A stretch of DNA of 19,104 bases, from the NCBI GenBank assembly GCA_034722955.1, contig JAYEOM010000036.1, positions 1 through 19,104 of the forward strand. Reading direction: 5' to 3'. A program made the translations under genes and the position numbers. The DNA comes from Campylobacterota bacterium. GTDB lineage: Bacteria > Campylobacterota > Campylobacteria > Campylobacterales > Sulfurovaceae. Shown piece by piece: positions 1-19,104 of the stretch. The notes below the pieces were generated by a model. It ran no database searches and was not told where the DNA came from. It worked only from the letters and a program-made list of their open reading frames with translations. How positions within the stretch are numbered: position 1 is the first letter of the stretch; every line of letters begins with the position of its first letter.

Positions 1-209
<209 letters not shown>

Positions 210-280
210 TTATCTCTTATAGTGCCTACCTTCACTGAAATGCCTTAGACAAAAACTACTAAAGCATAAGCATAAACGCT

Positions 281-289
281 ATTTTAACA
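281..289 (-). promoter_or_regulatory. Putative extended -10 promoter (TGtTAAAAT) for pseB
   Basis: Reverse complement of 281-289 is TGTTAAAAT, in an AT-rich intergenic region about 95 nt upstream of the pseB start. Confidence 0.4.
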
Positions 290-404
290 GTTCTACTACA
301 TAATCTAAGTTAAATCAATAAAACAAAAAAATCATTTATATATAAATATAGATAACCATAACACTACTAAACTGAATAGAACCTATAACTATTAAAATAT
401 CAAA

Positions 405-836
405 TCACCTCAATAGCTTCTCATCCATATCTACTTTTAGTGCACGAAGAGAGTTGATGACATCCATCAGCAAAGCTCCTATAGCAATAGCGATCCCTAC
501 TATAGAAACGACCAAGAGAAGGGAGCCTGCAAGATGATAAACCCCTTTATCAAAAGCCTCTAACAGTGTAAAGATCAAGAGAAAACTGCTAGAGAGTATA
601 CTTATACAGAGTGAGATCATTGATGTGCGAAGTATATGAGCTCTCAACATCATGATCCTGATCTCATCAAGGAGCATAGAGTGTTTAGTACCTTTACATT
701 TATCCAAATCCAAAGATAATCCTCTAACCCTGTCAATAACATGTGTGATACGATTGCTTATCACCAATAGCAGTATTCCAATCCCTGATATCAGTATAAG
801 TGGCGGTGTAGTATTTGCCAATATTTGAGTTAGCAT
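405..836 (-). CDS. DUF2721-family small membrane protein
   Basis: PPLILISGIGILLLVISNRITHVIDRVR N-terminal pattern, central charged helix ending in R-A-x-I-L-R, then two C-terminal TM helices. Confidence 0.75.
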   Translation of the reverse strand: MLTQILANTTPPLILISGIGILLLVISNRITHVIDRVRGLSLDLDKCKGTKHSMLLDEIRIMMLRAHILRTSMISLCISILSSSFLLIFTLLEAFDKGVYHLAGSLLLVVSIVGIAIAIGALLMDVINSLRALKVDMDEKLLR

Positions 837-852
837 TCAGAACCCTTTTTTA

Positions 853-900
853 TTACAGTTCCCCAGTTTGGGCGGAATGGATTTTATGTTTACGAATCAT
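853..900 (-). CDS. Possible 15-aa small ORF (MIRKHKIHSAQTGEL)
   Basis: ATG at 900 preceded by a purine-rich SD-like AGGAGAGGG; stop TAA at 853-855; no homology recognised. Confidence 0.25.
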   Translation of the reverse strand: MIRKHKIHSAQTGEL

Positions 901-930
901 TTCACCCTCTCCTAATTCCCAAAACAAGAG

Positions 931-1602
931 TCATCCAGCACCCAAATCCTCTACATACCTAGAGTTTGGTTTTATCTCATCAATAGAGATACCCAACTGC
1001 TCAGAGCTAATCTCAATAATCTTTTTTAAAACTTTCTCCTTTGAGCTGTATATGTCAGATATTACATTGTCATCTATGTATTTAAGCAGGGAAGAGAGCT
1101 TTTTATATCTTCTAGGAACTTCTTTTCCTATAAGTTTTGATAGCAAAAGAAACAATACGAAATAGCTTATAAAAGGAACAAAAATAGTATCAATTATATC
1201 TTTCTTGTAATAATAAAAAATAGCACTTATAGCTATTGTGGGATATAAAAGCATTAAACTCTCTTTTTTGCTTAGCATTAAACTAGTAGGATAAATTTTA
1301 TTGTCAAGTAAATCTTGTAGTCTTTTCCATTTATGTCGAATATCATCACCTAATAACTCTTCCAGGTTAGCATCAGGCACAAGTTCTTCTCTTCTGTTGC
1401 CAAAGTTATCCATAAAAAGTTTTCTAAGTTTATAAAAAGCCACTTGTGAAACACACTTGCTATCACTATCTCTTTTGAATTTATTGAAAATATATGTAGC
1501 CAAATCATCAGGCGTAGCTAAACACTCCATATCTTTATCAGGCAGATATATATCAAACTCATCCTCAACCTCCAGCACCAACTCTACCAATTCAAGTCCC
1601 AT
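931..1602 (-). CDS. Membrane protein with circularly permuted acyl-carrier-protein-like domain
   Basis: N-terminus MGLELVELVLEVEDEFDIYLPDKDMECLATPDDLATYI matches ACP helices II-IV; C-terminus KEKVLKKIIEISSEQLGISIDEIKPNSRYVEDLGAG matches ACP helix I and loop I; two hydrophobic segments in the middle; GAGGGGAG SD. Confidence 0.75.
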   Translation of the reverse strand: MGLELVELVLEVEDEFDIYLPDKDMECLATPDDLATYIFNKFKRDSDSKCVSQVAFYKLRKLFMDNFGNRREELVPDANLEELLGDDIRHKWKRLQDLLDNKIYPTSLMLSKKESLMLLYPTIAISAIFYYYKKDIIDTIFVPFISYFVLFLLLSKLIGKEVPRRYKKLSSLLKYIDDNVISDIYSSKEKVLKKIIEISSEQLGISIDEIKPNSRYVEDLGAG

Positions 1603-1828
1603 CTTGATCTCCCCTCATCAAACTCTCAATAAAACCTGCCTTATAAAACATCCGCAGAGGTTTTTTCTATTTTTCTAAAATGATAGACACTCAGAACGCA
1701 AGGTAAACTTTGGGGTCAGCCGCTACATATCAAGCATTTCTCTTATAATCAAAATATTATAGCTAACATTCAAAACCTCCAAATATTATCCTTTTCATAT
1801 ATGTATTATTTGTTATATGAAAACAAAC

Positions 1829-2491
1829 TTAAACCAGCAACCCCTCATCCGAAAAAGAGTAAAACCCATTTTTAGATAAAATGACATGATCGAGTAGCTC
1901 TATGCCTACTAGCTTGGATACCTCTTTGAGTCTCTGAGTTATCTGTATGTCTGCTCTACTTGCTGCGAGTGTTCCACTAGGATGGTTATGGGCGATGATG
2001 ATACCTGCTGCTCTGTCTGCTATGGCATCGGCAAATACCTCTCTAGGGTGTACTAAGCTCTGGTTTAGAGTGCCTATAAAAACTGTACGAGTATTGATGA
2101 TGTGTGAAGCACCATCGAGAGTAATAGTCAGAAAATACTCTTGTGTTTTTGCAGTAAAAGATTTGAGCTCCTCAAATACATCTTCTGCAGAGGTGATGCG
2201 TCTGTTATTTTGAATAAGGTAGCGTTTGCTGAGCTCTATAGATGCTAATATCTGAGACGCTTTAGCTAAACCCAAACCATGAATATCACAAAGTTTATCT
2301 AGGTTGACAGCATCAAAATCACTATCGAGTAGTGTTATTATCTCTTTAGAGAGTTTACGCACATCATTGCCCCGTACACCAGAGCCAAGAAGCACGCTCA
2401 TAAGCTCCTCATTTTTAAGAGCTTCCGCACCTTTTTTGGCTAATTTTTCTCTAGGTTTATCATGACTATGCAACGCTTTAATACTTTTCAT
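1829..2491 (-). CDS. radC: RadC/UPF0758 family JAB-domain protein
   Basis: KPREKL...GAEAL..EEL N-terminus, HhH motif (IHGLGLAKA), VHPREVF and AHNHPSG...S.AD...T...ELLDHVI JAB motifs. Confidence 0.95.
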   Translation of the reverse strand: MKSIKALHSHDKPREKLAKKGAEALKNEELMSVLLGSGVRGNDVRKLSKEIITLLDSDFDAVNLDKLCDIHGLGLAKASQILASIELSKRYLIQNNRRITSAEDVFEELKSFTAKTQEYFLTITLDGASHIINTRTVFIGTLNQSLVHPREVFADAIADRAAGIIIAHNHPSGTLAASRADIQITQRLKEVSKLVGIELLDHVILSKNGFYSFSDEGLLV

Positions 2492-2671
2492 ACAGTACCT
2501 TTCTGCTCCTAGTTTTACTCTATATCTATTACTACATAAGAGTTTGGTACATCCATTAGAGTTTCAACTTTACCTATGATGGCTATGCAAGTATGCATTA
2601 TGATGTAGATCGTCGTAATGAAAAAGGATATCTCTGCACCCTGCAATTTACTCTTAGCCTAATCAAATCTC

Positions 2672-2680
2672 TGCTACAAT
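2672..2680 (+). promoter_or_regulatory. Putative extended -10 promoter (TGcTACAAT) for the HerA-like ATPase
   Basis: TGCTACAAT about 28 nt upstream of the ATG at 2709, followed by an AAGG SD. Confidence 0.55.
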
Positions 2681-2708
2681 AATAGCATATTAATCAAAAA
2701 GGTTCTGT

Positions 2709-5060
2709 ATGAGTGGGGAGATCTATGAAAAGCTTGGCTTGTTCTATATGGGGAGAGATGTTGAGAGGGAGGGTATGGCTCCTACGGATGCACTGACCCT
2801 GCTAAAAAATAAAAATTTTACTACACATGCAGCGATCATAGGTATGACCGGAAGTGGTAAAACAGGTCTTGGCATTGGTCTCATAGAGGAGGCTGCCATC
2901 GATAATATCCCCTCTATTGTGATAGATCCCAAAGGAGATATGGGAGATCTGTGCTTGACTGATCCATCTTTCTTGGCTACTAGTTTTGAGCCTTGGGTCA
3001 AAGATGAAGCGAGAGCCAAAGGCAGAGAGCCAAATCTATATGCCCAGCAGATAGCAACAGAGTGGAGAGAGGGTATAGAGAGCTGGGGGCAGGATATATC
3101 TCGTGTCCAAAAGTTTAATAGTGTCAAAAAGACTATCTATACGCCTGGCAGCAGTGCCGGTATCAGTATCAATATCATGGCTTCACTAGAGGCACCGCCT
3201 AACGAGATCATGAACGATAGTGACACTCTGTCATCTTTTCTGAAGTCCACAGTCACCAGTCTTCTCTCTCTCGTCGGCATAGAGGCGAACCCTATCGACT
3301 CCAAAGAGTATATCCTCTTAGCACAGATCATCTTGGAAAATTGGACTGATGGTCATAGCATCAGTATAGAGAGGCTCATAGGGAGCATTATCAATCCGCC
3401 ATTCAAAAAAGTAGGTGTTCTCCCCCTAGATAGCTACTATCCTCAGAGTGAACGATTTAAATTTGCGACAAGACTCAATGCACTTATCGCTTCTCCAAGT
3501 TTCAGCTCTTGGCTGCAAGGGGTAGATCTCGATATACAAAGACTCCTGTATGATGAGGATGGCAGAGCAAGGATCGCTATATTTTCGATAGCACATCTCA
3601 ATGACAACGAACGGATGTTTTTTGTGACACTGCTGCTCAACAGATATATCGCTTGGATGCGTCAGCAGAGTGGCACATCAGCACTCAAGACACTACTCTA
3701 TATGGATGAGATATATGGCTATTTCCCTCCGACCAAAAATCCTCCATCCAAAGAGCCGATGCTCCTCCTCCTAAAGCAAGCTAGAGCATATGGAGTAGGT
3801 GTTGTACTGAGTACTCAAAATCCTGTTGATCTCGACTACAAGGGTCTCTCAAATATAGGTACATGGTTTATTGGTCGTCTTCAAACTACTCAAGATATAG
3901 ATAGAGTTATAGATGGTCTAGGAGGCAAGGTGGGATCAGGTTTTGATAGAGGAGATATCAAGCAGATACTATCAAGTATGCCAAAACGCACATTTTTCCT
4001 AAAAAGTGCTCACCTTGATGATATACGACTCTTCTCTACCCGCTGGGTTCTAAGCTACCTCAAGGGACCACTGAAGAGAGGAGATATCTCTATATTGATG
4101 GAGAGCCAAAAAGAGAGTGCAAAATCAAAAGATACTCCCAAAGATACTATATCAAGAGAGGATCAATCACTATATGATAACTACAATACCATAGATAGCT
4201 CAATACCACAATATTATGAAGTTGATGCTCGCGGAGAGAACTGTTTCTCTCCCACTCTGAGAGCATACACAAAAGTTGGTTTTTACAGCCAAAGCAGAGG
4301 TATAGATGAGAAAGAGGAGAGTACTCTTATGCTTGTGGTAGACCCTTTAGATATAGATCTCGACTGGAAGAGTGCAGAGCCTAGCGAAGATCACTTTGAT
4401 CGTCTGCCTAGAGAAGCTCCCAAAGGTGCCAAATATACTAAACTCCCTGATTTTATATACAGAGACAGAGGATTGAAGAGAGCAGTCAAGAGTCTCTCCG
4501 ATATGCTCTATAGAGATAAAAAACTGGAACTCTATCGCTGCAGATCACCCAAACTAGAGTCAAAACCACATGAGATATTGGGTGACTTCAAAGTGCGGCT
4601 TCAAGATCTGCTAAATAGTGAAAAAGAGGAAGATATTGAGGCTCTCAAGGAGAGATATGGGAAAAAGGAGAGTCTGCTTATCGATAGATTGCAGCGAGCT
4701 ATGGATCGTGTAGAGAAAGAGCAGTCAGATGTAAGCAGCAAGATGACAGACACAGCTATAACTGCGGGGATGGCTATACTAGGTGCACTTTTCGGGAGAA
4801 AAAGCTCTGCAAAAATAGGCTCGACACTAACCAAAGGATCACGCATTCTCAAAGAGAAAGGAGATGTGACTAGAGCAGAAGAGAAGGCTCAAGCCGTTCA
4901 GACTAAGATCGATGATCTTGGAGAAGAACTTGAAGAGAGAGTAGATCAACTTATGGATCGTTACTCTATCGACAACTGCACTATAGAGAGCTTCTCCATC
5001 AAGCCAAGAAGAGCTGATGTAGTTATAGATGATATAGGTTTAGTCTGGACTGCAAATTGA
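2709..5060 (+). CDS. HerA/FtsK-superfamily P-loop ATPase (DUF87/COG0433-like) with C-terminal coiled coil
   Basis: Walker A HAAIIGMTGSGKT, IDPKGD, Walker B LLYMDE, arginine finger QARAYG, STQNP motif; charged helical C-terminus. Confidence 0.85.
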   Translation: MSGEIYEKLGLFYMGRDVEREGMAPTDALTLLKNKNFTTHAAIIGMTGSGKTGLGIGLIEEAAIDNIPSIVIDPKGDMGDLCLTDPSFLATSFEPWVKDEARAKGREPNLYAQQIATEWREGIESWGQDISRVQKFNSVKKTIYTPGSSAGISINIMASLEAPPNEIMNDSDTLSSFLKSTVTSLLSLVGIEANPIDSKEYILLAQIILENWTDGHSISIERLIGSIINPPFKKVGVLPLDSYYPQSERFKFATRLNALIASPSFSSWLQGVDLDIQRLLYDEDGRARIAIFSIAHLNDNERMFFVTLLLNRYIAWMRQQSGTSALKTLLYMDEIYGYFPPTKNPPSKEPMLLLLKQARAYGVGVVLSTQNPVDLDYKGLSNIGTWFIGRLQTTQDIDRVIDGLGGKVGSGFDRGDIKQILSSMPKRTFFLKSAHLDDIRLFSTRWVLSYLKGPLKRGDISILMESQKESAKSKDTPKDTISREDQSLYDNYNTIDSSIPQYYEVDARGENCFSPTLRAYTKVGFYSQSRGIDEKEESTLMLVVDPLDIDLDWKSAEPSEDHFDRLPREAPKGAKYTKLPDFIYRDRGLKRAVKSLSDMLYRDKKLELYRCRSPKLESKPHEILGDFKVRLQDLLNSEKEEDIEALKERYGKKESLLIDRLQRAMDRVEKEQSDVSSKMTDTAITAGMAILGALFGRKSSAKIGSTLTKGSRILKEKGDVTRAEEKAQAVQTKIDDLGEELEERVDQLMDRYSIDNCTIESFSIKPRRADVVIDDIGLVWTAN

Positions 5061-5086
5061 CTATATTTCGGGCTTAAGGTTACCCC

Positions 5087-5199
5087 CAATGCCAATGAAT
5101 TAAGCAAATCATAGAGTCCGATAGGAGCTGAGGCTTTAGCCTCAGACATTAGGTGGAGTCAAAGCAGCACTTCAAAAAATCCTTATTTCATTGGCATTA
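5087..5199. mobile_element. 113-bp MITE-like element with IS4-type terminal inverted repeats
   Basis: Left end CAATGCCAATGAATTAAG (5087-5104) vs reverse complement of right end TAATGCCAATGAAATAAG (5182-5199), 16/18 identical. Imperfect 10-bp flanking direct repeats AGGTTACCCC (5077-5086) and AGGCTACCCT (5200-5209). No transposase. Confidence 0.6.
5128..5145. repeat. REP-like palindrome CTGAGGC-TTTA-GCCTCAG
   Basis: Perfect 7-bp stem with 4-nt loop inside the MITE, between the convergent ATPase and pyrE genes. Confidence 0.7.
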
Positions 5200-5214
5200 A
5201 GGCTACCCTAATGA

Positions 5215-5820
5215 CTAGTCTCTGCTTCCTGGCTTGATCGCTTGGCTACCCTCTGCACAGAGTGGGCAGCTCTCAGGGGAGTACATAGCAAACTCGAAAT
5301 CTTCCAATGCAAAAAAAGCTGCATCTTTAGGCAGTTTGCACTCTGCTTTTGCCTCTATATCACTCCCCTCTCTCTGGCAAAAACCGCGATTTGCCAGTGC
5401 TGCGAAAGCGACAACTTCAGCACCAAGCTCTTCGATGACCGATGCAGCTTCCATAGCAGAGCCTCCAGTAGTGATGATATCTTCACAGATGATAATCTTT
5501 TCACCTCTGCTAACTTCAAAACCGCGACGAAGCTCCATACTACCCTCTTTGCGTTCGACAAAGATACTTCTAGTACCTAGAGATCTCGCTAGCTCATACC
5601 CAGCCAACAGACCACCCATAGCAGGAGCACAGACCGTATCTATCTCTATGCCGCTCTCTTGGATCATCTTAGCTAGTTCATTTGACAAAAGCTCTGCTCT
5701 TTTAGGATCCTCTAGTACCTTCGCACTCTGTAGATATCTGTTTGAGTGATTGCCGCTACTGAGTATGAAGTGACCCTCGAGCAGTGCACCGGACTCTCTG
5801 TATTTCTCTTCTACATTCAT
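5215..5820 (-). CDS. pyrE: Orotate phosphoribosyltransferase
   Basis: [24 protein letters not shown]-binding [15 protein letters not shown]-terminal CPLC...KPGSR; directly downstream of frr. Confidence 0.97.
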
Positions 5821-5823
5821 AAC

Positions 5824-6381
5824 TTATACTTTCAGTATATCTGCTTCTTTTGTTTTGAGCGTATCATCTATCTTTGCGATATACTCATCTGTTATCTTCT
5901 GTACCCTATCAAGACCTTTTTTCATCTCATCTTCACTGATCTCTTTATCTTTCTCTAGCTTCTTGACATGATCGTTGCCATCTTTGCGGATATTGCGAAC
6001 GGCTACCTTGCTCTTTTCGCTCATTACTTTGGCCTGCTTGACGATCTCGTGTCTCTGATCTACCGTCATAGGAGGGAAAAATAGCTTGATAAAGTCACCG
6101 TCATTGTTGGGGTTTACACCTATGTTGGCCTCTTGGATCGCTTTTTCTATAGTAGAAAGCAGTGATTTTTCCCAAGGAGTGATAGAGATAGTCGTAGCAT
6201 CCATAGCGATGACATTTCCTACTTGATTGAGTGCTGTAGGTGTACCGTAGTAGTCAACTTTGATATTATCGACGATTGTAGTGGTCACTTTACCGGTTCT
6301 TAGCGTAGAAAAATCACGCTTCATCGCATCAACACTCTTCTCCATATGCTCTTGGGTATTATCATAAATTTCATTTAACAT
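5824..6381 (-). CDS. frr: Ribosome recycling factor
   Basis: [45 protein letters not shown] motifs; 185 aa. Confidence 0.98.
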
Positions 6382-6412
6382 GCTCTTTCTCCTTGGGGTT
6401 ATGATTTTGGTT

Positions 6413-6429
6413 TGCCCCGATAGGGGGCA
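6413..6429. other. GC-rich hairpin between secG and frr (TGCCCC-GATAG-GGGGCA)
   Basis: 6-bp stem; no U-tract follows on the minus (coding) strand, so more likely an mRNA stability or processing element than a terminator. Confidence 0.45.
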
Positions 6430-6436
6430 TTCTGCT

Positions 6437-6904
6437 TTAGTGGGTTGCCGGCTTAGGAGCTTCTGTGCTCTCTGTTTTGGTATCTACTGCCGGGGCTTGG
6501 GGGACTGCCGATGTTGTTTCTGGGACTGCCGATGTTGTTTCTGGGACTGACGATGTTGTTTCTGGAACTGTCGGGGTTGTCACAGCTGGTGCCGAAGGTG
6601 CTATCGGTGCTACAGCTGTCGGTGTCTCTGCCGAAACAGGCACGGCTGACTTAACTGTATCGACAACTGATTTGTTATTCTCTTTGGTATATAGATAACC
6701 CAATGCCAGTGTATTGAGTACAAATAGAAGGGCAAGTATAAAGGTTGCTTTTGCCAGAATACCCATCGGTCCTTTGGCTCCAAACATAGATTCGTTACTC
6801 CCACTATAGGCACCTAGACCAATACTGGAACTTTTCTGCAGTAGTACGGCGACTGTGATAGCAAGTGCTAGAACAATCTGCACGATTAGTAGTGTTGATG
6901 TCAT
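6437..6904 (-). CDS. secG: Preprotein translocase subunit SecG with extended Pro/Thr/Ala-rich tail (155 aa)
   Basis: Start reassigned to ATG at 6904 (GAGGAA SD). [27 protein letters not shown]...LAKATF is the Campylobacterota SecG signature; two TM helices; upstream of frr. Confidence 0.93.
6501..6570. repeat. 21-bp tandem repeat, about 3.3 copies, encoding VPETTS(A/S) in the SecG tail
   Basis: GGGACTGCCGATGTTGTTTCT at 6501-6521 and 6522-6542, GGGACTGACGATGTTGTTTCT at 6543-6563, partial GGAACTG at 6564-6570. Confidence 0.95.
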
Positions 6905-6951
6905 TGATTCCTCTTTAAAATTAGGTCTATAGAGAGTTACTCCTAACCTAA

Positions 6952-6982
6952 TTTGGGTATAATTTTGTGGATTATACCCAAA
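6952..6982. promoter_or_regulatory. Perfect 12-bp inverted repeat with TATAAT in each arm; putative bidirectional secG/bioC promoter
   Basis: TTTGGGTATAAT (6952-6963), 7-nt spacer, ATTATACCCAAA (6971-6982), between the divergent starts at 6904 and 7007. Confidence 0.65.
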
Positions 6983-7006
6983 AAAATATGAAAATGAGTT
7001 AAATGA

Positions 7007-7723
7007 ATGACGAGGGTTTCCCAAGAATTTTCCAGATTTGCCAGTAGCTATAACCAAAACAACACTGTTCAAGCAGAGGTAGCCAAGAAGCTTGTATCTA
7101 TGCTGCCTAAAAAAGCCTACCCTAGTATACTTGATTTAGGGTGTGGCAGAGGAGAGATATACCAAAATCTCATCGATCAAAAGATAGACTATGCCCACTT
7201 GACAGCAGTAGATATCTCCAAGGAGATGCTTTGGCTACACCCTAAAGAGGATAGAGTTACACTGCTAAATGAGGACTTCAATAGCCAACAGATGGCAGAT
7301 AAACTTTCACGCAAGAGCTATGACCTTCTCCTCTCCTCATCTGCACTACAGTGGAGCCAAGATTTGGATACTACACTATCTATGTTTGCACCCATCTCAT
7401 CAAACTTCTATAGTGCTATTTTTACTGCTGGGACATTTCGGTCGCTGCATAAGTGTGCAGGTATCACCTCTCCCATATATAATGAAACCGTACTCAAAGA
7501 GAAAATAGACAAATATTATGATGTCGAATATGAAACTGTTCGATACACTCTTCACTTTGAAAACATCTATGATATGTTGCGTTACATCAAAGAGAGTGGT
7601 ACTAGTGGTGGTGAACGAAGATTGAGTTATAGAGAGACAAAACATCTGATTAGGAGTTACCCTTATGACTATTTGGAGTTCGAAGTCCTCTTTGTGCATC
7701 CAAAAAGTGAAAATATCTTATAA
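7007..7723 (+). CDS. bioC: SAM-dependent methyltransferase, BioC-like (malonyl-ACP O-methyltransferase)
   Basis: FSRFASSY....VQ.EVA..L N-terminus, ILDLGCGRG motif I, VDISKEML, DLLLSSSALQW; neighbour of secG as in other Campylobacterota. Confidence 0.75.
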   Translation: MTRVSQEFSRFASSYNQNNTVQAEVAKKLVSMLPKKAYPSILDLGCGRGEIYQNLIDQKIDYAHLTAVDISKEMLWLHPKEDRVTLLNEDFNSQQMADKLSRKSYDLLLSSSALQWSQDLDTTLSMFAPISSNFYSAIFTAGTFRSLHKCAGITSPIYNETVLKEKIDKYYDVEYETVRYTLHFENIYDMLRYIKESGTSGGERRLSYRETKHLIRSYPYDYLEFEVLFVHPKSENIL

Positions 7724-7726
7724 GTA

Positions 7727-7735
7727 TGCTATACT
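7727..7735 (+). promoter_or_regulatory. Putative extended -10 promoter (TGcTATACT)
   Basis: TGCTATACT about 31 nt upstream of the ATG at 7767. Confidence 0.5.
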
Positions 7736-7766
7736 ATTTAAAATAATACAAAATAAGGTTTATGTT

Positions 7767-8567
7767 ATGAATTGGTATCAAAAATTACTAATCACTCTCT
7801 CTGTTATGTTACTCTTGACTCCTGCAAGTTATGCAGAGCATATATGGGTAGGACTCTACGCCAAAGGCACAGATATGGCAGCACAGTCGATCGTAAGCAG
7901 AGAGTATCTGCCCGATATGGGTGATGCTATAGAGACAGAATGGAAGAAAGGTTTTTATCTTGTTGACTTGGAGCAGGGTGGTCGCACTTGGATGGGTATC
8001 TTTGCCAAGGGTACAGGATATACCGCCCAATCTTATCTGCATAGTAGCAATTGGAACAAATTTGCCGAAAGCATCGACAAGAAGAAGAGCGAGGGCTATG
8101 ACCTCATAGATGTCGAGTATGGCGATGCAGAGTGGGTTGGTGTATTTGCCAAAGGGACAGGGTATAAAGATCAAGTCTATACTGCCGATCGAGAGTGGAA
8201 AGATTTCCAAAAAACACTAAAAGAGTATTGGGGCAAGGGATATGCTCTGACTGAAGTTGAAGCAGGCGGTGGCAAATGGGTAGGTGTTTTTGCTAAAAAT
8301 ACAAAACTTAAAGATCAGAGCTACATCAGCTTGGATGAGTGGAGTGCTGTTCGTCAAGTGATCCGTGAACAGTGGGACAATGGTCATCAAATCACCAAAC
8401 TTGAGTATGGAGAGGGGCGTTGGTTTGTACTCTTTACCAAAGATGTTTTATGGCAAGAGCAGGCTTATAGCAGCAACTACGGATGGGAACGGTTTAGAGC
8501 CAAACTCAAAAGCTACTGGAGAGAGAACTATGATATCATCTCTATATCTAGCGGATGGAACGACTAA
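7767..8567 (+). CDS. Secreted protein with five ~48-aa tandem repeats (DUF7477/BTRD1-like)
   Basis: Start reassigned to ATG at 7767 (AAGG SD). Signal peptide ending ASYA, then five repeats of W-x-G-V-F-A-K-G-T-G-Y-x-x-Q-S-Y...W...W-x-x-G-Y-x-L-x-x-V-E-x-G. Confidence 0.8.
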   Translation: MNWYQKLLITLSVMLLLTPASYAEHIWVGLYAKGTDMAAQSIVSREYLPDMGDAIETEWKKGFYLVDLEQGGRTWMGIFAKGTGYTAQSYLHSSNWNKFAESIDKKKSEGYDLIDVEYGDAEWVGVFAKGTGYKDQVYTADREWKDFQKTLKEYWGKGYALTEVEAGGGKWVGVFAKNTKLKDQSYISLDEWSAVRQVIREQWDNGHQITKLEYGEGRWFVLFTKDVLWQEQAYSSNYGWERFRAKLKSYWRENYDIISISSGWND

Positions 8568-8579
8568 AGCAGGCTTAAG

Positions 8580-8966
8580 ATGGATTCTCAAAGTATAGGC
8601 AAATTGATCTTACGGATTGCGATTGGCGGTCTGTTGCTCTTTCATGGTGTAGATAAGATTTTGCATGGTATTGGATATATAGAGAGTCTGCTCAAGATAG
8701 AAGGGCTGCCTCCATATTTGGCATTTGGTGTCTATGTTGGAGAGATTTTGGCTCCTCTGATGTTGTTGGTCGGATGGAGAAGCAGATGGTGGGCATCCAT
8801 TATTGCTTTCAACATGGCTGTAGCGATCTATCTAGTACATAGCAAATCCCTCCTCACCCTAGGCTCTCATGGCTCTTGGTCACTAGAGACACCGGTACTC
8901 TTTTTGATGGGTGCCTTGGCGATTATCTTTTTAGGGTCTGGTAAGTATGCTATCTCCAAGGATTAG
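8580..8966 (+). CDS. DoxX family membrane protein
   Basis: LILRIAIGGLLLFHG..K, GE....L..L.G..SR, NMAVAIYLVH, C-terminal G.GKYAI; four TM helices, 128 aa. Confidence 0.9.
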   Translation: MDSQSIGKLILRIAIGGLLLFHGVDKILHGIGYIESLLKIEGLPPYLAFGVYVGEILAPLMLLVGWRSRWWASIIAFNMAVAIYLVHSKSLLTLGSHGSWSLETPVLFLMGALAIIFLGSGKYAISKD

Positions 8967-8973
8967 GAGTGTT

Positions 8974-9909
8974 GTGAAACTAAGTTATCTCATACCTCTT
9001 GTTGTATTGTCGATATCGGTAAATGCCGAGACTACAGAGCCTTGGGCGAAAGCACTGAAGGGGTTGACTCCTCAAGAGAGACATGTCATAGTAGACAAAG
9101 GAACAGAGCGACCTTTCTCAGGTCAATATCTCCATACCGACAGTAGTGGTATCTATCGTTGCAAAGTTTGCAATACAGCTCTCTATAGATCTGATGATAA
9201 GTTTATATCCCATTGCGGCTGGCCTAGTTTTGATGATGCGATACCCGGTGCCATAAAGAAGCAGAGAGATAGTGATGGAAGACGCACTGAGATTCTATGT
9301 GCCAAGTGTGATGCTCACTTGGGGCATCTGTTTGAAGGAGAGGGGCTAACAGCCAAAAATAGACGATACTGCGTAAACTCTATCTCATTGAACTTTGAAG
9401 ATAATAGATCAACTCTACCCTCTCAATATCGGCATGCCTATTTTGCAGGTGGATGTTTCTGGGGAGTTGAGTACTATCTCGAAAAGCTAGATGGAGTTAA
9501 AGAGGTCATATCCGGTTTTATGGGTGGCAGTGTTAAAAACCCCAGCTACTCTCAGGTCATGAGTGGCGATACAGGACATATTGAGACAGTTGATGTACTC
9601 TATGATCCCAAGACAATATCTTACGAAAAATTGGCAAAAACTTTCTTTGAGATTCATGACCCCACACAAAAGAGTAGACAAGGTCCCGATATTGGCGAGC
9701 AGTACCAATCGGCTATTTTTGTAACAGATCTAAAAGAGAGGGAGACTGTAGATAGTCTCATTAAGGTTTTGATAGAGAGGGGCTATAGAGTAGAGACCAA
9801 AGTTTTGAGTGTAGAGTCGTTCTATAGTGCAGAGGCATATCATCAGGACTACTATAGACGCAAAGATAGAGAGCCATATTGCCACAGCTATATCAAACGC
9901 TTTGAGTAG
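8974..9909 (+). CDS. msrAB: Bifunctional peptide methionine sulfoxide reductase MsrB-MsrA with signal peptide
   Basis: Probable GTG start at 8974 after AGGAG; signal peptide ending SVNA. MsrB motifs GTERPF, CxxC twice, CGWPSF, HLGHLF, RYCVNS; MsrA motifs FAGGCFWG, GHIE, HDPTQ, QGPDIG.QY.S, AE.YHQDY. Confidence 0.93.
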   Translation: MKLSYLIPLVVLSISVNAETTEPWAKALKGLTPQERHVIVDKGTERPFSGQYLHTDSSGIYRCKVCNTALYRSDDKFISHCGWPSFDDAIPGAIKKQRDSDGRRTEILCAKCDAHLGHLFEGEGLTAKNRRYCVNSISLNFEDNRSTLPSQYRHAYFAGGCFWGVEYYLEKLDGVKEVISGFMGGSVKNPSYSQVMSGDTGHIETVDVLYDPKTISYEKLAKTFFEIHDPTQKSRQGPDIGEQYQSAIFVTDLKERETVDSLIKVLIERGYRVETKVLSVESFYSAEAYHQDYYRRKDREPYCHSYIKRFE

Positions 9910-10014
9910 TATCTGATATATAGAGTTAGGAAGTTATCAAAACAGATCTACCCATCTGACTAGCTCTTTTTAAAAGCTATTTGAGTGTATCATGTAAAAA
10001 ATAGGAGGCTACAA

Positions 10015-11202
10015 ATGGGCATAGAGAGTATTGAAAAACAAAAAACTTCTGCATTGGCGTTATCAGGTGGTGGATATAGAGCTGCACTGTTTGCACTTGG
10101 CAGTCTATGGCGCCTTAATGAATTTGGCATATTAAGAAAACTAGATCGTATCACCGCAGTCTCTGGCGGATCGATCACATTGGGGCATCTGGCACTCCAC
10201 TGGAGTGATCTTGAGTTTGATGATCATGATGTCGCTAAAAATTTTGAAGAAGTTGTCGTAAAGCCTTTACAGAAGTTTTGCGGTGAACCTTTAGATGTCA
10301 AAGCAGGCATTATAGGCTTGTTGACTCCTTGGAAAACTATAGGCGATAAGATCACTGAAGCTTATGATGATAAACTGTTTGACAGGGCTCTACTCAAAGA
10401 GCTGCCTCATGGCAAAGGTATTCCGGAATTTATATTTTACGCTACAAATTACGGAACAGGTTCAAGCGTCCGTATGACACAAGATCATATTTATGACTAC
10501 AAATTAGGAGAAGCACCCTCCGGAGACCTCTCTCTCGCACGGGCAGTCGCAGCTTCCAGTTCCTTTCCCCCCATATTTTCTCCTGTGATACTTGACTCAA
10601 GTAAGTGGAACTGGAAGCGAACAGATCACTCTGATCTACACGATAATAGAGCTTTGCGTGATCGACTTGTACTTGCAGATGGCGGACTCTATGACAATCT
10701 TGGAGTGGAGGCTATCTGGAAGGATGAAGAGGAGAGTAGTGACCATTTTGATCAAGTGTTTGTCTGCAATGCCGGTGCACCTTTCAAAGTAGGTTTTGAT
10801 ATGAAGGGTGGGCCACTCTCTACTCTCATACAAAAGATCGGACTCAAAAGAAATTGGATCACACAATTTTCTCGCATGACAACTATCATGATCAACCAGC
10901 AGCGTGCCGTTAGAAAGCGTTATTTGATGACCAATACAAAGTATGGAGCATACAGAGTAGCTTACTGGGCTATACCAACAAATATATCCAAGTATGATGT
11001 AGAGAACAGACTCGCTTCTGATACTCCAACGACCAAATGTATAGCAGAGATACCTACGCGGCTGAAGGCATTTTCCCATGAAGAGCAGGGGCATCTGATC
11101 AATTGGGGATATGCACTTACAGATGCTGCTGTTAGGTGCTATATAGACTCAGACCTTAAGAGGGCAGAGAGAGTTCCTCTGCCGGATCATCCTCTAGGTT
11201 GA
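10015..11202 (+). CDS. Patatin-like phospholipase
   Basis: Start at ATG 10015 after AGGAGG. Oxyanion loop LSGGGYRA, nucleophile AVSGG (Ser codon 10162), AASSSFP, catalytic DGGLYDNLG (Asp codon 10678). Confidence 0.92.
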   Translation: MGIESIEKQKTSALALSGGGYRAALFALGSLWRLNEFGILRKLDRITAVSGGSITLGHLALHWSDLEFDDHDVAKNFEEVVVKPLQKFCGEPLDVKAGIIGLLTPWKTIGDKITEAYDDKLFDRALLKELPHGKGIPEFIFYATNYGTGSSVRMTQDHIYDYKLGEAPSGDLSLARAVAASSSFPPIFSPVILDSSKWNWKRTDHSDLHDNRALRDRLVLADGGLYDNLGVEAIWKDEEESSDHFDQVFVCNAGAPFKVGFDMKGGPLSTLIQKIGLKRNWITQFSRMTTIMINQQRAVRKRYLMTNTKYGAYRVAYWAIPTNISKYDVENRLASDTPTTKCIAEIPTRLKAFSHEEQGHLINWGYALTDAAVRCYIDSDLKRAERVPLPDHPLG

Positions 11203-11228
11203 TATGATAATTTATAATGGAGTAAAAG

Positions 11229-12386
11229 ATGAGCATATGGCATAAAACATCATATTATGATGAGGTCTGCACACATGTTTTGGTCATAGGAACAAGCAAG
11301 TATACTTATCTTCCTGATGATATAACAAGCGATGATGAGAAGCTTCTGGGTCTGACCTCTGTTTCGACACCCGCCACTTCTGCTTACCGTTTTGCTTGTT
11401 GGATCAAAGAGAGCTACAATAACTCCAAAGCACCGCTAGGAAGCATACGCCTCCTTCTAGCACCATCCCAAAAAGAGATCGACAATGAACCTCAACTAGG
11501 CCAGCTCAACCAGCCTCTCCCCGATAGTTCAAATGTTGAGGATGCACTCTATGCTTGGCAGAACGACTGTTTGAAGTTTCGAGAAGGTCACTGCATTGTC
11601 TATATTGCCGGACATGGTATTCGGCTTTCCGGTGATTTGGGTATTGTGCTGTTGGAGGATTTTGGAAAGCCAAATAGATCTATTTTGGAGGGAGCTCTTG
11701 ATATCGGCAATATTCATCAGGCTATGGCTCAGGATAGTGCGGCTAAAAACCAATTTTACTTTGTGGATGCCTGTGCGATCGAACCAAAACTCTTTGCTCA
11801 GTATATATCAGCAAAGACAGGGATCAATCTGGATATAAAACGGGGGGAATCTGTTGAATCATCACCTATATTTTTTGGAGCTGCCCCTGAAACATTGGCT
11901 TTAGGAAAACCGGGAGAGGGTACCCTTTTCATACAGGTACTTTTACAATGCCTGCGATCTGATGCAGCCAAAGCAGATGATCAAAACAACCCTAAAAATT
12001 GGCTGGTTTCTACGCTTGAACTTTTCAAACAGTTACAAAAAGGTGTGAAAGAACTTGCTATGAGTTACAACGAAACACAATCTGTTGTACTTGGCGGAAT
12101 CTCTTCAAATACTGTTTTTCATGAATCAGAAGATCCTCCTGTTATCACTTTGACAGTCTCCCTCTCTCCCCAATCAGCAGTGCAGTATGCAAAATATACA
12201 CTGATCAATCTTACAACAAATGAAAAGTTTGAGCTTTTTCCTTTTGAGTCTCCTTATATCGATGTGGTAAATCCGGGGGTATACCGTATCGAATTTGATA
12301 TGACTGAAGATTCACATCACTCTGGTAAAATAGTTCCAGCGATCATTATCTCCCCTCCGAGACATGATGAGGAGATTGTATTATGA
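11229..12386 (+). CDS. Caspase-like (peptidase C14) cysteine protease with C-terminal PEGA-like beta domain
   Basis: N-terminal strand HVLVIG...Y, catalytic His in YIAGHG (H129), catalytic Cys in YFVDAC (C182), G.GTLF...LL.CL helix; C-terminal ~80 aa beta-rich with VNPGVYRIE. Confidence 0.88.
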   Translation: MSIWHKTSYYDEVCTHVLVIGTSKYTYLPDDITSDDEKLLGLTSVSTPATSAYRFACWIKESYNNSKAPLGSIRLLLAPSQKEIDNEPQLGQLNQPLPDSSNVEDALYAWQNDCLKFREGHCIVYIAGHGIRLSGDLGIVLLEDFGKPNRSILEGALDIGNIHQAMAQDSAAKNQFYFVDACAIEPKLFAQYISAKTGINLDIKRGESVESSPIFFGAAPETLALGKPGEGTLFIQVLLQCLRSDAAKADDQNNPKNWLVSTLELFKQLQKGVKELAMSYNETQSVVLGGISSNTVFHESEDPPVITLTVSLSPQSAVQYAKYTLINLTTNEKFELFPFESPYIDVVNPGVYRIEFDMTEDSHHSGKIVPAIIISPPRHDEEIVL

Positions 12387-13699
12387 AAAAGATATTTTTA
12401 TATGATTTTTCTGATGATCACTCTACACTCTCTCCGGCAACACTCAATGTGAAAATATCAGAGTATTATGATTTTCCTTTGGTGATACGAAAAAGTAATT
12501 TTCAGCTTCAAGGTTACAGCAGGACAGATGGAACCATCGTATTGGATCCGGGATTATATATTATTGAAGCTGTGAAACCTGATGGTGAGATAGAGAGTGA
12601 AATAGTAGATCTCAAAACTGGTGATGCCAAAGAGTTGAAACTCACTTTCACTCCAGAAAAAAATATTGAAAACAAAAAAGAGCTCTTAGAGGAGGAGTCC
12701 GAAGAGAGATTTGAAGATCTATTGATGATGACTGCCCCAAAAAACAGATCATCTGATGTGGATACCAAGGCATCTGCTACATTTAGACCTTTCCCGGGTG
12801 ATGCTTATGGATCTTTGAGAAATACCAAGGCATCTACTACATTTAGACCTCGCCAGATCAATAAAAAGTTTATCCCTAAAAAAGAGGCTATAACAGTAAA
12901 AATACTCTCTTTTAACGAGAAAGGTTGGCAAGAGGAGAGAGAGTTGTCGGGAGCAGAAAACTTTAATAGAGAGACCACAGATAGCAGTGATCATATCAGG
13001 ATAGATATTGATGCTCTAGAGTATCTGCAGATCTTGGAGGTCAGCAGAAACAGAGATAAACCGACTAATTTACTACTACCCATCCAAAAAAACTCAATGA
13101 TCGAGAGATGTACCGTAGAGATAGTGGACAATGGGGTGGATCTTAAGCTCTCCTGCTCTTTTGAGGATAGCAAGCGTACTACACTCATGTTTGATTACCT
13201 TTCGAGCAACTCTCTTGAAGAGGCAGCAGGTCTTGCCGAAGAAGCTGAAGGCATGCTATATAGTAAAATGAGCAATCCTATAGGAGCAGTGATAGGGGGT
13301 TATATTCTGTTGCGTATCGGTGCTGTCGAGCAGATGCACGATTGGCCGAAAAATTTATATGAGTGGTTTCCAAGGTTATCTGATGGTGCTATTATTGCAG
13401 GAGAATTTGAAGCTAGAAGAGGTAATGATAGAGAAGCTATAGATCTATTCTTGGGTGCATATAAACGAGGACTGCCTATCTTTCGTGAGGGGCTCTCTCT
13501 TTTGGTTGCAAGATTGCGTCTGTATATGCTTTATGAGAAAGAGTTATTGATCAATGAAACAAAACAAAAAGAGATAGAGTTAGCCTATTCATATCTGGCT
13601 AAACTAGCGATGTTTACAGATGATGCATATGGACTGCTAGTTATTGATAATATCTCATTGATCGAGGATGAATATTTTAAAAGGAGTGCAAATGTTTAA
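12383..13699 (+). CDS. Uncharacterised caspase-associated multidomain protein (PEGA-like N-terminus, repeat-containing linker, beta domain, helical C-terminal domain)
   Basis: ATGA overlap with the caspase stop and a GAGGAG SD. LDPGLYIIE beta domain; C-terminal NPIGAVIGGYILLR...HDW..NL..WFP.LSDGAII...RGLPIF.EGL helical region. Confidence 0.8.
   Translation: MKKIFLYDFSDDHSTLSPATLNVKISEYYDFPLVIRKSNFQLQGYSRTDGTIVLDPGLYIIEAVKPDGEIESEIVDLKTGDAKELKLTFTPEKNIENKKELLEEESEERFEDLLMMTAPKNRSSDVDTKASATFRPFPGDAYGSLRNTKASTTFRPRQINKKFIPKKEAITVKILSFNEKGWQEERELSGAENFNRETTDSSDHIRIDIDALEYLQILEVSRNRDKPTNLLLPIQKNSMIERCTVEIVDNGVDLKLSCSFEDSKRTTLMFDYLSSNSLEEAAGLAEEAEGMLYSKMSNPIGAVIGGYILLRIGAVEQMHDWPKNLYEWFPRLSDGAIIAGEFEARRGNDREAIDLFLGAYKRGLPIFREGLSLLVARLRLYMLYEKELLINETKQKEIELAYSYLAKLAMFTDDAYGLLVIDNISLIEDEYFKRSANV
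12762..12850 (+). repeat. In-frame 29-bp direct repeat, two copies, 60-bp period (TKAS[A/T]TFRP twice)
   Basis: ATACCAAGGCATCTGCTACATTTAGACCT (12762-12790) and ATACCAAGGCATCTACTACATTTAGACCT (12822-12850), one mismatch. Confidence 0.92.
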
Positions 13700-14771
13700 A
13701 GTCGAACTGATACAGGCTGGACATGGTGACTCTATATGGATCGAGTATGGCAGGGATCCGGACTCTCTCCATCGTATCCTGATCGATGGAGGTACGGCCG
13801 GCACTTTCAAGCGTCTCAAAAAGCGTATTGAGCAGTTACCTTCCGATAAACGGCATTTTGATCTTCTTGTCATTACCCATATTGATGCAGATCATATCGC
13901 AGGAGTGCTGAAACTGCTCGAAGAGGATAGTCTGGGTGTGACATTCGGTGATATATGGTATAACGGGTATCAACATTTGAGCAGCCTGGAGTCTCTAGGG
14001 GTTAAGCAGGCAGAGATCCTTTCAGACTATTTGGACAAACTTGATATCCACTGGAATCAAGCTTTTGGCGGCAAATCAGCCTGCATAGATAGAGAGAAAG
14101 AGTTTTTACCTATCGTTCTGCCCGGAGGTATGAAGCTTACACTCCTCTCTCCTTCTCTAAAAGAGTTGGCAAAGCTGAAACCAAAGTGGGAGAGGGAAGC
14201 AGAAAAAGCTGGACTTTTTCTAAATAAGAAGCCTGAAGAGAGAGAAGAGCTAGATACGAGTCCCTCCGGACTTGAATCACTAGGGGGAGCTAAATTGCCC
14301 GATATTGAGAGTCTGGCAAAAAGTATTTTTGAACCAGATGATTCACTGCCAAACGGCAGCAGTATCGCACTTATCACCGAGTATGATGATAAAAAAATGC
14401 TTTTTGCCGGAGATGCCCATGCTGCTGTACTTCTTGACTCTATCAAAGCGTATCTTCCTGGGTGTCAACCTCTCTATCTCGATCTCTTCAAAGTACCCCA
14501 TCATGGAAGCGAAGCCAATATCTCCAAAGCGTTACTAGAACGGATACGATGCAACTCCTACCTGATCTCATCCAATGGTGCCTATTTTAAACATCCTGAT
14601 GAAATTGCCATAGCCAGGATCATCAAATACGGCGGAAATAAACCGGATATCTACTTTAACTACTTGTCAAAACACAATGATATATGGAACAATCCAATTT
14701 TGCAAAAGAGGTATCAATATCAAGCACACTACCCATCAAGCGAAGAGACGAGTATTGTTGTGTCGGTTTAG
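13692..14771 (+). CDS. Metallo-beta-lactamase-fold hydrolase/nuclease (ComEC/Avs1a-like)
   Basis: Start reassigned to ATG at 13692 (AAGGAG SD, 8-nt overlap with the upstream gene). Motifs GHGDS, ILIDGG, THIDADH (HxDxDH), NGSSIA, LFAGDA, KVPHHGS, HP. Confidence 0.9.
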   Translation: MFKVELIQAGHGDSIWIEYGRDPDSLHRILIDGGTAGTFKRLKKRIEQLPSDKRHFDLLVITHIDADHIAGVLKLLEEDSLGVTFGDIWYNGYQHLSSLESLGVKQAEILSDYLDKLDIHWNQAFGGKSACIDREKEFLPIVLPGGMKLTLLSPSLKELAKLKPKWEREAEKAGLFLNKKPEEREELDTSPSGLESLGGAKLPDIESLAKSIFEPDDSLPNGSSIALITEYDDKKMLFAGDAHAAVLLDSIKAYLPGCQPLYLDLFKVPHHGSEANISKALLERIRCNSYLISSNGAYFKHPDEIAIARIIKYGGNKPDIYFNYLSKHNDIWNNPILQKRYQYQAHYPSSEETSIVVSV

Positions 14772-14823
14772 GTGCAGCACTCTTTTTTTGGCTCTTTGGT
14801 TTATTATTTTAGCGTAATGTTTG

Positions 14824-14982
14824 TTACTTTTTTGTGAATTTTATAGAGTCTATATTCAGCTTATTAAACTCATCAATAGCCACAATAGCACCATCAAATC
14901 GCTCTTGCAATAGAAGATCTCCTATGTTCCCTGCATCAAAAATTTGGGTATTTAGTTGGTAGGGTAATATATATGTAACCAC
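14824..14982 (-). pseudogene. 52-codon open frame, possible C-terminal gene remnant or small protein
   Basis: GTG at 14982 to TAA at 14824: VVTYILPYQLNTQIFDAGNIGDLLLQERFDGAIVAIDEFNKLNIDSIKFTKK; protein-like composition, no clear SD. Confidence 0.3.
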
Positions 14983-14989
14983 TTTTTTC

Positions 14990-14995
14990 TATAAT
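14990..14995 (+). promoter_or_regulatory. Putative -10 box (TATAAT) for the sensor operon
   Basis: Consensus TATAAT about 26 nt upstream of ATG 15022, followed by a GAGGGAG SD. Confidence 0.45.
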
Positions 14996-15021
14996 CCAAA
15001 TATATTATAGAGGGAGTTATT

Positions 15022-15783
15022 ATGTATCGTTATCTTTTGTATCCGTTGATAGTAATGGTTTTGAGTTCGACACTCCAAGCTGCATCTATCAGAAGTCAAG
15101 TCTCACTGCTAGAGGCTTCAGAGAATATTCGTTTGGGTAGTCAACAGATAGTTGTAACCTACCTCTCCTACTACCTCAATCCCAAAAAAAGATATAGAAG
15201 AGATCTCGCTCTCAAAAAACTCAAAGAGCTAGAGAAACAATTTGAGCTAATAGATAGATCAATGAAAGATGAAGAGTCTAGAGATGTACTCAATTTTTTG
15301 TACTATAGTAGAGAGAAGATGCTTAAGCTCATACAAGAGCCAATAGAGGGGGGAAATCCCCATAAAATCTTGGAGTATAGTGAGATACTGCTAAAAGCAG
15401 CAGACTCTATCACGCGGGAGCTTGGCTATACACTGAGCGAAGATGAGAAGATGCTCATCAAAATGAAAGATATATCTTTTTTGATGGAAAAAATGACAAA
15501 AAGTTATCTACTTTTACAAACAGATAAAAATAGTGCATCTTATATGAGTATGGTCAAGAGTACTATAGCAGAGATGGACAAGGCACTGATTCTTTTGGAT
15601 GACTACAACTACTCAGCTAAGAGCTTATTGATTCTCTCAAAACTACATAAAAACTGGAAAGGGATCAAACCCTACTATCTCAAAGAGAGTGATATAGAGA
15701 TAGAAAATATACTACTACTCGCATCCAAACAGATAGAGAAAAACTCTCTACTTTTAGAAAAATATCATAGTAAAAATCAATAG
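15022..15783 (+). CDS. Exported all-helical protein with tandem PilJ/NarX-like four-helix sensor domains
   Basis: Signal peptide ending LQA. IRLGSQQIVVTYL resembles the RMLSQRI.K.Y P-box-like motif; a second degenerate copy ISFLMEKMTKSYL; W..IK..Y helix. Confidence 0.6.
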   Translation: MYRYLLYPLIVMVLSSTLQAASIRSQVSLLEASENIRLGSQQIVVTYLSYYLNPKKRYRRDLALKKLKELEKQFELIDRSMKDEESRDVLNFLYYSREKMLKLIQEPIEGGNPHKILEYSEILLKAADSITRELGYTLSEDEKMLIKMKDISFLMEKMTKSYLLLQTDKNSASYMSMVKSTIAEMDKALILLDDYNYSAKSLLILSKLHKNWKGIKPYYLKESDIEIENILLLASKQIEKNSLLLEKYHSKNQ

Positions 15784-15794
15784 GAGATAATAAA

Positions 15795-18700
15795 GTGAAA
15801 ACACTACACAAGAAGCGTATTGATATTGGTATCCTTGCGATACTTCTGTTTTTGTCATTGGCGATTTTCTACTATGCGACGATGCAATATAGTAGATACC
15901 TTGATCTCTCCAAGAGTAGAGCAGATTTGAGCGTGCTGGAGGATTTAAATGGTTTTTTAGAGCATATAGATGAGGAGCGAAGGCTCTCATCGCTATTTAT
16001 TCTTAAAAGCAGTGATGATACAGTAGCTAGCAACCTCAACAGTATACGACAACTTGTTGACAAAGATTTGGATAAGTTACAAAAAAATGATGGAGGAGCA
16101 TTATCAAAAGGGTTTTTTGATAAATTTTCTACATTAAATGCAGTAAGAAACAAAATCAGCAAAAGAGAGATATCTTTTGATGAGTTATTTGCCCAGAGAT
16201 ATACAAAAGATTTTAGTTTTACTGTCATTAATGAGATCAATACAATCATCAAGAGTTTGGAGATCCAGCATAACAATGGGGGCTTCTATAATTCCATGAA
16301 AGCATTTAATTTAGATAAATATATTGCACTCAAAGATATTCAGTCAAACAGAGAGATACTAGATCTCTATTTAGAATTGATATTGATAGAAGAGAATATA
16401 GAGATGGAACGAGGATTTATATCTTTTCTACTCTATAAAGACACTCCATTTAGTGATAAAAATCTAGTGACTTGGAATAGTCAAATAAACAAAGATTATA
16501 TACCTAAGATTGGAAAATTAACTGACAATAATATAGTGGCTAAACTGGATATTCTCCTAGACCAAGACCTCTACTTTGCATCTATTGATGAGCAGAGATC
16601 TGATATTGTACTCTCCTCTATCAACGATAGATTATCAACCATCAACAAAGATAAATGGAACAACACAGCCAAGCAGAGAGTCGAAAAAATAACAAAAAGC
16701 ATCAATATACTCTCATTGAATATCAAAAATACAGTTTTAGAAAATATCTCTCAGATAAAAAAAGAGCTCTATATACTTGGTACTATTCTTATCCTTTTGC
16801 TTCTCATAATATTGGCACTCTACTTTAGATTTAGATCATCTACCAAAGATGAACATGGATTCAAAGAGGCAATAGAAGACATTAGATTAAATCTCAACCC
16901 ATCGCAACAAAATGAACTTAACGATATTATAAAAAAACAAAATAAGGTCAAAATATATAATTTTATGGCTGACACCATAGCCGAATCTAACCGATCAAAA
17001 GATCTATTTTTGGCTAACATGTCTCATGAAATCAGAACACCTCTCAATGGTATTTTGGGCTTTACGCAACTTCTTAAAAGTACTAAACTTACAGGGGAGC
17101 AGTTGGAATTTATAAAAATTATTGATAATAGCTCTAGCAACCTACTAGTTATAGTCAACGATATTTTGGACTTGGCAAAAATACAAGAGCAAAAAGTAGA
17201 GCTCGAATCTATAGAGTTTAACCCTTTTGATATATTTGAGTCCGCCATAGAGTCCTATGGTGCAAAAGCAGATGAAAAAAATATAAACCTGCAACTCTTT
17301 GTAGATCCACATATCAATACAACACTCAAAGGAGACCCGACAAAACTCACCCAAGTAGTTGTCAATCTCATCAGTAATGCTATCAAATTTACCCCTGAGG
17401 AGGGAGTAATAGATGTGAGAGTAGAGAAGATAAGCTCACAGGATGGATACTCCAATATCAGATTTGCAGTCAAAGATACAGGTATAGGTGTGAGCGAAGA
17501 GCAAAAAAAGAGCATATTCAAAGCATTCTCACAAGAGGATATATCTACAAGCCGTCAATATGGTGGCACAGGATTAGGCTTGACCATCTCCAAGAAGTTT
17601 ATTGATGCAATGGGTGGAGAGCTTGATATAGATAGTATCAAGGGTGAGGGATCGACCTTCTTTTTCGAGCTTCACCTGCCCGAAGTCTCCCCTATAGATG
17701 TGAATCAAAATAACCACCACATAGGGTTTTGTATGCCACACAATCAAAAGCAGATAAATGAGAGAGAAAATATCAAAAAATATATAGAGTATACAGGTGC
17801 AAAATACTCAGAGTATCTATCTATCGATAGCTTGTTGGAGTCTAATCATATGGAGCATCTTACACTCCTTTTTGTCCATAGTATTGATATGGAGGAGCTT
17901 GGTAAGATACCACAATCTGATATGAAGATCATACATATCTCCAAACTAGACAACTTTCGTGATAACAATCATCAATTCCCTCGTATTGATTCAGTCATAT
18001 ACAAGCCGATTAACTTTTCCAAAATTAAAAGAGGTATAGACATAAGTAAGAATTCAAACAATTTACTTATATCATCAAAAGATAGTTCACAATCCCTAGC
18101 CTTCGATAATCTCTCTATCCTCATAGCAGAAGACAATAAAATCAATCAAAAACTCATGGAGCATACACTCTCCAATCTCAAGATACAACTCACTATTGTA
18201 GAGAATGGTAAGGAGGCACTAGAGCAGAGAAAGAGCAACCACTATGACCTCATACTCATGGATATTCAAATGCCTGTGATGGATGGAGTAGAGGCTACAC
18301 ATAAAATACTAGAGTATGAAGAGCAAAATAACTTGCCACATACTCCTATAGTCGCACTCACTGCCAATAATATCAAAGGGGATAGAGAGAGACTGATGAG
18401 TGAAGGGATGGATGAGTTTTTACCAAAACCAATAGAGTTGAAGAAGATAGAGAGTATGCTCAAAGAGTATTTCCCCCAAAAGGTCTCAGCTTCAGAGTCT
18501 CGTATAGATATCATTCTTTGCAAAAATCAAAAAACTGATAATAAAATCTTTAAAGCACTCTTTGAGAGTATGGGGTATAGTGTCCATACAGCCGATGATT
18601 TCAATGACTATAGAGAGAAGATAGAGAGTACAAATTACAACTACTCCTTTGCTGACACATTTTTGTTTAATGAAGAGCCAATGCTCAAAAATATTTTGCA

Positions 18701-18839
18701 GACAAAAAATATCAAAAATGTTATCTTCGTCAATAAGTTTGAAGACTCAAAAACAATGAAATCACTACATGATTATGACAATATTATACCAGGCATTGCA
18801 GAAAAATCACTGATAGAGTACTACATGCAGAAGATATAA
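15795..18839 (+). CDS. Hybrid sensor histidine kinase (TM-NIT-like periplasmic domain-TM, HisKA, HATPase, receiver domains)
   Basis: GTG start after AGGAG. NIT-like DEERRLS and EMERGFI motifs; H-box FLANMSHEIRTPLNGI; N-box NLISNAIKFT; DTGIG and GGTGLGL; canonical receiver (AEDN, LMDIQMP, KP) flanked by two degenerate receiver-like regions. Confidence 0.93.
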   Translation: MKTLHKKRIDIGILAILLFLSLAIFYYATMQYSRYLDLSKSRADLSVLEDLNGFLEHIDEERRLSSLFILKSSDDTVASNLNSIRQLVDKDLDKLQKNDGGALSKGFFDKFSTLNAVRNKISKREISFDELFAQRYTKDFSFTVINEINTIIKSLEIQHNNGGFYNSMKAFNLDKYIALKDIQSNREILDLYLELILIEENIEMERGFISFLLYKDTPFSDKNLVTWNSQINKDYIPKIGKLTDNNIVAKLDILLDQDLYFASIDEQRSDIVLSSINDRLSTINKDKWNNTAKQRVEKITKSINILSLNIKNTVLENISQIKKELYILGTILILLLLIILALYFRFRSSTKDEHGFKEAIEDIRLNLNPSQQNELNDIIKKQNKVKIYNFMADTIAESNRSKDLFLANMSHEIRTPLNGILGFTQLLKSTKLTGEQLEFIKIIDNSSSNLLVIVNDILDLAKIQEQKVELESIEFNPFDIFESAIESYGAKADEKNINLQLFVDPHINTTLKGDPTKLTQVVVNLISNAIKFTPEEGVIDVRVEKISSQDGYSNIRFAVKDTGIGVSEEQKKSIFKAFSQEDISTSRQYGGTGLGLTISKKFIDAMGGELDIDSIKGEGSTFFFELHLPEVSPIDVNQNNHHIGFCMPHNQKQINERENIKKYIEYTGAKYSEYLSIDSLLESNHMEHLTLLFVHSIDMEELGKIPQSDMKIIHISKLDNFRDNNHQFPRIDSVIYKPINFSKIKRGIDISKNSNNLLISSKDSSQSLAFDNLSILIAEDNKINQKLMEHTLSNLKIQLTIVENGKEALEQRKSNHYDLILMDIQMPVMDGVEATHKILEYEEQNNLPHTPIVALTANNIKGDRERLMSEGMDEFLPKPIELKKIESMLKEYFPQKVSASESRIDIILCKNQKTDNKIFKALFESMGYSVHTADDFNDYREKIESTNYNYSFADTFLFNEEPMLKNILQTKNIKNVIFVNKFEDSKTMKSLHDYDNIIPGIAEKSLIEYYMQKI

Positions 18840-18864
18840 CTGTTACTGAATTGTTTCCAAAGAT

Positions 18865-18873
18865 TGCTACTAT
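18865..18873 (+). promoter_or_regulatory. Putative extended -10 promoter (TGcTACTAT)
   Basis: TGCTACTAT about 44 nt upstream of the ATG at 18918. Confidence 0.35.
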
Positions 18874-18917
18874 TTCATAGTTTAAAATCAAGTTCATTCG
18901 GACAAACAGGAGATTGC

Positions 18918-19104
18918 ATGAAGTTACTAAAACATACACTTAGAATATTTTTATTAATCGCTCTATCAATACATTTCGGATACAGCGAATCTATTCATCT
19001 CAAAGATGGCACATTTTTTGAGGCAAAGATAGACGCAGTCAAGAGTGGATACCATATTTTTGAGATACCAAAATCGCAAATTATCCAGATAAAATATAAA
19101 AGCA
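18918..19104 (+). CDS. Exported hypothetical protein, 5' part; runs off the window edge
   Basis: AGGAG SD then MKLLKHTLRIFLLIALSIHFGYSESIHLKDGTFFEAKIDAVKSGYHIFEIPKSQIIQIKYKS; signal peptide followed by an I.LKDG beta-hairpin; open to the end of the window. Confidence 0.75.
   Translation, partial: MKLLKHTLRIFLLIALSIHFGYSESIHLKDGTFFEAKIDAVKSGYHIFEIPKSQIIQIKYKS

Follow-up and report, generated by a model that had tools for sequence, protein, structure and literature searches.

Canu is a caspase-nuclease anti-phage defence made up of CanA, CanB and CanC, whose nuclease is activated by a caspase-like protease (Tuck et al., Science 2025, PMC12799240). Its description, published in 2025, was based on a single tested set of three genes, KaeCanABC of Klebsiella aerogenes, with products of 390 aa (KaeCanA), 347 aa (KaeCanB) and 356 aa (KaeCanC). 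According to the parts of that paper used here, CanA carries a C-terminal Ig-like domain, CanA and CanB form a complex, and the three genes protect against T4 without any patatin (PMC12799240); the core mechanism can thus do without one.

Here we describe a four-gene operon which we take, with reasonable confidence, to be a horizontally acquired Canu-type abortive-infection system with an extra phospholipase gene. An earlier note on this DNA, while half recalling "caspase-nuclease loci", had not recognised the combination as a named system; for the last three genes this has to be revised, as their order, lengths and motifs match those of Canu. What is new at the locus is the linkage of a patatin to this already named core, and we found no description of a patatin-Canu linkage in the literature.

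The operon and its surroundings

The window (the whole stretch of DNA analysed, 19,104 nt) contains four tightly coupled genes on the plus strand between positions 10015 and 14771, as checked by translation of the open reading frames (Table 1). Patatin and caspase are separated by 26 nt, in which no promoter-like site was found, while caspase and gene 3 overlap by ATGA and gene 3 and MBL by 8 nt. AGGAGG lies 6 nt ahead of the patatin ATG. For the MBL gene a longer frame opens at 13668, yet AGGAG sits ahead of 13692. Terminator-like sites such as the one at the operon end are not enriched (4 found vs 3.7 expected in shuffles). The operon is preceded by msrAB (8947-9909) and, beyond a 250-nt spacer, followed by an unrelated gene (253 aa) and a gene for a NIT hybrid histidine kinase. 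All four genes are single-copy in the 2.5-Mb genome. A dense defence island was not seen in the window, the only match of this kind nearby being a weak HerA-like one. The coupled, co-directional arrangement, its placement between msrAB and unrelated sensor genes and the intact catalytic motifs of patatin, caspase and MBL had all been reported in the earlier note; the coordinates agreed, and every residue named there was found on translation.

Table 1. Coordinates of genes, motifs and predicted sites of the operon
Feature	Position	Strand	Length	Basis or remark
Patatin-like phospholipase	10015..11202	+	395 aa	Pfam Patatin 1e-18
Patatin oxyanion motif GGGYR, residues 18-22	10066..10080			
Patatin nucleophile S50 in AVSGG	10162..10164			
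Patatin D222 in DGG	10678..10680			
CanA-like caspase-family protease	11229..12386	+	385 aa	Pfam Peptidase_C14 4.6e-7
Caspase catalytic H129 in GHG	11613..11615			
Caspase catalytic C182 in DAC	11772..11774			
CanB-like adaptor (gene 3)	12383..13699	+	438 aa	Precomputed family PF27295 on close homologues
CanC-like gated MBL pro-nuclease (predicted)	13692..14771	+	359 aa	Pfam Lactamase_B 6.6e-11; PADLOC MBL models
MBL metal motif HIDADH, residues 63-68	13878..13895			
Predicted caspase recognition site 1, LESLG, residues 99-103	13986..14000	+		Gating insertion 1 of MBL
Predicted caspase recognition site 2, LESLG, residues 194-198	14271..14285	+		Gating insertion 2 of MBL
MBL metal motif HHGS, residues 270-273	14499..14510			
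Terminator-like hairpin and T-run, operon end	14756..14789	+		Pattern match only

Genes 2 to 4 compared with KaeCanABC

Genes 2-4 match KaeCanA, KaeCanB and KaeCanC in order, size and motifs, the sequences having been compared by eye, unscored, on the printed sequences of the published system. Since the three genes are homologous to CanA, CanB and CanC and stand in the same order, the core of the operon corresponds to the named system, and from its sequence we consider it very probable that it encodes a Canu system. The proposal of the earlier note that the operon encodes an anti-phage system with a protease-activated MBL pro-nuclease agrees exactly with the mechanism described for Canu, and its idea of a third protein gating the caspase fits the published CanA-CanB complex.

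In this by-eye comparison the caspase matches KaeCanA over its whole length, with common blocks AGHG and FVD-x-C, the latter being the block of the published catalytic mutant C187A (PMC12799240). Its C-terminal extension of about 85 aa resembles the tail of KaeCanA as printed, and carries PP, G350 and P376 invariantly in 4/4 caspases aligned (the window and three other caspase-CanB loci). BLASTP of this tail against the N-terminal beta-sandwich of gene 3 gave no alignment.

The AlphaFold2 model of the gene 3 product (pLDDT 70.4) consists of a beta-sandwich (residues 5-87), a disordered variable linker (93-165), a second beta-sandwich (170-259) and a helical TPR-like domain (264-410). The Pfam scan returned nothing for gene 3 itself, while 10 close homologues are assigned to the family listed in Table 1, and the gene-3 profile matched 2674 cluster representatives at E<=1e-3. 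Foldseek found nothing at E<=0.001 and gave weak matches to transthyretin/CnaB-like and TPR folds; PDB sequence searches with the caspase, gene 3 and patatin products each returned no match. As far as the printed KaeCanB can be compared by eye, the two proteins are alike near the N-terminus, in the PGLY strand, and in their C-terminal block of helices. The position of gene 3 between caspase and MBL is the same in the window and at L002, L003 and L037 (see below).

The MBL scored highest with the defence-system MBL models of PADLOC (LmuA-MBL 6.1e-80, RTasMBL 3.2e-51, Avs1a 1.7e-44); with the NCBIfam Avs1a model it reached 231 bits, under the cut-off of 420. The closest solved fold to its model (pLDDT 91.3) is the MBL domain of ComEC (9ic4, E 5.6e-13), an ungated domain of 266 aa, compared with which the protein is about 90 aa longer. 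The two LESLG loops are its least confident segments, with mean pLDDT values of 69 (block 101-110) and 67 (block 191-200, the lowest in the protein). THIDADHI, KVPHH and both loop sites are shared with the printed KaeCanC, by eye: the first LESLG aligns with LEGLG ending at G104, which makes G103 the equivalent of the published G104, and the second corresponds to LESMG. The substitution G104K abolished defence in KaeCanC (PMC12799240). The loop class follows the partner protease: PhiExPhiG occurs twice in all five MBLs that could be linked by contig to a CanB homologue or caspase (the window, P0138, P0140, P0173 and L037), and the MBLs P0142-P0172, 60-67% identical, bear another loop class, KS[RN]I-RG. 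Reading KS[RN]I-RG as a site cut after Arg was considered and dropped, since the cuts in HamM are reported to map to after Ile residues (PMC12799240).

In the mechanism we propose, the CanA-like caspase (H129/C182) and the CanB-like adaptor would act as an infection-sensing protease module. Once triggered, the caspase would cut both flexible LESLG insertions of the CanC-like MBL, and the pro-nuclease, when cut, would degrade DNA indiscriminately and so stop the infected cell; complex formation by CanA and CanB, loop cleavage and DNase activity are predicted here by analogy with KaeCanABC. The patatin, first gene of the operon, would be a second effector attacking membrane phospholipids, and its genomic context suggests that it is probably controlled by that protease module as well.

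Distribution of the block and linkage of the patatin

The four-gene block is accessory. No copy of gene 3 turned up in 13 same-genus, 11 other same-family or 16 same-order genomes (0/40 in total), and none of the four genes was found downstream of msrAB at 6/6 same-genus loci. The earlier note had named a core and syntenic locus as a result that would refute its reading, and this check came out in favour of the note. A search of 400 further genomes from the phylum matched the MBL in three and the patatin in two (both weak matches); it yielded no further Canu-like locus, the MBL matches (G014, G020, G386) being without gene-3 or caspase neighbours. A 5897-b contig from another habitat is 89% identical over 10034-14755, exactly from patatin to MBL, and is then unlike the window. 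Caspase-CanB-MBL triplets were located in other phyla, in Flavivirga (L002), Streptomyces (L003) and Sinorhizobium (L037). The gene-3 alignment search returned only distant loci, two in genome contigs and three in metagenome contigs (L027 and L028 being the same in sequence).

At least five more contigs or plasmids carry the patatin together with CanB or CanABC, and this linkage is kept at 50-74% protein identity. On a 3405-b contig of a Bacteroidales assembly the patatin and a CanB homologue are two accessions apart, and homologues of both were placed on a 4861-b and a 7613-b contig, the latter also with an MBL; for three contigs co-location was deduced from equal contig size and sources, not from DNA sequence. 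Two Sinorhizobium americanum plasmids carry a 36%-identical patatin, divergent and 64 bp from caspase-CanB-MBL, which belongs to a different patatin clade from that of the window (split support 100/99). At 17 plasmid loci with the window patatin subfamily an MBL gene lies within 5 kb in 12, and ten of these 12 also have a caspase, an S8 protease or an unassigned 629-aa protein whose family is labelled serine protease in one record. NCBIfam did not name either the 629-aa or the 308-aa partner. The linkage to CanB and MBL is not universal, because a 12227-b and an 11632-b contig carry a CanB homologue and an MBL with no patatin among the 120 best patatin matches (a patatin below about 45% identity would escape); the triplets of Flavivirga and Streptomyces likewise have no adjoining patatin.

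None of the PADLOC models, CapV-type effectors included, matched the window patatin. Its family greatly exceeds that of CanB in size, as 7762 of no more than 8000 scored candidates matched at E<=1e-20, against 2674 cluster representatives for CanB, and most patatins of the family must therefore act in other contexts. No Canu-type PhiExPhiG motif was present in the window patatin or in six close homologues scanned, nor did a narrower cleavage pattern run on 26 patatin homologues find one. An N-terminal IESIE in the window patatin was rejected as a cleavage site, as it is not conserved in the homologues.

Such observations would suit an improbable alternative, in which genes 2-4 are a complete Canu and the patatin is an independent neighbour, a single-gene defence or lipid-metabolism gene hitch-hiking uncoupled in a mobile block: KaeCanABC as described works without one, the patatin has no Canu-type cleavage motif and belongs to a very large family, several related loci have no patatin (on the two CanB-MBL contigs, no close homologue), and defence genes cluster for reasons besides common mechanism. 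An uncoupled passenger, however, does not readily account for the 26-nt junction with the caspase, where no promoter-like site was found, for an 89%-identical copy bounded by the patatin start and the MBL end, for a linkage that persists at 50-74% identity and, divergently, in another patatin clade on rhizobial plasmids, or for an MBL within 5 kb at 12 of 17 plasmid loci with several different proteases. We judge it probable that the patatin functions within the Canu system, and propose it as an accessory second effector co-inherited with Canu-type genes.

How it would be switched on is less certain, and activation through cleavage by the caspase is put forward only tentatively. Patatin similarity stays about constant (32-42%) across loci with very different proteases and MBLs (caspase, S8, 629-aa family), unlike what is expected of a co-evolving protease substrate. 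This steadiness, like the lack of a cleavage motif, would fit a patatin that belongs to the system without being a caspase substrate, acting upstream or in parallel, for example as a sensor of membrane perturbation, or being released by the adaptor, the cut nuclease or a small molecule. We hold this to be quite unlikely, as positive evidence for another cue was not found, the operon contains no cyclase or other signal-making enzyme, and the upstream slot of related caspase-CanB loci is taken by astacin-type peptidases or alpha/beta-hydrolase-like genes, which fits an effector better than a sensor. Known astacin-type members are made as zymogens. The dual-effector idea of the earlier note gains comparative support from the co-inheritance of the patatin with Canu and with protease and gated-MBL modules at large. 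Activation of the patatin through cleavage by the caspase receives no direct support, the patatin and the homologues scanned having no PhiExPhiG site like those of the nuclease loops.

It is very improbable that the operon serves no anti-phage role and instead has housekeeping or developmental tasks (turnover of lipids, uptake or processing of DNA by a ComEC-like MBL, regulated proteolysis), or that it is a module for programmed death or for conflict between bacteria whose trigger is not viral. In favour of this reading stand the ComEC competence domain as closest solved MBL fold and the single weak HerA-like match in place of a dense defence island. Against it, none of the related genomes searched has the block, the homologous KaeCanABC is reported to protect against T4, the MBL scores highest with defence-system models, and plasmid homologues adjoin CBASS genes, DUF1837 genes and transposases.

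Significance and comparison with known systems

With the preferred reading, a Canu-type system joined by a phospholipase, Canu reaches a further phylum and habitat with both cleavage-site loops kept, and the case for a general caspase-to-pro-nuclease mechanism is strengthened. The recurrent patatin partner, linked in two separate patatin clades with a caspase, S8 or other presumed proteases, suggests that protease-gated immunity can drive two effectors at once, and raises the testable question of whether a bacterial phospholipase can be a caspase-controlled pro-enzyme. The window patatin subfamily beside a gated MBL offers a search rule for further systems, and near-identical nuclease scaffolds that switch their loop motif with the partner protease form a natural data set on protease-substrate rewiring. 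A wider generalisation, which we regard as doubtful, would be a three-part bacterial death module with a constant patatin, a swappable protease unit (caspase and CanB, subtilase S8 or the 629-aa family) and a gated MBL pro-nuclease, so that one proteolytic switch licenses membrane and DNA executioners.

The window shares with Canu, as published, a caspase, partner and MBL nuclease in that order and of similar sizes, the catalytic His/Cys and MBL metal motifs, two insertions each with an L-E-x-[LM]-G site, and an accessory, horizontally spread distribution. It differs in the added upstream patatin gene and in a gene 3 product that is 91 aa longer, with its disordered variable linker.

HamMAB (Hachiman), Avs1 (AVAST type 1), Lamassu-MBL and DRT-MBL, as far as described in PMC12799240, have an MBL pro-nuclease of the same family with two gating insertions, and the nearest relatives of the window MBL (60-67% identity) bear the Ile-containing loop class. 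In those systems the protease forms a fusion, as a trypsin domain, with HamA, a STAND NTPase or LmuA, whereas the window caspase stands alone, helicase, STAND, SMC and reverse-transcriptase genes are missing from the window, and the loop motif is PhiExPhiG. No open reading frame for a STAND NTPase with a fused trypsin-like protease, as in AVAST type 1, was found in the window; nor were the SMC-type genes LmuB/LmuC of Lamassu, and only the MBL, not the other three genes or the flanks, matches the PADLOC Lamassu model (LmuA PDLC03854).

CBASS with CapV also employs a patatin-like phospholipase as presumed membrane-destroying abortive-infection effector, but neither a CD-NTase cyclase domain nor a nucleotide signal was found in the operon or the window, and the window patatin falls in a subfamily of its own, with proteins of about 390 aa. 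Type IV Thoeris and gasdermin-linked proteases, in the descriptions available, likewise use a caspase-fold protease as a cell-death switch, whereas the window has no TIR, gasdermin or CARD gene and the proposed substrate is a pro-enzyme encoded next door.

In eukaryotes, caspase-3 activates the patatin-like iPLA2-beta. During apoptosis it also frees the DNase CAD from ICAD (reference 57 of PMC12799240). One caspase thus commands a DNase and a patatin-type phospholipase A2 as its two executioners, an analogy of logic which does not imply common descent. Should the three-part module prove true, it would be a bacterial counterpart of this activation, with the window as its caspase-type form and the published Canu as a two-thirds version.

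Operon structure and genomic setting

The four co-directional open reading frames that the earlier note had described as an operon are real and are joined as claimed, by a 26-nt gap, an ATGA overlap and an 8-nt overlap, with purine-rich ribosome-binding sites upstream of the starts. Translation confirmed that the catalytic motifs are intact: S50 and D222 in the patatin, H129 and C182 in the caspase, and HIDADH (63-68) and HHGS (270-273) in the metallo-beta-lactamase (MBL) protein. The neighbours also agree with that description, with msrAB upstream and, downstream, a sensor-kinase operon that is unrelated and has a lower G+C (0.34 versus 0.42). A terminator-like hairpin (pattern match only) lies 3' of the operon, followed by a 250-nt spacer and the sensor-kinase operon. 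The spacer holds a 35-nt element that recurs, in either orientation, on contigs C102, C91 and C9 of this genome (G000); it has very high summed contig depth in 4/4 metagenome runs and might be an operator or a dispersed short palindromic repeat.

Features of the window and their positions
Feature	Position	Strand	Database match
RadC/JAB gene	1829-2491	-	
HerA/DUF87-like ATPase, 783 aa	2709-5060	+	PADLOC HerA about 1e-11, mad8 1e-10
secG frame	6437-7072	-	
Gene next to secG frame	7007-7723	+	
Patatin	10015-11202	+	Pfam Patatin 1e-18
Caspase	11229-12386	+	Pfam Peptidase_C14 4.6e-7
LEDFG, caspase residues 142-146	11652-11666		
Gene 3	12383-13699	+	Pfam: no match
Gene 3 linker, residues 93-165	12659-12877		
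MBL	13692-14771	+	Pfam Lactamase_B 6.6e-11
35-nt element	14934-14968		

The HerA/DUF87-like ATPase, which is divergent from the RadC/JAB gene, may be another conflict-type gene; no catalogued partner was found nearby in the window. The secG frame is listed as 211 aa. Since its SecG domain covers residues 61-127 only and 66 nt of the frame are shared with the next gene, the true secG start is probably later.

The operon is accessory in its lineage: searches of 13 same-genus, 11 further same-family and 16 same-order genomes did not find gene 3. Of the 13 same-genus genomes, 10 have a full-length msrAB match. At the six same-genus msrAB loci examined, msrAB is followed by none of the four genes and not by the sensor operon; four of the six have convergent ORFs of comparable size there. 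The genes after msrAB in the fetched locus L022 have their G000 counterparts at the start of contig C32 (4494 b), so the variable region after msrAB takes in, at a minimum, the four-gene operon together with the sensor operon, and continues beyond the end of the contig. Elsewhere in the phylum, searches of 400 genomes detected the MBL family in three and the patatin in two, both weakly. The closest patatins among the matches listed (73-74% identity) come from Bacteroidales assemblies.

The predicted MBL nuclease, its putative gating loops and gene 3

The MBL matched the PADLOC models LmuA-MBL (6e-80), RTasMBL (3e-51) and Avs1a (2e-44), and by sequence it is assigned to the protease-partnered MBL family; its NCBIfam Avs1a match lay below the model's cut-off. 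The MBL nucleases of Hachiman, AVAST, Lamassu and DRT are described as pro-enzymes, in which two insertions block activity until a partner protease cuts them (PMC12799240). A structure model of the window MBL, built from a 71-sequence alignment (pLDDT 91.3), has its four lowest 10-residue blocks at 101-110 and 171-200, which are the two insertions, and its closest solved fold is the ComEC MBL domain (266 aa).

The loops were surveyed in 122 aligned MBLs, namely the best 120 homologues listed and the MBLs of the caspase-CanB-MBL loci L002 (Flavivirga algicola) and L003 (Streptomyces lutosisoli). Strict LE.[LM]G sites occur twice in 24 of these, once in 10 and not at all in 88. The wider pattern PhiExPhiG, a predicted caspase-recognition pattern in the gating loops of CanC-type MBLs (those of the caspase-nuclease anti-phage system Canu), is present in both loops of many more MBLs, those of L002, L003 and L037 (Sinorhizobium americanum) among them. 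The MBLs nearest to that of the window (P0142-P0172, 60-67% identity) belong to a different loop class, KS[RN]I-RG, which recalls the Ile sites where cleavage of HamM has been mapped (PMC12799240). Because all MBLs that could be placed beside a CanB homologue or caspase (window, P0138, P0140, P0173, L037) are of the PhiExPhiG class and near relatives differ, the loop motif, not the scaffold, appears to track the partner. The P0142-P0172 loops suggest that one nuclease scaffold was recently rewired to another protease type.

Gene 3, which is CanB-like, had only 10 word-sharing homologues; a profile including three distant members besides the close homologues retrieved 2674 cluster representatives at E<=1e-3, of which 627 reach E<=1e-30. 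Its model (pLDDT 70.4) consists of two beta-sandwiches, a disordered linker whose length varies among homologues, and a helical domain. Foldseek returned weak matches only, to transthyretin/CnaB-like sandwiches and TPR proteins, which agrees with the Ig-like and TPR folds reported for canu loci (PMC12799240). Homologues of gene 3 stand between caspase and MBL in F. algicola, S. lutosisoli and S. americanum. Its type of helical domain also occurs in giant trypsin and PLD proteins 3' of related caspases on rhizobial plasmids. In two such plasmid loci, L004 and L005, an astacin peptidase is followed by a caspase and a giant protein of 1374 or 1788 aa, with the CanB-like helical domain, trypsin and PLD domains in one chain, which looks like a fused adaptor, second protease and nuclease-type effector.

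Linkage of the patatin

A contig of 5897 b, from another study and another habitat, matches the window at 10034-12784 and 12854-14755 (89% identity), with 69 nt of the gene 3 linker (12785-12853) replaced by 15 nt. It is unlike the window past both ends, and the shared block is therefore the four genes and nothing else. A Bacteroidales contig of 3405 b carries two genes with accessions two apart, one for a 74%-identical patatin and one for an incomplete CanB homologue (54%). Judged by equal length and sources, a 4861-b contig would hold patatin and CanB homologue together, and a 7613-b contig patatin, CanB homologue and MBL. Two S. americanum plasmids carry caspase-CanB-MBL with a patatin gene (36% identity) 64 bp away in divergent orientation; the MBL there is 41% identical to that of the window, with loops IESLG and VESLG, and the patatin falls in a well-supported clade apart from the window's in a tree of 20 sequences. 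Together, these contigs and plasmids argue that the patatin is part of the travelling unit. Against a universal linkage, two contigs with a CanB homologue and an MBL have no patatin among the 120 best patatin matches.

A patatin search gave 20 plasmid records, of which 17 loci were analysed; the three left out, H31, H41 and H48, look like repeats of L038, L048 and L037 (species, record length, coordinates). In 12 of the 17 loci (weakly in L040 and L042) the patatin has an MBL-family gene no more than 5 kb away, and patatin, MBL and a protease or candidate protease occur together in 10 (caspase in one, S8 protease in two, a 629-aa family in seven); these are uncontrolled counts, and 15 loci are Hyphomicrobiales plasmids, not independent. 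No MBL-family gene was found within 5 kb in L045, L046, L047, L052 or L053. The 629-aa family received no assignment from Pfam or NCBIfam; a 29%-identical relative is labelled serine protease in one record. The S8-linked MBLs match the same PADLOC models as the window MBL (1e-46 to 7e-53). Several of the patatin loci adjoin CBASS, DUF1837 or transposase genes, and other caspase-CanB loci have an astacin peptidase or alpha/beta-hydrolase-like gene in the slot before the caspase.

Further arrangements were seen on individual plasmids. In L042 (Agrobacterium, 1026-6583) the patatin and then a DUF6615 gene come after an MBL-like gene and a gene for an E2/E1(ThiF)/JAB fusion; in L045 (Rhizobium) the patatin-DUF6615 pair lies directly 3' of an IS6 transposase gene, without the upstream genes of L042. 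L046 (Bradyrhizobium, 2761-10005), another protease-rich set without an MBL, combines the patatin with a divergent S8 peptidase gene and with DUF2252, PLD-like and CHAT-domain genes.

The patatin is a plausible candidate for a second effector of the operon. No PhiExPhiG site was found in it or in the close homologues scanned, no PADLOC model matched it, and patatin similarity across loci does not follow protease type.

Comparison with Canu

Canu loci are described as a further MBL clade, paired with caspases (Tuck et al., Science 2025, PMC12799240). In the Klebsiella aerogenes version, KaeCanABC, the caspase CanA carries an Ig-like tail and co-purifies with CanB, and CanAB makes a potent nuclease of CanC; the system gives E. 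coli protection from T4, which is lost on mutation of the catalytic residues or of either loop glycine (PMC12799240). Genes 2-4 of the window have the KaeCanABC order, with 385, 438 and 359 aa against 390, 347 and 356 aa. By eye and unscored, the printed sequences share with the window proteins the stretches that surround the catalytic His and Cys (KaeCanA), the PGLY strand and C-terminal helical block (KaeCanB), and the metal motifs and both loop sites (KaeCanC). Loop 1 is LEGLG ending at G104 in KaeCanC and LESLG ending at G103 in the window MBL; loop 2 is LESMG and LESLG (194-198), respectively. The core of the operon, genes 2-4, is very probably a new Canu member. Between its catalytic His and Cys, the window caspase has a LEDFG that fits PhiExPhiG; since the KaeCanA counterpart differs by eye, it is probably a core strand, not a processing site.

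KaeCanABC, as described, needs no patatin, whereas the window operon has one; with none in L002 and L003 either, linkage of a patatin to a Canu-type core is not universal. No published description of patatin linkage to caspase, MBL or subtilase sets was found in the literature searched. The main text of Tuck et al. (PMC12799240) nowhere mentions patatin, phospholipase or lipase, and patatin is likewise missing from its xlsx supplement; the docx supplement, outside this scope, may bear on the linkage. The core is thus of an already described type, and the four-gene operon as a whole is a new form of it.

Follow-up and report, generated by a model that had tools for sequence, protein, structure and literature searches.

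Why would one MBL-fold protein carry the same five residues, LESLG, at two separate places? The question arises from a protein of 359 residues encoded in a 19,104-nucleotide stretch of DNA from a Campylobacterota bacterium (hereafter the window). An earlier note had read the repeat as two cleavage sites of a pro-nuclease, placed in autoinhibitory insertions and cut by a caspase encoded beside it. Our analysis leads to a closely related reading, to which we give a probability of roughly 80%: positions 9985-14771 would constitute a four-gene, Canu-type antiphage operon, in which an inactive MBL DNase is cut by CanA/CanB at two loops carrying LESLG.

The repeat and its locus

The first copy (site 1, L99-E-S-L-G103) lies on the forward strand at 13986-14000 and reads CTG GAG TCT CTA GGG; the second (site 2, L194-E-S-L-G198) lies on the same strand at 14271-14285 and reads CTT GAA TCA CTA GGG. 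The frame opens with the ATG at 13692 (MFKV...), which has a GGAG 5 nt upstream and is also where the homologues begin. Site 1 comes after W89-Y90-N91, and site 2 sits in a stretch that is acidic and rich in Pro and Ser, some 22 residues ahead of N221-G-S-S-I-A. Three of the five codons differ synonymously between the sites and the flanks are unrelated (YQHLSS and VKQAE at site 1, TSPSG and GAKLP at site 2), on which grounds a recent DNA duplication is rejected. Coordinates, codons, flanks and placement are all as the earlier note had given them.

LESLG is the sole repeated 5-mer in the protein, which holds no repeated 6-mer. Given that 1393 of 20,000 shuffles of the protein (7.0%) hold some repeated 5-mer, the bare repeat is statistically weak; a repeated 5-mer is also found in two of the eight other window proteins checked. 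Although this single-protein statistic is weak, a chance repeat is rejected on the evidence of the family: the repeat stands above chance because both positions are conserved and co-vary in homologues. Identity at all five residues is partly luck at an unconstrained P2, since the middle residue differs between site 1 and site 2 in the four closest relatives (LEH/LES, LES/LEA, LES/LET and LES/LEA).

The MBL gene is the last of a tightly packed cluster of four genes on the forward strand, overlapping or nearly abutting, with a C14 caspase gene upstream of it. Gene 1 (9985..11202, forward) encodes a patatin-like phospholipase of 405 aa from the GTG at 9985 (Pfam PF01734, E 1.1e-18); an alternative ATG start lies 10 codons inside this frame. 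A gap of 26 nt separates it from the gene of a CanA-like caspase (11229..12386, forward; 385 aa; Pfam PF00656, E 4.6e-7), whose stop codon is overlapped (ATGA) by the start of a CanB-like protein gene (12383..13699, forward; 438 aa), assigned from its position in the locus and from iterated-HMM homologues. The CanC-like, MBL-fold predicted pro-nuclease gene follows (13692..14771, forward; 359 aa; PADLOC LmuA-associated MBL model, E 9e-80). A candidate terminator-like hairpin with a T-run (14756..14789, forward) overlaps the MBL stop codon (14769-14771) and likely marks the end of the operon; it is a consensus match, and one of a number of terminator-type sites in the region that lies within the shuffled expectation. 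In G+C content the locus (0.418) and its left flank (0.408) are alike. The same order of patatin, CanA, CanB and MBL genes is also present in one metagenome locus, L025. The patatin, the caspase and the CanB-like protein have no counterpart among the PADLOC models, and every NCBIfam match at the locus was below its cutoff.

Gating loops and co-variation

The predicted metal-binding residues of the MBL protein, H63-x-D65-x-D67-H68 (13878-13895), D241 and H270-H271 (14499-14504), are all invariant in homologues. Besides the LmuA-associated model, PADLOC models for RTasMBL (E 2.9e-51) and Avs1a (1.5e-44) match the protein, and the NCBIfam Avs1a model reaches 231.5 bits, short of its cutoff of 420. 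The structure model has a pLDDT of 93.0, and its best fold match in the PDB is the MBL domain of ComEC (9ic4, E 5.1e-13). The protein does not belong to the ComEC/Rec2 competence nucleases: it stands alone at 359 aa, scores 30.5 bits with TIGR00361 (cutoff 190), and has about 76 extra residues between the blocks that align with the ComEC domain. Both LESLG sites lie within these extra residues, in lower-confidence regions of the model and in DSSP coil, except for a three-residue turn at 195-197.

Predicted gating loop 1 (residues 91-110 approximately; 13962..14021, forward) is coil and contains site 1; its block-mean pLDDT falls from 79 (residues 91-100) to 60 (residues 101-110), and residues 102-104 are the only segment of the model below 50. 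Predicted gating loop 2 (residues 171-204 approximately; 14202..14303, forward) is acidic, Pro/Ser-rich and mostly coil, and contains site 2. Its length and sequence vary among homologues. Block-mean pLDDT values of 80, 84 and 71 across residues 171-200 show fair confidence, so that the loop is more than a linker in complete disorder.

Conservation is strongest at the glycine. At the site 1 position, 254 of 269 homologues have Gly, and G103 is at least 90% conserved. In all 11 metagenome loci (10 distinct) in which a CanB-like gene, with or without a CanA-like one, lies upstream of the MBL gene, both sites have E/Q at P3, F/Y/L/M at P1 and G/S at P1'. Across 342 unique homologue sequences the site 1 6-mer matches loop 2 of its own protein with a mean BLOSUM score of 13.32, compared with 8.91 when loops are permuted (sd 0.20, maximum 9.80); the own-loop value was reached in none of 10,000 permutations. 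Set against the loop 2 of the nearest relative, the own loop 2 matches better in 174 cases and less well in 106, with 62 ties (p 2.9e-5). Position by position from P5 to P1', the match between sites is.30,.43,.62,.26,.61 and.70, so that P2 is free. We predict a recognition grammar of a hydrophobic P4, Glu at P3, a free P2, Leu/Phe/Met at P1 and Gly/Ser at P1'.

The motif class follows the neighbouring protease. Motifs of the [R/K]-G type adjoin proteases that are papain-like (C1) or short C14 enzymes, whereas CHAT fusions have motifs of other kinds; the Pfam scan of neighbours covered 90 of the 97 operon-like ones, leaving out L055:1448-3736 (a duplicate of L053), L071:39-3956 and five L038 ORFs that duplicate L034. 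Of the 120 closest homologues, 71 have a hydrophobic residue at P1 of site 1; loop 2 has the grammar in 58 of these and lacks it, in its strict form, in the other 13. Of the 48 with R/K at that P1, 1 has the grammar in loop 2. Twin motifs differ from protein to protein, with DDILG, EELTLG, PPDLMG and GLEPMG each occurring twice in one protein, as LESLG does in the window. A coarse co-switch of motif class is, however, not established when relatedness is taken into account: supported branches of the tree offer only three independent pairs, site 2 follows site 1 in an average of 2.3 of them, and the sign test, underpowered at this number, is not significant. In one further locus (L106) the contig ends 214 nt past the MBL gene and its neighbourhood is uninformative. 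The earlier note's proposals that the sites lie in loop insertions and share one recognition sequence for the co-encoded caspase are supported by these results, as is the co-variation of the two sites within each protein, which it had named as a check.

The caspase, its partner and known systems

The model of the caspase (pLDDT 92.4) has a caspase domain followed by an all-beta C-terminal domain at about residues 296-384, and its best Foldseek matches in the PDB are caspase-Ig3 structures of the MALT1 paracaspase (3uo8_B, E 2.8e-10). Its predicted catalytic residues, His129 (11613-11615) and Cys182 (11772-11774), are kept in 40 and 39 of 40 homologues, respectively. Compared by eye, the protein is collinear with the printed sequence of KaeCanA. 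A tblastn search with the caspase against plasmids returned 16 records, all below 30% identity, and a scan of genome contigs gave 15 loci, none with a tblastn-detectable relative of the window caspase or third protein. The sequence LEDFG at caspase residues 142-146 was considered as a self-processing site and set aside; KaeCanA has LKDFA, and the segment lies in a modelled strand region.

The 438-aa protein has no match in Pfam, PADLOC or NCBIfam. By a local iterated HMM, its homologues are found directly upstream of the MBL gene in the 11 metagenome loci. The nearest ESM Atlas clusters carry PF27295 Y4kD_C (score 0.98, 235 of 256 features), which we treat as a lead only, and the protein resembles the printed KaeCanB when compared by eye. 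It is presumably a partner or regulator of the caspase.

A 1:1 complex of caspase and MBL protein was predicted with a score of 0.62, against 0.00 for the best of three controls; of 157 solved complexes 116 attain the mark for such scores, as do 2 of 215 mismatched pairs, counts that are approximate here since alignments of our own were used. At least 97% of contacts are shared between runs, with a partner pLDDT of at least 84. The predicted interface joins MBL residues 192-202 to caspase residues 127-131 and 180-187, among others, and residues 192-202 fill the active-site cleft. In it, L197 touches G128, H129, G130 and A181, and G198 touches H129 and G130; only site 2 docks. On this model the caspase is likely the enzyme that acts on the MBL protein, and the contacts at H129 and A181 support the proposal that the co-encoded caspase recognizes LESLG.

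The closest described system is Canu. KaeCanABC from Klebsiella aerogenes defends against T4, and the potent nuclease activity of its CanC depends on conversion by CanAB (Tuck et al., Science 2025, PMC12799240). Caspase, partner and MBL nuclease come in the same order as in the window, and CanA is MALT1-like with a C-terminal beta/Ig-like domain, as our caspase model is. CanB, a protein of no known family, forms a complex with CanA, and CanC is a ComEC-like MBL nuclease. Each of the two gating insertions of KaeCanC holds a conserved glycine, and G104K or G189K alone abolishes defence; the supplementary table lists LEGLG(104) and LESMG(189), with G104K, G189K and H271A as mutants. G103 and G198 of the window, each following L-E-S-L, correspond to these same two places, and catalytic H271 of KaeCanC to the invariant H270/H271. 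Protein lengths are similar, at 390, 347 and 356 in Canu against 385, 438 and 359 in the window. There are also differences. The middle protein of the window is about 90 residues longer; the host belongs to a different phylum from K. aerogenes, its closest named records being Sulfurovum MAGs; and a patatin-like gene precedes the caspase, whereas the main text and spreadsheet of PMC12799240 mention no phospholipases. The locus is a further Canu member with an added patatin gene, and the mechanism itself, including the pro-nuclease idea, is not new, having been published in November 2025.

Homologous MBL proteins with two gating insertions at equivalent places are found in trypsin-MBL modules, namely HamM/HamMAB and Avs1a/Avs1b (Tuck et al.) and VcMBL-Avs2 and AtMBL-Avs4 (10.1101/2025.11.14.688446). 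In these modules, two cuts give three fragments that form an active Zn-dependent dsDNase (PMC12799240; 10.1101/2025.11.14.688446). Their protease is a sensor-fused, trypsin-like serine protease encoded downstream, whereas the window has a stand-alone cysteine caspase upstream; their mapped cuts follow Ile (I118/I218 and I133/I232), whereas the residue before Gly is Leu in the window. Pfam finds no trypsin-like domain at the locus, which sets it apart from this class.

Two further systems share parts of the design. In Runella, a CHAT protease cuts the gasdermin after Leu247 (P1), and the P1' Gly is essential (Johnson et al.; 10.1101/2021.06.07.447441); this P1 is non-polar, like the one predicted for the window and unlike that of animal caspases. 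There, however, one C-terminal cut frees a pore-former, and the CHAT protease is fused to Roc-COR, whereas the window enzyme is a C14 caspase bearing an Ig-like domain. LcCaspase cuts a neighbouring alpha/beta-hydrolase zymogen at R↓G after Arg73 and Arg117 (Evans et al., 10.1101/2025.11.14.688446): a caspase-like protease, a neighbouring effector and two sites of the same motif, as in the window, but with another effector fold and another P1. The homologues L001, L003, L004 and L016, with [R/K]-G at both loops, are closer to this specificity than the window protein is.

Predicted cleavage and its implications

In the mechanism we propose, the MBL DNase would be made as an inactive proenzyme whose two insertions present the same caspase recognition sequence, L-E-S-L↓G. 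Infection would activate the CanA/CanB complex, which would then cut the nuclease after Leu102 and Leu197 (P4 Leu, P3 Glu, P2 free, P1 Leu, P1' Gly). The fragments, of about 11.6, 10.7 and 18.1 kDa, may stay together as the active enzyme, which would degrade DNA and thereby kill or arrest the infected cell. For the window protein we infer that it is cleaved, at which bonds exactly this happens, and that both cuts are required.

In animal cell death, too, it is a caspase that unleashes a DNase, and the motif of initiator caspases is (L/I)-E-x-D↓G. What is cut there is a separate inhibitor, ICAD, and not the nuclease. The window grammar, with its hydrophobic P4, Glu at P3, free P2 and small P1', recalls this motif, yet Leu/Phe/Met takes the place of Asp at P1, the predicted substrate is the nuclease and not an inhibitor, and the two nucleases have unrelated folds.

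From the complex model and by analogy with the gasdermin we predict the scissile bonds to be L102↓G103 (between 13997 and 13998) and L197↓G198 (between 14282 and 14283). The exact bond is drawn from these two sources because PMC12799240, in the parts compared, predicts where CanC is cut and probes these places with mutants, giving no mass-spectrometric map. LESLG could instead be a docking segment within a caspase recognition site that is cut after the conserved Gly or a few residues away. Tuck et al. single out the conserved glycines as what is recognised and mutate them, and in our data no position is better conserved than Gly, whether between sites (0.70) or among homologues (254 of 269). 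We nevertheless find this unlikely: the complex model sets L197 beside His129 and A181, the neighbour of the catalytic Cys, with G198 on the prime side; the sole mapped bacterial caspase-clan precedent with a Leu-Gly dipeptide, in the literature compared, is cut at Leu↓Gly; and the own-match of P1 (0.61) is nearly that of Gly.

It is also quite unlikely that only one LESLG site is cut or needed, the other serving as a spare copy, a decoy, or an exosite by which a protease oligomer holds its substrate. Such an arrangement would fit the docking of site 2 alone in the 1:1 model and the unequal efficiency with which the two VcMBL sites are cut (10.1101/2025.11.14.688446). Yet both sites are cut in VcMBL, as they are in HamM (PMC12799240), and either site mutant of KaeCanC ablates defence; selection appears to act on each site, given that both are conserved and co-vary in the 342 sequences. 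A chance origin or a purely structural role of the repeat (loop capping or DNA contact, for example), with no link to proteolysis, as the 7% of shuffles and the commonness of L, E, S and G might allow, is very improbable, since the two sites change motif together following the class of the neighbouring protease, co-vary within proteins across the family, occupy the positions functionally required in KaeCanC, and include one whose motif is predicted to dock in the caspase cleft.

Activation by double cleavage, the last step in the earlier note's proposal, finds support in the homologous KaeCanABC, where G104K and G189K are each disabling. Overall its pro-nuclease model is supported, for a protein known from sequence and models alone. 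As that model had been derived from the sequence by itself and coincides with the published Canu mechanism, the main value of our analysis lies in confirmation. The predicted scissile bonds, the recognition grammar and the two-site co-variation in the wider family go beyond the literature compared here.

Food for thought is the phospholipase. A patatin or Tle1-like gene recurs among the caspase/CHAT-MBL loci, which suggests a two-armed variant with DNA and membrane effectors, and the patatin of the window is possibly such a second effector. Phospholipases as carriers of the nuclease's cut motif were considered and rejected: phi-[E/Q]-x-phi-[G/S] is absent from the patatin/Tle1-like proteins of the window, L025 and L034 (background 0.32 per 400 aa), the window patatin has no LExLG-type motif, and in 11 loci the nuclease motif fits the phospholipase of its own locus scarcely better than the motifs of other loci do (15.2 vs 12.8; 14.8 vs 13.8).

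More tentatively, and with somewhat less than an even chance of being right, we propose that both gating loops carry a private, protein-specific cleavage code that co-evolves with the cognate protease and gives orthogonal protease-nuclease pairs, with the two-armed phospholipase variant in addition. Such a code would consist of 4-6 residues ahead of a conserved Gly, shared by the two sites of one protein but widely different from protein to protein; in the Canu clade it would read hydrophobic-Glu-x-(Leu/Phe/Met)↓Gly, the animal initiator-caspase motif's counterpart with a hydrophobic P1. Neither the private code nor the phospholipase arm is found in the compared text of Tuck et al. or Evans et al.

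This locus brings a Sulfurovum-like host into the range of Canu, and the recurrence of a phospholipase gene invites one to ask whether two effectors are at work in some Canu systems. If the private code holds true, the motif of a nuclease would predict the protease that controls it, and matched pairs of protease and cut site would be usable as orthogonal switches.

A probable Canu-type locus and its published relatives

Four genes lie head to tail on the forward strand of the window: a patatin-like phospholipase (9985-11202; PF01734, E 1.1e-18), a C14 caspase (11229-12386; PF00656, E 4.6e-7), a third protein of 438 aa with no family match (12383-13699) and the MBL-fold protein of 359 aa (13692-14771), whose ATG has a GGAG 5 nt upstream and whose N-terminus agrees with the homologue consensus. 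The first two are 26 nt apart, and the next two junctions overlap by 4 and 8 nt. We read the locus as a Canu (CanABC) system, defined from Klebsiella aerogenes (Tuck et al., Science 2025, PMC12799240). A terminator-like hairpin spans the MBL stop codon, such sites being no commoner in the region than expected from shuffled sequence. Housekeeping genes flank the cluster (frr, secG, msrAB and a hybrid histidine kinase), and the G+C content of the locus shows nothing unusual. The MBL protein is patchily distributed, with matches in 14 of the 151 family genomes searched, the window's own included, and in 0 of 13 genomes of the same genus. PADLOC matched it to MBL accessory proteins of Lamassu (E 9e-80), DRT (2.9e-51) and AVAST (1.5e-44), and held no model for the patatin, the caspase or the third protein.

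Other genes of the window deserve mention. Two genes located 5-8 kb upstream of the operon (1829-5060), one for a RadC-like JAB protein (1829-2491, minus strand) and one for a HerA-like ATPase of 783 aa (2709-5060), may form a further mobile or defence element. A 300-aa protein matching DUF7477 (7665-8567) repeats FAKGTGY and WVGVFAK about 48 residues apart.

In the portions of Tuck et al. drawn on here (PMC12799240), MBL nucleases paired with proteases are described as gated proenzymes. In HamM two insertions lie over the active site, and each is cut once, after Ile118 in one and Ile218 in the other. The caspase CanA resembles MALT1 and has an Ig-like domain, CanB co-purifies with it, and CanC, an MBL pro-nuclease, contains two insertions that each bear one conserved glycine; CanAB makes CanC a potent nuclease, and mutation of either predicted site ablates defence against T4. 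The supplementary table prints the K. aerogenes protein, KaeCanC, with SSSLEGLG(104)AVQ and VPNLESMG(189)ASLP and holds the mutants G104K, G189K and H271A. The LESLG motifs of the window coincide with these two positions, LEGLG(104) and LESMG(189). In VcMBL, according to the part of Evans et al. consulted (bioRxiv 10.1101/2025.11.14.688446), two cuts were mapped, after Ile133 and Ile232, and three MBL clades are tied to trypsin-like, caspase-like and subtilisin-like proteases. Our search for later literature on Canu returned only Tuck et al. The caspase-cut pro-nuclease proposed in the earlier note is therefore the model already published by Tuck et al.

The caspase retains His129 in 40 of 40 homologues and Cys182 in 39 of 40. 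In its model (pLDDT 92.4) the C-terminal domain is all-beta, and MALT1 caspase-Ig3 gives the best match in the PDB (3uo8_B, E 2.8e-10), with caspases 9, 7, 8 and 3 next, a relationship likewise reported for KaeCanA in the parts of PMC12799240 cited here. Compared by eye, it is collinear with the printed KaeCanA, sharing the C-terminal strands and the blocks that surround the Gly-His-Gly and Asp-x-Cys motifs. For the third protein, the nearest ESM Atlas clusters carry PF27295 Y4kD_C (0.98, 235/256 features), which is a lead only; its Atlas structure matches are carboxypeptidase-regulatory-like beta-sandwiches at TM < 0.4. By eye, PGLYIIE at its N-terminus shares a short motif with PGVYRIE in the C-terminal beta domain of the caspase.

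Two LESLG motifs in predicted loops of the MBL protein

The motif occurs at 13986-14000 (residues 99-103, site 1) and 14271-14285 (residues 194-198, site 2), both on the forward strand. Positions and codons agree with the earlier note, as do the synonymous differences at three of five codons and the unrelated flanks. LESLG is the sole repeated 5-mer of the protein. By itself the repeat is weak evidence, because 7.0% of shuffled versions of the protein (1393 of 20000) contain a repeated 5-mer and 2 of 8 other window proteins checked have one too.

In the AlphaFold2 model of the MBL protein, built from 150 sequences (mean pLDDT 93.0, pTM 0.93), only residues 102-104 fall below pLDDT 50, and block means are 79 and 60 over residues 91-110 and 80, 84 and 71 over residues 171-200. 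Both sites are modelled as coil, except for a three-residue turn at 195-197. Among solved structures, 9ic4, the MBL domain of ComEC (266 aa, E 5.1e-13), has the closest fold; by sequence, residues 2-75 of the MBL protein align to ComEC 4-79 and 218-292 to 146-216. About 76 residues are extra relative to ComEC and contain both motifs, in support of the earlier note's suggestion that these lie in loop insertions.

Co-variation of the sites and the neighbouring proteases

Homologues came from two libraries, one with 2608 proteins at E <= 1e-10 (best 120 listed) and the other with 9276 at E <= 0.001 (best 150 listed). Among the matches listed, 254 of 269 sequences have Gly three residues ahead of the conserved Gln106; G103 is conserved at no less than 90%. 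The residues ahead of this glycine vary widely among representatives, yet they reappear in loop 2 of the same protein: DDILGP/DDILGP, DDFDDLLG/DDFDDWLG, EELTLG/EELTLG, PPDLMG twice, GLEPMG twice and WEKFG/WERFG. The earlier note had asked whether the two sites co-vary within each protein, and they do. Over 342 unique sequences, the mean BLOSUM score between the site 1 6-mer and the best-matching 6-mer in loop 2 of the same protein was 13.32, versus 8.91 under random pairing (sd 0.20, max 9.80; 0 of 10000 permutations reached the observed value). Controlling for relatedness, own loop 2 outscored that of the nearest relative in 174 cases and was outscored by it in 106, with 62 ties (binomial p 2.9e-5); for proteins whose nearest relative was < 60% identical, the corresponding counts were 114 and 45. 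Identity between the sites from P5 to P1' was.30,.43,.62,.26,.61 and.70, so P3, P1 and P1' are the most shared and P2 the least, which fits the closest relatives, whose two sites differ at the middle residue only. In some homologues the protein's own motif stands two or three times in loop 1 (P0217, P0238) or in loop 2 (L048, L051, L081, L086), for instance DLLG...DDLLG or DVLG...D[DT]LGG; judged from sequence, this suggests extra or spare cut sites.

Gene context was drawn from 80 metagenome loci (79 with an MBL ORF and called neighbours) and 15 genome loci (7 with both). Pfam searches covered 18 neighbour proteins at first and then 90 of the 97 operon-like neighbours, the other seven being five L038 ORFs that duplicate L034, L055:1448-3736, which duplicates L053, and L071:39-3956. 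Local HMMs started from the window's proteins were applied as well. A CanB-like gene lies directly upstream of the MBL gene in 11 loci (10 distinct, L038 repeating L034). Five of these also have a CanA-like gene (L025, L031, L034, L038, L094); in the other six no ORF was called upstream of the CanB-like gene, and in most the contig ends there. All 11 have E/Q at P3, F/Y/L/M at P1 and G/S at P1' at both sites, as in GLESFG/GLESFG, GFEEFG/GFEAFG and DIQEFG/DIEAFG, with Ser at both in DIQTYS/GIEVMS; P4 is non-hydrophobic at both sites of L094 and at site 1 of L063.

Four MBL proteins have a papain-like protease (C1) as neighbour, in some cases together with a short C14 (L001:3752-7096; L003:1080-5074; L004:6001-9672; L016:2435-5735). 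They have [R/K]-G at site 1 and lack the P3-P1-P1' grammar in loop 2, despite being 52-64% identical to the window's MBL: here a near relative of the nuclease is accompanied by another set of proteases. Site 1 reads [R/K]-G-V, the C1 protease (580-707 aa) is encoded downstream of the MBL, and L003 and L004 have a 259-271-aa C14 caspase in between.

CHAT protease and MBL nuclease also occur in single polypeptides, some with TPR-S (P0123, P0125, P0131, P0135, P0150, P0159, P0253; L019, L024, L027, L029, L068). Five such fusions read x-[L/M]-G-[A/S]-x-Q at site 1, and their second loop is rich in Ser and Thr; this loop, GTPSTST for example, does not repeat the site 1 motif.

Among the best 120 homologues, the grammar is found in loop 2 of 58 of 71 proteins with a hydrophobic site 1 P1 versus 1 of 48 with R/K; across all 342, a hydrophobic-Gly pair is found in 232 of 257 versus 10 of 65. 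On a tree built without loop columns the coarse motif class changes at least 9 times. Co-switching of this class at both sites is suggestive only, because supported branches gave just 3 independent pairs and the sign test was not significant; the weight lies on the fine-grained test of 342 sequences.

Other neighbours were seen directly upstream of MBL genes. The 1200-aa product of L062:3375-6974 has a Cpn60/TCP-1 chaperonin domain at its N-terminus and may be a chaperonin-fused sensor or protease; the MBL of this locus has twin GLLG motifs and a patatin gene downstream. L048:4596-6983 encodes a protein of 796 aa that contains an HU DNA-binding domain, and L092:602-1579 a TIR-domain protein beside an MBL with R-G motifs.

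Predicted cleavage and a phospholipase-bearing variant

The caspase-MBL complex prediction passed with a score of 0.62 against 0.00 for the best of three controls; among solved complexes 116 of 157 reach the mark, among mismatched pairs 2 of 215, counts that are approximate here, our own alignments having been used. Contact agreement between runs was at least 97% and partner pLDDT at least 84. The MBL side of the predicted interface comprises residues 192-202, 327 and 334-340; site 1 is absent from this 1:1 interface. In the model L197 contacts G128, H129, G130, A181, V45, T47 and P48, G198 contacts H129 and G130, L194 contacts L225, G226, K227, L233, Y280 and E282, and E195 contacts V45, T47, G226 and P228. 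Because of their contacts, L197 is placed at P1 and G198 at P1', an assignment in which the model supports binding rather than proving it. The general pose of the strand in the caspase cleft may also have been carried over by the predictor from solved complexes. A mapped precedent for the predicted Leu|Gly bonds is the Runella gasdermin, for which the cited passages of the preprint (10.1101/2021.06.07.447441) place the cut made by a CHAT protease after Leu247 and describe P1' Gly as essential.

In our reading of the locus as Canu, the nuclease would be unlocked by cuts at L102|G103 and L197|G198, with expected fragments of 11.6, 10.7 and 18.1 kDa. By analogy with the published homologue we assume the same trigger, the same part for the third protein and a requirement for both cuts. 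The proposal that the LESLG pair are recognition sites for the co-encoded caspase is supported, but had already been published for that homologue.

Phospholipase genes recur beside caspase/CHAT-MBL loci. Besides the window, a patatin gene is present in L025 (3289-4491; same four-gene order), L046, L048, L062 and L083. A Tle1-like (DUF2235) hydrolase gene is present in L034 (1274-2344) and L038, in both at the place that the patatin occupies in the window and in L025, and in L037 (2758-3999), L041 (369-1538), L066 (10036-11256) and L084 (240-1394). No common cleavage motif was found in these phospholipases, and they go unmentioned in the main text and spreadsheet of Tuck et al. (PMC12799240).

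The additions to the published Canu picture are modest: a predicted scissile bond with its subsite grammar, a family-wide co-variation of the two sites within each protein, and a phospholipase-bearing variant.
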